Source of the DNA: an uncultured Veillonella sp.
GTDB taxonomy: Bacteria > Bacillota > Negativicutes > Veillonellales > Veillonellaceae
Direction of reading: 5' to 3'
Assembly: GCF_900545795.1 (NCBI RefSeq)
Contig: NZ_URAR01000003.1
Coordinates: 2,490 to 66,489 of the forward strand
DNA length: 64,000 nt
Shown: positions 1 through 64,000 of the stretch, piece by piece
Numbering within the stretch: position 1 is the first letter of the stretch
Layout of the letters: each line of letters begins with the position of its first letter
Translations under genes and position numbers: made by a program
Notes under the pieces: generated by a model
What the model was told of the DNA's origin: nothing
The model's database searches: none
What the model saw: the letters and a program-made list of their open reading frames with translations, nothing else

Positions 1-149
1 ATACGAATAATACTAAAGCTCTGCATACCTTGGCTAGAAGCGGTACGCTTAGCAACATCTAATAGCACATTTAATTGCTGCGGTGTAATAGGTGTTGATT
101 TAAATTCACGAATAGTACGGTGATTTAATAATATATCAATAGGATTCAT
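1..149 (-). CDS. nitroreductase family protein, N-terminal fragment (gene continues past the window start)
   Basis: Reverse-strand translation from ATG at 147-149 gives MNPIDILLNHRTIREFKSTPITPQQLNVLLDVAKRTASSQGMQSFSIIRI, a typical NfsB/NfnB-type N-terminus. There is no stop before the window edge, so it is absent from the ORF track. Confidence 0.45.
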   Translation of the reverse strand, partial: MNPIDILLNHRTIREFKSTPITPQQLNVLLDVAKRTASSQGMQSFSIIR

Positions 150-239
150 ATACAAAACTCCTTTACTGTGAACATATCGAAATATCTAAATTTCTCTTTT
201 TACAGTACCACGGATTGTACCCCTTGTCTAGTATACAAT

Positions 240-626
240 CTAATTATTCCATACCAATTTGTAAATCTCTTCCCCCATTGTCTCAGGTACAATCGGTTGT
301 ACCGACTTATCATAAGTAAATTCATCATCATTATAAGGAATTCCAGTAGTGTGAAATAAACGCAACTCTAAAATCTGAATCGTCTTATCTTCCTTATTAA
401 GCTTTATCTTTTGCTCATAATAATCCTTATTAAGTTGATTTACGCGAATCCACATGGTTGCTTCTTTATCATTTTTCTCTACTCGACTATTATCAACACT
501 ATATTGCTCTTCCGTAGCACTGGCTCCAATATAATACCAATCGGCAGCCATTACCTGTTGAGCCATACCCAATTGAACACCACCCACTACTGCTAACACA
601 AGCATAATTTGTTTCCAATATTTCAT
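240..626 (-). CDS. small exported hypothetical protein with signal peptide
   Basis: 128-aa ORF. N-terminal hydrophobic signal sequence MKYWKQIMLVLAVVGGVQLGMAQQVMAA. RBS AAGAGGTG lies upstream of the ATG at 626. No recognisable family. Confidence 0.5.
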   Translation of the reverse strand: MKYWKQIMLVLAVVGGVQLGMAQQVMAADWYYIGASATEEQYSVDNSRVEKNDKEATMWIRVNQLNKDYYEQKIKLNKEDKTIQILELRLFHTTGIPYNDDEFTYDKSVQPIVPETMGEEIYKLVWNN

Positions 627-856
627 ATCATATCACCTCTTATATTAATTACCTCTTTTGTATTTAGGCCTTTCATTCCCAAATAGTCTAACATTAGTAT
701 TCCAAATATTAACACATAACTTGAAGATCATACTTTCTATAATACAGAAAATATGTACGTTATTATTATACTCTCTTTTTTAATTACATCAACAAAAATT
801 TTTAAAAACATCTATCTTTTGATAATGGACAAAAAACTGAATTTGTCCATTAAGTT

Positions 857-885
857 TTGCTTTTTTCTTTTTTATTTGGTATACT
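857..885 (+). promoter_or_regulatory. sigma-70-like promoter for the SIMPL gene
   Basis: TTGCTT (857-862), 17-bp spacer, extended -10 TGgTATACT (877-885). About 80 nt upstream of the ATG at 966, which has RBS AAAGGAG. Confidence 0.4.
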
Positions 886-965
886 ACCAGTAAAGAACTA
901 ATGAAGTGTAAAGTTCTATTAACATTCTTATACTTTTTTTAGAAAGAGTAACAAAGGAGTTTATT

Positions 966-1712
966 ATGAATTTAAAATTAACAAAAAAATTAACCCGTAC
1001 AATTTTAGCTGCCACTCTTGCACTAGGTGTTACTGGCGCTGCTCTAGCAGCTCCACAAGGTGCTGATGTACCTGAATCTCAAATCCAAGTAACTGGCATG
1101 GCTAACCGCTCTATTGCACCGACTTATGCTACATTGCGCTTAGGTATCACTAGCAATGCTAATAATGTTATGACTGCTAAGAGCGAAAATGATCGCATTA
1201 TGAGCCAATTAATTGCTAGCTTAGCTCAAGTAGGTGTGACTAAAAACAATATCCAAACTTCTAACTTCTCCGTTAACCCACAGTACGATTACCAAACTGT
1301 AAAAGGTCAACGCGATAATTCTATTCAATCCTACACTGTATCTAACAATGTAACTGTTCGCATTAATGATTTAAGCAAAGTAAGCCAAATCATTGACCGC
1401 GCAGTAGGTGCTGGTGCTAATGACATTCAATCCCTTTCTTTTGAAGCTGATGTAAACCAATCCCTTAGCGATCAATTGACTACAGAAGCTGTTAAAAATG
1501 GCCGTCATCAAGCTGAAGTTATCGCTGCTGCATTAGGTCAACAAATCAAAGGCATCAAAGAAGCGTCTGTAAACTCTACTAACACTTATACATTAGACAA
1601 CACACCTCGTATGTATAAAATGGCTGCTAGTGCTCTAGAAACTACAACACCTGTAGAGCAAGGCGATTTATCTGTAGTAAAAACAGTAAATCTTGTATTC
1701 TATGTACAATAA
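966..1712 (+). CDS. SIMPL/DUF541 domain periplasmic protein (YggE-like, 26 kDa periplasmic immunogenic protein family)
   Basis: 248 aa with a signal peptide. The sequence pattern is typical of the SIMPL domain (N-terminal YATLRLGITSNANNV..., later QSYTVSNNVTVRINDLSKVSQIIDRAV and central GQQIKGIKEAS). Confidence 0.7.
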   Translation: MNLKLTKKLTRTILAATLALGVTGAALAAPQGADVPESQIQVTGMANRSIAPTYATLRLGITSNANNVMTAKSENDRIMSQLIASLAQVGVTKNNIQTSNFSVNPQYDYQTVKGQRDNSIQSYTVSNNVTVRINDLSKVSQIIDRAVGAGANDIQSLSFEADVNQSLSDQLTTEAVKNGRHQAEVIAAALGQQIKGIKEASVNSTNTYTLDNTPRMYKMAASALETTTPVEQGDLSVVKTVNLVFYVQ

Positions 1713-1773
1713 TCGTTCATTCTGTAAATAGTCTTACTATCTATTAGTCATTACTTTTTCGTAATAACTAACA

Positions 1774-1828
1774 AAGGGCTGTCACCCTGTGCTGATTATA
1801 TTCAGCACTACGGTGACAGCCCTTTTTG
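1774..1828. terminator. bidirectional rho-independent terminator between convergent genes
   Basis: Compound hairpin AGGGCTGTCACC/GGTGACAGCCCT (12-bp stem) enclosing an inner stem GTGCTGA/TCAGCAC. A-run upstream and TTTTT downstream. Confidence 0.7.
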
Positions 1829-1849
1829 CTATCTCCTCAAACTCATTTT

Positions 1850-2662
1850 TTACTTTTCTGGTACACGACCTACATGAACAGCCACTATGCCACCAGTTAA
1901 TTCAAAATACTCCGCCTCTTCATAGCCTACGGCTTTAAAAATATCTAGCACCTTAGACTGATGAGGATAGCGTCGCAATGATTCTGGAAGCCACGCATAG
2001 GAGGACTTATCTTTACTGAGCTTACCAAGAATAGGTAAAATCTTTTCAAAATATAAATAATATAACTGTTTAAAACCAATCATCGTTGGCTTAGCTAGTT
2101 CTAATGTGACCACATAGCCACCAGGCTTAACTACGCGCATCATTTCCTGTAAAGTCACTTCAATGCTCGGCACATTGCGTAGTGCAAAAGCGCTCATAGC
2201 GGAATCAAAGCTATTATCTTCATAAGGTAAGTCCATAGCATCGCCTTCCACTAAGCTCACCTTATCAAGAAGGCCTAATTCTTCCAAGCGCGCCTGTCCA
2301 CGGCGTAACATTTCAGGACTGAAATCGAGTGCTTCAATAGAAATATCTGAATGTTGTCTCAGTGCTTCAATAGTTAACATCCCAGTGCCACACGCTACAT
2401 CAAGTAAGCGATGGCCTGTTTCTAATTTAAGTTTCGAAACGGCAAAACGGCGCCAATAAGCATCTTGATGAAAACTTAAAATCGTATTCATCAAATCATA
2501 GTGTTTAGCAATATGAGAAAATACATGTTGTACATATACTTCTTTATCTTGATTATTTTCAAACTGCAAGCCCTTTTTTATTACTTCCTGTGCAAGATCT
2601 ACATCTGCTTTGGAATCTATAGGCGATACAGTTTTTACTTTCACATCATTCATCATCTTCAC
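1850..2662 (-). CDS. ubiE: demethylmenaquinone/ubiquinone C-methyltransferase UbiE/MenG
   Basis: 270 aa. UbiE/MenG N-terminal signature [26 protein letters not shown] and SAM-binding motif [11 protein letters not shown]. Confidence 0.85.
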
Positions 2663-2790
2663 ATCGCTTTACTAATAATACAAAACCCTTACTGCGTCTC
2701 TTTAGTATACAAAAATTAAAAGCCCCTTGTAAAGTCATCACAAAAAACACTAATATAATTTTATTTTATAAAAAAATCAATAAAAAACAC

Positions 2791-2819
2791 TTGCCAATCT
2801 TTTTTATCCGTTCTATAAT
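2791..2819 (+). promoter_or_regulatory. near-consensus sigma-70 promoter for sstT
   Basis: TTGCCA (2791-2796), exact 17-bp spacer, TATAAT (2814-2819). About 50 nt upstream of the sstT start. Confidence 0.5.
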
Positions 2820-2868
2820 GACATATGTCCATTACAAGGAAATGTATATTCAAAAAGGAGAGATTGTG

Positions 2869-4221
2869 ATGAAATATGTTTTACAAGTGCTAAACCGATT
2901 GAGCCTCATCCAACAAATCATTATTGGCCTTATTATCGGTATATCGGTAGCGCTCATTAATCCTACCATAGGTAAAAATTTATCCCTACTCGGCATTATT
3001 TTCGTAGGTGCCCTAAAAGGGATTGCACCAGTTCTCGTATTTTTCTTAGTTATCGCCGCTGTATGTCGCCACCGTGCGGGGCAGCAATCGGGAATGAGAA
3101 AAATCATTGGCATGTATATTGTAGGTACCTTCCTATCCGCTGCGTTAGCAGTAGTAGTAAGCACTGTATTCCCTACTACTTTGCATTTAGTTAATGCCAC
3201 TCAGGAAACAGCAGCGCCAGAAGGGATTGCCGAAGTCCTCATTACACTATTAAAAAATGCTGTGGACAATCCACTCCATGCCATTATGACTGGTAATTAC
3301 ATCGGTATTCTAAGCTGGGCCGTAGTCATCGGCTTCGCTCTTCGCCATGCACCAGATGAAACAAAAGAAGTATTTGCTAATATTTCAGATGCTGTTACTA
3401 CCTGTGTGCAATGGGTTATCCGCTTAGCTCCATTTGGTATTATGGGCCTTGTAGCTGAAACAATTGCTACCAATGGTATTGAAGTATTATTAGATTATGG
3501 TGTATTACTTGCTACATTATTAGGCAGTATGTTCTTTGTAGCCCTTGTAATCAATCCAATTATTGTATTCTGGGCTATTCGCCGCAATCCGTATCCACTT
3601 ACCTTAAAATGCTTGCGTGAATCTGGTATTTATGCCTTCTTTACTCGCAGCTCAGCAGCTAATATTCCGGTAAATATGAAATTATGTGAGGATTTGGGAT
3701 TGGATGAGGACACCTATTCTGTGTCGATTCCGCTGGGAGCCACTATCAATATGGATCTTGCCAAACGCCTCGGCGTTTCCCCTGATACTTACTCCATTGC
3801 CATTCCTTTAGGCGCTACTATCAACATGGCAGGTGCAGCCATTACTATCACTATCATGACACTAGCCGCTGCCAATACGCTCAATATTCAAGTAGACTTT
3901 TTAACATCCCTACTTCTTAGCATTATTGCTACTATTGGTGCATGTGGTGCCTCTGGTGTTGCTGGCGGTTCCTTATTGCTTATTCCACTAGCATGTAGCC
4001 TATTCGGTATCTCCAATGACATTGCCATGCAAGTCGTAGGTGTTGGTTTCATTATCGGAGTTCTTCAAGACTCCACTGAAACAGCACTCAACTCTTCCAC
4101 TGATATTCTCTTCACAGCCGCTGCTGATTTTGCAAAACACGGCTACCCTAGCGATATCAACCATGTAGTAATAGAAGATACAGTTGAACAATCTGTTCAA
4201 GAAGCTAGCTTAAACAACTAA
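2869..4221 (+). CDS. sstT: serine/threonine:sodium symporter SstT (DAACS family)
   Basis: Start reassigned to ATG 2869 ([11 protein letters not shown]..., RBS AAAGGAG at 2855). The upstream part of the track ORF covers the promoter. Conserved SstT/DAACS motifs [17 protein letters not shown]. Contains an internal in-frame duplication (see findings). Confidence 0.8.
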
Positions 4222-4239
4222 TCTCCTTTTACATAAACT

Positions 4240-4299
4240 AAAAGCCTTACTCATTATAATGTTTACAATATATGTAACATTACTTGAGTAAGGCTTTTC
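4240..4299. terminator. bidirectional terminator between sstT and the convergent CDF gene
   Basis: Imperfect long hairpin AAAAGCCTTACTCA...TGAGTAAGGCTTTT (10-bp GC-containing stem plus an inner AT-rich stem), flanked by A and T runs. Confidence 0.6.
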
Positions 4300-4347
4300 T
4301 TATGAATGCTTTCAATAAATTAAATGCAGATTCCTCTTATCCAAAGA

Positions 4348-5535
4348 TTATGGGTGAATGTGTTGATTCCCTGTATAACGCCTACCTGCATTGATATGAA
4401 CATCAAAATTAGGATGAACTGCTTCTAAAATGCTTTTAATGCTATTAGACACATCTTCAATATTCGCATTACTAGAGTAAGGTACGGTCATATCAAAGGA
4501 CACTCTCGTTCGCTCACCATCTTGAATGCCTTGTACATCATATACACAAATATCAGGATTATACGCTTTTGCCACTTTATCTACCATGTTATAAAGTTTA
4601 ATCATTTCATCATTAATAATACGTGGGTCCATATGAATCGTTAAGTTTACATATAGTTTATCTGCCACATCACGTTCAATGCGATCAACTAGGGCATGAC
4701 TTTTAATCACATCTACTTTAGCATCTACCTCAACATGAATGCTAGCAAACACATTGCCTGGTCCATAGTCATGAACAACTAAATCATGAACACCTTCTAC
4801 CCCTTTATAGGATTTTACAAGGGTTACAATAGACGATACAAGCTCTGGACTTGGCTCTTGTCCTAAAATACGAGTAATCGCATCAGACAATACATGATAA
4901 CCCGCTCGACCAATAAGTAAGGCCACTAAAAAGCTCAAATAGCCATCTACAGGTAATGCAAATAGTCCACCTATAACCAAGCCCACTGTAACACCTGCAA
5001 TACCCCAAATATCAGACAAAGTTTCTAAGCTATTAGCTCTTAAAATAGGTGAATCAACTAGCTCTCCAATATATTTTAAAAAACTATAGAGCCAAAGTTT
5101 CAATCCCATCGCACAGAGCATAACAATTACTGAAGTAAGGGAAAATGGCACTACTTCTGGATTCATAATGCGATGCACTGCTTCAATGAGAATCTGAATG
5201 GCTAAGACGAATAACAATAAAGCAAATCCAATGGAAAGCAAATACTCCATGCGCCCAAAGCCAAAAGGATGCGCTTCATCTGCTTTCTTCGCACCGAGAC
5301 GAAAACTAATTAAGGAGATTAAAGAACCACCGGCATCTGTAATATTATGTATACCGTCACTAATCATAGCTAAAGAGCCTATTAAAAATCCTACAGCCAC
5401 TTCCCCAATACAGATCAATAGATTAATTACAATGCCTGCTATACTAGCTAAATCGCCATATTTTGTGCGAACCATAGGTGATTTTACACAATCGCGATTT
5501 GGCACATACATGCGTATTAATAAGTCTTGCATCAT
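4348..5535 (-). CDS. cation diffusion facilitator (CDF) family divalent metal efflux transporter
   Basis: 395 aa. Six transmembrane N-terminal domain with HNITDAGGS and metal-site H/D residues, plus a cytoplasmic C-terminal domain (HVEVDAKVDVIKSHALVDRIERDV). Confidence 0.8.
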   Translation of the reverse strand: MMQDLLIRMYVPNRDCVKSPMVRTKYGDLASIAGIVINLLICIGEVAVGFLIGSLAMISDGIHNITDAGGSLISLISFRLGAKKADEAHPFGFGRMEYLLSIGFALLLFVLAIQILIEAVHRIMNPEVVPFSLTSVIVMLCAMGLKLWLYSFLKYIGELVDSPILRANSLETLSDIWGIAGVTVGLVIGGLFALPVDGYLSFLVALLIGRAGYHVLSDAITRILGQEPSPELVSSIVTLVKSYKGVEGVHDLVVHDYGPGNVFASIHVEVDAKVDVIKSHALVDRIERDVADKLYVNLTIHMDPRIINDEMIKLYNMVDKVAKAYNPDICVYDVQGIQDGERTRVSFDMTVPYSSNANIEDVSNSIKSILEAVHPNFDVHINAGRRYTGNQHIHP

Positions 5536-5609
5536 TTACCCCACTCATCTTTATAATGAATAATCAATAAAAACTTTTCATATTCTTTACAATACCATAT
5601 ATAATAGAT

Positions 5610-5640
5610 AATCCGTTAGCACATAAGGAGCTAACGGATT
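5610..5640 (-). terminator. stem-loop: terminator of the oxidoreductase gene or 5'-leader structure of the CDF gene
   Basis: Perfect 11-bp stem AATCCGTTAGC/GCTAACGGATT with a 9-nt loop. An A/U-rich tract follows on the minus strand. Lies 75-105 nt upstream of the CDF start. Confidence 0.35.
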
Positions 5641-5857
5641 ATCATTATTCTCATTGAAATCATTGTACACCTTTTCTCAATAATTATCAATAAGAATTTT
5701 ATGTTTTATTTATGATTTTTTCATCTAATTTATATGAGTTTTAAACCATTAGGTTGTTATTTTTTACTACAAAACGAATCCATATTCGCCTAGCCATGAT
5801 ACGCTCTCATAGCCTTAATGACCAGAAGCCTATCAATTATCATTTAAACAAAACGGC

Positions 5858-7375
5858 TTACCAGCGGTTTTCGTAATATACTTGCGTCCACATAACGATT
5901 TCAGACAAAGTAGGATGCGGTGTCATAGTTTCCCCAACAGTAATAACAGAATGAGGATCCATTTTACGCACTAACCCTTCACTGCGCAATTGTTTCGTCA
6001 ATGGTGAACCAATCTCTTCATTAATTGGAGTCAATGGAGTATCTCCACTATTGAGCAAGTTCACATATGGTTGGAATAAAATAGACGCTTGAGGGCCAAT
6101 TACATGAACACCTAAAATATGATTAGTCTTAGTATCTACAACAATTTTAACAAATCCATCATTTTCATCACCTGGATCAAAGCCCATAGCAAAGCCTTTA
6201 GCCGATGCGGAATAATAGTTTTTACCAGTTTTAACTTCATAGCCTAATTCTTTAGCCTGAGTTTCTGTTAAACCTACATGACCTACTTGAGGATAAGTAA
6301 AGGTAACAGCTGGCACTAAATCATAGCGTGCCCAGCGGAAATCTTGCGGTGACTCAGCAAAGAATAAATTATGCGCGATAATATCAGCTTCATAATTAGC
6401 CTTATGTCTAAATGGTGCCTCACCATTCACATCGCCCATAGCGTATACGCCTTCTACAGAGGTTTCTAAGAATTCATTTGTTTTAATCCAGCCACCACGC
6501 ATAGTTTCAATAGATGTATTTTCTAATTTTAACTCCTCAGTAGCTGGTTTGATACCAGATGCCATGAGAATTTCTTCTCCACGTACTTCGCGGATTTCAC
6601 CTGTTTTACGGTCTTCAATAACAACTACTTTTTCGCCATTTTCTACGCGCACTTCTTGCGGCTCTTGGTTAAGAATCACTTCAATGCCTAGACGCGTAAT
6701 GTCTTTATAAATCTGTTCAGAAATTTCTTCGTCTTCTTTAGGTAATAAGCGCACATTGTGTTGAATCAACGTTACTTCTGTACCTGCTGCAGCAAATACA
6801 TGAGCAAACTCTGTACCAATAGGACCACCACCCATTACGATGAGTTTCTTAAATGGCTTCTTAGGGTACTTATTGCCAAATAAAGATTCACTGCTCATAT
6901 AACCAGCTTCTTCAAGGCCTTTAATCGGATTGATTTTAGTATGGCCACCTACACCTAGAATAATAATTGGCGCTGTAATCTCTTCACTTACACCACCTTC
7001 AGTATAAGTAACAGTTACCACTTTATCTTTAACAAAAGAGGCAGCCCCATTATATACATCTACATTATCGAACTTTTTGTAGTATGCTTCCATGCCAATG
7101 CTTTCATCAATTTTTTGCCACACGCGCTTGGACATAAGATCCCAGTCAATGCTGGCAGGCTCAACTTTAACGCCAATTTTAGGAAGCTCTTCAATCTCGC
7201 GCACTGCATCGGCTACAGTAACCATAACCTTCGTAGGAATACAGCCACGAGTTAAGCAAGTGCCACCAAATTTAGCCTTTTCAATAATAGCTACTTTCTT
7301 TCCCTTTTTTATAGCCGCATCAGCAACGATGGTAGCACCACCAGTGCCGATTACAATAATATCATATTGCTTCAT
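5858..7375 (-). CDS. FAD-dependent pyridine nucleotide-disulfide oxidoreductase, dihydrolipoyl dehydrogenase family
   Basis: FAD-binding GXGXXG (DIIVIGTGGATIVAD), redox-active disulfide GGTCLTRGCIPTK, NAD-binding GGGPIG, and C-terminal dimerisation motif HPTLSE. Start set to ATG 7375 (MKQYDIIVIG), which has better RBS spacing than 7387. Confidence 0.7.
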   Translation of the reverse strand: MKQYDIIVIGTGGATIVADAAIKKGKKVAIIEKAKFGGTCLTRGCIPTKVMVTVADAVREIEELPKIGVKVEPASIDWDLMSKRVWQKIDESIGMEAYYKKFDNVDVYNGAASFVKDKVVTVTYTEGGVSEEITAPIIILGVGGHTKINPIKGLEEAGYMSSESLFGNKYPKKPFKKLIVMGGGPIGTEFAHVFAAAGTEVTLIQHNVRLLPKEDEEISEQIYKDITRLGIEVILNQEPQEVRVENGEKVVVIEDRKTGEIREVRGEEILMASGIKPATEELKLENTSIETMRGGWIKTNEFLETSVEGVYAMGDVNGEAPFRHKANYEADIIAHNLFFAESPQDFRWARYDLVPAVTFTYPQVGHVGLTETQAKELGYEVKTGKNYYSASAKGFAMGFDPGDENDGFVKIVVDTKTNHILGVHVIGPQASILFQPYVNLLNSGDTPLTPINEEIGSPLTKQLRSEGLVRKMDPHSVITVGETMTPHPTLSEIVMWTQVYYENRW

Positions 7376-7539
7376 TTTACCTATCATCCTTTCACAATGA
7401 CTAACAAGTAAAAATAATTATACTATCATTAATAATCAATAGCGATTACCAATTAATTATATCATATTGATAGATATAAATATAGTGAAGTAAATGCATA
7501 CTTGCAGAATTCAAATAATACGCCTATAATCGCAAATAA

Positions 7540-7585
7540 AAAGGCCATCACAGAGCCTTAAAACTTAAAACACTGTAATGGCGCT
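7540..7585 (-). terminator. rho-independent terminator of yebC
   Basis: On the minus strand GCCATTACAG...CTGTGATGGC (9/10 bp paired) followed by CUUUUUAUUU, immediately 3' of the yebC stop at 7598. Confidence 0.6.
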
Positions 7586-7597
7586 ATTATATTGAAT

Positions 7598-8332
7598 TTA
7601 TTCTTCTTCCTCAGGAAGAATAGCATTGTGGTAGACATCTTGCACATCGTCAAGATCATCTAATGCATCGAGCATTTTTTGCATTTTTTCAGCATTTTCG
7701 CCTTCTAGCTCGATATTATTATCCGGCACCATAGTAATTTTACTTACTTCTGTTTCAATGCCCGCTTCAGCTAAAGCAGCTTCTACTGCATCATAATCTT
7801 CTTGAGAGGTATAAATAACAAACGAATCGTCTTCAGATTTTAAATCTTCTGCCCCTGCTTCTAAAGCAAGTAGAGTTAATTCTTCTTCATCATGACCTTC
7901 TGCAGCGATAACGAAGATACCTTTGCGCTTAAACATCCATGCTACACAGCCTGTTTCGCCAAGATTACCACCATTTTTGGAGAATGCATGGCGCACATCT
8001 GCCGCTGTACGATTGCGATTATCTGTTAAGCACTCTACAGTTAGTGCCACGCCGCCAGGACCATAGCCTTCATAAGTAATCTCTTCGTAATTATCCATTT
8101 CAGTAGCGCCTACGCCTTTAGCAATCGCACGTTGAATATTATCTTTAGGGATATTATTTTCACGAGCTTTTTGAAGCGCTAATTTTAAACGCATATTACC
8201 TACTGGATCGCCACCACCCATGCGAGCAGCAACAGTGATTTCACGGCTAATTTTAGTCGTTACTTTTGCTTTAATCGCATCAGTTTTTCCTTTTTTATGT
8301 TTAATATTGGCCCATTTTGAATGTCCAGACAT
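7598..8332 (-). CDS. yebC: YebC/PmpR family DNA-binding transcriptional regulator
   Basis: Starts MSGHSKWANIKHKKGKTDAIKAKVTTK, the hallmark YebC N-terminus. Start trimmed to ATG 8332, which has a GGAGG RBS. Confidence 0.85.
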   Translation of the reverse strand: MSGHSKWANIKHKKGKTDAIKAKVTTKISREITVAARMGGGDPVGNMRLKLALQKARENNIPKDNIQRAIAKGVGATEMDNYEEITYEGYGPGGVALTVECLTDNRNRTAADVRHAFSKNGGNLGETGCVAWMFKRKGIFVIAAEGHDEEELTLLALEAGAEDLKSEDDSFVIYTSQEDYDAVEAALAEAGIETEVSKITMVPDNNIELEGENAEKMQKMLDALDDLDDVQDVYHNAILPEEEE

Positions 8333-8410
8333 TGTATTACCTCCTATAAAAATGCGCCTAGTGCAATAGATATTATATATCACGCTTCACTAGGTCTTAC
8401 ATATTGACTA

Positions 8411-9037
8411 TTAGGCTTTTTCCCACCAAGCTTCACCGCGAAGACGATCCAAAATAATTGAAACAGCACTTCGCACTGACAAGTGATTGTACTCACCATG
8501 CCCATATACAGGCTCTAATATATAGTCAAATTCTTCCATTGTTTCTTTTGTCATACCATAGCCGGTACCAAATAATACTAACACAGGAAGGTCCCCAAAT
8601 TCAAGGTTTTTACGCAATCCACTATAGGTAATTGTATTATCATAGGTACGTGCATCAGTAGTACAAACTAAGGGGCGCTTCCCTTCAAGCTCTATAACCT
8701 TATCAATGGCCACCTTAATAGAATTAACTAATTCTACCCCATTAAACGCTTCTTTGCGGTCAGGATTGTAGGTACTGCCAAAGCCTTGTTGCCAATGCTC
8801 CATTATTTTAGCCGCTAATTCTCTTTGGCTTGGAATATTGTGAATAACAAAATAGCGGCTCACGTCATAAGTAATCGCCGCGCGAGCAATATCATGAATA
8901 TCATAATTAGTTATTGCCGTTGTAATCACATCCATATGTTTATTGTAAATTGGATAATGTACCAGGCCGATATATAAATTAGGCAATGCCGTCCCTCCTT
9001 GTAATGTGCGTTCAAATTTGTGCTTTAAATACTTCAC
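8411..9037 (-). CDS. putative SPOUT-superfamily RNA methyltransferase
   Basis: 208 aa. C-terminal SPOUT-like motifs VLVLFGTGYGMTKE and ILEPVYGHGEYNHLSVRSAVSIILDRL. Exact family not resolved. Confidence 0.4.
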   Translation of the reverse strand: MKYLKHKFERTLQGGTALPNLYIGLVHYPIYNKHMDVITTAITNYDIHDIARAAITYDVSRYFVIHNIPSQRELAAKIMEHWQQGFGSTYNPDRKEAFNGVELVNSIKVAIDKVIELEGKRPLVCTTDARTYDNTITYSGLRKNLEFGDLPVLVLFGTGYGMTKETMEEFDYILEPVYGHGEYNHLSVRSAVSIILDRLRGEAWWEKA

Positions 9038-9059
9038 ATTTAAGCTTTAGACCCTTAAT

Positions 9060-9240
9060 AGTTAGCGCCTTACTGATTTTATAGCTAGCATCTTAAATGC
9101 TTAATATTTAGTGCCTTAGATGTTTTTAATGCCTTAGTTGCATTTTAGTACTTTAGATTCATTTTAATACCTTAGCTGCTTTACATTTAGTTCTTACATG
9201 CTTTTATATTTAGACACTTAGGTGCTTTTATATTATGTAG
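9060..9240. repeat. degenerate AT-rich tandem repeat array (about 21-bp period, TTAG-containing units)
   Basis: Units such as ttagatgtttttaatgcc / ttagttgcattttagtac / tttagattcattttaatacc / ttagctgctttacatttag recur about 8 times, directly 5' of the SPOUT gene start. Confidence 0.6.
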
Positions 9241-9321
9241 TTTACTATTACAAAATGCTAGTAAAGTACTAAGAACAGTTTCTATTATACTCCATCTTTA
9301 GGAAAGTGGAAAATATGGCCC

Positions 9322-9392
9322 AAATAAAATGCTTAGATGCTAACTCCTTAAGGCCTTGTATCAGCCTTGTAGAATTGCATCTAAGCATTATT
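9322..9392 (-). terminator. terminator of the glycolytic operon (after eno)
   Basis: 12-bp perfect inverted repeat ATGCTTAGATGC (9329-9340) / GCATCTAAGCAT (9377-9388) enclosing an inner hairpin AAGGC...GCCTT. Followed on the minus strand by UUUUAUUUGG. Confidence 0.55.
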
Positions 9393-9443
9393 ATGTGATG
9401 TAAACTTTTAACTATAGATACATCTAAGTGATGAATCTATATA

Positions 9444-10745
<1,302 letters not shown>

Positions 10746-10801
10746 TTAATATGTTAACCTCAATACGTTAACCCTTATATACTTTCATTATACCCTACCT
10801 A

Positions 10802-10839
10802 GGTAGAACCTGCCTTTATTACAGGGAACAAGTTCTACC
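10802..10839 (-). other. intercistronic stem-loop between gpmI and eno, overlapping the gpmI stop
   Basis: 8-bp stem GGTAGAAC/GTTCTACC with an inner CCTG/CAGG stem. No U-tract, so more likely a processing or stability element than a terminator. Confidence 0.35.
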
Positions 10840-12388
10840 GTGGTGGGCCCGATTTCTTCGGCACTACACTCTTACCTGTCATTTCACTCGGTTGCTCAAT
10901 CCCACCTAAAGCCAGCATAGTCGGTGCTAAATCACATAGGCGACCTGGTGTTAATTCACAGTTTTCCTTAGTATATGCCTGACTAACTAAAATTAGTGGC
11001 ACTGGATTAGTTGTATGCGCCGTATGTGGAGCGCCGGTGCTATGGTCAATCATCATTTCAGAATTACCATGATCTGCTGTAATCAGCAAATGACCTTCTA
11101 CTTTCTCGATTGCTTCTACGATGCGACCTAAACAGGTATCCACTGTATGCACAGCTTTTTTTGCTGCTTCAAAATCACCTGTATGACCAACCATATCTGG
11201 ATTTGCAAAGTTTAACACAATCATATCAAAAGCTTTGCTTTCAATAGCTGCCACTACTTTATCAGTAACTTCAAAAGCGCTCATCTCAGGCTGCATATCA
11301 TAAGTAGCCACCTTAGGTGAAGGCACTAAAATGCGCTCTTCTCCTTCAAATGGCACCTCTTCACCACCATTAAAGAAATAGGTAACATGCGCATATTTCT
11401 CTGTTTCTGCAATGCGAAGCTGTGTATAGCCTCCTTCAGATAGTACTTGCCCTAATGTATTGGTAAGCACTTCTTTCTCATATACAATATGAACTGGCAA
11501 ACCATCTTCATATTTTGTCATAGTGGCAAAATATACTGGCACAACACCTTTCTTGCGTTGAAAGCCCGTAAACTCTGGATCCACTATGGCGCGAGTTAAT
11601 TGGCGAGCACGGTCTGGTCTAAAGTTTGCAAAAATTACGCCATCATTGGCTTCAATAGAACCTTCTTTTTGTAAGACCACTGGCACTACAAACTCATCTA
11701 CCACATCTTGTGCATATGATGCTTCTACTGCAGCTGTAGCGGATTCAGCAGTAGGACCTACACCATCTACAATAGCATTATAAGCCTTTTCTACACGCTC
11801 CCAACGCTTATCCCGATCCATACCATAGTAGCGACCACCTATCGTAGCAATACTACCTAAACCTAAGTCCTTCATAAAGGCCTCTAAATCTGCTACATAA
11901 GTTAATGCACTCTTTGGTGGCACATCACGGCCATCTAATAAAGCGTGTACATATACAGCTTTGATACCGGCTTCTTTAGCTCCTTTTAAAATCGCTTTTA
12001 TATGATCTAAGGAACTATGAACGCCACCATCTGATAAAAGGCCAATAATATGAAGACGACTTCCTTTAGCATGGGCATATAAATCTTTAATAACAGCTCT
12101 TTCAAAGAAAGTTCCTTCTTCGGTGTCTTTAGTAATTCGCGTTAATTCTTGATATACAATGCGTCCAGCACCAATATTTAAATGGCCCACTTCAGAGTTA
12201 CCCATTTGTCCATCCGGAAGGCCTACTGCAAGACCAGAAGCTTCTAATTGCGTATGAGGATGCGCCTCATAGAGCGCTTTAAAATTCTCCGGATGAGCCT
12301 GCACTACTGCATTAGTAGCATCTTGCAAGTCCCCTAAGCCAAAGCCATCTAAAATAGTTAACATAACTGGACTTTTTAATTTTGCCAT
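10835..12388 (-). CDS. gpmI: 2,3-bisphosphoglycerate-independent phosphoglycerate mutase
   Basis: 517 aa. iPGM motifs LDGFGLG and GNSEVGHLNIGAGR, plus the C-terminal metal-binding domain. Confidence 0.95.
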   Translation of the reverse strand: MAKLKSPVMLTILDGFGLGDLQDATNAVVQAHPENFKALYEAHPHTQLEASGLAVGLPDGQMGNSEVGHLNIGAGRIVYQELTRITKDTEEGTFFERAVIKDLYAHAKGSRLHIIGLLSDGGVHSSLDHIKAILKGAKEAGIKAVYVHALLDGRDVPPKSALTYVADLEAFMKDLGLGSIATIGGRYYGMDRDKRWERVEKAYNAIVDGVGPTAESATAAVEASYAQDVVDEFVVPVVLQKEGSIEANDGVIFANFRPDRARQLTRAIVDPEFTGFQRKKGVVPVYFATMTKYEDGLPVHIVYEKEVLTNTLGQVLSEGGYTQLRIAETEKYAHVTYFFNGGEEVPFEGEERILVPSPKVATYDMQPEMSAFEVTDKVVAAIESKAFDMIVLNFANPDMVGHTGDFEAAKKAVHTVDTCLGRIVEAIEKVEGHLLITADHGNSEMMIDHSTGAPHTAHTTNPVPLILVSQAYTKENCELTPGRLCDLAPTMLALGGIEQPSEMTGKSVVPKKSGPPR

Positions 12389-12516
12389 ATAGTCCCTTTC
12401 TTATCTCATGTTCTCTCACAGGAAGGGCATTACCACAATATTCTAAGCAATCGCCCCACCATAAATTTATTTTACTCATCAAATCTGTGTAATACTAAGT
12501 TAGACTATCCATTGTC

Positions 12517-12608
12517 TAAACTGAATAGCGACTACACTAGATACTAACTAGACTATATTCAGACTACACTAGGTACTACGTGAACTATATTCAAGCTAAA
12601 CTGAATAC
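12517..12608. repeat. nested direct repeats in the tpiA-gpmI spacer
   Basis: 12-bp CTAAACTGAATA at 12517 and 12597 flanks two copies of an approximately 35-42-bp unit gactacactag(a/g)tact...actatattca. Confidence 0.55.
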
Positions 12609-12693
12609 TGCCTTTCTGGAATACAATCTAAACTAAATAGCCGTTAAAGTAGATTTCACCTAATTAGTAATCTACACTCACAGCTAACATTAC

Positions 12694-13446
12694 TTAAGCC
12701 GTAATAATGGCCATAAAGTCTTCCACTTTTAGTGATGCACCGCCCACAAGAGCACCATCAATATCTGCTTGAGATAAAATTTCTTTCGCATTGCTGCCCT
12801 TCACGCTGCCACCATATTGGATGCGCACCGCTTCAGCTGCATCGGCACCAAATAAAGAAGCCACTTTTTTACGAATTGCTGTACATACCTCACCAGCTTG
12901 TTCAGCAGTAGCAGTTTTACCCGTTCCAATGGCCCAAATAGGCTCATAAGCAATGACCATTTGCCCTACTTGTTCAGCCGTAAGATCAACAAGACCTTGC
13001 TCCAACTGACTATCAATAAACGCCTGTGTTTCATTAGCTTCGCGTTGCTCTAAGCTTTCACCTACACAAAGAATTGGTACAATATCATTCGCAAAAGCTG
13101 CTTTTATTTTTTTATTGATTAGCTCGTCAGTATCACCGAAGTATTGACGGCGTTCAGAATGGCCTAAAATAACATAATGACAGCCTAGATCTGTCAACAT
13201 AGTTGGAGCCACTTCACCAGTAAAAGCACCACTTACTTCATAGTGCATATTTTGAGCGCCTACGCGAATCGTTGTTTCATCGGCTAAATCACATACTGTG
13301 CTAAGCCCAGTAAATGGGGGACATACTACAACCTCGCGTTCAGTCTTAGCTTCTGCTAGAGCCTTTTTTAAGCCTTCCACCAAAATTGTTGCCTCAGCTA
13401 AGTTTGTATGCATCTTCCAGTTGCCTGCAATAATTTGTTGTCTCAT
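12694..13446 (-). CDS. tpiA: triosephosphate isomerase
   Basis: 250 aa. IAGNWKMH N-terminus, catalytic-region sequence, and C-terminal YGGSV. Confidence 0.95.
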   Translation of the reverse strand: MRQQIIAGNWKMHTNLAEATILVEGLKKALAEAKTEREVVVCPPFTGLSTVCDLADETTIRVGAQNMHYEVSGAFTGEVAPTMLTDLGCHYVILGHSERRQYFGDTDELINKKIKAAFANDIVPILCVGESLEQREANETQAFIDSQLEQGLVDLTAEQVGQMVIAYEPIWAIGTGKTATAEQAGEVCTAIRKKVASLFGADAAEAVRIQYGGSVKGSNAKEILSQADIDGALVGGASLKVEDFMAIITA

Positions 13447-13454
13447 AATGCCTC

Positions 13455-14633
13455 CTATGCGTCTTGTAATGCCATAATGCCTGGCAAAGCCTTACCTTCT
13501 AAGTATTCAAGGGAAGCGCCACCACCAGTGGAAATATGGGAAATTTTATCTGCTAGACCACTCTTTTCAATAGCTGCTACCGAATCACCACCGCCTACAA
13601 TAGTAATGGCTTCCGCTTCAGCTACTGCTTTAGCCACCGCATTTGTACCAGCGGCAAAATTGTCCATTTCAAATACGCCCATTGGACCGTTCCATACAAT
13701 CATGCGCATAGAGTGTAAAGCTTCGGCAAAGGCTTTTTGACTGTCTGGGCCAATATCAAGAGCCATCCATCCCTCTTCAATGCCATCAGCGGGCACTACT
13801 TTATGATTGGCATCATTGCTAAATGCATCGGCCACTACAAAATCAGTAGGCAATAATAAATTAGTATGAGTTTCTTCTGCTTGTTTAATTAAAGACGCAG
13901 CGAGCTCAATTTTATCGCTTTCAACTAGCGAGGACCCTGTAGCATATCCTTTGGCTGCAATGAAAGTATTTGCCATACCACCGCCAATAATGAGAACTTC
14001 AACTTTTGGCAATAAATTTGAAATAACTTCAATTTTATCACTTACTTTGGCGCCCCCAATAATGGCTGCAAATGGATGCTCTGGATTAGCTACGGCACCG
14101 CCCACATATTTAATTTCCTTCTCCAATAAATAGCCTGCTACCATTGGTAAATATGTGGTAATCCCTTCCACAGAAGCATGAGCGCGATGAGATACGCCAA
14201 AGGCATCATTAATGCCAACGTCTGCTAAATTAGACAAGGCTTTAGCAAAGTCTGCACCATTCTTCTCTTCTTCTTTATGATAGCGAAGATTTTCTAATAA
14301 TAGCACATCCCCATCTTGTAGTTTTGCCACTGCCGCTTCTGCTTCAGGACCTACACAATCATTGGCAAACGCCACTTCCTTGCCAAGAAGTTCACTCAAG
14401 CGTTTAGCACAAGGAGCTAAAGTAAACTCAGGTTTACGTTCTCCCTTAGGTCGACCCAAATGAGAGGCTAAAATAACTTTGGCGCCTTTGCCAATTAAGT
14501 AATTAATCGTTGGCAACGTAGCGCGAATACGCGTATCATCAGTAATAACACCCTCTTTTAAAGGCACATTAAAATCTACGCGGACAAAGACTTTTTTATG
14601 AGCTACTTCAATTGCTTCTAATGTTTTCTTCAT
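13455..14633 (-). CDS. pgk: phosphoglycerate kinase
   Basis: PGK signatures VRVDFNVP and the GGGD..GGGAS region. Start set to ATG 14633 (MKKTL) with GGAGG 5 nt upstream. The GTG at 14645 used in the track would overlap the RBS. Confidence 0.9.
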
Positions 14634-14835
14634 ATAATCCTCCACAGTACATGGCTTATATTATAAACTTCGTAAAGTAATTACACATTCCTTTGTATTC
14701 CAAGTCAGTTTTAGAATAGCTACGATTCTAGGACCGACGCCACATTCATAATGGCTTCCATTACACCTAGAATGTCTAGCATTATGTATAAAACTTCTAA
14801 TACCACTGCTATACTATGTAACTTAAAATAGCATG

Positions 14836-14863
14836 TGAAAAAAGGGGACTATTAAGTCCCCCG
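14836..14863 (-). terminator. intrinsic terminator or attenuator immediately 3' of gap (intra-operon)
   Basis: On the minus strand GGGGGACU-uaau-AGUCCCC followed by UUUUUU, beginning 6 nt after the gap stop. pgk follows about 220 bp downstream on the same strand. Confidence 0.6.
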
Positions 14864-14868
14864 TTTAA

Positions 14869-15876
14869 TTATAGGCCTTTTTCACCAATGAATTTAGCTA
14901 AGTCAACTACACGGTTAGAATAGCCCCATTCATTATCGTACCAGGAAACAACTTTTACCATATTGCCTTCCATTGTCATAGTTAAATCAGCATCCACAAT
15001 AGAGCTTCTTGAATCGCCATTGAAGTCATGGGAAACAAGTGGCAAATCAGACACGCCTAAAATGCCTTTTAATTCGCCTTGAGCTGCTTCGCGAAGTGCT
15101 GCATTGATTTCTTCTTTAGTTGTTTCTTTATCAAACTCTGCTACAAGGTCAGTGATAGAAACATTTGGAGTTGGCACGCGAAGAGCAAAGCCATTTAACT
15201 TACCTTTTAATTCAGGTAATACTAATGCTACTGCTTTTGCTGCACCAGTTGTTGTAGGAATGATAGAAAGAGCCGCTGCGCGAGCACGACGAAGATCTTT
15301 ATGTGGAGTATCTAAAATACGTTGGTCATTAGTATAGGAATGAACAGTTGTCATCAAGCCGCGTTTAATACCAAATTTATCATTAAGAACTTTAGCAAAA
15401 GGAGCTAAGCAGTTTGTTGTACAACTTGCATTGGAGATAATATGATGTTTTGCAGGATCATATTTATCTTGGTTTACGCCCATTACAATGGTAATGTCTT
15501 CATCTTTAGCAGGTGCAGAAATGATTACTTTTTTAACAGTACCACCTAAATGTTGTGCTGCTTCTTCGCCCTTGCGGAAACGACCAGTCGCTTCAACAAC
15601 GATATCTACATTTTCTTCAGACCAGTTAATATTTGATGGGTTTGGATCGTGGAATACGCGAACACGTTTGCCGTCAACGATTAAATAGTCGCCATCAACT
15701 GTAACTTCTTCTTTTAAATTACCGTGAACAGAGTCATGTTTAAAAAGAAGTGCAGACCCTTCAATGTCACCTAAGTCATTGATTGCTACTACTTCTACAT
15801 CAGGATTATTTAAAGTGGCGCGCATTACGCATTTACCGATTCGACCAAAACCATTAATACCAATTTTTACTGCCAT
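14869..15876 (-). CDS. gap: type I glyceraldehyde-3-phosphate dehydrogenase
   Basis: 335 aa. [15 protein letters not shown] and the active-site region [20 protein letters not shown]. Confidence 0.95.
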
Positions 15877-15980
15877 GATTCATTCCTCCTAAGATTAATA
15901 CCCAATATAAACTACTCTGTAATTTATAAATTTATACTTACTAAGCCACTATCCTCGAAAAATGACTTAGAAAATAACAA

Positions 15981-17006
15981 TTAGTTAAGATGCAGTAGCG
16001 CTGACATTGCTTCAGCAGCTCCTTCATCAATAATGAGCGTACCTTTACGGCAAGCTCTCATAACACCAATGATAGCCTTGGCTTTTTCAGCACCACCAGC
16101 AACAGCGATAACATGTGGAATATTAGGTACATTTGCAAGTGCAATACCCACATTATTAGTGGCGTACACAATATTACCAGCCACATCACAATAATAGCCT
16201 AATGCTTCGCCAACGGCACGTTTATTTTTCAAAACAGCTCGTTGTTGATCGCTAATATGACGCTGTGCCGCCATGTGCATAGCTTCACCGATACCGAAAA
16301 TAAGAACTTCAGTTTGCGTCGCTAATTCCATAACTTCTTTAATTTGAGGCTCCATATTCATCAATATATTGAGAGACTCTTGAGACAAGCCATCAGGCAA
16401 GTGAATCATGCGATACGAGCTATCTAGTTTCTCTGCAATGACCGAAGCAATTACATTCGCTTGATATTCTACGCGTTCGCCAATGCCACCACGAGCTGGA
16501 ATCACTGTGACATCACATTTTTTAGCTGGCAATGATTGGGCCATAACAGCCATAGTACTGCCACCACTAACGGCCAACACAGTATTAGGTTTTAAAACAC
16601 GCTGTAAAGTTTTAGCTGCTTTAAAGCCTAATTCCTTGCGATCTTTTGGCGTATCACTATCTGTTCCCGATATAATCACTTCATCAATTTGAAGGGCTTG
16701 TTTAATCTTAGTCTCTAATTCACTGATTTTATTAAGTTCATGCATCGACGAATTTAACTCTGGTAAAATGCGTTTGCCTTCCTCAGTTAATACCATACCT
16801 TGCTGAGTAAACGCAACTAAGCCATTATCCTTCATAATCTCCACATGCGACCGCACTACGCGCTCAGACAGCTTGCTTAGCGTTGCTAGCATTCTCCGGC
16901 CAATAGGCTGGGCATAGGATATGTGATTTAGAAGTAAATAGCGTTCCTCTACGATACGCATTAACTCTGGCGCTATTCGCTGATACACTTCTGATAAATC
17001 TTTCAC
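15981..17006 (-). CDS. cggR: central glycolytic genes regulator CggR (SorC family)
   Basis: 341 aa with an N-terminal wHTH and a SorC/DeoR sugar-phosphate-binding C-terminal domain. Position directly upstream of gap is the canonical Firmicutes cggR-gap operon. GTG start. Confidence 0.85.
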   Translation of the reverse strand: MKDLSEVYQRIAPELMRIVEERYLLLNHISYAQPIGRRMLATLSKLSERVVRSHVEIMKDNGLVAFTQQGMVLTEEGKRILPELNSSMHELNKISELETKIKQALQIDEVIISGTDSDTPKDRKELGFKAAKTLQRVLKPNTVLAVSGGSTMAVMAQSLPAKKCDVTVIPARGGIGERVEYQANVIASVIAEKLDSSYRMIHLPDGLSQESLNILMNMEPQIKEVMELATQTEVLIFGIGEAMHMAAQRHISDQQRAVLKNKRAVGEALGYYCDVAGNIVYATNNVGIALANVPNIPHVIAVAGGAEKAKAIIGVMRACRKGTLIIDEGAAEAMSALLHLN

Positions 17007-17009
17007 GTT

Positions 17010-17048
17010 GTACCTCTTTCATCCCACCGGAGCAAAAATCGTCCCACA
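17010..17048 (-). promoter_or_regulatory. putative CggR operator (tandem direct repeat TGGGAC-N7-GCTC / TGGGAT-N7-GTAC)
   Basis: The minus strand reads TGTGGGACGATTTTTGCTCCGGTGGGATGAAAGAGGTAC between the putative promoter and the GTG start. It resembles the B. subtilis CggR operator CGGGAC-N6-TGTC-N4-CGGGAC-N6-TGTC. Confidence 0.4.
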
Positions 17049-17074
17049 CAATACAAAAAAATATCCTCGCTTAT

Positions 17075-17104
17075 ATAATACCCCATATGGTGAGTAATGT
17101 GCAA
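17075..17104 (-). promoter_or_regulatory. putative sigma-70 promoter of the cggR-gap operon
   Basis: On the minus strand TTGCAC, 18-bp spacer, TATTAT, about 70 nt upstream of the cggR start. Confidence 0.35.
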
Positions 17105-17214
17105 GTCATTTTACTAAAAATTGACAGAAAAAGAGCTAAGCCTTTACGACTTAGCCCTTATATTGGTTAACCTATATTGTTTCGTCTTATTCCATCAGAT
17201 TATTTTGCAACAAT

Positions 17215-17335
17215 CCTCCGTTACGCAGTGCTCCTCAAGTTTTATTACGCAATATTCCGCAGGTTTTATTACGCAATAAGCCTCAGGTTTTATTGCGCCA
17301 TACTCCTCAGATTTTATTAAGCAATAATACCCATA
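17215..17335. repeat. tandem repeat array, approximately 24-bp period (GTTTTATTACGCAATA core)
   Basis: Four to five units cctcaagttttattacgcaatat / ccgcaggttttattacgcaataag / cctcaggttttattgcgccatac / tcctcagattttattaagcaataat. The last unit overlaps the stop codon of the M20 gene. Confidence 0.65.
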
Positions 17336-18429
17336 TTTTTAAGTACAGTTAGATAAATCTTAACACCATTTTCTAATGCAGTAGTATCAAAGCTCATATC
17401 TGGGTGATGTAAACCTGGTTTTAAATCACAACCTAAACCAAAGAAACCGGCTTTTAAATTGGGATAACGATTTGTATATACCCAGAAATCTTCCCCACCT
17501 GGTGTAATAACTTCTGGCACCATATTTTCTTCGCCCAATACTTCTGAGATAGCTTCTTTTAATAGATCAATACATTCTTCATTATGTTCTGCTGCTGTTA
17601 GCATTTTGCTATCATCATATTCTACAGTACAGCCATTAGCTTGACCTGCATTAGTTATAGCTGTAATTACTTTTTGATGAAGCTCTTTCATCGTTGGGTT
17701 TAGCTGTGCACGCAAGTCCCAAGTAACAAAGGCCTTCTCAGGAATACTATTTGTTACACCGCTATCAGCATGGAATTGAGTTGCTTTTACACTATAGGAC
17801 TCAGTAGGACGCAAATGAATTGTATTTACTGCATTAATCGCCAATACAGCTGCATCAAGAGCATTAACGCCTAAATGTGGGCGTGCTGCATGACTTGTAA
17901 CACCTGTAAAGGTAGCTTGAATTGTTGCCGAAGAAGCATAATAGATGGCGGCTACAGCTTGACCATTGCTGGCTTCTTCAATAGGACGCACATGAGCGCC
18001 AAATGCATAATCCACACCTTCTAATACACCTGCATCAGCAATTGCATGAGCGCCAGTGCCCAACTCTTCAGCTGGTTGGAATAAAAATTTTAATTTACCA
18101 TTAGCTACTGGATAGTATTTAATTACTTCTTCTGCTGTTGCTAAGACCATAGAAGAATGACTATCATGACCACAAGTATGGCGCAACACAGTCTCACCAT
18201 TAATATTGTGAGCTAAGCAGTCCATATCAGCGCGAAGCAATACAGTCGGACCTGGTTTTCCACTGTCCAAAGTAGCTACTACACCAGTAGTGCCACCTAC
18301 ACCAGTTTGAATATCTGTATAGCCAAACTCAGCTAGTTTATCGGCAATAAACTTAGATGTTTTTACCTCTTGAAAACCTAATTCTGGAATTGTGTGCAAA
18401 TGATTATAATAATCTAATACATGACTCAT
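17317..18429 (-). CDS. M20 family amidohydrolase (N-acyl-L-amino acid amidohydrolase / hippurate hydrolase-like)
   Basis: 370 aa. M20D metal-binding motifs (ADMDCL, HTCGHD, FLFQPAEE) and dimerisation domain. Confidence 0.75.
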   Translation of the reverse strand: MSHVLDYYNHLHTIPELGFQEVKTSKFIADKLAEFGYTDIQTGVGGTTGVVATLDSGKPGPTVLLRADMDCLAHNINGETVLRHTCGHDSHSSMVLATAEEVIKYYPVANGKLKFLFQPAEELGTGAHAIADAGVLEGVDYAFGAHVRPIEEASNGQAVAAIYYASSATIQATFTGVTSHAARPHLGVNALDAAVLAINAVNTIHLRPTESYSVKATQFHADSGVTNSIPEKAFVTWDLRAQLNPTMKELHQKVITAITNAGQANGCTVEYDDSKMLTAAEHNEECIDLLKEAISEVLGEENMVPEVITPGGEDFWVYTNRYPNLKAGFFGLGCDLKPGLHHPDMSFDTTALENGVKIYLTVLKNMGIIA

Positions 18430-18576
18430 AGTAATGCCTCCTTAATAATATCTCTTTTATCAGTTTTCTCTCACTTTCCCTGTTCCCACTATTTATTACA
18501 TATAAAACAAGCTAAACAATATTCTATATACTATATCGTTTATTTAATGTTTTATTAAATATTTTTTATGGAAGTA

Positions 18577-18606
18577 TTGAAAGTCTTTCTATGTATATAT
18601 TATAAT
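18577..18606 (+). promoter_or_regulatory. putative sigma-70 promoter for the yjiH-yjiG-like operon
   Basis: TTGAAA (18577-18582), 18-bp spacer, TATAAT (18601-18606). RBS GGAGGG before the ATG at 18654. Confidence 0.35.
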
Positions 18607-18653
18607 AAAAATATCTACTGTACAAGTACATATATATTCAAGGAGGGTAACAA

Positions 18654-19331
18654 ATGAACGACCAAGAAAGAACTCAAACAGATTGGAACCCCAAAACGAA
18701 GTGGACTGACTACATTGCCTTAGCAGTTGCTATCCTCTTCTTCTCTGGGGTTTTTATGAAGGTACAAGGCTATGAATGGCTCGGTGCTTTCGACTTCACT
18801 ACTTTAGGTGGTAAATTCGGCGTAATCGGTGGCGAAGGCAGTAAAGTTAACTTCCTCGGTGCTAAAGGTGAAGGGGCTCGCCAAGGTTTTATTTTTGCCC
18901 TATCTTTAATTCCGTCCATCATGTTAGCTCTAGGTGTACTGGAAGTACTCACTGAGTATGGTGCGATACGCGCAGCACATAAATTATTAACTCCGCTATT
19001 ATATCCTATTATGCGTGTACCTGGCCGTACCGGTCTTGCCTTAATTACTGACTTACAAAGTACAGACGCAGGCGCTGCACTCACTAAAGAATTATATGAT
19101 AATAAGCAAGTAACTATGAAGGAATTGATTATCATCACACAATGGCAATATAGTGGTGCTGGTATGATCTCTAACTACTTCTCCAATGGGGCCGCCTTAT
19201 TCGGTGTTCTTACATTGCCATTGTCGATTCCACTAGTACTTATTTTCGTTTTTAAATTCGTAGGCGCTGTGCTCTGCCGTCTAGCCTTAAATACTATTTA
19301 CAAGGGGGATTTCACCGATGAGCAACAATAA
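18654..19331 (+). CDS. nucleoside-recognition (Gate) domain membrane protein, YjiH-like
   Basis: 225-aa polytopic membrane protein that resembles E. coli YjiH / SpmA-type proteins by recall. Overlaps and is translationally coupled to the downstream YjiG-like gene. Confidence 0.55.
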   Translation: MNDQERTQTDWNPKTKWTDYIALAVAILFFSGVFMKVQGYEWLGAFDFTTLGGKFGVIGGEGSKVNFLGAKGEGARQGFIFALSLIPSIMLALGVLEVLTEYGAIRAAHKLLTPLLYPIMRVPGRTGLALITDLQSTDAGAALTKELYDNKQVTMKELIIITQWQYSGAGMISNYFSNGAALFGVLTLPLSIPLVLIFVFKFVGAVLCRLALNTIYKGDFTDEQQ

Positions 19332-19791
19332 AAAAAGCAAAAATCCTTTTGATATATTTATTGCAGGCGCGCGTAAAGGTTTTACAGTAGGTACAACTAA
19401 CTTGTTACCAAATGTATTGATGGCCTACACGCTTGCCTTAATCTTAAAACTGTTAGGCGTACTTGATTTTATCGGTGTTGTCTTCGGTCCTATTATGGGC
19501 GTTTTCGGCTTACCAGGTGAAGCTATTACAGTATTACTCACTTCCTGGTTATCATCTTCTGCCGGCGTTGGTATTGCCGTTGGTTTAATGAGCCATGGCA
19601 TCCTTGATGGCACAGGTGCTACAATTCTTATGCCAGCCATCTTCTTAATTGGTTCACAATTACAGTACATGGGCCGTCTTCTTGGGGTAGCTGATGTACC
19701 TGTAAAATATTGGCCACTACTCATCTTATTGAGCGTTGTCAATACTATCTTGGCCATGTTTGTAATGCGTTTCTTAACAGCAGCTATGTAA
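19318..19791 (+). CDS. nucleoside-recognition domain membrane protein, YjiG-like
   Basis: 157 aa. Resembles E. coli YjiG by recall: GARRGFT..TNLLPNV...GLPGEA..VLL pattern is shared. Confidence 0.65.
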   Translation: MSNNKKSKNPFDIFIAGARKGFTVGTTNLLPNVLMAYTLALILKLLGVLDFIGVVFGPIMGVFGLPGEAITVLLTSWLSSSAGVGIAVGLMSHGILDGTGATILMPAIFLIGSQLQYMGRLLGVADVPVKYWPLLILLSVVNTILAMFVMRFLTAAM

Positions 19792-19949
19792 GAATTTCAG
19801 TGGGTATATAAAAATTATATTAGCTCTGTAAAAATTACAACTATTTTTTTAGAAGTGCTTGTATATTCCAAAGAGATATTCATTGCAAACATAATCATTA
19901 ATATATTTAGTATATGAATAAGTACAGTATCATTTTTAAACTTAAGTAA

Positions 19950-19990
19950 TAAAAAGAGCCGAGCAATTGCTCGGCTCTTTATTTATTTTG
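19950..19990. terminator. bidirectional terminator (perfect palindrome)
   Basis: AGAGCCGAGCAATTGCTCGGCTCT (19955-19978), a 24-bp perfect palindrome flanked by AAAAA and TTTATTTATTTT, between convergent genes. Confidence 0.75.
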
Positions 19991-20107
19991 TTTACTATTA
20001 CTTATGTATTCTTAGGTACTCTATAAGTAACAATCTATTATAGGCTTTACTTGCTATCAATATGCTTAAATCTGTACATTATAAAATGATAGCACTTAAT
20101 CCCTTAA

Positions 20108-20386
20108 TTAGTCGCGGTCTACATCCCACTCAGTGATTTCACCAGTAAGAGCATCGATTTCGAATTCATACTCTACACCGTCAAAGAAGATTTTACCTTC
20201 ATATACTTTACGACCATTTTCATAGTCAGGATGTACTTTGTATAAATGAGATGCGTTAGCACCTGGTACTTTTGCTAATGCTACAGCTGTTGCTTGATCT
20301 ACTGTGATTTCAGTATTAGCCTGAGCAAAAGAAAATACGCCGGCCGCTACAAAGGATAATGCTAATGCTTTCATAGTCTTGTTCAT
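20108..20386 (-). CDS. PepSY domain-containing secreted protein
   Basis: Start reassigned to ATG 20386 (MNKTMKALALSFVAAGVFSFAQA signal peptide; RBS GAGGT). C-terminal PepSY fold pattern (A..IALAKVPGA...E.E.D.G...YE.). Confidence 0.6.
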   Translation of the reverse strand: MNKTMKALALSFVAAGVFSFAQANTEITVDQATAVALAKVPGANASHLYKVHPDYENGRKVYEGKIFFDGVEYEFEIDALTGEITEWDVDRD

Positions 20387-20517
20387 AATTAACCTCGCTT
20401 TTAATACTAATACATTTGTCGCCACTGCTTGCCTTCTTAAAGTAATAAAGCTGTATCGCAATATGTTAAGAAGCCCCCAAAGAAAACCTTCAGCCATGGC
20501 AACAATTTACAATAATT

Positions 20518-20549
20518 ATCGATATATCTATTTTATTAGATATATCGAT
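20518..20549. promoter_or_regulatory. perfect 13-6-13 inverted repeat (candidate operator) upstream of the PepSY gene
   Basis: ATCGATATATCTA-ttttat-TAGATATATCGAT, about 130 bp upstream of the PepSY start. Confidence 0.35.
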
Positions 20550-20605
20550 GATTGTCTATTGATTTTTTTTCATTATAATTATGCACAAAGGGAAAGTATA
20601 TATTT

Positions 20606-20735
20606 CCTTACACTTTATATCCCTCATTATCTTAGGCTTTATATTCCCCATTACCTTAACTTTACATTGCCCATTACTTTAGCTTTACATTAACCCACTA
20701 CTTTAGGATATCTCCCATCACCTTAGCCTTTTTAG
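20606..20735. repeat. tandem repeat array, approximately 23-24-bp period (CCATTAC-TTAG-CTTTACATT units)
   Basis: Units ctcattatcttaggctttatattcc / ccattaccttaactttacattgc / ccattactttagctttacattaac / ccactactttaggatatctccc / atcaccttagcctttttag. Confidence 0.65.
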
Positions 20736-20886
20736 TGCTTCCACAGAATTATAAAGCAATATAAACTCCCCCTATAAAAGCAAAGAGCTGTAACACACTA
20801 GATTCACTACTGTATTACAGCTCTTTTATAAGAAACTATATAAACCGCCCTATGGTTTACATATATATACTTTTATTTTTATTCTA

Positions 20887-21525
<639 letters not shown>

Positions 21526-21702
21526 TCATATACTCTATCGTTTAGTCAACGGCCTTATAGGCCTTAACACTTTCTTATCTAAACGATTATAACATATTAC
21601 CATGCATGTATCTACTATAAAACTATGTAAAATAGTTTCTACTCTAAACAGTATCGACAAACATAGGACCTATATGTCTCTCTCATTTCTCGTATAAAAG
21701 GA

Positions 21703-22944
21703 TTATAAATTAGGGTACATTGGGTATTTTTCACAAAGTGCAGCTACGCGCTTACGAGCAACTTCATGTACATCCTTGTCTTCAGAATGTTTAAGAACAT
21801 CGGCAATAATGGAAGCAATTTCCTTCATATCCTCTTCGCCTAAACCACGAGTTGTCAAAGCTGGTGTGCCAAGACGAATACCACTCGTTACAAATGGGCT
21901 TTCAGGATCAAATGGAATCGTATTTTTATTGCAAGTAATACCTACTTCATCAAGAAGGAATTCAGCTACTTTACCAGTTAAACCACAGCTGCGAACATCC
22001 ACGAGCATAACATGTGTATCAGTACCACCGGATACAATTTTAAAGCCTTCTTTTGCCAGTGCATCAGCTAATACTTTGGCATTAGCTACTACGCGCTTCG
22101 CATATTCTTTAAATTCAGGTTGTAATGCTTCACCAAAAGCAACCGCTTTAGCTGCAATGACATGCATTAAAGGGCCCCCTTGAATGCCAGGGAAAATTGC
22201 TTTATCAATCGCTTTCGCATATTTTTCTTTACAAAGAATCATACCACCACGTGGGCCACGCAAAGTTTTATGTGTAGTAGTTGTTACAATATCAGCATAC
22301 TCTACTGGATTTGGATGTACACCAGCTGCCACAAGACCAGCGAAGTGAGCCATGTCTACCATGAAGATAGCATCTACTTCATGAGCGATATCAGCCATTT
22401 TTTTGAAGTCAATAATGCGAGAATATGCACTGCCACCACCAATAATAAGTTTTGGCTTAGTTTCAAGAGCAATTTTACGCATTTCATCATAATCAATCTC
22501 TTGAGTCTCTTCATCCACACCATAAGGTACGATATTGAAATAAGAACCAGATACATTCACTGGGGACCCATGAGTTAAATGTCCACCATGAGATAAATTC
22601 ATACCCATGATTGTGTCACCAGGTTGTAATAAAGCAAAATATACACCAAAATTAGCTTGCGAACCAGAATGAGGTTGCACGTTTACATGGTCAGCGCCAA
22701 ATAGTTTTTTAGCGCGTTCAATAGCTAATGTTTCTACCATGTCTACATATTCACAGCCACCATAATAGCGTTTACCAGAGTAGCCTTCCGCATATTTATT
22801 AGTCAATACACTGCCCTGTGCTTCCATAACTGCGGGAGATACGAAATTTTCAGACGCAATCATTTCAAGCTTATTGCGTTGACGACCTAATTCTAATTCA
22901 ATATACTTTGCGATTTCTGGATCTTGTACTTTTAATGTGCTCAT
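21703..22944 (-). CDS. glyA: serine hydroxymethyltransferase
   Basis: SHMT signature with PLP-lysine region [14 protein letters not shown]. Start at ATG 22944 (GGAGG 7 nt upstream). Confidence 0.95.
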
Positions 22945-22983
22945 CACATTACCTCCTACAATTCTTGTTAACCTATTTCAAGC

Positions 22984-23427
22984 TTAGTTATGTTCTTCTA
23001 ACGCTGAAATTTTAGCAATACGACGCTCGTGGCGGCCACCTTCAAACTCAGTGGTTAACCAAATTTTAACAATATCACTAGCCAGTCCTGGACCAATAAC
23101 GCGTTCACCCATTGTTAATATGTTTGCATTATTGTGCTCCCGTGACGCATGAGCTGAAAAGGTATCATGGCATAAAGCAGCGCGAATACCTGGCACTTTA
23201 TTAGCAGCAATACCAATGCCAATGCCGGTACCACAAATTAATATACCTCGATCATATTCACCAGTGGCTACCGCTTGCGCTACTGGCGCGGAAATATCAG
23301 GATAATCTACTGAATCTTCTGAATGAGTCCCAAAGTCCTTATATTCCACTCCTAATGAATCTAATACAGGCTTAATAGCTTCTTTTAATCGAAATCCGCC
23401 ATGGTCTGCCCCAATCGCTACTTTCAT
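22984..23427 (-). CDS. rpiB: ribose-5-phosphate isomerase B
   Basis: 147 aa. RpiB/LacAB fold signature: [11 protein letters not shown]..., [10 protein letters not shown]. Confidence 0.9.
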
Positions 23428-23624
23428 GAGTTCCTCCTAGTATATATTGATGTATATGCTACCAAATATGTAGCTTGCCTTTTGTTTTTATTATTATACT
23501 ATAGTTACGATGATTCTACTATGTATAATTTACACATTTGTCCTCTCCATCTATATAGTATTTTTATAATACATATGTCCAGCAGTAATATCCTTTGTAT
23601 ATTACTTGGATACCATCCATATAA

Positions 23625-23661
23625 ACGTAAAAAAGGATATAGCTTCTCTACAGCTATATCC
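23625..23661 (-). terminator. rho-independent terminator after the sua5-ywlE unit
   Basis: Perfect 10-bp stem GGATATAGCT/AGCTATATCC with a 7-nt loop. UUUUUU follows on the minus strand. Confidence 0.6.
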
Positions 23662-23726
23662 TTAATACTTTTTCCATCATTTAGTTTATTTCAAAACATC
23701 AAAGCAAAGTTAAACAAATAATAGAT

Positions 23727-24173
23727 TTACATTTTTTCAATAATATGAGGCCAACTTTTTTCAATAAGCGCCTCGATTTGCTTAGCACATTCTATATATT
23801 CTTCCTGTGTACCACCAAATGGATCCTGCACATCTTCACCAGTGCCAGCTAATTCGCCAAGACTCACAATTTTATCCTTTAAATTAGGAAATTGTCGCAA
23901 CAAAGTATTTTTGTGATCACTTGAAAGTCCTACCACTAAATCAGCGGCGTCAATAAGAGGAATGGAAAGTGGTCGTGTTTGATGACTGGAAATATCTACT
24001 AAGTCTTTCACGGCCTCTCGCGCATAAGGTGATACAGTACCACCAGGAACACAGAATAAGCCTGCAGACAAAGTCACAATATTCTGTTGTTCCTTCTCCG
24101 CTTTAGCGCGAAGCAAACCTTCTGCCATAGGGCTACGGCAAGTATTGCCGGTACAAACAAATAATATATTCAT
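23727..24173 (-). CDS. low-molecular-weight protein-tyrosine/arginine phosphatase (YwlE-like)
   Basis: Start reassigned to ATG 24173 (MNILFVCTGNTCRSPMAEG..., P-loop CX5R). RBS GAAGAGG. Conserved position next to sua5 and rpiB, as in the B. subtilis ywlC-ywlE-ywlF cluster. Confidence 0.8.
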   Translation of the reverse strand: MNILFVCTGNTCRSPMAEGLLRAKAEKEQQNIVTLSAGLFCVPGGTVSPYAREAVKDLVDISSHQTRPLSIPLIDAADLVVGLSSDHKNTLLRQFPNLKDKIVSLGELAGTGEDVQDPFGGTQEEYIECAKQIEALIEKSWPHIIEKM

Positions 24174-24261
24174 AATACAACCTCTTCTACATAAAATTAA
24201 AAGCAATATTTTATGATACAAGTGCACCAAGATACTGTGACACTATCGATACGCTTACACT

Positions 24262-24415
24262 AGCCTACTGCTAAGCTATCAGTAAAGTACCAATAATCTG
24301 CTCAAAACTATCAGTAAGCGCCCAACAAACTACCACTAAGCTTCTAATAAGCTACTGCTAAGTTACCAATAACTTACTACTAAACTTCTGTCAAATTACT
24401 AAGTGGCCAATAAGT
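24262..24415. repeat. degenerate repeats (CTACTGCTAAG / TACCAATAA motifs) in the sua5-ywlE spacer
   Basis: Two copies of an approximately 55-65-bp unit with internal sub-repeats. Confidence 0.45.
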
Positions 24416-24420
24416 ATACA

Positions 24421-25815
24421 TTAGATATAAAATACTTGGTGCGCACTGGCTTTATCTAAGCGATTCATAATGGCCTTGCCTAGCCCTTCTGGCTTAACAC
24501 CAGTAGCAAAAATACGAGTTACCTTAGCTTCATTGAACTCCAATAACGAACGATATAATTTGCGAGCTAAACTTTTATAGTCAGAAGACTTGCCATACAC
24601 AATTAGATGATAAGGCAAAGCGAAATGGTCCAGCGTCCCCTTTAATTCAGCAGCTACCTCTTCACTCACCAAAAGACCAATTTTATCAGCTTCACTAAAT
24701 GGAGTGACAGCCACTTTAAACTGCGATGAATCTTTATAGTCTATCATACAGGACACAAAACGTCCTCTAGTCTCTAATACTTCACCTAATGCCTTACTGA
24801 GTTCCTTATTAGTCCCTACAAGAGTGATTAAATTAGCATTAGGTGCATAGTGCTTATATTTCATGCCTGGTGCCTTAGGGGCTACTTCAGGAGCCGTAAG
24901 AGCTTCGTCAAAATCAACTTGCCCTTCACCTAATACAGCTTCTAGCATAGCCTTCGTAATCGCCCCAGGACGTAAAATTGTAACACCCTTAGCATGGCAT
25001 TCTACAATCGTCGACTCTAGACCTACCTCACAAGGGCCAGCATCAGCAATGGCTTCAATGCGTCCTTTCATATCCTCATATACATCAGAGGCTGTCGTAG
25101 GACTAGGCCGTCCCGATATATTAGCACTTGGGGCCGCCACCGGCACACCAGCAGCTAATAAAATCTGGCGACAAATCTCATGATCTGGGCAGCGTAAAGC
25201 TACATTTAAGAGACCACCTGTAGCGCGCAAAGGCACTGCCTCTGACTTAGGCATAATAATAGTTAAAGGGCCTGGCCAAAAAACCTCCATCAATCGCTTA
25301 GCTACTAATGGTACTTCTTGTACTAGAGGAGCCACAGCCTCGCTATTAGGAACATGCAAAATGAGAGGATTATCTGATGGTCGCCCTTTGGCCTCATAAA
25401 TGCGCCCCATAGCCACTTCATCTAAGCCATTGGCACCTAAGCCGTATACCGTTTCAGTGGGAATGGCTACCAATTTCCCCTCTTGAAGCAGCTGCCCTAA
25501 TTCAGCAATTACTTCTGGCGTAAAGTCTTTATAAATTACCGTCTCTACATCAAAGTCTGCTAGCACACCAGGGGCTAGATTATCAACAGTGCGTTTTGCT
25601 GTTTGACTAGCTGATTGTACTTGATTATCTATTTTTACTTGATTATCTATTTTTACTTGATTATCTATTTTTACTTGATTATCTGTACTTATTTGATTAT
25701 CTGCTCTTTTTTGATTATCTGCTCTTTTTTGATTATCTAGATTAGTTTGATTCTCTTCTTTTACTTGATTATCTACTTCAGTTTGATTGTCTTCTTTTAC
25801 TTCTTGATTACTCAT
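24421..25815 (-). CDS. tsaC: L-threonylcarbamoyladenylate synthase (Sua5/TsaC/YwlC) with an N-terminal hexapeptide-repeat extension
   Basis: YrdC domain (LVAIPTETVYGLGANGLDEVAMGRIYEAKGRPSDNPLILHV) plus a Sua5 C-terminal domain. The first ~72 aa are 11 xxxDNQ repeats. Follows prmC, as in the Firmicutes prfA-prmC-ywlC arrangement. Confidence 0.8.
   Translation of the reverse strand: MSNQEVKEDNQTEVDNQVKEENQTNLDNQKRADNQKRADNQISTDNQVKIDNQVKIDNQVKIDNQVQSASQTAKRTVDNLAPGVLADFDVETVIYKDFTPEVIAELGQLLQEGKLVAIPTETVYGLGANGLDEVAMGRIYEAKGRPSDNPLILHVPNSEAVAPLVQEVPLVAKRLMEVFWPGPLTIIMPKSEAVPLRATGGLLNVALRCPDHEICRQILLAAGVPVAAPSANISGRPSPTTASDVYEDMKGRIEAIADAGPCEVGLESTIVECHAKGVTILRPGAITKAMLEAVLGEGQVDFDEALTAPEVAPKAPGMKYKHYAPNANLITLVGTNKELSKALGEVLETRGRFVSCMIDYKDSSQFKVAVTPFSEADKIGLLVSEEVAAELKGTLDHFALPYHLIVYGKSSDYKSLARKLYRSLLEFNEAKVTRIFATGVKPEGLGKAIMNRLDKASAHQVFYI
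25603..25815 (-). repeat. 18-bp coding tandem repeat (TTGATTATCTNNNNNNNN) of about 11 copies, 3 of them identical
   Basis: ttgattatctatttttac occurs 3 times exactly at 25621-25674, followed by 8 diverged copies. Encodes VKIDNQ-type hexapeptides. Confidence 0.85.
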
Positions 25816-25854
25816 CCAGTTATTTCGACCTCCCCATAATGGGTCTCTTGTTCG

Positions 25855-26733
25855 TTATTTCTTATTCCACCGCAAGGCCCGTACTATGCCTCCTAAATCT
25901 TTAGTCATAGTAACTTCACCATAGGCACCAGTTGCCTTTGCTAGTTCGATTATTTCAGATTCTTGGCCAATGCCAATCTCAAAGGCTAAGAAGCCACCTG
26001 ATCTTAAAAACTGTGGTGCCTTTGCTAAAAGCTGTCTATAAAAATCAAGACCATCTTCACCACCATCTAAGGCAATATGAGGCTCATTTAAAACTTCTGG
26101 AGCCAAATCCGCCATATCCTTACTCGGAATATAAGGTGGATTTGACACGATAACATCAAAGGCTTCTTTATACGTATTCACATCAGTTTCTAAAGCAGTC
26201 AACATATCTGATTGCCATAATTTAGCGCGCTCAGTTAATTGAAGCTGCTCCCGATTAATAGCTGCCATCTGCAAGGCTTCTTTTGAAATATCTAGGCCAA
26301 GGCCTGTCGCCTTTGGTAAATAATGCAATAAGCTATATAAAATAGTGCCCGGACCTGTGCAAACATCCAATATATAGGGCGCTGCCTCAGGTGAAATTTG
26401 ACTCAATAAATCTTCAATAATCGTCTCTGTATCAGGACGCGGTATGAGCACATCTTTAGAAACAGAAAACATAAGACCCATGAATTCTTTCTTCCCAGTT
26501 ACAGCAGCTACACTATAACCACTGGCGCGCTCTACGACTAAAGGGCGAAACTTATCTAGTTCCTCCTTTGTCATAGGCTTATCATAATGAGTATATAAAT
26601 AAATTCGATCGACGCCTAAAACGTGAGAAAGCAGTACTTCCCCATCCAAGCGACTTGATTCGACGCCTTTGGTGTGAAAATACTGCTCTGTCCATTGGAG
26701 CAGTCGACCTATAGTCCAAAGCTCCTTAGGCAT
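25855..26733 (-). CDS. prmC: release factor glutamine N5-methyltransferase PrmC (HemK)
   Basis: NPPY motif (VSNPPYIPS) and SAM-binding LDVCTGPG. Start ATG 26733 overlaps the prfA stop by 8 nt. Confidence 0.85.
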
Positions 26734-27811
26734 TGTTATCCGTCTCCTGCATCTTAGCTGCTTGATCAGCTGCAATTAGCGCTTGAATTAATTCATCTAA
26801 ATCGCCATTTAAAACTTGATCTAATTTATAAAGGGTTAAATTGATGCGATGATCAGTAACACGGCCTTGAGGGAAATTATAGGTACGAATACGCTCGCTT
26901 CGATCCCCAGTCCCTACTTGACTCTTACGATCTGCTGCTAAGCTAGCAGCCGCTTCTTGTTCCGCTTTATCTTGCAACTTCGCACGTAAAACGCGCATTG
27001 CCTTATCTTTATTTTTTAATTGTGAACGTTCATCCTGACAAGCTACTACGATACCAGTTGGTTTATGCGTAATACGTACAGCTGATTCCGTACGGTTAAC
27101 GTGCTGTCCACCAGCGCCACTGGCACAATATGTATCAATTTGTAAATCTTTGTCATTAATTTCAATATCCACATCTTCTGCTTCAGGAAGTACCGCTACA
27201 GTCACTGTAGACGTGTGAATACGACCGGATGATTCAGTTTCTGGTACGCGCTGTACACGATGTACACCAGATTCAAACTTAAGCTTAGAATAAGCGCTGT
27301 TCCCATCTACAGAGAACACCACTTCTTTAAAGCCGCCCAATTCTGGCGCATTAGAATCAATAATTTCACAACGCCAACCTTGAGCTTCTGCATACTTAGT
27401 ATACATGCGGAATAAATCCCCCGCAAAGAGAGCCGCTTCATCGCCGCCAGCACCACCGCGAATTTCCACAATAACGTTTTTATCATCATTAGGATCTTTA
27501 GGTAATAAGAGAATATGCAAGCGTTCTTCTAACTCTTCTTTCTTCTCTTTAAGTTCCTTAAGTTCTTCCTGTGCCATTTCACGAAATTCTTCATCCATGG
27601 ACTTATCTTCTAATACTTCAAGAGCTTCATCAATCCCTGCTAAGGTTTGTTTGTACTCTCTAAAAGCAGTTACTGTCTCCGTAAGACTAGCATGTTGGCG
27701 CGTAAGTTTTTGCCACTCTTGTTGACGGGCAATTACCTCAGGGTCACTAATGCGCTGTTCCAAGTCCATATATTTATCTTCAATTACTTGTAGTTTATCA
27801 ACTAATACCAT
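26726..27811 (-). CDS. prfA: peptide chain release factor 1
   Basis: 361 aa. GGQ motif ([19 protein letters not shown]) and PxT-region. Confidence 0.95.
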
Positions 27812-27846
27812 CGAAAAAGATACCCCTTTCAGGTGTTAACTAACGC

Positions 27847-28749
27847 TTAACTTTCGTACGCTTCTGCTTCACTTGGGCGCACTGCTTCTAGGGCTCTAAT
27901 GGCCACTTCAATTTGATCATCCTCTGGCTCACGAGTTGTCATATACTGCAACCACAAACCCGGTGTGATGAGGAATTTTACAAAGCCATTTTCACTGCGA
28001 CCAGCTAAACGAATTAATTCATACGCAATCCCTGCCACTACAGGCATGAGTACTACACGTGATACAATTCGCTCCCATAAACTAGGCCAGCCCAAGAAGG
28101 CAAAAACAAAAATACTGGTCACCATTACTATCAACAAGAAATTAGTGCCACAACGAGCATGTAATCTTGAATGGCGACGCACATTTTCCACGGTTAATGG
28201 CATGTCATTTTCATAAGTATGAATCGTCTTATGTTCAGCCCCATGATATTGAAACACGCGCTGAATATCCTTAGTCTGTCCAATGCCCCAAATATAGGCT
28301 AAAAACAAGACTAAACGTATACAACCTTCAATTATATTTAGTAAGAAATGATTATCTCCTATGCCAGGAATAAGTTTTGCTGCATAAGTTGGCAAGGCTA
28401 AAAACAAGCCAATCGCCACTACAGTTGAAAATGCCATAGTCAGAGCAATCTCTTTATTAGTCATTTCTTCTTCCTCTTCACCGGCCGCTTTCGCTGAAAA
28501 CGCTAAGGCTTTCATGCCGATAACCAAGGATTCATATAGGGCTACACAGCCGCGTAACATAGGTTTCTTCAAAATAGGATACTTGTCACTAATGGACGAA
28601 GTCGTATAAGAATCGACCACAATATTGCCATCTGGCTCGCGCACTGCTGTAGCTGTATATCTTGGGCCACGCATCATTACACCTTCAATGACGGCCTGGC
28701 CTCCAACAAATTTCTTAACTCTTTTTTCTTCCAAAGCGTCTCCTCCCAT
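27847..28749 (-). CDS. DUF1385 domain-containing membrane protein (YqhQ-like)
   Basis: VGGQAVIEGVMMRG N-terminal DUF1385 signature followed by transmembrane segments. Exact start uncertain (TTG 28755 or ATG 28749); no clear SD. Confidence 0.55.
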   Translation of the reverse strand: MGGDALEEKRVKKFVGGQAVIEGVMMRGPRYTATAVREPDGNIVVDSYTTSSISDKYPILKKPMLRGCVALYESLVIGMKALAFSAKAAGEEEEEMTNKEIALTMAFSTVVAIGLFLALPTYAAKLIPGIGDNHFLLNIIEGCIRLVLFLAYIWGIGQTKDIQRVFQYHGAEHKTIHTYENDMPLTVENVRRHSRLHARCGTNFLLIVMVTSIFVFAFLGWPSLWERIVSRVVLMPVVAGIAYELIRLAGRSENGFVKFLITPGLWLQYMTTREPEDDQIEVAIRALEAVRPSEAEAYES

Positions 28750-28756
28750 AAACAAA

Positions 28757-28784
28757 TATAGGCAGAGCCGAAGCTCTGCCGTAT
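28757..28784 (-). terminator. terminator of rpmE with UUCG tetraloop
   Basis: On the minus strand GGCAGAGC-UUCG-GCUCUGCC followed by UAUAUUUGUUU. Lies only about 11 nt before the DUF1385 start. Confidence 0.5.
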
Positions 28785-28809
28785 TATTTGTATAGCTAGA
28801 CTACAGTAA

Positions 28810-29007
28810 TTATTTACCGTAACGCTTGTTGAATTGTTCGATACGACCGCGAGCTTGAGCAGTACGTTGCTGTCCTGTGAAGAACGGATGGCAGTTGGAG
28901 CAAACGTCAACGCGAAGATCATTCTTAACAGAACCAGTTTTAAATGTATTGCCACAGCCACATGTTACGGTAGCTTCACCATAATTAGGATGAATTCCTT
29001 CTTTCAT
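28810..29007 (-). CDS. rpmE: 50S ribosomal protein L31
   Basis: MKEGIHPNY... with a C4 zinc ribbon (CGCG...CSNCHP). Start trimmed to ATG 29007 (RBS AAAGAGGTG). Confidence 0.9.
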
Positions 29008-29096
29008 TCTATACACCTCTTTCCACTGTCCAAAACTATGCTTATTGATTATATCATGGTCAATCACTTAATGCAACTAAAGAAGAAAAATTATTC

Positions 29097-29396
29097 TTAT
29101 TCCCCTGCTTGTTCAGCCGCTTTCTCAGCGGCCTTAGCTTCAGCGCGCTCTTTAAGCGATTCTTCCATGGCTTCTTCTAAATCTACTTCATTTAATAAAT
29201 CGCGAAGTGCAATGATTTCTTCCAAAGATAAAGTAATGCCTTTAGTCATACCATTGTATTCGCTATCCCAAGAGCGAAGGTCAAATTTTGGGTTATAACG
29301 TCCCCAACTTGTGCAAGTTAATTGCTTCTTCCAACCATCTTTATTTTCAGATAAAGTGCCTAATACTTTATATATTTCAAAATTTACAACTGCCAT
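29097..29396 (-). CDS. YdbC/PC4-like ssDNA-binding protein (DUF2128)
   Basis: 99 aa. Resembles B. subtilis YdbC by recall (N-terminal FEI.K..LSEN..GW.K.L....W....PKFDLR.W, then GITLS.EE). Acidic C-terminal tail. Confidence 0.55.
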   Translation of the reverse strand: MAVVNFEIYKVLGTLSENKDGWKKQLTCTSWGRYNPKFDLRSWDSEYNGMTKGITLSLEEIIALRDLLNEVDLEEAMEESLKERAEAKAAEKAAEQAGE

Positions 29397-29459
29397 AGTA
29401 TCCCTCCTCGTCTATTGTTATACTGTAGCTTAATTACTTAGGTCTGTCAATTTAGATTT

Positions 29460-31037
29460 TTATTTTTTATCAAATCGCATAGTGTCTGGAATTATGCCTT
29501 CACTCAATGAATCGATTTGCATCTCATATTTAGACTTAATCGCTACAAGCTCCTGTTCATAAGCAGTGGCTGCCGCCTTCAATGCTGTAGTCAATTCATT
29601 TAAGCCCTCTTCTTTTACTATTTGACGACGTATACTGCCCATCAACTGCAATAAAGCAGGCGTAGAAATGACCATTTGAGCTAATGTTTTTAAAATAATT
29701 TTCCCTTTTTCACTGCTAAAGAAGGCATGCCATAAAAAAGCCGCTCGTTCATCAGGGAAAAACCAATACGATTCTGCTTCACTCATCGTAGGCAGGCTTT
29801 CATTTACAATGGCATCATAGGCCTCTTCAGTCATAGACGCTGTAAAGTCACGTTTTGGTTCCACTACTTCAAGGGATATAGTCACATCAGTGCCTTTTCG
29901 TTTTACCAATAACTTCATGCCACCAGCGGCATACATAAGTTTTTGACGATACGCAGGCAATTTGCTGTCCACCGTCATGTAACCGTCTTCACCAAGGGTT
30001 GGCAATTGAGCTTGCAAAGCTGGTGCAATGCCACAAAGAGACAATCCATAAGCCACTAGCGAGAACGTATCCATGCTAGCTAGTACTTCATGAGGCAAAG
30101 CAATAAATGGCGTAGTTCGCACCATACTCCCCGGAGTCACGCCTTGGCTAGCAATCCCGTCTGCAACAAGTTCAGCTATTTCAAGTCTAACTTTTTTGAT
30201 GTCATGATTTGTATAAGCAAATTCATACACACCTAAAGGCGCCCATTCACGCACTACTTCCAAGCGCTTTTGCAAGAGCATAAATTGAATGGCCATGCGA
30301 TTAACACCCATTTGATCTTGCACAGCACTAATAGGAATTAAAAAATGAGCCGTTCCCTCCGGTGTAATATTGCCTACGCGCAATGCTAATTCTTCCATAA
30401 TAGCTACTGGTGCACGGAAAAGCCCCGTAGTAGCTGCTACAATATGGTCAAATACTACATCTTCTGGCCAATCAGTAATGACAGGTGCCAAAGGATATAA
30501 TGCTTTTATCATATGAGCTGTTGCCTCAGACACAACATATAATAACAAGCGCTCCATTGGAATTTGCTTCATAATAAAAGGCAAGAGATCTAAATACTCT
30601 TCTACATAAGCAAATAAAATCATTCCTTCACTTGTCGCTAATGTCTCTACAATACGCTCCAACGGTTCTCGTAAAAGTGCCCCACCAGCGAGGCCTTCAC
30701 TGTACCCCGTTTCACTTACAATCCTAGGTAATGAACCACTGTCTTTTTCATTAGGAATAGACATTATATAGACTTGCTTTACTGCTTCGCGATCAACTAA
30801 CACTTCATTAAATGGCAAAGGGCCAAAATCAGCTTCCGTCGCCTTAGCAGCATCAAATAAATCCTGTACATCTACAGTGTCTGGTGCCTCTTTATACGCC
30901 GGATGTGCCTCTTCAAGTATATGTTTCATCGCTATACAGCGGATAATCTCATTAATTACATTCTCGCCTCGTATCCCTAGTGCTTCATAGGGTTGTAACG
31001 AGAATTTACGAAGCTGGCTATTTTTTATTTCAGTCAT
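29460..31037 (-). CDS. uncharacterized 525-aa cytoplasmic protein (no recognisable family)
   Basis: Long uninterrupted ORF with consistent codon usage, 3 nt downstream of nth in the same orientation. No TM segments or known motifs identified by eye. Confidence 0.5.
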   Translation of the reverse strand: MTEIKNSQLRKFSLQPYEALGIRGENVINEIIRCIAMKHILEEAHPAYKEAPDTVDVQDLFDAAKATEADFGPLPFNEVLVDREAVKQVYIMSIPNEKDSGSLPRIVSETGYSEGLAGGALLREPLERIVETLATSEGMILFAYVEEYLDLLPFIMKQIPMERLLLYVVSEATAHMIKALYPLAPVITDWPEDVVFDHIVAATTGLFRAPVAIMEELALRVGNITPEGTAHFLIPISAVQDQMGVNRMAIQFMLLQKRLEVVREWAPLGVYEFAYTNHDIKKVRLEIAELVADGIASQGVTPGSMVRTTPFIALPHEVLASMDTFSLVAYGLSLCGIAPALQAQLPTLGEDGYMTVDSKLPAYRQKLMYAAGGMKLLVKRKGTDVTISLEVVEPKRDFTASMTEEAYDAIVNESLPTMSEAESYWFFPDERAAFLWHAFFSSEKGKIILKTLAQMVISTPALLQLMGSIRRQIVKEEGLNELTTALKAAATAYEQELVAIKSKYEMQIDSLSEGIIPDTMRFDKK

Positions 31038-31040
31038 TCA

Positions 31041-31676
31041 TTATTCCTTTCCTGCCGAAGGGCACACCTGAGCCAATGGGCATTCGCCACATAAAGGCTT
31101 GCGCGCCTTACATATTTTACGTCCATGCCAAATAATCCAATGATGAGCGGCACTCCATTTATCCATAGGGATGGCCTTCTTCAGTTTCTCCTCTACCTCA
31201 TCAGGAGTTTTGCCACGAGCTAGACCCAATCGATTGGATACGCGAAATACATGTGTATCTACGGCAATGGCCGGGGTATTAAACAATACAGAAATCAATA
31301 CATTAGCAGTTTTTCGCCCTACCCCTGGCAAGGTAACTAACTCATCAAACTGTTCTGGCACCTCGCCATGGTATTTTTCTAATAATATTTGGCAGGTTTT
31401 TATTAAATTCGCCGCCTTAGCACGATACAGACCACAGTCGCGAATCAACACTTCTAACTTAGGAACACCTAAGGCTAACATTTTAGCGGGATGATCATAC
31501 GCTGGAAACAAGCGCTTAGTAATAATATTTACGCGCTCATCTGTGCATTGTGCGGACAAAACAACGGCTACTAATAACTCAAAGGGATTATTATAGTCAA
31601 GAGCTACCTTCGCATCTTTATATACAGTTTCTAATATATGAATTTGTTCACTTTTTATCGCTTTTGTTACGCGCAT
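31041..31676 (-). CDS. nth: endonuclease III (DNA-(apurinic or apyrimidinic site) lyase)
   Basis: HhH-GPD motif LPGVGRKTANV and the [4Fe-4S] cluster loop CX6CX2CX5C (CKARKPLCGECPLAQVC). Start at ATG 31676 (GGAG 6 nt upstream) preferred over the TTG at 31688. Confidence 0.9.
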   Translation of the reverse strand: MRVTKAIKSEQIHILETVYKDAKVALDYNNPFELLVAVVLSAQCTDERVNIITKRLFPAYDHPAKMLALGVPKLEVLIRDCGLYRAKAANLIKTCQILLEKYHGEVPEQFDELVTLPGVGRKTANVLISVLFNTPAIAVDTHVFRVSNRLGLARGKTPDEVEEKLKKAIPMDKWSAAHHWIIWHGRKICKARKPLCGECPLAQVCPSAGKE

Positions 31677-31774
31677 ATTTATCTCCAACTTTGAAATTAT
31701 ATAATAACAATACTTTATTATAGCACTATATTTTCGAATTTATCAAAATTTTACCACCTAGTATGTGCTGTATC

Positions 31775-31895
31775 AAATCTAATATCTGCCCTATCTATTC
31801 TAGTACCTACTGTATCTAATTTAAAGCTACTCTATCTATTTTAAATCTAATCTATCTATTTTAAATCTACTCTACCTATTTTAGTAGCTTCTGTC
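31775..31895. repeat. tandem repeat array, approximately 20-bp period (CTCTATCTATTTTAAAT)
   Basis: ctactctatctattttaaat / ctaatctatctattttaaat / ctactctacctattttagta plus degenerate flanking copies, in the divergent region between nth and the DUF896 gene. Confidence 0.6.
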
Positions 31896-31985
31896 TTATA
31901 TCTGACTTTTATAAGATAAAAAATACAACACTCTCATAGCATTTACAAAGTATGGTATAATTGAAAATATAAATAGGAGGTCTCT

Positions 31986-32204
31986 ATGAATATAAATGAT
32001 ACATTAAAACGAATTAATGAATTAGCACATAAAAAGAAATCTGGTATTCCTTTAACTGAAGAAGAACTAGCTGAAAAAAAAGAACTCTATGCTGTGTACC
32101 TAAGCTTCATTCGCAATCAAGTGAAAGATCAATTAGACCGTATTGAATTTGTAGATGAAGAACCTAGTTCCAACACATCAAAAACAGACAAAAAACTAAA
32201 CTAA
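31986..32204 (+). CDS. DUF896/UPF0291 family protein (YnzC-like)
   Basis: 72 aa. INELAHKKKSGIPLTEEELAEKKELYAVYL resembles B. subtilis YnzC by recall. RBS AGGAGG. Confidence 0.65.
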   Translation: MNINDTLKRINELAHKKKSGIPLTEEELAEKKELYAVYLSFIRNQVKDQLDRIEFVDEEPSSNTSKTDKKLN

Positions 32205-32210
32205 ACAAAA

Positions 32211-32258
32211 AGACAGGTCCCCTACTAGCTTATAGCCTAGCAGAACCTGTCTTTTATT
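32211..32258. terminator. bidirectional terminator between the DUF896 gene and the aminotransferase
   Basis: AAAGACAGGT...ACCTGTCTTTT stem with flanking A and T runs. Confidence 0.55.
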
Positions 32259-32261
32259 ATG

Positions 32262-33512
32262 TTATAAAGAGCCCAACTCTTTCATTGTATTATAAATAGT
32301 AGTTGCCAATCCCTTCATTTTTGCTTTAGTAATACTGCAAGCAGCTACGCGAACACCATGGCCAAGTGGCACCACATAGATATGTTGTTTAGCCAAAGCT
32401 TCTACAATATCCATGCTATTTTCAGTAGGAATCGTTAAGAAGAATCCGCCACAATATGGTAAACATGGCAAGCCTACTTGATCTGCTTCTTCCGCAAAAA
32501 TACGAGCACGCTCCTGAATGAGCTCACAATATTCATTGCGCTCTGCTTCATAAGCCGCTAATTTAGCTGGATCATTTACAATATTAGCCATAGTGCGCAT
32601 AGCAGGACGACAAATATTAGACCATGTAGCACGAGATGTAATGGAATTTACTTCTTTAAACTCTTTCGCAATTTCTTCTTCAGAACTTACGCCTAACATA
32701 GCCCCTACACGCTGACCATACATTGTAAAGCCTTTAGATAAACTATAGCATACAACTGCTAAAATTTCTTTTGGCAAATGACTAAACTTTTTGAAGAATC
32801 GACGAACTGTCTGCTTTTCACCGGAATAGTCAATATAAGCTACGTCACAAGCAATGATAACTTTATTTTTACCATTTTTAACGAGCTCTTTTACATATTC
32901 AATTACCTTGTCCCAATCTTCATCAGTTAAACTAAAGCCTGTTGGGTTGTTACCAGGTGTATTGAAAATGAGCACTACATTTTCCTGCGATGCGGCAATA
33001 GCATCAGTTTCTTCTTTAAAGCTAGCAAAATTAAATTGTCGCTGTTCATCAAATAGACGATAGGTTTTCAAATAGCGATGATTGTCATTACAAATTTGAT
33101 TATAAGCGCCCCAATACCAATCAGCAGTTAATACAGTATCGCCAGGGTCAGTATAATTATGTACTAAATGGTGAATGCCACCAGTGCCACCAGCAGTAGC
33201 AACAGCTTCAATAAATGCATCAGGTTTAGATTCTCCAAAGCACTCTTTCACTACCGCATCCAAATATTCTGGTAAGCCTGCAATAGGAGCATACGCAACA
33301 TATTCATTTCTTGGCAAGTTTAAATACTCTTGCTCCACTGTTTTCAAAAATACAATATCCCCATTTTCATCCATGATGGATCCTAAGGTACCATTGATTA
33401 CCTTATCTTTACCTAATACCTTTGCCTCTTCTTGCGCTCTAGAATTTAAAGCAAAAATACAATCTTTAGATTTTTTTCCACGCGCTTGTGAGGCTGCCAT
33501 ACTCATAGTCAT
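32262..33512 (-). CDS. PLP-dependent aminotransferase, class I (aspartate/aromatic aminotransferase-like)
   Basis: 416 aa. PLP-lysine motif YSLSKGF and fold-type I pattern. RBS GGAAGGTG. Confidence 0.8.
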   Translation of the reverse strand: MTMSMAASQARGKKSKDCIFALNSRAQEEAKVLGKDKVINGTLGSIMDENGDIVFLKTVEQEYLNLPRNEYVAYAPIAGLPEYLDAVVKECFGESKPDAFIEAVATAGGTGGIHHLVHNYTDPGDTVLTADWYWGAYNQICNDNHRYLKTYRLFDEQRQFNFASFKEETDAIAASQENVVLIFNTPGNNPTGFSLTDEDWDKVIEYVKELVKNGKNKVIIACDVAYIDYSGEKQTVRRFFKKFSHLPKEILAVVCYSLSKGFTMYGQRVGAMLGVSSEEEIAKEFKEVNSITSRATWSNICRPAMRTMANIVNDPAKLAAYEAERNEYCELIQERARIFAEEADQVGLPCLPYCGGFFLTIPTENSMDIVEALAKQHIYVVPLGHGVRVAACSITKAKMKGLATTIYNTMKELGSL

Positions 33513-33667
33513 ATACTACACCTTCCCATCATCATAAGTAATTCACTCTTTTATAATAGCGAAAATAAAGGTCTCTTACAAGAGGAAAAAGTCCAAATGA
33601 GCAAGATTTTTGTATTTTCAAGAAAGAATATTGTATACACTATGGTATTTATAAAAAAGAAAAGGAG

Positions 33668-33716
33668 TATCTCCACAAATCTTGATTTGCGGAGATACTC
33701 CTTCATTATTTCATTA
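33668..33716 (-). terminator. rho-independent terminator of the OMP gene
   Basis: 18-bp near-perfect inverted repeat GGAGTATCTCCACAAATC/GATTTGCGGAGATACTCC. UUUUCUUUUUUAU follows on the minus strand. Confidence 0.7.
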
Positions 33717-33744
33717 CAATTTGACTACTTATACTAATTTAAAA

Positions 33745-34323
33745 TTAGAAGTTATAGCCTAAACCAGCATGGAAACCTTTAACTGTGCTATCGTTGCCAT
33801 TGATATCGTATTTATCGTATTGATAGTATACGTTAAGATCCCATTCATGATTTAATGCATAAGTAGCACCGATTTGGTAAGTGTTTTTAATGTCATTACC
33901 AAAACCTACTTTTGCATAACCATTTAAACGATCAGTGAATGGCATGTAACCAATTACACCAGCTTGGATACCAGTTTCATGTTCGCCATCTACGCGTACA
34001 TAAGTACCGCCTGCATAAAGGTTGAAGTTAGGGTGAATATTGTACACAGCAGTTAATTCATGATCTTTTAAATCGCTACCATGGTCAAGATTTACACGAT
34101 TGTAGGAATATTGTAAACCCCATTTATCATTTAAACCAGTTTGTAAGGAAGCACCGAAGCCATCAGCATGACCACTTTCGCCAGTTACTTTTTGGTCAAA
34201 GGAGTATTCTACTGCTACTTTGTTTTGACCTTCTTCGATTTGAGTTACAGGTACGGATGCTGCAAATGCTGCACCAGTTACCATCATAGCTGCTAAGGTA
34301 GTTACTAAAAATTTGTTCTTCAT
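33745..34323 (-). CDS. outer membrane beta-barrel protein (small 8-strand OmpA-like/OmpW-like barrel)
   Basis: 192 aa. Signal peptide MKNKFLVTTLAAMMVTGAAFA, alternating amphipathic beta-strands, and a C-terminal aromatic residue (…GLGYNF). Confidence 0.7.
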   Translation of the reverse strand: MKNKFLVTTLAAMMVTGAAFAASVPVTQIEEGQNKVAVEYSFDQKVTGESGHADGFGASLQTGLNDKWGLQYSYNRVNLDHGSDLKDHELTAVYNIHPNFNLYAGGTYVRVDGEHETGIQAGVIGYMPFTDRLNGYAKVGFGNDIKNTYQIGATYALNHEWDLNVYYQYDKYDINGNDSTVKGFHAGLGYNF

Positions 34324-34473
34324 TGTAATTCCTCCCTTTTACTACATTAATTATTGAATACTTATTCTTTATATAGTGTATCAAAAAACAAACAACTTTG
34401 AAAGTATATTTTAATCTATTCTTTAAAATTAAACATCTTTAAAAGTAGTAAGTTTTTATGGTAATGCCTTATA

Positions 34474-35481
34474 TTAGCGTTTTTCTAAAAAGCTAGGAAT
34501 CTCATTGTTAATTCTGCCGAAAGGAGATTTAACTACGCCAGTTTTTGGTTTGTTGCCAAAACCTGTAGCAATTACTGTAATTTGAATGCGATCACCTAAA
34601 TTTTCATCAATTACAGAACCAAAGATAATATTTGCTTCTGGATCAGCTGCTTCAGAAATAATTTCAGCCGCTTCATTGATTTCAAATAAGCTTAAGTCAT
34701 TGCTACCAGTAATATTTAAGAGAATGCCTTTAGCGCATTCAATGGAAGTTTCAAGTAATGGGCTGTTAATTGCCATTTTAGCTGCTTCCACAGCGCGGTT
34801 TTCGCCTTCGCCAATACCAATGCCCATAAGAGCTTCCCCTTGATTGGACATAATGGATTTAACGTCAGCAAAGTCTAAGTTAATAAGACCATTTACAGTG
34901 ATTAAATCGGAGATCCCTTTAATACCTTGACGAAGTACATCATCAGCAGTGCGGAATGCATCTTGTAAGCTAGTCTTCTTATCTACAACTTGTAATAATT
35001 TATCATTTGGAATCACGATAATAGTGTCAACCTTGCTAGTAAGCATATCTACGCCACCTTCAGCTTGACCTTTACGTTTTTTACCTTCGAAAGTAAATGG
35101 CTTAGTAACTACCCCAACAGTTAATGCACCAAGTTCACGAGCGCATTCTGCTACTACTGGAGCTGCACCAGTACCAGTGCCACCGCCCATACCAGCAGTT
35201 ACGAATACCATATCAGCGCCTTGTAAGGCTTTCATAATTTCTTCGCGACTTTCTTGAGCAGCTTTTTCCCCTACTTCTGGGTTACCGCCTGCACCAAGGC
35301 CTTTAGTTTCTTTTTCGCCAATTTGAAGTTTTACTTCTGCTTTAGAGCTTTCTAGGGCTTGAGTTTCTGTATTTGCTACTAAAAAGTCCCCCCCTTGTAG
35401 ACCCATATCAATCATGCGATTAACGGCATTACTACCGCCGCCACCTACACCAATAACTTTAATGTTTGCGAAATCTGACAT
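34474..35481 (-). CDS. ftsZ: cell division GTPase FtsZ
   Basis: GGGTGTG tubulin signature ([12 protein letters not shown]), NDKLL T7 loop, and C-terminal conserved peptide. Confidence 0.95.
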
Positions 35482-35770
35482 TTACGTTCCTCCTCCTGTT
35501 GCCCGTAAGTTTTCCTATGTATAGTAAATGATTAATATTCAGTATTATTATAACTAGTTTCATTTCATTTTACACTATTTTTTTGAAATTAGCTACTGTT
35601 TCTATACAGCCTATACATTTTGTTTTGTAAAAATCTATAAATTCAGAAAATAGCGATTCCATAATTTTGATTTTAAAATTAATTTATTGTACTACTTTTT
35701 CTTGTTCCTTTAAGCGTATTGTAAAATGCTTACTTCACCTATTAGACAACCTTACTTTATCTACAAAAAA

Positions 35771-36115
35771 TTACTTAGTTCGTCTCGATAAAATCAAGCG
35801 GCGAATGGCTGCCATATTTTGAAATAGGCGAAGGCCAAAGCTAATTAAGGCCACATAGTATAAATCGATGCCTACAATATTACCTAAAAAAACAAGCAAG
35901 GCTGCTAATAATGAATTAGAAAAGAAACCAGTTAAAAAGATTGATAAATTGAATACTCGCTCTAAGGCAGCTCGAGTACCACCAAATACACTATCTAAAG
36001 CAGCGAGTAAAGCAACTGAAGTATATTTAGCATAAATAGGAGAAATCTCGATAGGCGACATTACCCCTAACACAATCCCTATAATTAATCCACCGGCGAT
36101 AAATACATAAATCAT
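35771..36115 (-). CDS. sbp: small basic protein Sbp (DUF1290)
   Basis: 114-aa membrane protein that resembles B. subtilis Sbp by recall (LAALD..GG.RA.L...F....F..GFF.N...A....LG...G.DLY....FG.RLFQN.A.IRR.L). Occupies the position of sbp in Firmicutes dcw clusters. Confidence 0.7.
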   Translation of the reverse strand: MIYVFIAGGLIIGIVLGVMSPIEISPIYAKYTSVALLAALDSVFGGTRAALERVFNLSIFLTGFFSNSLLAALLVFLGNIVGIDLYYVALISFGLRLFQNMAAIRRLILSRRTK

Positions 36116-36810
36116 GATTTTTTACCGCCTCCTTCAGCCATGGTCTTCACATGATCTTCTCTAAATGTGCCAGAGAAAGCTGGTACAACAATTTGTTCTT
36201 CTCTTTGAATCTTAAGCTCAATACCCCAATACTTAAGTGTATCTACTACACCACCGCGCATAGTGAGGGAAGCCGATAAGGTTTTAGGGTCGCCAATCGC
36301 TTTAATCACAAAAGGAGGACCAAAAACTTTACCATTAACCATTATAGTCGGTCCTGCACAGCGAACCTCTGAGATGCCCAGTAATCGCTGGTCATTCACA
36401 GCGATGGCTTCAGCACCGCCAGCCCGCAATTCATTGAGTACACGTAAAATATCTTCATCGTGAATTAAATATAAATTAGGATTTTCATTGTCCTTCACAG
36501 GCACTTTACTATCATTAATTGTAATGACAACGCCAGGTCCGCTTACATCAGTAAGCCCTGCTCGTTGTTTTAGCAAGTTGATATCCTTAACCGCACTGGC
36601 TGAGGCACCACCTTGTTGAATTTGTTCTAATTGCTCGCGCAGCTCATCACGTTCTTTTTGAGCTGCCGTTAATTCTCGTGCTAAATCTCCTGCACGTTGT
36701 AAGTTAACATTGCTCTGTGCAATCGTTTGCGTCATTCGGTACTGACTGACAAACATAAGGCCCATGAGCATACTTACGGCCGCTATGGCCCAACGACCTT
36801 GCTTTAACAT
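36112..36810 (-). CDS. DUF881 domain protein (YlxW/YlxX-like)
   Basis: 232 aa with an N-terminal TM segment, coiled coil, and DUF881 region. Conserved position between divIB/ftsQ and sbp. Confidence 0.65.
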   Translation of the reverse strand: MLKQGRWAIAAVSMLMGLMFVSQYRMTQTIAQSNVNLQRAGDLARELTAAQKERDELREQLEQIQQGGASASAVKDINLLKQRAGLTDVSGPGVVITINDSKVPVKDNENPNLYLIHDEDILRVLNELRAGGAEAIAVNDQRLLGISEVRCAGPTIMVNGKVFGPPFVIKAIGDPKTLSASLTMRGGVVDTLKYWGIELKIQREEQIVVPAFSGTFREDHVKTMAEGGGKKS

Positions 36811-36823
36811 GATTCCTCTTCCA

Positions 36824-37735
36824 TCATGGCGTCTTAATGAAAGGCGCCTTAATATTTACATCAACATATTCAGCTGCTACTCCACGAGCCTTAATATCTC
36901 GCAGCATATTTTCAGATAAAGGCCCTTTTTTATCTAAATCCGTCATATCTCCCAAACGGAGAGGCAAACCATCTACCGTATACGCAACTAATTGCTTAGT
37001 GTCACCTACATTAATTTCTGAAATACTCTTCTGTCCCTCTTCACCTAAGGAGGACAAATAAGTTAAGGCACCTTTAATCGCTTGGCTTTCAATCATATCA
37101 CCAAGCAATACATTACCTAATTTTACGCCAGAAATAATAGGTGCTGTCGTATCTTCAATGGCTGGTCCAATATTAATAACGCGACCAGTTCGATCTAATG
37201 TGGCAAAACCAAATTGCGTAGCCACAACAGCGGCTGCCTTGCGATCTTTAATTGTCACTTCTAAAGTTAATGGAAATGCATAGGAAACCTTCGCTGTCTC
37301 AACGCGCAAATCATGTTGCAATCGCTCCTCTAAATGATTGGGATTGATTTGTACTAAATTAATAGGATTGCGAATATTTCCTGCTGCCATTACATCTGCC
37401 ACAGTTACCTTTTGACTACCTATCACTTGTATTGTCCCAAATGGTATGGGCAAAATAAGCAATAAAAGCCATAGGGCTAATAAAGAAAGACCAATAATTG
37501 TCAAGCGTCTGCGCCAAGACTTTTTTGGTGGCACCGGTGGCATTGCTCCCGTCGGCCTAGTAGGTCTCGTATCTTGTGGCTCATCACCAACTTCATGAAG
37601 AGGCTCTTGGTCAAAATCATATAAAGGTCGGCGCGTATCGCTACGGCCTCGCTCTAAATCTTCTGCAAAGGACCTCATATGCTTTGGGGCTACAATATGA
37701 GAATTTGACGAATCACGACCATGCTCTTCACTCAT
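36824..37735 (-). CDS. ftsQ: cell division protein FtsQ/DivIB
   Basis: 303 aa. Charged N-terminal tail, single TM segment, POTRA and FtsQ beta-domain. Sits between ddl and the ftsZ-proximal genes. Confidence 0.8.
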   Translation of the reverse strand: MSEEHGRDSSNSHIVAPKHMRSFAEDLERGRSDTRRPLYDFDQEPLHEVGDEPQDTRPTRPTGAMPPVPPKKSWRRRLTIIGLSLLALWLLLLILPIPFGTIQVIGSQKVTVADVMAAGNIRNPINLVQINPNHLEERLQHDLRVETAKVSYAFPLTLEVTIKDRKAAAVVATQFGFATLDRTGRVINIGPAIEDTTAPIISGVKLGNVLLGDMIESQAIKGALTYLSSLGEEGQKSISEINVGDTKQLVAYTVDGLPLRLGDMTDLDKKGPLSENMLRDIKARGVAAEYVDVNIKAPFIKTP

Positions 37736-37764
37736 ATCTATTCTCCATAGTAAAATCTATCTGT

Positions 37765-38697
37765 TTAAAATTTGCCAACACCAGCAGAATGTAAAATCTG
37801 CTCGCAAAGCTCAGGGAAGTCAATCCCTACCGCACGGGCTGCTTTAGGCACAAGCGAGGTAGCCGTCATACCTGGAATCGTATTATATTCCAATACAAAT
37901 GGCTCACCTTCTGCATTCGTCATTATGTCTACGCGAATCGTACCTGCGCATTGTAGCTCATTATATACTTGCTCCCCAATGGCCTGCATTCTTGCAGTTA
38001 AGTCTTCATCAATGGGAGCAGGCACAATATAGTCAGTGGCACCAGTAGTGTATTTAGACTCATAGTCATATTCCCCAGAATGAGGGCGGATTTCAATGAC
38101 TGGCAAAGCTTTACCATCTAGGACGGACACGGTAAACTCACGACCATCTAGATATTGTTCCACCACTAAAATAGGGTCATATGCCACTGCTTCAGCAACT
38201 GCATTAGCCAATACTCTAGCATCGCGCACGATTGTTACACCAATACTGGATCCTTGCGTAGCCGGTTTTAACACTACAGGCAAATCAAAATGCTCTTCAA
38301 TATGCTCCACAATATCTTCTTTTGGCGTCTTATTCGCATCATAGGAAATAGAGCGCGCCGTCGGAATCTGTGCACCTAAGAATACAGCTTTACTGATTTT
38401 TTTATTCATGCCTACAGCTTGCGCCATAATGCCAGAGCCAGTATATGGAATACCAGCAATCTCCAGTAAGCCTTGAACAGCACCATCTTCGCCAAATTTA
38501 CCATGAATGGCGATAAAAACAACATCGCCCTTAAGGCGTTTAATATCTTCGATTACTGTAGTAGGTTCAAACTCCAAAGCGGTTACTTTATAATCTAAAC
38601 TCTTCAAAGCCTCGGCAATAGCTTCACCAGTGCGGCGAGACACTTCGGCTTCCTTTGAAGGGCCGCCCATTAATACAATTATATGTTTCTCTTTCAT
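37765..38697 (-). CDS. ddl: D-alanine--D-alanine ligase
   Basis: 310 aa. ATP-grasp fold with Ddl motifs (HGKFGEDGAVQGLLE..., EYNTIPGMT). Confidence 0.9.
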   Translation of the reverse strand: MKEKHIIVLMGGPSKEAEVSRRTGEAIAEALKSLDYKVTALEFEPTTVIEDIKRLKGDVVFIAIHGKFGEDGAVQGLLEIAGIPYTGSGIMAQAVGMNKKISKAVFLGAQIPTARSISYDANKTPKEDIVEHIEEHFDLPVVLKPATQGSSIGVTIVRDARVLANAVAEAVAYDPILVVEQYLDGREFTVSVLDGKALPVIEIRPHSGEYDYESKYTTGATDYIVPAPIDEDLTARMQAIGEQVYNELQCAGTIRVDIMTNAEGEPFVLEYNTIPGMTATSLVPKAARAVGIDFPELCEQILHSAGVGKF

Positions 38698-38698
38698 C

Positions 38699-40078
38699 TT
38701 AAGCCTCGTTCTTTAATACATCAAGTATTTTAGGACCATACTGATTAATACTACCAGCACCCATAGTCAATACTAAATCATCAGCTTTTAATACAGCAGC
38801 TACCCTAGCTGGCACATCATCGATATTTGGAATATAATGTACCGTTTGCCCTGTAGTAGCTTCCACCATGTTCGGAATGGAATGACCATCAATACCTTCA
38901 ATAGGTTCTTCACCGGCACTGTAAATATTCGTAATAAATAATACATCAGCTTTTGCAAAGGCAGAGCCAAATTCCTTTAATAATAAATTAGTACGCGTAT
39001 ATCGATGTGGTTGGAATACGCACACTACGCGATGTGACTCCAAGGCTTTAGCAGCACTTAATGTGGCATTGATTTCAGTAGGATGATGAGCGTAGTCATC
39101 TACAACCCATACGCCTTTTTCATGCCCCTTGGTTTCAAAGCGACGTTTCGCACCAGTAAACTTGCTCAAGGCTGTTAAAATGTAGTCCATTGGAATTCCA
39201 CATTGACGAGCTAATACTAAAGCCCCTAAGGAGTTAAGTGCATTATGAGTACCTGGCACACGTAAGCGCACTTCTCCTAGCACCTCGCCGTCCTTAGTAG
39301 TGGCTTCATATACAAGGATGCCTTTTTCATAATGTACATTCTTTACTAATACATCATTACCGTCTTCTAAACCATAGGTCACAAATTGACGATCTACTTG
39401 ACTCATAATATGGCGAATATTCTTATTATCACCGCAGACTACTGCTAAGCCATCTTGTGGCATCTTTTCCACAAATTCAGTGAAAGCTTGTAGTAAATTT
39501 TCCATAGTTCCATAGTGGTCCATATGGTCATTTTCAATATTGGTAATCACAATAAACTGTGGATTAAGCTTCAAGAATGAACCATCGCTTTCATCAGCTT
39601 CAGCAATGCTATACTCACCTTTTCCCCATGCACTGCTGCCACCTAAATAGTCTACTTCACCACCGATAATAACAGTAGGGTCAAGGCCTGCCTCCACAAA
39701 AATTTGTCCTAACATAGAGGTCGTGGTTGTTTTTCCATGAGCCCCTGCTACAGCAATGCCCTTTGTTACATCAAGCACAGCTTTAACAATATCGGAGCGA
39801 TGCAATACAGGAATCCCCGCTTCCTGTGCTGCCACTAACTCTGGATTATCCTTATGAATCGCTGTTGAACGCACAACGGCGTCAACACCGTTTACATAGT
39901 CAGCATTATGACCAATATGGATAGTAGCACCCATTTGGCGAAATTTTTCAGTTGTAGCCGACTCTTGAATGTCTGAACCAGACACATCAAAGCCTTGGCT
40001 GATTAAAATATTGGCAATAGCTCGCATACCTGAGCCAGCAATGCCGATGAGATGTATTTTATGTATGCCTTCTAACAT
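38699..40078 (-). CDS. murC: UDP-N-acetylmuramate--L-alanine ligase
   Basis: 459 aa. IHLIGIAGSGM N-terminus, Mur ligase P-loop GAHGKTTTTSM. Confidence 0.95.
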   Translation of the reverse strand: MLEGIHKIHLIGIAGSGMRAIANILISQGFDVSGSDIQESATTEKFRQMGATIHIGHNADYVNGVDAVVRSTAIHKDNPELVAAQEAGIPVLHRSDIVKAVLDVTKGIAVAGAHGKTTTTSMLGQIFVEAGLDPTVIIGGEVDYLGGSSAWGKGEYSIAEADESDGSFLKLNPQFIVITNIENDHMDHYGTMENLLQAFTEFVEKMPQDGLAVVCGDNKNIRHIMSQVDRQFVTYGLEDGNDVLVKNVHYEKGILVYEATTKDGEVLGEVRLRVPGTHNALNSLGALVLARQCGIPMDYILTALSKFTGAKRRFETKGHEKGVWVVDDYAHHPTEINATLSAAKALESHRVVCVFQPHRYTRTNLLLKEFGSAFAKADVLFITNIYSAGEEPIEGIDGHSIPNMVEATTGQTVHYIPNIDDVPARVAAVLKADDLVLTMGAGSINQYGPKILDVLKNEA

Positions 40079-40109
40079 GGATAATAACTCCTTACAATAT
40101 ATATTTTAA

Positions 40110-41216
40110 TTATTTAGCAATTCCTAATGCTAAGGCTGCAATATGATGTGCTGCCTGTGGCTTCCCTAAAGATTTCGCCGCTTTTGACATGCGCACTAAT
40201 TCGCCTGGATTTTGCTTATAGTATTCGATTTCACTGATTAAATCCTTACCACTTAACATTTTGTCTACAATCATACGCGCCGCACCAGCACTAACTAAAG
40301 CGCGTGCATTATAAGTCTGATGATCTTCTGCTGCATAAGGATATGGAATTAATAAAGATGGAATACCGCGCACAGTAAGCTCTGCTAAACCTACCGCACC
40401 AGCTCTAAACACAGCTAAGTCTGCTGCAGCTAAAGCCTTGGGCATATCGTGTAAATAAGGCATAATCAAGGACGATTCACTATACGAATCACCAGCCGTC
40501 GCCCCCAGTGCATTAAGTACAGAATCATATTCATTCGTACCTGTTACATGAATGAGCTTTATGCCCTTTACATCTTTGAAATGCTTATGCACTTCAATCA
40601 TAGCCGTATTAATACTCCGTGCGCCGCGCGAGCCACCAGCAATTAATACGGTGAACTCACCATCTTTAAGATTGAAGAATTCGCGCCCTTCTTCACGAGA
40701 GTCAATTAAAACTTCTGGACGCACTGGATTTCCAGTGTACTCCACTCGCTTAGCTTTTTTAAAGGCTGCTTTTGCTTCTTCAAAGCCAACCGCTACTACA
40801 TCAACAAAGCGACTTAAAATTTTATTAGTCACCCCTGCAATGGTATTTTGCTCTTGAATCAAAGTCGGCACTTTTCTTAAAGCGGCCGCTAATAAAATAG
40901 GACCACATACATAACCGCCAGTGCCAATAACAACATCTGGTTTAAAATCAGAAATAATTTTATTGGCCTTGAACAAGGCCCCCATTGTCTTTCCTAAAGT
41001 AACTAGCGCGCGCCATGACAAGTTACGATCCAACCCCTGCACTGGCAAGGTTTTAAAAGGAATTCCTTCCTTTGGCACTAAAGTTGCCTCAAGACCATGC
41101 TCCGTGCCAATATATAAAAATTCTGCATCGGTCATAGCTGCTATTTCTTTATAAATAGTGATGGCAGGATATATATGGCCTCCCGTGCCACCACCAGAAA
41201 TAATGATACGCTTCAT
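40110..41216 (-). CDS. murG: UDP-N-acetylglucosamine--N-acetylmuramyl-(pentapeptide) pyrophosphoryl-undecaprenol N-acetylglucosamine transferase
   Basis: 368 aa. GGGTGGHIYPA N-terminal glycosyltransferase family 28 signature. Confidence 0.9.
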   Translation of the reverse strand: MKRIIISGGGTGGHIYPAITIYKEIAAMTDAEFLYIGTEHGLEATLVPKEGIPFKTLPVQGLDRNLSWRALVTLGKTMGALFKANKIISDFKPDVVIGTGGYVCGPILLAAALRKVPTLIQEQNTIAGVTNKILSRFVDVVAVGFEEAKAAFKKAKRVEYTGNPVRPEVLIDSREEGREFFNLKDGEFTVLIAGGSRGARSINTAMIEVHKHFKDVKGIKLIHVTGTNEYDSVLNALGATAGDSYSESSLIMPYLHDMPKALAAADLAVFRAGAVGLAELTVRGIPSLLIPYPYAAEDHQTYNARALVSAGAARMIVDKMLSGKDLISEIEYYKQNPGELVRMSKAAKSLGKPQAAHHIAALALGIAK

Positions 41217-42625
41217 TACTGTGCTCCTTTATGTATAGCCTGCTCTTTGCCTCCTGTGCTGTTATAACACTGAGCTAAGGCCTGTACTTCCTGTTTAAAA
41301 TCATCACCGCGTTCTTCAAAACAATGATACCAATCATAACTAGAACAAGCTGGTGACAATAATACAATATCATCAGTAGTAGCTAATTCAAAACTTTTAG
41401 CTACTGCTTCTTTCATGGAATCAACAAAGTAAATTGACTCTACACCGGCCGCTTTTGCCGCTTCACCAAAACGTTGCGCCGCAGCGCCCATTAAAATCAA
41501 TACTTTAGCATTTACTTTTACTTCTGCCATAAAATCTGTTAAATCAGTCATCTTATCATAGCCTCCAGCTAGCAAGATAACCGGCTTTTTGAAAGCTTCT
41601 AAAGCCTTTATAGCAGAATCAGTATTCGTAGCCTTAGAATCATTGTAAAAAGTAACGCCATCAATGGTAAACACGCGCTCTATGCGATGTTCAACGCCTT
41701 GGAACTGTTCGATGACTTCACCTAAATCATGGGCACTCACTCCAAAATGATAAGCTAAGGCAATAACTGCTAATATGTTTTCAATATTATGCTGACCTGG
41801 GATGTGAATACGATCCGCTGTAATTACTACTTCTGATTCTCCATTTTTTACAGCATAGCAAGTATTATTAGCAAAATACGCTCCATCAGTGACGCGCTGT
41901 GTTTGACTGATGCAAAGTACTTTGCTCGGCACATAATCTGCCATACGTGCCACCACTGGGTCATCCATATTTAAAACTATAACATCACTTGGCCCTTGGT
42001 GCTTAAATATATTTTCCTTTGCCGCTTGATAAGCTTCCATAGTTTTATGGCGCTGTAAATGATCAGGTGTAATATTGAGCATAATAGCCCCAACAGGTCT
42101 AAATTCAATTACACTTTCTAATTGATAACTTGATAGCTCGGCCACCAAATAACCATTTGAATCAATAGTTAAGGCTTCTTCACTTAAAGATTGCCCAATA
42201 TTACCGCCAACTTTAATAGATTTCCCCGTCTTAGCCATAGCCTTAGCTAATAATGTAGTAGTTGTGGTTTTACCATTTGTTCCTGTAACACCTAATATAG
42301 GCGCCTTAGAAAGTTTGAAGGCTACTTCTACTTCCCCCACAATCGGAATTTGACGCTTTTTAGCTTCCTCTAAAATAGGAATCGTAAGGGCAATCCCTGG
42401 TGATACTACAACATAGTCTACACTATCAAGCAATTCATTTTCTTGATGCCCTGTAATGACTGTAACGCCACTACGAGTCAGCAATGCTTGCTCTGAAGTA
42501 GCAAGCTGTACTTCTTTATAATCATTTAGCACCACCTGTGCTCCCACAGTAGCTAATACATGAGCTACGCCAATGCCACTGCGTCCAGCACCTAAGACGA
42601 GAATCTGCTTACCCTTAAATTCCAT
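41216..42625 (-). CDS. murD: UDP-N-acetylmuramoylalanine--D-glutamate ligase
   Basis: 469 aa. VLGAGRSG Rossmann motif and GTNGKTTTT P-loop. Directly abuts murG with no ftsW between. Confidence 0.9.
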   Translation of the reverse strand: MEFKGKQILVLGAGRSGIGVAHVLATVGAQVVLNDYKEVQLATSEQALLTRSGVTVITGHQENELLDSVDYVVVSPGIALTIPILEEAKKRQIPIVGEVEVAFKLSKAPILGVTGTNGKTTTTTLLAKAMAKTGKSIKVGGNIGQSLSEEALTIDSNGYLVAELSSYQLESVIEFRPVGAIMLNITPDHLQRHKTMEAYQAAKENIFKHQGPSDVIVLNMDDPVVARMADYVPSKVLCISQTQRVTDGAYFANNTCYAVKNGESEVVITADRIHIPGQHNIENILAVIALAYHFGVSAHDLGEVIEQFQGVEHRIERVFTIDGVTFYNDSKATNTDSAIKALEAFKKPVILLAGGYDKMTDLTDFMAEVKVNAKVLILMGAAAQRFGEAAKAAGVESIYFVDSMKEAVAKSFELATTDDIVLLSPACSSYDWYHCFEERGDDFKQEVQALAQCYNSTGGKEQAIHKGAQ

Positions 42626-42637
42626 AATAACGCCTAC

Positions 42638-43615
42638 CTATCGTAAAGCAAATAATAATAAACCTACAACTGCACAAAGGCAACTAGCCAGCCAAAAGCG
42701 TGTTACCACCTTTTGCTCGCCCCAACCGGACAACTCAAAATGATGGTGAATTGGACTCATTTTAAACACGCGAACACCACGTGTTTTAAATGATATAACT
42801 TGGATAATTACCGATAAGGCTTCCATAACAAAAACGCCGCCAATAAGAATTAACAAAAGCTCTGTTTTAGTCAATATTGCCATGCCTGCAAAGGCTCCAC
42901 CTAAAGCGAGGGACCCTGTGTCACCCATAAATACTTTAGCCGGATTGGAGTTGTAATATAAAAAGCCTAGTACAGCACCACATAAGGCAATGCTGAAAAA
43001 TGATACAATAGCACCTGCTACATTATCCTGGAATACGAGCATGCCAATAACTGTGTATGCTATAGCAGCTGCTGCCGATGTGCCAGCGGCTAAACCATCT
43101 AAGCCATCAGTTAAATTAACTGCATTAGTAGTACCTACAATAATGATAAATACTAATACATAATAGAATAAACCTAGGTCTACAGATATATTCAAAAGTG
43201 GAATCCACAAAGCCGTCGACAAAGTCATTACTTCTGTAGCAATATAGCAAAAAATAGCCGACATAATGATCTGTCCTAATAATTTTTGCTTAGCCGTCAA
43301 GCCGAGATTACGTTTTTTTACTGATTTAATAAAATCATCAGAAAATCCCAATAATCCATGGCCAATGGTGAGAAATAACAACACCCATGTAGACATAGTC
43401 CAAGGGGCAAAAATAAGTACCGCTAGTACCAATGCAAGCAATATGAAAATACCGCCCATAGTCGGGGTTCCTGCTTTTGCTTGATGCGCCTTTGGTCCTT
43501 CTTCACGAATACTTTGCTGCGCATGTAAACTCCGTAACATCGGTATTCCTATTTTTCCTAATAATAGCGTTAATACCAAAGCGGTAATAAACGTATATAA
43601 CAACTGCATGGTCAT
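42638..43615 (-). CDS. mraY: phospho-N-acetylmuramoyl-pentapeptide transferase
   Basis: 325 aa. MraY conserved motifs (TPTMGG, NAVNLTDGLDGLA, HHHFE). Confidence 0.9.
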   Translation of the reverse strand: MTMQLLYTFITALVLTLLLGKIGIPMLRSLHAQQSIREEGPKAHQAKAGTPTMGGIFILLALVLAVLIFAPWTMSTWVLLFLTIGHGLLGFSDDFIKSVKKRNLGLTAKQKLLGQIIMSAIFCYIATEVMTLSTALWIPLLNISVDLGLFYYVLVFIIIVGTTNAVNLTDGLDGLAAGTSAAAAIAYTVIGMLVFQDNVAGAIVSFFSIALCGAVLGFLYYNSNPAKVFMGDTGSLALGGAFAGMAILTKTELLLILIGGVFVMEALSVIIQVISFKTRGVRVFKMSPIHHHFELSGWGEQKVVTRFWLASCLCAVVGLLLFALR

Positions 43616-43758
43616 TCCAAATTTCGCTCCTTACTTTCTATAGCTAAAGGCCTTATTACTATAGGCCGTTATCTATGGTAGTACATTACAAGAAGTAATG
43701 CAAATATATTTCCCCACTTTTTGAAAAATACTCTACGTCCACTCTTAATTAAACTCGA

Positions 43759-45135
43759 TTATAGGCCTGCTTCACGTTCTTTTATTTCAGCTACTACTCG
43801 TTCCATGCGAAGGCCACGAGATCCTTTTACTAAAATAACATCACCTTTTTGACGATTGTCAAAGTACATATTTGCCATATCTAAATGACTTGAACATACA
43901 TAGGAGGCCTTAAGCCCTTTCGCCTTCGCCTCACGAGCAATAAATCGAGCCGCTTCCCCAAAAGTATATACTTCACTATAGCCTTCTGCTACTAGTAAAT
44001 CACCAATGTCGCGATGGCTGCTTTCAGTGAATTCACCAAGTTCTAACATATCGCCAAGCATGGCAATTTTTCGCTTCCCCTCTAATTGGCCTAAGGCTTT
44101 AATTGCCTCTGCCATAGACGCTGGATTGGCATTATAAGAATCATTCAATATCACAATATCAGGGAAGGATATAATCTCTTGACGCATTGGCATACCACTA
44201 AAGTTTCCTAAGCCTTTAGCAATTTTCTGTGCGGAAATGCCCAAAGCGCGACCAGCTGAAATAGCCGCCAACGCATCATATACATTATGTTCCCCTATCA
44301 TAGGTAAGAACACATCAAAGATTTCATCAAAGGCACGGCAAGTAAATTTAATGCCGTCTTTTTTATAGCGAAGATTAAAGCCCGAAATAGTCGCTTGCTC
44401 TTTAATACCATAAAAAATTGTTTTACCTTCAGTATATTGACTCATTTCACGAACTATATCATCGTCCTGATTTAAAATAGCTACTCCATCAGCCTTAATG
44501 TGATGAATCAATTCTGCTTTAGCTTTACCAATATTTTCGCGCGACCCTAAAAGTTCAATATGGCTGTTACCTACATTTGTAATAATCCCCATAGTAGGCT
44601 CTGCAATGCGCGCTAGCTCATCAATTTGCCCTAGCCCACGCATGCCCATTTCTACTACACAAGCCTCATGCTCTGGCGTTAATTGTAATAAAGTTTTAGG
44701 CAAGCCAATTTCATTATTGTAATTCTTTTCTGTCTTAAGCACATTATATTTTGTACTCAATACAGCCGCTACCATCTCTTTAGTCGTTGTTTTTCCAGAA
44801 GAACCTGTAATAGCCACCACAGGGATTTCAAAACGGCGGCGATGATAATTAGCTAATTGTTGATAGGCTAACAAAGGGGATTCCACTTCAATGCAGATAA
44901 GGCCTTCAAAGGTCTTGCCCTTTTTTACGAGGGCCCCTACAGCACCATTCGTTTTTGCTTGACCTAAAAAATCGTGGCCATCAAATGTATCACCAGTGAG
45001 CGCTACAAACAAAGAGTCTGCTCCAATGGTGCGCGTATCCGTTGATACAGAAGTAAATTGTGTTGTATCTATTGCTTTGCCCTCATAGGTGCCACCGGTT
45101 ACTGACAACACCTCCTGAAGCGTAAACTCTGCCAT
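43759..45135 (-). CDS. murF: UDP-N-acetylmuramoyl-tripeptide--D-alanyl-D-alanine ligase
   Basis: 458 aa. Mur ligase P-loop ITGSSGKTTTKEM. Confidence 0.9.
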   Translation of the reverse strand: MAEFTLQEVLSVTGGTYEGKAIDTTQFTSVSTDTRTIGADSLFVALTGDTFDGHDFLGQAKTNGAVGALVKKGKTFEGLICIEVESPLLAYQQLANYHRRRFEIPVVAITGSSGKTTTKEMVAAVLSTKYNVLKTEKNYNNEIGLPKTLLQLTPEHEACVVEMGMRGLGQIDELARIAEPTMGIITNVGNSHIELLGSRENIGKAKAELIHHIKADGVAILNQDDDIVREMSQYTEGKTIFYGIKEQATISGFNLRYKKDGIKFTCRAFDEIFDVFLPMIGEHNVYDALAAISAGRALGISAQKIAKGLGNFSGMPMRQEIISFPDIVILNDSYNANPASMAEAIKALGQLEGKRKIAMLGDMLELGEFTESSHRDIGDLLVAEGYSEVYTFGEAARFIAREAKAKGLKASYVCSSHLDMANMYFDNRQKGDVILVKGSRGLRMERVVAEIKEREAGL

Positions 45136-45136
45136 A

Positions 45137-46648
45137 TTATCTCTCCTTTAATGCGTCTCTTGCTACTTCACGATCATCAAAATGAATCGTTTTATCTTTT
45201 AAAATCTGGTAATCTTCATGACCTTTACCAGCAATAATCACTACATCGCCTTTTTGAGCATCGCGAATAGCTTCAAAAATAGCTTCGCGACGGTCAGTAA
45301 TCACCTTATACGAAGAGTTGTCACGTAAATGCTCTTTTACCCCTTCAGCCACTTGTGCCACAATTTGCTCTGGATCTTCCGTACGTGGATTATCAGAAGT
45401 GACATAAATTTTATCGCCGTATTTGGCAGCTATACCACCCATAATTGGGCGCTTAGTGGCATCCCGGTCACCACCACAGCCAAAGACAACGAGAATTTGA
45501 CGGTCTACAATTTTCTTCGCTGTTTCCAAGATGTTCTCTAAACCATCTGGGGTATGTGCATAATCCACAACAACGGCAAAATCTTGCCCTTCTTCCACAA
45601 GCTCAAAACGTCCTGGTACAGCCGTAAAGTTTTTCAATGCCTCTACAATGGCTTCCATGGATACACCTTCAAATAGGGCAGCTCCAATGGCAGCTAATGT
45701 ATTATATACATTGAATAGACCGGTAATTTTCATATGAATAGGATATTCTTTCCCTTCATACACTACATCATAGGAGGATGTTTTAGACGTAATAGTCAAC
45801 TTCTCCCCTTCTAATGTACCTTGGCCTTTAGTGCTATACGTAATAAGTGGCGCACTATTTTTAGCCATTACTTGCTCACCATAAGGATCATCAATGTTTA
45901 TAACGGCGCCCTTATTCTTTTTAAATTGATTAGGAGCACTCACTTGTTCAAATAATTTGCATTTAGCTGCTAAATAATTTTCAAATGTCTTATGGAAATC
46001 TAAATGATCTTGCGTTAAATTCGTAAACACAGCTGTGTCATATTCTACACCGGCTACACGACCTAAAGCTAAGGCGTGAGACGATACTTCCATAATACAG
46101 TGCGTTACCCCTTCTGCTACCATTTGACATAGAATATGTTGTAAATCTACAACATCTGGCGTAGTGTTATGAATCGGATAGGCTGTATCGCCAATTAAGG
46201 TGTGAACGGTACCAATGATTCCCACTTTATGACCTTGAGCTCGTAAAATATGTCCAATTATATGAGTCGTTGTAGTCTTACCATTTGTGCCAGTTACACC
46301 AATCATGCGCATTTTATTAGCTGGATAATCATAAAAAAATGGCACACATTCTTGCATGGCCACTCTTGTATCAGCCACGGTAATAACAGCCACATGGTCA
46401 GGGGCCGATACTGGCTCTGATACTAACAATGCTACTGCTCCAGAGGCTACTGCCTTATCCACAAAAGTATGTCCATTAACATGTGCGCCGCTTAGACAAA
46501 TAAACAAACTGCCTTCTTTTACTTCACGCGAATCCGCTGTGATTTGTTTGACTTCAATTGTATCTGCACCGCTGGTTAATGTCGCACCATGTATACTCTG
46601 TAGCAATTCTCTTACAGTTTTCAAAATTACTTCCTCCACTTCAAACAA
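45137..46648 (-). CDS. murE: UDP-N-acetylmuramoyl-L-alanyl-D-glutamate--2,6-diaminopimelate ligase
   Basis: 503 aa. P-loop GVTGTNGKTTTTH and DNPR motif, indicating meso-DAP specificity. Confidence 0.9.
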   Translation of the reverse strand: MFEVEEVILKTVRELLQSIHGATLTSGADTIEVKQITADSREVKEGSLFICLSGAHVNGHTFVDKAVASGAVALLVSEPVSAPDHVAVITVADTRVAMQECVPFFYDYPANKMRMIGVTGTNGKTTTTHIIGHILRAQGHKVGIIGTVHTLIGDTAYPIHNTTPDVVDLQHILCQMVAEGVTHCIMEVSSHALALGRVAGVEYDTAVFTNLTQDHLDFHKTFENYLAAKCKLFEQVSAPNQFKKNKGAVINIDDPYGEQVMAKNSAPLITYSTKGQGTLEGEKLTITSKTSSYDVVYEGKEYPIHMKITGLFNVYNTLAAIGAALFEGVSMEAIVEALKNFTAVPGRFELVEEGQDFAVVVDYAHTPDGLENILETAKKIVDRQILVVFGCGGDRDATKRPIMGGIAAKYGDKIYVTSDNPRTEDPEQIVAQVAEGVKEHLRDNSSYKVITDRREAIFEAIRDAQKGDVVIIAGKGHEDYQILKDKTIHFDDREVARDALKER

Positions 46649-46685
46649 GGAAAAGCAGCTCCCTTAGAGCTGCCTCATACCATAG

Positions 46686-47123
46686 TTAATCAACGATTGG
46701 TTTCGTCACTTGTACCTCACGTTCTACAGTAGTACCTTTGCTATTAAACACAAAAGCATCGGGCAAAACCATTCCCAATTTATCTTGCGCTATTTGTTGA
46801 ATTCTCGTAGGTGAACGAAGCTCAGCCACACTTAAACTCAATTCATCATTATCTCTTGAAAGTTGTACAATTTCATTTTGCATCTTTACTAACTCATAGC
46901 CAGAGTCAATTTTTGCATGAGCTAAATATTCATAGCCCAATAAAAAGCCAAATGCTAACGCAATAAGCATAAAAACTGATCTCAACTCACGACTCATAAA
47001 GCCTAAGCTTATAGTGCCGGCCCTTTGTTTAGCACCCACTTGAGCTGGAACATACGCTTTTGCTTGTGGCGCTAAGGTCCTCATATCTACCGTCTTTCTC
47101 GCCAACATACCATCATCCCCCAC
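46686..47123 (-). CDS. ftsL: cell division protein FtsL-like (septum formation initiator)
   Basis: 145 aa. Single TM segment (FMLIALAFGFLLGY) followed by a coiled coil. Position between rsmH and murE. Start uncertain. Confidence 0.55.
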   Translation of the reverse strand: MGDDGMLARKTVDMRTLAPQAKAYVPAQVGAKQRAGTISLGFMSRELRSVFMLIALAFGFLLGYEYLAHAKIDSGYELVKMQNEIVQLSRDNDELSLSVAELRSPTRIQQIAQDKLGMVLPDAFVFNSKGTTVEREVQVTKPIVD

Positions 47124-47178
47124 AACTTCTATCTACACCGACTTAACTCTGTCGATTAACATCCTATTTAAACTTAAA

Positions 47179-48141
47179 TTATCGTTTTTCTGCTACCCGC
47201 AATTTAGCACTTCGTGCCCGTGGATTGACTTCCACTTCTTCTGCACTAGGCTCAATTGCTTTATTTCGAGCTTTTACAACGGCTTCATGGTGACATACAC
47301 ACACCGGAATATTCGGTGGGCAAATACAGCCCTGACTTAATTCCTTAAAGGTTTGTTTTGTTATTCTATCTTCCAGTGAATGGAAGGTTATAACACCGAT
47401 ACGGCCTCCCGGCTTTAACATACTCACCGCATCAACAAAGCTATCATGCAGAATTGTTAACTCCTGATTTACCTCAATGCGAATCGCTTGAAATGTACGC
47501 TTTGCTGGATGAGGGCCTTCTCGTCTAGCTCCTGCAGGAATCGCCTTTTTAATGATTGACGTCAATTCCCCAGTTCGCTCTATAGGCTGTTCCGCTCTCG
47601 CTTCAACGATAAATTTTGCAATCCGTTTAGCCCATCGCTCTTCCCCATAGTCCCAAATAATGCGAGCTAAATCAGCTTCACTATAAGTATTAACTATTGT
47701 AGCTGCACTCAATTGTGACTCTTGATTCATTCTCATGTCTAATGGACCATCATGCATATAGGAGAAGCCTCTATCTGCCGTATCTAGTTGATAGCTAGAA
47801 ACGCCTAAATCGAAGATAAAGCCATCAACTTCATAAATCCCCTTAGATTCTAACGCTGCTTTTAAATCTCTAAAATTAGTTGGTATAGTCATAACCTGGC
47901 AAGCTAAGTCCTTTAATCGTTCACTAGCTACGCCTAAAGCATCACGGTCCTGATCTAAGCCGATGAGTAATCCATCGTCGCTTAATTTTGACCCTAAGGC
48001 TAAGGAGTGACCTGCCCCACCTAAGGTACAGTCTACATATGTGCCATGAGGATTTGTCATCACAGCTTCAACAGTTTCTGCTAGTAACACACTAACATGA
48101 TTAAATTCCACGTTGGCACTCCTTTCTATGTACTGCACCAC
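47179..48141 (-). CDS. rsmH: 16S rRNA (cytosine1402-N4)-methyltransferase RsmH (MraW)
   Basis: 320 aa. HVSVLL..., DCTLGGAGHS, and FHSLEDR motifs. Confidence 0.9.
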   Translation of the reverse strand: MVQYIERSANVEFNHVSVLLAETVEAVMTNPHGTYVDCTLGGAGHSLALGSKLSDDGLLIGLDQDRDALGVASERLKDLACQVMTIPTNFRDLKAALESKGIYEVDGFIFDLGVSSYQLDTADRGFSYMHDGPLDMRMNQESQLSAATIVNTYSEADLARIIWDYGEERWAKRIAKFIVEARAEQPIERTGELTSIIKKAIPAGARREGPHPAKRTFQAIRIEVNQELTILHDSFVDAVSMLKPGGRIGVITFHSLEDRITKQTFKELSQGCICPPNIPVCVCHHEAVVKARNKAIEPSAEEVEVNPRARSAKLRVAEKR

Positions 48142-48217
48142 ATAATTTTAATAATTTAAATCTTTATGTTAAAAATCTAAGTATTTATGGCTTTATGCTA
48201 TCTTTGTGGATTTTATG

Positions 48218-48649
48218 CTAAAAATCTAAGTCTTCCATATTTTCAGACAGCTCTTCGATGCTACCAGCCGTAGCTTCATTGTAAGCATCCCATTGTGCAC
48301 GACTCCAGATTTCAATAAACCCACCTTGCCCCACTACAATTGCTTCTTTACCTAAGGAGGCATGTTTACGTAGAGGTGCGGGCACTAAAATTCGCCCTTG
48401 TTTATCAAACTCCACTTCTGCTGCATTGCCAAAGAAGTGACGTTGTAAAGCACGAACATTTGCTTTAGTGCTAGGTAAGGCATTTAGTTTATCGGCTTTC
48501 TTTTGGAAGGTTTCAAGAGAATACACGGCGAGACAATTATCGAAGCCTTGCGTGATAATACAACGATCACCTAAGTCTTCGCGCATTTTAGCAGGGATAA
48601 TCATACGTCCCTTTGTATCAATCGTATGTGAATGATTGCCTAAAAACAT
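48218..48649 (-). CDS. mraZ: transcriptional regulator MraZ
   Basis: 143 aa. Tandem MraZ/AbrB-like halves with DTKGRMIIP and DKQGRILVP. Confidence 0.9.
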   Translation of the reverse strand: MFLGNHSHTIDTKGRMIIPAKMREDLGDRCIITQGFDNCLAVYSLETFQKKADKLNALPSTKANVRALQRHFFGNAAEVEFDKQGRILVPAPLRKHASLGKEAIVVGQGGFIEIWSRAQWDAYNEATAGSIEELSENMEDLDF

Positions 48650-48866
48650 AATTGTCTCACCTCCTTACACTTCTTCTTTCTAATCCTCCACTATATGCTA
48701 AATTCTACCACAATTCCCCACTTATTAACAACAATATATACAAAATTTTCTTAAATTTGTCAAAAAATTTATTTTTACCTTCACTTTATCTCTGTTTTTC
48801 TCCTTTTTTTCGATATTTTGTACTTAAATAAAGCCTATATGTTCTACTTTTAAAGCAATAAAAAAA

Positions 48867-48920
48867 GTGGTCTCCACCACTTCCCACCACTAGCGAAAAA
48901 TTGAAACCACAAATTACCAC
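48867..48920 (-). promoter_or_regulatory. putative MraZ operator: four GTGGT direct repeats at 10-bp spacing
   Basis: The minus strand reads GTGGTaatttGTGGTttcaatttttcgctaGTGGTgggaaGTGGTggag, about 220-270 bp upstream of the mraZ start. Confidence 0.45.
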
Positions 48921-48954
48921 TTTATTAAATTTTACTTTAAAATTCTTAGTTATT

Positions 48955-49135
48955 TTCTACACCTAATTCTTACACTTAATTTCTACACTTAATTTCTCTA
49001 TTTAATATCTCTTCTTAATGTTTACATATAATTTCTTTAACGTTAACTTTAAATTACTTTAACTTTAACTTGAAATCTCTTTAACTTTATCTTTATTCTA
49101 ATGTTAATTCTAATTCTATATTTTAGTGTTTTGTT
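48955..49135. repeat. short tandem repeats (TACACTTAATTTC x2, TTAACTTT x4, TAATTCTA x2) in the mraZ/thrE divergent region
   Basis: Multiple AT-rich short direct repeats within a 608-bp intergenic region. Confidence 0.5.
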
Positions 49136-49257
49136 CTCGCTTTTAAGGCTTTGTTCTTTCGTATACTACAAACTCTATAGTTTTGTCCCTTTCTATTTAT
49201 TCCCACAGTCCTATGTTATACTGATTATAATATCAAATATAGAAAGGATTTATTTTT

Positions 49258-50595
49258 ATGGGTAGAACAACAGAATGTCCTCCATCACAAGTCTTTAATC
49301 ATCCTTTTACAGAAATTCACCGGAAGATGGACTTGCTGCTTTTTTTAGGCCGCCTATTAATGGAAAATGGGGCCAATACAAACCAAATTGTCCGCGATGT
49401 AATGCGTGCCTCCACGTATATGGGAATACCACGCAATTATGTACATATGCATATTACTTACACCACCTTAATGTTAAATATTCACACTGATGAAAGATCC
49501 TATACAGCCTTTCACAAAACATTACATCATGGTGTTAATATGACAACGTTGTCATTTTTAAGTAAATTAACTTGGCGTGCACTGGATCAAAATTACACCT
49601 TAGATGAATTTGAGTCACAATTAAATGAAATTGCATCAACACCACTTAAATATCCTACGCCACTCCTCGCGGTAGCCGCTGGCACTGCCTGTGGTGCCTT
49701 CGCCATTAATTTCGGTGGCGATCTCTTATCAGCCATAGGTACAATCATTAGCGCCTTAGTAGGTTTTTATGCGCGACGCTGGTGCAATCAAATGCAAATC
49801 AATTTCTACTTTGGAATTGCTATTGCCTCATTTGTAGCTACTGCTATTTCATTCCTATTACATGCCTTAACAGGGTGGAATACTTTGCTATACGCTATGA
49901 TTAGTTGTACCCTCTTCATGGTGCCTGGTATACCACTCATTAATGCGGTGGACGACACTATAAATAATCATATTATGTCCGGTATGACCCGCGCTATCAA
50001 CACCTTACTCATCGTTGGCAGTATGTCTGTGGGCATTGCAACGGCTTTATATTTTGACCACATATCTACCTTTACAGATATAAGCGTAACGCCCGTTCAT
50101 ATTTCGCCACTTCACATGGTAGCTGGTGCCGTAGGCGCCATAGGTTTCTCCTTGATTTTTAATACACCATTTCGTTTGCTTTATATCATCGGCATCGGTG
50201 GTGCCATTAGCATTTTTGTGAGAAACTTCCTAATTGTTGAACTTGGTTTTACCACTATTGGCTCTAGCTTTGTAGCGGCTGCTATTATTGGTTTACTAGC
50301 TCTGAGCATTTACAAAAAGGTGCGCACCGCTCCATTGATTATAGCTATCCCATCAGTCATACCTATGATTCCTGGGGTCCTCTTATACCGCTTTTTATAT
50401 GGCGTCCTTACCATTAATACATTAACACCTGATACATTCATGTCTATTTTGCGCAGTGGTATTACCGGTGCCTTAATCATTATTTGTATTGCTATTGGCG
50501 TGTCCATTCCTCACATTTTAGCGCGAGGCTATTTGGATCGTAAGAAAGAAAAGAACTTACTCAAGTTCATTCATGCACGCCGTCAACGTGGTTAG
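49258..50595 (+). CDS. threonine/serine exporter family protein (ThrE; fused DUF1212-DUF3815, YjjP/YjjB-like)
   Basis: 445-aa polytopic membrane protein. An N-terminal cytoplasmic region is followed by about 10 transmembrane segments, an architecture typical of fused ThrE proteins. Confidence 0.6.
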   Translation: MGRTTECPPSQVFNHPFTEIHRKMDLLLFLGRLLMENGANTNQIVRDVMRASTYMGIPRNYVHMHITYTTLMLNIHTDERSYTAFHKTLHHGVNMTTLSFLSKLTWRALDQNYTLDEFESQLNEIASTPLKYPTPLLAVAAGTACGAFAINFGGDLLSAIGTIISALVGFYARRWCNQMQINFYFGIAIASFVATAISFLLHALTGWNTLLYAMISCTLFMVPGIPLINAVDDTINNHIMSGMTRAINTLLIVGSMSVGIATALYFDHISTFTDISVTPVHISPLHMVAGAVGAIGFSLIFNTPFRLLYIIGIGGAISIFVRNFLIVELGFTTIGSSFVAAAIIGLLALSIYKKVRTAPLIIAIPSVIPMIPGVLLYRFLYGVLTINTLTPDTFMSILRSGITGALIIICIAIGVSIPHILARGYLDRKKEKNLLKFIHARRQRG

Positions 50596-50684
50596 CTATC
50601 AAAAGTTCTCCCCATTTTATAAAATGCTACAAATATTCAAGCTATCCATGAATCGTTTCATAAACCTACTTTAATAATCGACAA

Positions 50685-50734
50685 AAAGCCCTCTGTGTAA
50701 AGTTATTCCAACTTCAACACAGAGGGCTTATATT
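50685..50734. terminator. bidirectional terminator between the ThrE-like gene and trxA
   Basis: 12-bp perfect stem AGCCCTCTGTGT/ACACAGAGGGCT (50687-50698 / 50717-50728) with AAAAA upstream and TATATT downstream. Confidence 0.65.
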
Positions 50735-50825
50735 ATGTTAAACAAAATTTGTTTATGAAGCAAAATTTACAAGTTCAGAAAAACTGAACCTCATATATTC
50801 ACTTTAAAAGCAATATAGTTTGCTC

Positions 50826-51149
50826 TTATACATGTGCTTCAATAGCAGCTTTTAATTCTTCTTTTGGTACGAAACCAATTTTGCGATCTACTACTTCACC
50901 ATTTTTAACAATTGCAAATGTAGGTAATACTTCTACATTGAATTGTTGAGCAAGAGCAGCTACTTCATCAGTGTTAACTTTTGCAAAGTTTACTTTATCG
51001 CCAAGTTCACCAGCTAATTCTTCGAAAATTGGCATCATGCGTACGCAATAACCGCACCATGGAGCCCAGAAATCAACGATGGATACACCGTCAAATTCTA
51101 ATACATCTGCTTTAAAATTTTCTACTGTTAATTCTTTAATGTCTGCCAT
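50826..51149 (-). CDS. trxA: thioredoxin (atypical CGYC active site)
   Basis: Start trimmed to ATG 51149 (MADIKELTVENF..., GGAGGT RBS). Thioredoxin fold with FWAPWCGYCVRMMP. Confidence 0.8.
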   Translation of the reverse strand: MADIKELTVENFKADVLEFDGVSIVDFWAPWCGYCVRMMPIFEELAGELGDKVNFAKVNTDEVAALAQQFNVEVLPTFAIVKNGEVVDRKIGFVPKEELKAAIEAHV

Positions 51150-51231
51150 AATAATGACCTCCTTGTATTTGATATTCTTACGAATATATAACCATATTAA
51201 CGAATTGATAGATTCAGTGCTACCTAGCACT

Positions 51232-51606
51232 TTACTTTATCTGAACTAATACACAGTCTTGAATTACATCAAAACCTAATTCCTCTGCTTTCTTTACTAC
51301 GGATGGCTTATCCGCACCAGGCTGTAACCACACAGTAGAAATACCTAAATCTTTACACTCATCAAGAGCGACAAGACCTACTATTTCTGGCACCACAAAG
51401 TCAACAACATCCGGTACTTCTGGTAAGTCACGCAATGAATTGTAACAAGGCTCGCCTTCAATTTCGTCTACATTAGGATTCACTGCATATACAGTGTAGC
51501 CATGTTTACGAAGGTGCATTAAAATTTTATAGCCAAATTTTTCTTTGCGACTCGTAGCACCAAGAACAGCCCATACTTTCTTTTGAATTACTTCAGTAAG
51601 GTTCAT
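51232..51606 (-). CDS. CoA-binding domain protein (YccU/YneT family)
   Basis: 124 aa. VWAVLGATSRKEKFGYKI.. Rossmann-like CoA-binding signature. Confidence 0.7.
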   Translation of the reverse strand: MNLTEVIQKKVWAVLGATSRKEKFGYKILMHLRKHGYTVYAVNPNVDEIEGEPCYNSLRDLPEVPDVVDFVVPEIVGLVALDECKDLGISTVWLQPGADKPSVVKKAEELGFDVIQDCVLVQIK

Positions 51607-51632
51607 TTTGTCACCTCAATTCCCTTCTCTTA

Positions 51633-52598
51633 TTATATCTCAATATCGAAATTTGTCAATTTGATTTCTTTTTCTTTTAGATATGAATTCTCAAAATAAA
51701 CATCTTTTAGGGAATCTAATGACAAGCTGTGAAAACGCTCCAATTGACTCTCCTTTACAATCCCTGCTGCTAAGGCCAAATGGCCTAAAATCATACCACT
51801 ACTATAGCCAGCTTCACGTAATTCTTTAATGGTAATACTCTTTTGACGCTTTGATAAACGATAGCCATCTTCATCTACTACTAAAGGAACATGACCATAA
51901 GTCGGCGCGGGCTCATTAAATACTTCATAGAGCCACAATTGAGCTCCCACTGCTGGTAGCAAGTCATAGCCTCTTATGACCTCAGTAATGCCCATATGAA
52001 TGTCATCATACACTACGGCTAAATTATACGCGTACATCTGGTCCGCCCGCTTAACTACAAAATCATCATATAAAGGTCGAACTACAGCCTGCTGCGTGCC
52101 CTGCCATATATCATTAAAGGTGTATTCACGCGCTTTTACTTTTAACCGCCAAGAAGGATCTTTTTTCTCCCTTAACAAATCTTGCTCGCTCTTTGTTAAA
52201 TCACGACAATGACCATCATAATGAACAATCCCCTCCGCTCCATGAGGGGCAGAACTAATGCTATGAAGACGTGCACGATTACAAAAACAAGGATATATCT
52301 GCCCTGCTTCACGCCATTTTGAAAGAACTGATTCATACAAATGGGAGCGTTCACTTTGCCAATAAGGGCCATTAGGACCACCTACACGAGGCCCTTCATC
52401 CCATGTAAAGCCAAGCCATTCCAAATCATCCATCTGCTGTTCCCCTAAGTCTCGCTTAGAACGCTGCGTGTCTATATCTTCCATCCTTAGCACATAAGTG
52501 CCCTTTTGCTGCTTGCAATGCAACCAAGACAGTAAAGCAACCCAAATATTGCCTAAATGTAAATGTCCCGTAGGACTCGGTGCAAAACGACCTTTCAT
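51633..52598 (-). CDS. gluQ: glutamyl-Q tRNA(Asp) synthetase (GluQRS; truncated GluRS paralog)
   Basis: 321 aa. HIGH motif (FAPSPTGHLHLGN), YNLAVVYDD, VIRGYDL, and KMSKS-like RLSKRQK. Lacks the anticodon-binding domain. Confidence 0.7.
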   Translation of the reverse strand: MKGRFAPSPTGHLHLGNIWVALLSWLHCKQQKGTYVLRMEDIDTQRSKRDLGEQQMDDLEWLGFTWDEGPRVGGPNGPYWQSERSHLYESVLSKWREAGQIYPCFCNRARLHSISSAPHGAEGIVHYDGHCRDLTKSEQDLLREKKDPSWRLKVKAREYTFNDIWQGTQQAVVRPLYDDFVVKRADQMYAYNLAVVYDDIHMGITEVIRGYDLLPAVGAQLWLYEVFNEPAPTYGHVPLVVDEDGYRLSKRQKSITIKELREAGYSSGMILGHLALAAGIVKESQLERFHSLSLDSLKDVYFENSYLKEKEIKLTNFDIEI

Positions 52599-52663
52599 AG
52601 CACACCTCCTTCTGACTGGTCTACTTGCCCCACCAGGTACAAACCATGTTCAGAAGGAACGCC

Positions 52664-54667
52664 TTAGACGGACGCTAATTCTTCCCAGGCTTCATACAAT
52701 TTTTCTAAAGAGGCATTAGTCTCTTCCATGGCCTTTGAAGTTTCACTGAGTAAGTCTGGATCATTAATGACTTCAGGATTTTGTAATTGCACTTCATACA
52801 TTTTAATCGTCGCTTCTAAACGGCTAATCTCCGTCTCCACTTCCGCCAATTTCTTAGCTTGCATAAAAGCATTAATTTTTTTAGTCGGTCCTGATTCATT
52901 ATTTTGGAGACCTGACGAACTTTGCCCTTCGCTTAATTGACCTTGAGGCCCTGTAGATACGCTACTATCTCCCCCATCATTACTATTGCCTACACCATGA
53001 TGATTGGTTTCACTAGTATTGTTATTCGATTTCGAACTTCCTAGCAGTCGAGACTCTTCTTCTTTAGCAGCTAGCGCCTTTTGCTCGTTCAACTTTTCCT
53101 TGTAGTAAGAATAGTTACCTTCATAAGAATCTACACCCTCCGGCTGTAAAACTAAGGTGCGCTTTGCTACTTTATCTAAAAAATAACGGTCATGTGATAC
53201 GACTAGTAAAGTGCCAGTAAATTCCATGAGAGCCTCTTCCACCACTTCACGAGTGGGAATATCTAAATGGTTTGTCGGTTCATCAAGAATTAAGAAATTA
53301 TCGCCTTGCAAAAATAATTTCAACAAACTCAAGCGAGCGCGCTCGCCACCAGATAATTCCTTAACCAGTTTGAATACATCATCCCCTCTAAAAAGGAACA
53401 TGCCCAATACATTTCGAGCCTTTTCTTCGCTATAATTAAACTCGCTCATAATTTCTTCCGCCACCGACCAATTAGGATGCAATTCCTCATGGTCTTGCGA
53501 AAAATAACCGATAGAAACACGACTGCCGATATCAATAAAGCCCGCTTCTGGCACAAGATCGCCAACAATAGACTTTAAAATAGTCGATTTGCCAGCACCA
53601 TTAGGCCCAATTAAGGCTACTGCTTCTCCGCGACGAACCATAAAGCTCACATCTTCTACAATATCGCGCGCCCCATAGGATAAGAAGAGTTCTTCCACAG
53701 TGAGCACTTTGTCAGCACTAATTTGAGCTTTAGGGAATACAAATTTTAAATTTTCAGATGTTTCTGGTGCATCTAACCGCTCCAAGCGATTTAATTGGGA
53801 CTGACGACCTCGCGCCATTTTACTCTTAATGCCAGCTCTGTATTTATCAATATATTCTTCTGTTTTTCGAATATATTCTTGTTGCTTATCATAGGCTGTT
53901 TGCTGAGCTTTACGCTGTGCTTCTCGCTGCTCCACATAACGACTATAATTACCGCGATAACTTTGTGCCACCTCATGGTCAAGCTCAACAATTCGCGTAG
54001 TTACACGGTCTAAAAAATATCGGTCATGGCTAATAATTAAAATGCCGCCACCATAAGAAGTTAAATAGTTTTCTAACCACTCCAACATATCCATGTCGAG
54101 ATGATTGGTAGGCTCATCTAAAAACAAAAAATGTGGGCGACGAACTAAGGCCTTAGCTAGATTGATACGAGTCTTTTGACCACCAGAAAATTCTGAAACT
54201 GATTTAGTCAAATCCTCATCACTAAAACCAAGACCATAAGCAATCCGGCGAGTTTGCATTTCATAGTCATAGCCACCTAACCACTCTAAGCGGTCTTGAA
54301 TTTGCTCCAACCGCTTTAGTAAACTCTCATTTTGAGGATCTGTTTCTAACGCTGCTGTAACAGCCTGTAGCTCTTTTTCCCAATGCTGTACATCGGCAAA
54401 AGCTTTCTGAATTTCTACGGCCAAACTTTCATCGCCTAAATTAATATCTTGTTGTAAATAGCCAATCGTAGTTACTGAATCTTTTACAACTTGGCCATCA
54501 TCTAATTCTTCAATACCTAAAATACATTTCATCAATGTTGATTTCCCAGCCCCATTAGGACCTACGAGACCTACTCGTTCGCCGCGTTTAATCTCAAATG
54601 AAACATTGGAGAACACGCTGCGAATCCCAAAGGACTTGGATAAACCAATCATACGGATTCGTTCCAT
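52664..54667 (-). CDS. ABC-F family ATPase (tandem ABC domains, no TMD; Uup/YheS/EttA-like)
   Basis: Two Walker A motifs (GPNGAGKST x2), two ABC signatures (LSGGQKTR, LSGGERAR), an inter-domain linker, and a C-terminal coiled coil preceded by an S/N/G-rich low-complexity segment. Confidence 0.85.
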   Translation of the reverse strand: MERIRMIGLSKSFGIRSVFSNVSFEIKRGERVGLVGPNGAGKSTLMKCILGIEELDDGQVVKDSVTTIGYLQQDINLGDESLAVEIQKAFADVQHWEKELQAVTAALETDPQNESLLKRLEQIQDRLEWLGGYDYEMQTRRIAYGLGFSDEDLTKSVSEFSGGQKTRINLAKALVRRPHFLFLDEPTNHLDMDMLEWLENYLTSYGGGILIISHDRYFLDRVTTRIVELDHEVAQSYRGNYSRYVEQREAQRKAQQTAYDKQQEYIRKTEEYIDKYRAGIKSKMARGRQSQLNRLERLDAPETSENLKFVFPKAQISADKVLTVEELFLSYGARDIVEDVSFMVRRGEAVALIGPNGAGKSTILKSIVGDLVPEAGFIDIGSRVSIGYFSQDHEELHPNWSVAEEIMSEFNYSEEKARNVLGMFLFRGDDVFKLVKELSGGERARLSLLKLFLQGDNFLILDEPTNHLDIPTREVVEEALMEFTGTLLVVSHDRYFLDKVAKRTLVLQPEGVDSYEGNYSYYKEKLNEQKALAAKEEESRLLGSSKSNNNTSETNHHGVGNSNDGGDSSVSTGPQGQLSEGQSSSGLQNNESGPTKKINAFMQAKKLAEVETEISRLEATIKMYEVQLQNPEVINDPDLLSETSKAMEETNASLEKLYEAWEELASV

Positions 54668-54707
54668 TCCTTAATTCCTCCGTTCTACACTATCACTGCT
54701 TATTATA

Positions 54708-55916
54708 TCACAGTCCAGAGGAATTTGATTGGGGCAAGAGCTCCGCTTTTACAAAAATATATAATTCAACCGTGTCCTTAGTTTTTCTAGCATGCTGAAA
54801 TAATTTCCCCAATAGAGGAATATCTCCTAGTAAAGGGATTTTTGATGATTGTTTACTCCAGCGATTATCCATTAACCCCCCAATTACTAGTACATCACCT
54901 TTATTGAGATGCACCCGCGTCTCAGCTTGACGCGTCGTAATGCGATAGGCCTTTAATTCATTAACCATAGTGGGACTACTCACTTCTGCATAGATGTCCG
55001 CATCTACCCCTGAGTCAGCACTAATTGTAGGTACACAGGTAAGGCGTATCCCAGCTTCCTCATATTCTACCGTGGTGCGACTGTCTGTGCCCTCCTTAGT
55101 CTCTACGAGCACAGGAATACGATCACCGATGAGAATTTTAGCCTTTTCTCCATTTACTGTCGTAATAGAAGGTCTTGCAATAAGAACCGTATTGCCTTTA
55201 TTTTCTTGAGCCTTAAGCTCCGGCTTTACAAAAAAATTATAGGGCTCACCACTAGGTGCTTTACCAAAGCGAATACCGCCATAGGTCCCCGTCTCATCCT
55301 GACCATGACCGGTAAAACTTTGCCACGACCATTGAATACCCGTCTCCTTTAAATAAGAATGTTCCACAGCTACAATGGCAGCTTCAAACCTGACTTGCTG
55401 TGGCACGCGGTCAATTTGATTCAAAACAGTTTTTACATGACGTAACTCCGCATCAGTACCATAGACTAAAACCTGATTAGTATCACTTAGCACATGAATA
55501 TGCTTTTCCTCTACAATTGCCTTAATGGCTTCACCGAGAGAGTTAGCCTTCATATGCTTCGGCTCTATGAGTTCAGCATAGCGTGGCTCTTTATCCTCTA
55601 AACCGCTGCCATTAACAATGATGACGCCCTCTTCTTCAACTAAACTAAAATGCTTCAGCCGTGCTAAGCGCTGTAAGGCTTGACGAGCTGTTTCATTCTG
55701 TAATTTAATACTCACTTTACCAGCCAATGTTTCGGTGCCAATAATATTCAATCCTTCACTGCGCGCAATAGAAGTAACTAAGGAACTTAAACTGCCCTCA
55801 TTTACAGTCATACTCAGCGCCTGCACAGACAGTGGCCTACAAAAATTCATGCAGCCCATTGCAATGAGTATATATAAACCTAGGCGCCCTAAACGCCAAA
55901 ACCAACACATCTGCAT
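54708..55916 (-). CDS. secretin family outer-membrane channel protein (PilQ/GspD/CpaC-like)
   Basis: 402 aa. N-terminal signal and N0/STN-like domain, then a C-terminal secretin domain (VLVIGGLMDNRWSKQSSKIPLLGDIPLLGKLF). Confidence 0.7.
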   Translation of the reverse strand: MQMCWFWRLGRLGLYILIAMGCMNFCRPLSVQALSMTVNEGSLSSLVTSIARSEGLNIIGTETLAGKVSIKLQNETARQALQRLARLKHFSLVEEEGVIIVNGSGLEDKEPRYAELIEPKHMKANSLGEAIKAIVEEKHIHVLSDTNQVLVYGTDAELRHVKTVLNQIDRVPQQVRFEAAIVAVEHSYLKETGIQWSWQSFTGHGQDETGTYGGIRFGKAPSGEPYNFFVKPELKAQENKGNTVLIARPSITTVNGEKAKILIGDRIPVLVETKEGTDSRTTVEYEEAGIRLTCVPTISADSGVDADIYAEVSSPTMVNELKAYRITTRQAETRVHLNKGDVLVIGGLMDNRWSKQSSKIPLLGDIPLLGKLFQHARKTKDTVELYIFVKAELLPQSNSSGL

Positions 55917-55938
55917 TCCCCCTTATTTTATTTAATAT

Positions 55939-56817
55939 TTATGGCAAATATAATCGCTGTGAAGCACCGTCAATCATTATATCCACAAAGGACTCCCCAA
56001 TATATTGAATTGTCACCCCTGCTGGTCCTTCACCCACTGCATAGACACCCTCGCCTTGCGCACTATGCAATATAGCAACTAACTCTACGCCCTGTATTAT
56101 GCCTACTAATGAAATAGACCTAGAATTTAAAGTTTGACTAGTCTCACCTCGCAATGCACCTGAACTTAATACATCATGGCGACTAGTTCCATAATTATTC
56201 ATCAAACTACTTGGCTCTATTGAATCACCATTTAATTCGTCTCCTAAAGCGCCCTTATTATTTCCTGGCATATATGTATTCGACCTACGATTGGGGCGAT
56301 TATTAGACCGATTATTCAAACTATTTCTATCATAATCAAGTTGGCGTCGCCCCTTTGGTGAACTATGATTCAACTTTGAATAAAGTGAGCCCCTTGATTC
56401 ATCTACTAAATTCCCCAATCCATCCAAATCCACCACTTTACTTTGTAAGTCTCTATAAAATGGATTTTTAAAAGGTAGTCCACGAAGCGAAGCATATAAA
56501 CTCATAATCTGCTTCCCCTTCGCGCCTTCTGACTGAGAACTATACTTTGACGCACTAGGCTTCGAATTATGCATTGATGCACTATTATTCGAGTTATCCA
56601 TTGATGCACTAGGCTGCGCATTATACACCGATGTAGCAGACTTTGAATCGTTACCTACCTGCATCTGTCCTGCTTTTGCCGCTTCATTTGATGGCGACTG
56701 CCATTTCATATATAAACCATAAATTAGAACAAGGCAAAATAAAAAGACCGCCCCGTACAAGAGGCGGCCTTTCTTTTTAATTAAAGAACGCATATCTTGA
56801 AGGGTCAGTCTTTTCAT
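55939..56817 (-). CDS. secretin-associated periplasmic protein, PilP/GspC HR-domain-like (putative)
   Basis: 292 aa. N-terminal TM anchor, S/N-rich disordered linker encoded by approximately 27-bp repeats, and a C-terminal beta-domain (ISLVGIIQGVELVAILHSAQGEGVYAVGEGPAGVTIQYIGESFVDIMIDG). Located immediately upstream of the secretin. Confidence 0.4.
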   Translation of the reverse strand: MKRLTLQDMRSLIKKKGRLLYGAVFLFCLVLIYGLYMKWQSPSNEAAKAGQMQVGNDSKSATSVYNAQPSASMDNSNNSASMHNSKPSASKYSSQSEGAKGKQIMSLYASLRGLPFKNPFYRDLQSKVVDLDGLGNLVDESRGSLYSKLNHSSPKGRRQLDYDRNSLNNRSNNRPNRRSNTYMPGNNKGALGDELNGDSIEPSSLMNNYGTSRHDVLSSGALRGETSQTLNSRSISLVGIIQGVELVAILHSAQGEGVYAVGEGPAGVTIQYIGESFVDIMIDGASQRLYLP

Positions 56818-56848
56818 AGGTATATCCTCAAATTATTAGTTAAATGAA

Positions 56849-57835
56849 TTATTTGCTATAGCCATTAGGATGTTTCTGGTGCCAATTCCACGCATCCCCA
56901 ATTACTTGTTTAACTTCGCTATGAACTGGCTTCCAGCCCAATACTTGTTGTGCTTTTTGAGATGACGCAATTAATGTGCCTGGATCCCCAGCACGGCGTT
57001 CTCCATAGAGCACTTTAAAATCAATGCCCGTAACAGCCTTAGTAGTATCAACGATGGACTGCACGCTAAAACCACTGCCACTGCCCAAGTTAAACACATT
57101 GGATTCGCCACCATCTCTTAAATATTCCATGCTTAGAATATGAGCTGATGCTAAATCATTTACGTGAATATAATCGCGCACACAAGTGCCATCTTCCGTA
57201 TCGTAATCAGTGCCAAAAATAGTAATCGCTTCACGCTTACCTAAAGCAGCTTCTAAAATCAATGGGATTAAATGAGTCTCCGGCGTATGGTCCTCACCAA
57301 TTTCACCGCTTTCATCAGCACCGGCTGCATTGAAATAGCGAAGTGCTACATAACGAAGGCCATAAATGGAGCTATAATCTTTAAGCATCTGTTCAATCAT
57401 CAGCTTAGTACGTCCATATACATTAGTAGGATTCAATTCAGAACTCTCTAAAATTGGCACTTCTTTTGGCTCCCCATATACAGCGGCCGTCGAGGAGAAA
57501 ACGAAATATTTTACATTGGCCTTACGAGCTGATTCAATGAGACGATAGGAGCCAACTACATTATTTTCATAGTAAATAGAGGGATTTACCATGGATTCGC
57601 CTACTTGTGAATGCGCAGCAAAATGCATGATTCCTTCCACGCCTTTATCTTGCATCACTTGAGCTAATGAAGGATCCGCAATATCCATTTCAATGAATTC
57701 TACACCCGCTGGCAGAGACTCCACATGGGCACGGGATAAATTGTCCACTACAATGGGCGTATGACCTGCCTTGCAAAGTGCACGCACCGTATGACTGCCA
57801 ATATAGCCCGCCCCACCAGTAACTAAAATCTTCAT
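56849..57835 (-). CDS. galE: UDP-glucose 4-epimerase
   Basis: 328 aa. MKILVTGGAGYIGSH and the YxxxK catalytic pattern of GalE. Confidence 0.9.
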   Translation of the reverse strand: MKILVTGGAGYIGSHTVRALCKAGHTPIVVDNLSRAHVESLPAGVEFIEMDIADPSLAQVMQDKGVEGIMHFAAHSQVGESMVNPSIYYENNVVGSYRLIESARKANVKYFVFSSTAAVYGEPKEVPILESSELNPTNVYGRTKLMIEQMLKDYSSIYGLRYVALRYFNAAGADESGEIGEDHTPETHLIPLILEAALGKREAITIFGTDYDTEDGTCVRDYIHVNDLASAHILSMEYLRDGGESNVFNLGSGSGFSVQSIVDTTKAVTGIDFKVLYGERRAGDPGTLIASSQKAQQVLGWKPVHSEVKQVIGDAWNWHQKHPNGYSK

Positions 57836-57898
57836 GGTAAAATCCCCCTTATGGTAAATGATTAATATACATTCCTAGTATCGTCTAGCACTACAGTC

Positions 57899-59335
57899 TT
57901 ACTTATTTTTATGTGCCGCTAATTTAGGGCCTAATAATTTCTTATATACTTCTACGCCAGGTTGATTAAAAGCATCTACATTGGCCAATTGACCTTCATA
58001 GAAAATAGCCCAACATTGCATAAACATAAATGCACCTAAGAAGAACGCATTTAAAGTTGGCAGTTCAATAGTTAAATTGAAGCGCTTATCCCCTGTTAAA
58101 GCCTCACTATTAGCCTCTAAAGCAGTGTTCATAATAGTCGCTAAATCAAGACCACTAAATGCTTCTAAAGTTGGAATATCAGCATATGTATGAGGCACCA
58201 CTAATTCAGTTTCCCAATCAGCTACTTTCACAAATGTAACTACTTTGTTTAAGCGGCCTTCTTGATGTTCCTGAGTTTGTGCATGCATATCAGTAGTTCC
58301 TACAGCAACTACTGGAGTGCGGCCATAGCGACCAGATTTGTCAGCCTTTTCCTTGCCTAAAGATTCAGCTAATAATTGCACATACCATTCAGCCAAGGAT
58401 TTTAAAGAGTCGCCATAAGGCATCATAACTTCAATGGTACGACCATATTTTTCAGATGCAATATATTTTAGAATGGCACTTAATAATGCTGGATTTTGTA
58501 ACATATTACCACTCTTACAAGCTTGGTCAATTTCCTTGGCACCATCTAAGAATGAACGAATATCAAAGCCAATTACAGCACCGATGATAAGGCCTACTTC
58601 AGTAAATACAGAGAAGCGACCACCTACGCCATCAGGTACAGCAAAAATTGGCCAGTTTTGAGATACGGCAAGCTTATGTAATAAGGTTTCTTTTTCATCA
58701 TCTCGTGGATCTGTTACAGCAATAACTTCTACGCCAATGCCAGCTTGCAACATAGCCTCTTGAACCACCATAAAATTAGACATTGGTTCAATAGTCGAGC
58801 CAGATTTAGAAATGACAATAAGCATTACTTTAAAATCGCTCTCCTTGCGAGCGGCGCTATCTTTTAACGCATCAATTAATTCTTTAGTACGTTTAGAATC
58901 AGCATTATTGCCACTAAAATATAATTGTGGATATCCATTGCGTTGCTCTGCTGTTTTTTGATTCCAAAACTCGCCGCAATGCACATCAAATAAAACTTTA
59001 CCACCTAAATAGGATCCACCAATACCAAAGCTTACTACAGCATCTATAGATTCTTTAGCATGAGCGCCTAAAGCTTCTAAGCGTTTTAAAACGGCTTCAG
59101 AATTTAAATGATCATCTTCAACGTAAGGAAGTTCAGGAAACAATACTTTCTCTGGAGTGCCATCCTTTGACAAATGACCATCTACTACACCATTAAAACG
59201 CACCTTCGCTGCCGCTTTTACAGCATTAGCAACATTATCAAATTCATTGCGCATATCTTCATCAGTTACAGCCCACTCATTTAATACGTTAGTATAATCA
59301 AACGTAAAACCGGAAGGCAATACAATCTTACTCAT
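57899..59335 (-). CDS. pgi: glucose-6-phosphate isomerase
   Basis: PGI signature SKSGSTIEP. Start trimmed to ATG 59335 (MSKIVLPSG..., AAGGAGG RBS). Confidence 0.9.
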   Translation of the reverse strand: MSKIVLPSGFTFDYTNVLNEWAVTDEDMRNEFDNVANAVKAAAKVRFNGVVDGHLSKDGTPEKVLFPELPYVEDDHLNSEAVLKRLEALGAHAKESIDAVVSFGIGGSYLGGKVLFDVHCGEFWNQKTAEQRNGYPQLYFSGNNADSKRTKELIDALKDSAARKESDFKVMLIVISKSGSTIEPMSNFMVVQEAMLQAGIGVEVIAVTDPRDDEKETLLHKLAVSQNWPIFAVPDGVGGRFSVFTEVGLIIGAVIGFDIRSFLDGAKEIDQACKSGNMLQNPALLSAILKYIASEKYGRTIEVMMPYGDSLKSLAEWYVQLLAESLGKEKADKSGRYGRTPVVAVGTTDMHAQTQEHQEGRLNKVVTFVKVADWETELVVPHTYADIPTLEAFSGLDLATIMNTALEANSEALTGDKRFNLTIELPTLNAFFLGAFMFMQCWAIFYEGQLANVDAFNQPGVEVYKKLLGPKLAAHKNK

Positions 59336-59562
59336 AAAGAGCCTCCTTATATCCAATAATTCAATAAATAATTATTACCTGCTAGTTGCTTTACAAACCT
59401 AACAGTGGTAATACATCATTTTAGTTTTAATAATATATTGATTCATTCAATATGTATTCGTACATACTATTGTACCCTTACAGCATATACCATGCAATAG
59501 GTAGTATATGGTTTTCTATGCATTCTACACATTCATCATACATGCATGCCCTGAACAATAGA

Positions 59563-60282
59563 TTAAACTCGAGTTGTGCCGGCTTTAGCTAATTGATCAG
59601 CCCGTTCATTATAGGTAACCCCTGTATGAGCAGCTACTTTATGAAAATGAACTGCCATATTCGCCAAATACGCTTTAACAAATTTAGCATAATATTGAGT
59701 TAATGGATTATTTGTTTTCCATCGCCCTAAGGCCCACATTTCAATCCCCATGTAATCATAATAGAGATGAACAACCTTAGCACCACAGCGCTTTGCTTCT
59801 TTTAGAACATGCATCGAGCCTAGTAATTCACCAGACACATTCCAATAGTTTGTATAAAATGGATCTTTCGTACCGAAAGAGAATTCCCAACTCTCATCAT
59901 TATAAAAAATGATACCACCAGAGCCTACAGCGCCATTGTGCTTATCAAAGCTTCCATCAATATACGCTACCATAGCTTCAGCACTAGCGTCTTGAGGTGC
60001 TATATTCTCTTTTTTAGTAGACCTATTACGTTCTGCCTTATTTACATATGACGAGGTATGACCTGTACTACTCTCCTCCACAGGAAGAACGCCTAATTCA
60101 ATAGCATCCGCTAAACTATAGGACTTTTCTTGAGGCTGTAAAAACTCTTGTGCCTGCACCATAGTTGGAAATGATTTATATATTGCGCCACTATAGCCTT
60201 TTACTTGTGCCTCGCAATCAGCCCAAGTTTCATATATACCAGGCTTACGACCTTGTTGCACTGCATAATATTTTTTTGCCAT
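59563..60282 (-). CDS. rnhA: ribonuclease HI with N-terminal hybrid-binding (caulimovirus viroplasmin-like) domain
   Basis: N-terminal KKYYAVQQGRKPGIYETWADCEAQVKGYSGAIYKSF HBD, then an RNase H fold with the DEDD pattern (YIDGS..., ..E.W..., ...HTG...NERAD). Confidence 0.8.
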   Translation of the reverse strand: MAKKYYAVQQGRKPGIYETWADCEAQVKGYSGAIYKSFPTMVQAQEFLQPQEKSYSLADAIELGVLPVEESSTGHTSSYVNKAERNRSTKKENIAPQDASAEAMVAYIDGSFDKHNGAVGSGGIIFYNDESWEFSFGTKDPFYTNYWNVSGELLGSMHVLKEAKRCGAKVVHLYYDYMGIEMWALGRWKTNNPLTQYYAKFVKAYLANMAVHFHKVAAHTGVTYNERADQLAKAGTTRV

Positions 60283-60344
60283 AAAACACCTTTTACAGAT
60301 TATTCATATACTAATGTAAATTAGTCATCACTAACAGCTGTTTA

Positions 60345-60445
60345 CCAGTAATGCTACCATTAGATTACTCGCAATACTACCGCTAGATTATTCACAATAT
60401 TAACACAATAGATTACGTGTATTACCAACAGTCAATTACCTACAG
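60345..60445. repeat. degenerate approximately 23-bp tandem repeats (TAGATTA/ATTAC motifs)
   Basis: taccattagattactcgcaatac / taccgctagattattcacaatat / taacacaatagattacgtgtat / taccaacagtcaattacctac, upstream of rnhA. Confidence 0.5.
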
Positions 60446-60501
60446 AGCGCTCATAACACTAACAGTAGACTGTATAGAGTACTAATTCATATTTTAAATC
60501 A

Positions 60502-61011
60502 TTACATAGTAAGTTCAGCAAATTCAGCCTTAACAACAGCTTGTAAATCCTTAGGATTTAATTTAACCTGCTTCCCTATAAGGCCTGCACTAACATAGAC
60601 CATATCAAAGGCCTCCATAGTGCTGTCAAAATAAGTGGGAAATAATTTTTTCATGCCTATCGGTGAACAGCCTCCCCGCACATAACCCGTCAAGCCTAAT
60701 AAATCTTTTACATGAATTAACTCCACTGATTTATTACCACTAACGCGCGCTGCTTGTTTGAGATTTAATTCAGCTGCAACAGGGATGCAGAACACAACTG
60801 GGCCGGTTACATTGCCCTTACCTACTAATGTTTTAAATACGCGCTCTTCTGGCAAATGAAGTTCTTCCGCCACATGAACCCCTGCATTACGCCCTACCTG
60901 TTGTGGTTTGCCACCGCTTTCCTCTACCTCATATGTGAGGACTTCGTAATCTATTTTATGCGTATCTAACATGCGCATAGCATTTGTTTTTTTATGATCT
61001 TTTTTGCTCAT
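60502..61011 (-). CDS. ybaK: Cys-tRNA(Pro)/Cys-tRNA(Cys) deacylase YbaK
   Basis: 169 aa. YbaK/ProX deacylase pattern (KTNAMRMLD, GGCSPIG). Confidence 0.8.
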   Translation of the reverse strand: MSKKDHKKTNAMRMLDTHKIDYEVLTYEVEESGGKPQQVGRNAGVHVAEELHLPEERVFKTLVGKGNVTGPVVFCIPVAAELNLKQAARVSGNKSVELIHVKDLLGLTGYVRGGCSPIGMKKLFPTYFDSTMEAFDMVYVSAGLIGKQVKLNPKDLQAVVKAEFAELTM

Positions 61012-61046
61012 ATGAACTCTCCTGCTATGTAATTTCTTAACTTTTA

Positions 61047-62045
61047 CTACTTGTTTAAAATTTTACTTATATTTTTTAATTCAATGCGCAATGTGCCATC
61101 TGGATTGGTTACAATTTCGATGAATTCGCTATTTTTCATATATTCCACGGGGAAACTAATTTCAATGCCTGTGTCAGTTTTAATTTTATGTTTTTCCCCA
61201 ACTTTAGCGGCAAATTCGCGATTTACCGGCAAGGGGCGAAGCATATCTTGTTCTGCTAAAGCTTGTTTAGCCGCCTCTTTTTGTACTGGATTCGCAGCAA
61301 ATACAGTTTCGACAATAATCTCTGGATTAATAGTATCAGATACTTCTGCATTTTTTGAAATCATCGAGCGCACTTCCACTAATTCGGCTACGCCATCCCC
61401 TTCGTGCGCTTTGGCCACTTTATCGACAATGCGGCGCACCTTTGCTACCGTATCACGAGAAGATGGATTGGTGCCAATTTGCAGTACTCTATCAGCTAAA
61501 ATATAAGTTACTTCGCCATCATATTCACCTTTAGGCTCAAAGAGACGAACTGAAAAATCCTCTACATTGATGGCTAAAAAAGAGCGCAATTTTTGGCTTG
61601 GCATTGGCAAAACCGCCCGGTTAGCCACTAGCTTAGTAGATAAGGCGCCACTTTCACCACTCATAGTGCCATGGGTATAGCCATCATGAGCCTGACACAA
61701 AAGTACGCAAATATAAGTGTGATTCGCCGCTGCTTCACAAATAATAGCATCCATTAAACAAGGCTCAGTCGCTTGTTTCATAAAATTGAAAATCGTTTCG
61801 CCTAAGGATTTTCCTAATTCTACTATGGACACTTCACCGTCTCTATATTTACTTATAAGCTGGCCTACAGGGCTAGATGGATTTAGATGCCCTTGTCGTA
61901 AGCCTGGGTCCTTAATGGCTTTTTCCACATGTGCACTAATATAATCTTGGATCGTTTCCTCACCTAATTCGAGTTCACCTTCAGAAAAAACCGCCAAGGA
62001 TGAATGAAAATCAAAAATTTGAAGTACTGCTTTATTTATTTGCAT
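61047..62045 (-). CDS. nucleoid-associated protein, YejK/NdpA (NA37) family (putative)
   Basis: 332 aa, the typical size of this family. The N-terminal pattern (INKAVLQIFD...) resembles YejK by recall. Weak by-eye assignment. Confidence 0.4.
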   Translation of the reverse strand: MQINKAVLQIFDFHSSLAVFSEGELELGEETIQDYISAHVEKAIKDPGLRQGHLNPSSPVGQLISKYRDGEVSIVELGKSLGETIFNFMKQATEPCLMDAIICEAAANHTYICVLLCQAHDGYTHGTMSGESGALSTKLVANRAVLPMPSQKLRSFLAINVEDFSVRLFEPKGEYDGEVTYILADRVLQIGTNPSSRDTVAKVRRIVDKVAKAHEGDGVAELVEVRSMISKNAEVSDTINPEIIVETVFAANPVQKEAAKQALAEQDMLRPLPVNREFAAKVGEKHKIKTDTGIEISFPVEYMKNSEFIEIVTNPDGTLRIELKNISKILNK

Positions 62046-62069
62046 GATTATCCCTTTCTACTTACGCTT

Positions 62070-62106
62070 GAAAAAAGCCTTGTCCCACCAAAGTGGGAAC
62101 AAGGCT
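62070..62106 (-). terminator. rho-independent terminator of the DUF2231 gene
   Basis: 13-bp stem AGCCTTGTCCCAC/GTGGGA(A)CAAGGCT with loop CAAA. UUUUUU follows on the minus strand. Confidence 0.7.
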
Positions 62107-62217
62107 AATCCTCTATGCTAGTACAATAATAAGCTCTTGCATTTAGCTATTAACTAAGACAGCTAAATGAATCTACACAATCTAAAACAATTTATATTGC
62201 TACAGAATCAAGCAAGC

Positions 62218-62817
62218 TTAACCTTGTACATACGGACCAAATAAACCAGCGAATAAATAAGACCCTTTTTTACCAAGCGTAGCTGCTAAGAACGAAGCGA
62301 CGGCCCCTAGTGCAGCCATAATAAGGGCATTGCCTGCATCGACTCCATAGGCATAGGCCATATAACACTGGGCTACTGTAACGGCAAAGTAAACAATACT
62401 CAAGTATATTTTTAACTTTAATACTGGTGCCGTAACCGTTTTATAACGTAATTTACCACCTACATAACCAGAGATAGCACCTACTAAGCAAAGTAAAGGC
62501 ATAACAAAGGCTACCATCATAGTGAAGTCAAATAGACGATAAGACAAGTTATAAGGAACAAATAATGCCAATAGAGGTAAACCGAAAGTAAGTGCGGAGC
62601 CCACGATTGGGAAGTGCACAGCAATTGGATGTAAGTGTAAATCCAATAATTTTTTACGTGTAGGATTTAAGCGACGAGGTGTGTATTCAGCCCACACTGT
62701 CTTAGGAAAGCTGCAAGCTGGGCAAGGTTGATCAGCTTTATCTGCAGTTTCAATATACCCACAAACACGGCAAATAATATACTGAATCGTTTTCTCTTTC
62801 TGCTCTTTAGTTTCCAC
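62218..62817 (-). CDS. DUF2231 membrane protein with N-terminal rubredoxin-like zinc ribbon
   Basis: 199 aa. CRVCGY...CPAC zinc ribbon, then HPIAVHFPIV and transmembrane helices typical of DUF2231. Confidence 0.55.
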   Translation of the reverse strand: METKEQKEKTIQYIICRVCGYIETADKADQPCPACSFPKTVWAEYTPRRLNPTRKKLLDLHLHPIAVHFPIVGSALTFGLPLLALFVPYNLSYRLFDFTMMVAFVMPLLCLVGAISGYVGGKLRYKTVTAPVLKLKIYLSIVYFAVTVAQCYMAYAYGVDAGNALIMAALGAVASFLAATLGKKGSYLFAGLFGPYVQG

Positions 62818-62971
62818 AATAAATCTCCTTTATATTAACAACCTAATTATACAATTATTTTATCATATGTAATAGCCATTAGGCTATAAGAAAAATCAGA
62901 ATTAAACCATTATAAAATCGAAGTTTACCCTCTTAAATAAATCATAATTAATAAAATTTATAAAATATTTT

Positions 62972-63889
62972 TTACTTATCATCGAAATATTTAAAAGTTT
63001 CTTTTAAGCCTTCTAATAATTCTATACTTGGCTTATACGAAAGGTCTCGCGCTACCTTTTTTATACTGAGCAAAGAATGCTTTATGTCACCTATTCGAGC
63101 AGGCTCATGTTGCACAGTAATAGGATGCCCTACAACCTGTTCAAAAGCAACAATTAATTCATTAAGGCTAGTGCTCGTCTCCGTGCTTACATTGTATACA
63201 CCTGTTATGTCAGGATGTTCCAAGGCTAGCATATTAGCGGCTACTACATCAGCTACATAAACAAAGTCACGAGTTTGATCACCATCGCCAAAAACGACGA
63301 GCTCTTGCCCCTGTTGAAGCTGTTCACAGAAAATGCTAATAACGCCACCTTCACCGCCATGGCCTTGACGCGGACCATATACATTAGCATAGCGGAAACA
63401 AATGTAAGGAAGACCAAAATTCTCTTCATAGAGACGTAAATAACTTTCTGTAGTTAATTTTGTCAATCCATAAAAAGACGCTGGATGACCTGTCATAGTT
63501 TCATCTAAAGGCAGACTTGTTAAATCGCCATATACGGCAGCGGATGAAGGCATAATAATCTTCTCCACCTTAGCCGCAACACAAGCATTTAACACATTGA
63601 TAAGCCCCATGAGATTCACATCACAGTCCAAAGCTGGGTCAGCCATGGATATAGGTACCATGGTTTGGGCTGCTTCATGAAATACATATTGAGGTTTAAA
63701 CTCTTTAAATAAAGACTCCAATTCAGCACTGCGAATATCCATCTCTACAAACTGAGCCTTACTATTCACATTATCGCGACTCCCTGTGGAGAGATTATCA
63801 ATCACTAAGACCTCATGTTGATCCGCTAGTAAGCGGTCTACCAAGTGCGAACCAATGAAGCCAGCTCCGCCAGTTACAATAATATTCAT
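62972..63889 (-). CDS. NAD-dependent epimerase/dehydratase (GalE-family sugar-nucleotide 4-epimerase)
   Basis: Start trimmed to ATG 63889 (MNIIVTGGAGFIGSH, GGAGGTG RBS). Short-chain dehydrogenase YxxxK pattern (YGLTK). Confidence 0.8.
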   Translation of the reverse strand: MNIIVTGGAGFIGSHLVDRLLADQHEVLVIDNLSTGSRDNVNSKAQFVEMDIRSAELESLFKEFKPQYVFHEAAQTMVPISMADPALDCDVNLMGLINVLNACVAAKVEKIIMPSSAAVYGDLTSLPLDETMTGHPASFYGLTKLTTESYLRLYEENFGLPYICFRYANVYGPRQGHGGEGGVISIFCEQLQQGQELVVFGDGDQTRDFVYVADVVAANMLALEHPDITGVYNVSTETSTSLNELIVAFEQVVGHPITVQHEPARIGDIKHSLLSIKKVARDLSYKPSIELLEGLKETFKYFDDK

Positions 63890-64000
63890 CCAGTCACCTC
63901 CTCTACTTGCCCAATTTAGCCAATGAAATAACAAATACATCTGAATTTTAGTTAGCAATACATTTACACTGCCGGTTTATTTGACCCTTTTACAGCTATG

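Follow-up and report, generated by a model that had tools for sequence, protein, structure and literature searches.

We analysed a 64 kb stretch of DNA (the window) carrying sua5, the gene of a ywlC-type threonylcarbamoyl-AMP synthase, whose open reading frame (ORF) begins with an array of tandem hexapeptide-coding units. The genes run in the order prfA-prmC-sua5-LMW phosphatase, an order common to the window and to Sua5/YwlC-type systems, with 39 nt between the prmC stop codon and the sua5 ATG and no terminator found between these two genes. The closest database protein to the ORF is annotated as Veillonella caviae and the locus is the usual sua5 gene of a genome resembling V. caviae, with 39% GC. 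Bacillus ywlC encodes a Sua5/YwlC-type threonylcarbamoyl-AMP synthase. For comparison we used L001 and L002 (contigs of another V. caviae strain), L004 (an independent JGI metagenome contig) and the sister lineages L003 and L204. The features of the locus, all on the minus strand, are:

25855..26733, minus strand: prmC (release-factor methyltransferase), the upstream gene (Pfam PrmC_N and MTS; 292-aa gene call in L001 and L004)
25829..25833, minus strand: Shine-Dalgarno (SD) core GGAGG, 13 nt 5′ of the ATG (anti-SD duplex of -11.6 kcal/mol)
25813..25815, minus strand: ATG, the most probable start codon (sole candidate with a strong SD; conserved in sister lineage L003)
24421..25815, minus strand: full sua5 ORF, 464 aa including the tail (ORF list; Pfam PF01300 and PF03481)
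25603..25803, minus strand: putative coding tandem array with one 21-nt unit and ten 18-nt units, 11 in all, giving xxxDNQ-type hexapeptides (Tandem Repeats Finder, unit table, core enrichment)
25693..25728, minus strand: two KRADNQ units of identical DNA, one of them missing from an 8-unit allele (alignment of the window and L004 with L001 and L002, exact collapse test)
25621..25674, minus strand: three VKIDNQ units of identical DNA, two of them missing from the 8-unit allele (alignment, exact collapse test)
25549..25602, minus strand: non-repetitive linker TAKRTVDNLAPGVLADFD, 18 residues, leading from the array to the conserved ETVIYKDF strand (translation, homologue alignment)
25564..25566, minus strand: GTG codon 84, the one other plausible start, 3′ of the ATG (no SD-like pairing 5′ of it, 0 kcal/mol; no equivalent codon in L003)
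24964..25491, minus strand: TsaC-like (YrdC) catalytic domain, residues 109-284, with K143-x-R145 and S230-x-N232 (Pfam, invariant columns)
24442..24960, minus strand: inter-domain loop (P316-G-M ... H322-Y323) and SUA5 C-terminal domain, residues 286-458 (Pfam, invariant PGMKYKHY)
23727..24173, minus strand: low-molecular-weight phosphatase (ywlE-like), the downstream gene (Pfam LMWPc; 148-aa gene call in L001)

Behind the array, PF01300 (Sua5_yciO_yrdC) matches residues 109-284 with an E value of 7.6e-57, covering profile positions 2-178 of 178, and PF03481 (Sua5_C) matches residues 286-458 (E 8e-29). The best solved match to the ORF is 6F87, the Sua5 of P. abyssi (E 2.7e-76), which starts ~20 residues ahead of the region aligned to query residue 109. 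Across an alignment of 34 homologues both halves of the KxR/SxN tetrad (K143-G-R145 and S230-A-N232) and the gating-loop residues P316-G317-M318 and H322-Y323 (PGMKYKHY) are invariant. The tetrad has been used as a filter for the Sua5/TsaC family, and the Sua5 variant is set apart from the single-domain TsaC by a C-terminal SUA5 domain and by P-G-M and H-Y in its inter-domain loop (PMC10321239). YrdC domain, tetrad, SUA5 domain and loop are all present, which places the protein in this family by sequence and shows the enzyme part to be complete. The same two-domain arrangement of TsaC-like and SUA5 domains, with tetrad and gating loop, is found in Sua5/YwlC-type enzymes (6F87; S. tokodaii 2EQA), from which the Sua5 of the window differs in its 89-residue repeat-built N-terminal extension. 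The first-pass annotation of this DNA had stated that Sua5 proteins normally lack such a tail, and this is borne out by the best 119 homologues that contain a PTET motif, of which 101 have ≤36 residues before PTET and 117 have ≤63; the remaining two, with 100 and 102 residues, are tail-bearing relatives. Most Veillonella homologues begin 29-33 residues before PTET.

Repeat array and its copy number

The ORF opens with ATG AGT AAT CAA on the minus strand (MSNQ, 25815-25804), followed by the units EVKEDNQ, TEVDNQ, VKEENQ, TNLDNQ, KRADNQ (twice), ISTDNQ, VKIDNQ (three times) and VQSASQ. Unit 1, EVKEDNQ, is 21 nt long (25803-25783) and so differs from the other units by 3 nt in frame, and the last unit, VQSASQ, lies at 25620-25603. 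MSNQ, the 11 units and the linker TAKRTVDNLAPGVLADFD together make up the tail of 89 residues. Tandem Repeats Finder returned an array of 18-bp period spanning 25621-25799, with 9.9 copies, 80% matches and no indels, and an equivalent 36-bp row at 25602-25802 (5.6 copies, ~11 units). Of a 9-nt core, GATAATCAA, the array contains 8 copies and the remainder of the 64 kb a single one; shuffled sequence gave a mean of 0.94 matches, and none of 100 shuffles reached 9. The earlier description of an 11-unit 18-bp tandem repeat ahead of the YrdC fold, three of its units identical, was confirmed by both the repeat finder and the unit table. As in coding VNTRs, the units lie head-to-tail and in frame with identical neighbours (twofold and threefold).

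Two alleles of the array were found between close strains, differing by whole units: the window and L004 carry 11 units, while L001 and L002 carry an 8-unit allele known from short-read metagenome assemblies (sources ERZ27241767 / GCA_034102625.1). L004 shows 3 mismatches to the window over 9395 nt. Identity to the window is 99.6-99.7% for L001 and 99.1-99.6% for L002, and these two contigs, both with 8 units, differ from each other at 4 positions in 6565 nt. The 8-unit allele misses exactly one KRADNQ and two VKIDNQ copies, and once those copies were collapsed in an exact collapse test the sua5 of L001 was identical to that of the window over 1341 nt, with flanks differing by 0.3-0.4%. Every unit is unique in the 8-unit allele, and the 11-unit form therefore probably arose by recent duplications. 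Identity over 1341 nt despite the unit difference, beside flanks that have diverged, indicates that unit gain and loss outpaces point substitution at the array, which is the expectation for slippage between identical neighbours. A recent expansion, previously proposed from the identical copies, agrees with this 8-unit allele in an otherwise identical gene, and the copy-number variation suggested at the same time is found in the strain comparison as 8 versus 11 units. Ten hypothetical intermediate alleles had no exact match in a protein collection that also misses the window's own allele, and an exact 34-nt start-region pattern had no match in the metagenome contigs, though the JGI contig elsewhere carries it.

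Translation start of the extended ORF

The GGAGG ribosome binding site previously noted at ATG 25815 is present, but its spacing is 13 nt and not the 12 nt given at that time. At -11.6 kcal/mol its pairing is on par with that of other genes in the window, nearly all of which have SD pairing of -6 to -14 kcal/mol. The 13-nt spacing is longer than that of any other window gene (2-11 nt), so that initiation may be inefficient. The GGAGGT[C/T][G/A]AA context of the SD is kept in L003 and L204. L003, at 72% identity, has a 73-residue non-repetitive tail (MASNMEVKEE...) behind GGGAGG and an ATG, and L204 a 33-residue tail behind AAGGAGG and a GTG; pairing at these first starts amounts to -11.7 and -12.0 kcal/mol, as against 0 to -4.3 kcal/mol at internal candidates. 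The start region of the window can be aligned with that of L003 (MSNQEVKED and MASNMEVKEE). The canonical start Met is gone in all three lineages, replaced by GTA, ATA and ATT (Val or Ile), whereas V. criceti retains an ATG that follows the prmC stop by one base. As had been claimed, the repeat and the fold have no in-frame ATG between them; the only in-frame alternatives are GTG codon 84 and TTG codon 115, the latter inside the catalytic fold.

We scored codon usage against tables derived from the genes of the window itself. The window tail reaches a log-likelihood of +70 bits over 71 codons with duplicates removed, a score leaning on a few repeated codons common in the genome, so that independent support comes mainly from the sister lineages, whose tails score +71 bits over 73 codons (L003) and +30 over 34 codons (L204). 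Control chunks of genes read in frame scored 60+/-15 (73 codons) and 27+/-9 (34 codons), intergenic sequence came out at -23+/-21 (34 codons), and shifted frames gave -95 and -123. Sliding windows along sua5 showed no drop in codon usage across the tail, and from the stop-codon frequency of the window's intergenic DNA a 73-codon frame would be open by chance with an expectation of 0.004. The SD energies, the gene-like codon usage, the start conserved in sister lineages and the loss of the canonical Met all support translation of the repeat, which had been called plausible, and we conclude that the tail is very probably translated from ATG 25815. Predicted tryptic peptides of the tail are EDNQTEVDNQVK, ADNQISTDNQVK, IDNQVK, IDNQVQSASQTAK and TVDNLAPGVLADFDVETVIYK, the last of which spans GTG codon 84; with the GTG start the predicted N-terminus is MLADFDVETVIYK.

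Were the repeat instead an untranslated 5′ leader, with Sua5 made from GTG 25566 (MLADFDVETVIY...) and the open frame coincidental, the protein would have a normal length, with 36 residues before PTET against 26-44 in homologues. This reading would also suit the long SD spacing at ATG 25815 and the many non-coding tandem arrays of the same genome, and since one of the three minus-strand unit frames is open, a frame match has a prior of ~1/3. Yet GTG 25566 has no SD at all in a window where nearly every gene has one; L003 lacks a start codon at the corresponding position and has a 73-codon non-repetitive extension that is both open and coding-like; and unit 1 differs by an in-frame 3-nt indel. 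A cis-regulatory RNA leader was rejected on the lack of an Rfam match at E<=1, an MFE z-score of -0.61, the missing terminator and a sequence unconserved in the sister lineages. An untranslated leader is on these grounds improbable. It is still harder to credit that the array acts as DNA, as iteron-like sites for a regulator or replication protein to which coding would be secondary. Eleven direct repeats in which a 9-bp core is conserved and a 9-bp spacer varies have the right look, but the core GATAATCAA is found only once elsewhere in the 64 kb, the 18-bp period is out of helical phase, the array sits within a coding-like ORF inside an operon, the repeat is missing at this site in sister lineages, and a scan of metagenome contigs for three copies of GATAATCAA-N9 gave, among the matches listed, only protein low-complexity regions; iteron-like direct repeats were accordingly rejected. 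An assembly artefact, whether of the array or of its copy-number difference, would be favoured by the 8-unit contigs being metagenome assemblies (the name of L001 is that of a k141 contig) that miss exactly the identical copies. Such an origin is highly improbable, as the array occurs in four different contigs (window, L004, L001 and L002), L001 and L002 both have 8 units while being non-identical, and k=141 exceeds the 66-nt periodic stretch; collapse of exact copies in short-read assembly is unlikely. For the array itself the artefact that the first-pass annotation had allowed for is contradicted by L004, an independent contig with the same 11 units.

Properties, origin and context of the tail

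The tail is very hydrophilic, with N, Q and D making up 43% of its residues, a net charge of -6 and a mean Kyte-Doolittle value of -1.36 as against +0.07 for the rest of the protein, and it contains no hydrophobic segment. Pfam gave no match to it even at E<=10. AlphaFold2 models residues 6-78 as one helix with pLDDT of 49-76, compared with >90 for most of the domains; a predicted helix of such low-to-moderate pLDDT is typical of a flexible, solvent-exposed segment. A protein search with the tail only returned no scoring match, probably through composition filtering since even P0001 was not returned. With the tail-less protein, a scan of genome contigs gave generic Sua5 peptides and, among the matches listed, no Veillonella locus. 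The metagenome scan for three copies of GATAATCAA-N9 listed at least 119 stretches, all of them unrelated (DNQ)n or xxxDNQ low-complexity regions and, among the matches listed, none in a Sua5, so that DNQ-type repeats are generic. We also considered a left-handed beta-helix hexapeptide repeat (PF00132), which shares the six-residue periodicity and whose consensus, which we take to be [LIV]-[GAED]-X2-[STAV]-X, is superficially fitted by IDNQVK; it was rejected on the missing Pfam match at this cut-off and on the AlphaFold2 helix.

Between lineages only about the first 9 residues of the tail can be aligned and its length differs (33, 73 and 71-89 aa), and no repeat of the array type was seen at this site in the sister lineages. 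Among three strains of the L003 lineage pN/pS is 0.25-0.62 in the tail and 0.10-0.16 in the domains, with no indels, the tail values resting on small counts of 2-5 substitutions per class. The tail would thus be coding but weakly constrained, which argues against a specific interaction surface. The added interaction surface proposed in the first-pass annotation finds no support in a tail sequence that is unconserved between lineages, lacks a domain match and has the higher pN/pS in the sister lineage. Since its sequence is unconserved, the tail is most likely a dispensable, fast-evolving appendage.

A functional tail, acting as a spacer or interaction module (for instance with TsaD/TsaB/TsaE or tRNA) or as a codon-level sensor of t6A, could account for an extension kept in three lineages and for pN/pS below 1 in the sister-lineage tail. 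The ANN-codon fraction of the tail, 0.40 (0.44 for its repeat part), compares with 0.28+/-0.025 in genes and exceeds the 99th percentile of 89-codon windows; L003 has 0.37 and L204 0.41, and the rare codons ATA and AGA occur within the duplicated units. However, neither length nor sequence is conserved across lineages, no Pfam domain is matched, and copy number differs among near-identical strains. The ANN excess is to be expected of any hydrophilic segment rich in K, N, T, S and I at 39% GC; the amino-acid make-up of such a tail in an AT-rich genome accounts for it equally well. A function of this general kind is, in our judgement, rather unlikely. Its more specific form, in which the tail would be a t6A-responsive translational sensor, an expandable ANN-rich leader of the enzyme that makes t6A, we regard as very unlikely; low t6A would slow ANN decoding and lower Sua5, the wrong direction for homeostasis. 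If it were true, unit gain and loss would tune the dependence of Sua5 output on the t6A state of tRNA.

In the reading we favour, and consider likely, the array is a minisatellite within the coding sequence at the start of sua5, translated from ATG 25815 into a tolerated 89-residue extension with a complete Sua5 behind it. The canonical start Met would have been lost in the ancestor of V. caviae and the two sister lineages, initiation shifting to an upstream SD-backed start and so creating the extension. A seed hexapeptide close to this newly gained N-terminus, resembling the EVKEEQ-like hexapeptide still visible at the sister-lineage N-terminus, would then have been amplified in V. caviae as an 18-bp unit by slipped-strand or unequal-exchange duplication, with a copy number that may still be in flux, as the 8- and 11-unit alleles would indicate. 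The enzyme would tolerate the tail as a solvent-exposed, flexible or helical appendage, making TC-AMP without need of it, and at most the tail may modulate expression or solubility. Short tandem duplications abound in this clade. In the window there are ~9-10 degenerate arrays with periods of 13-24 bp in ~14 kb of non-coding DNA, as against three in ~50 kb of coding DNA. The spacer 3′ of sua5 holds a different array in each of three lineages, some spacer arrays begin within the 3′ end of the upstream gene, and none were found at the syntenic locus of V. criceti. The sua5 array looks like an in-frame, tolerated product of the short-tandem-duplication process of this clade.

Coding VNTRs are typically hosted by young, surface or contingency genes, unlike the universally conserved housekeeping enzyme that hosts the array described here. 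[quoted passage not shown] 2023, PMC10120016). The sua5 array shares with such slippage-made regions and coding VNTRs a short in-frame unit, identical neighbours, a polar and probably disordered product and whole-unit copy changes between near-identical strains; its 18-bp unit, of minisatellite scale, is longer than the 1-5 bp tracts called most common (PMC10120016). By analogy the array agrees with that account, in which low-complexity regions are transient products of slippage that reach ancient families as well (PMC10120016). In the solved TsaD-TsaC-SUA5-TcdA fusion, PDB 8IDE (PMC10484737), the match to our ORF begins at residue 412, so that a large addition ahead of a TsaC-like domain does occur naturally. 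As in the Sua5 of the window, extra sequence precedes the TsaC-like domain of 8IDE, but the addition in the window is, instead of a folded domain, a tail that is repetitive and specific to its lineage, with no homologue found. In the literature searched, neither N-terminal extensions of bacterial Sua5 nor tandem repeats of Veillonella were described.

Most likely the feature is a low-complexity expansion of the ordinary sort, unusual for the gene that hosts it, and it indicates no new mechanism in t6A biology. It suggests that a universally conserved, probably essential tRNA-modification enzyme can gain, and keep altering, a repeat-built appendage, and would be a clean case from nature in which a start codon migrates and new coding sequence then grows by slippage. 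Surveys of the family that drop proteins of >400 aa would miss a tail-bearing Sua5. The array itself could be used as a VNTR marker in V. caviae strain typing. One annotation pipeline opened a sister-lineage sua5 at ATT, avoiding the extension.

Tandem arrays in intergenic spacers

The intergenic spacers of the window are unusually dense in degenerate short tandem arrays (periods of 13-24 bp, 2-6 copies), with about 9-10 in ~14 kb of non-coding DNA, whereas ~50 kb of coding sequence holds 3. No relation was seen between the repeat units of the different intergenic arrays.

Degenerate intergenic tandem arrays in the window
9114-9234
12530-12593
17221-17339
20602-20706
24330-24389, spacer after sua5
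31791-31883
48148-48189
48941-49095
60350-60416

At the orthologous post-sua5 spacer, each of three related lineages (the window and the sister Veillonella loci L003 and L204) carries a different tandem array, and several of the arrays compared start within the 3′ end of the upstream gene, taking in its stop codon.

Arrays compared around sua5
Window: 24330-24389
L003: 4290-4436 and 5519-5556
L204: 2387-2449, 3759-3818 and 4349-4453

No tandem arrays were found at the syntenic V. criceti locus, where the spacers are much shorter. The presence of lineage-specific arrays after sua5, several starting within gene 3′ ends, together with their absence from V. criceti, suggests that a clade-specific short-duplication process is active.

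Sua5 extensions, start annotation and C-terminal half

ANN codons, which are read by t6A-modified tRNAs, are enriched in all three Sua5 N-terminal extensions, making up a fraction of 0.37-0.41, compared with 0.28 as the mean across genes. In the window sua5 tail, the units that arose by recent duplication contain two rare codons, ATA and AGA.

Extensions scored for ANN codons
Window: 25549-25815 (-)
L003: 2959-3177
L204: 2501-2602

The sua5 gene of L204 (start region 2501-2603) is present in databases in two forms (P0125 versus P0003/WP_298705948.1), an annotation inconsistency arising because the canonical start has been lost. The 425-aa form begins at a GTG backed by a Shine-Dalgarno (SD) sequence, while the initial 'M' of the 392-aa NCBI form falls on an ATT codon with no SD.

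The SUA5 domain region of the window protein (24421-24960 (-)) places 173 residues on a 136-position Pfam profile, and its AlphaFold model contains low-confidence segments (pLDDT blocks of 56-73) at Sua5 residues of about 311-330 and 351-370, which together indicate that the C-terminal half also has predicted insertions in the V. caviae group relative to the 343-aa V. parvula-type proteins.

A second in-frame repeat

A second in-frame repeat (27 bp x 3.4, 56537-56627) was observed within a 292-aa ORF at window 55939-56817 (-), in an S/N-rich low-complexity stretch C-terminal to a hydrophobic N-terminal segment. The start of this ORF is uncertain, since codon 105 is a further SD-backed ATG; the codon-usage score across the N-terminal 104 codons is weak (+12 bits).
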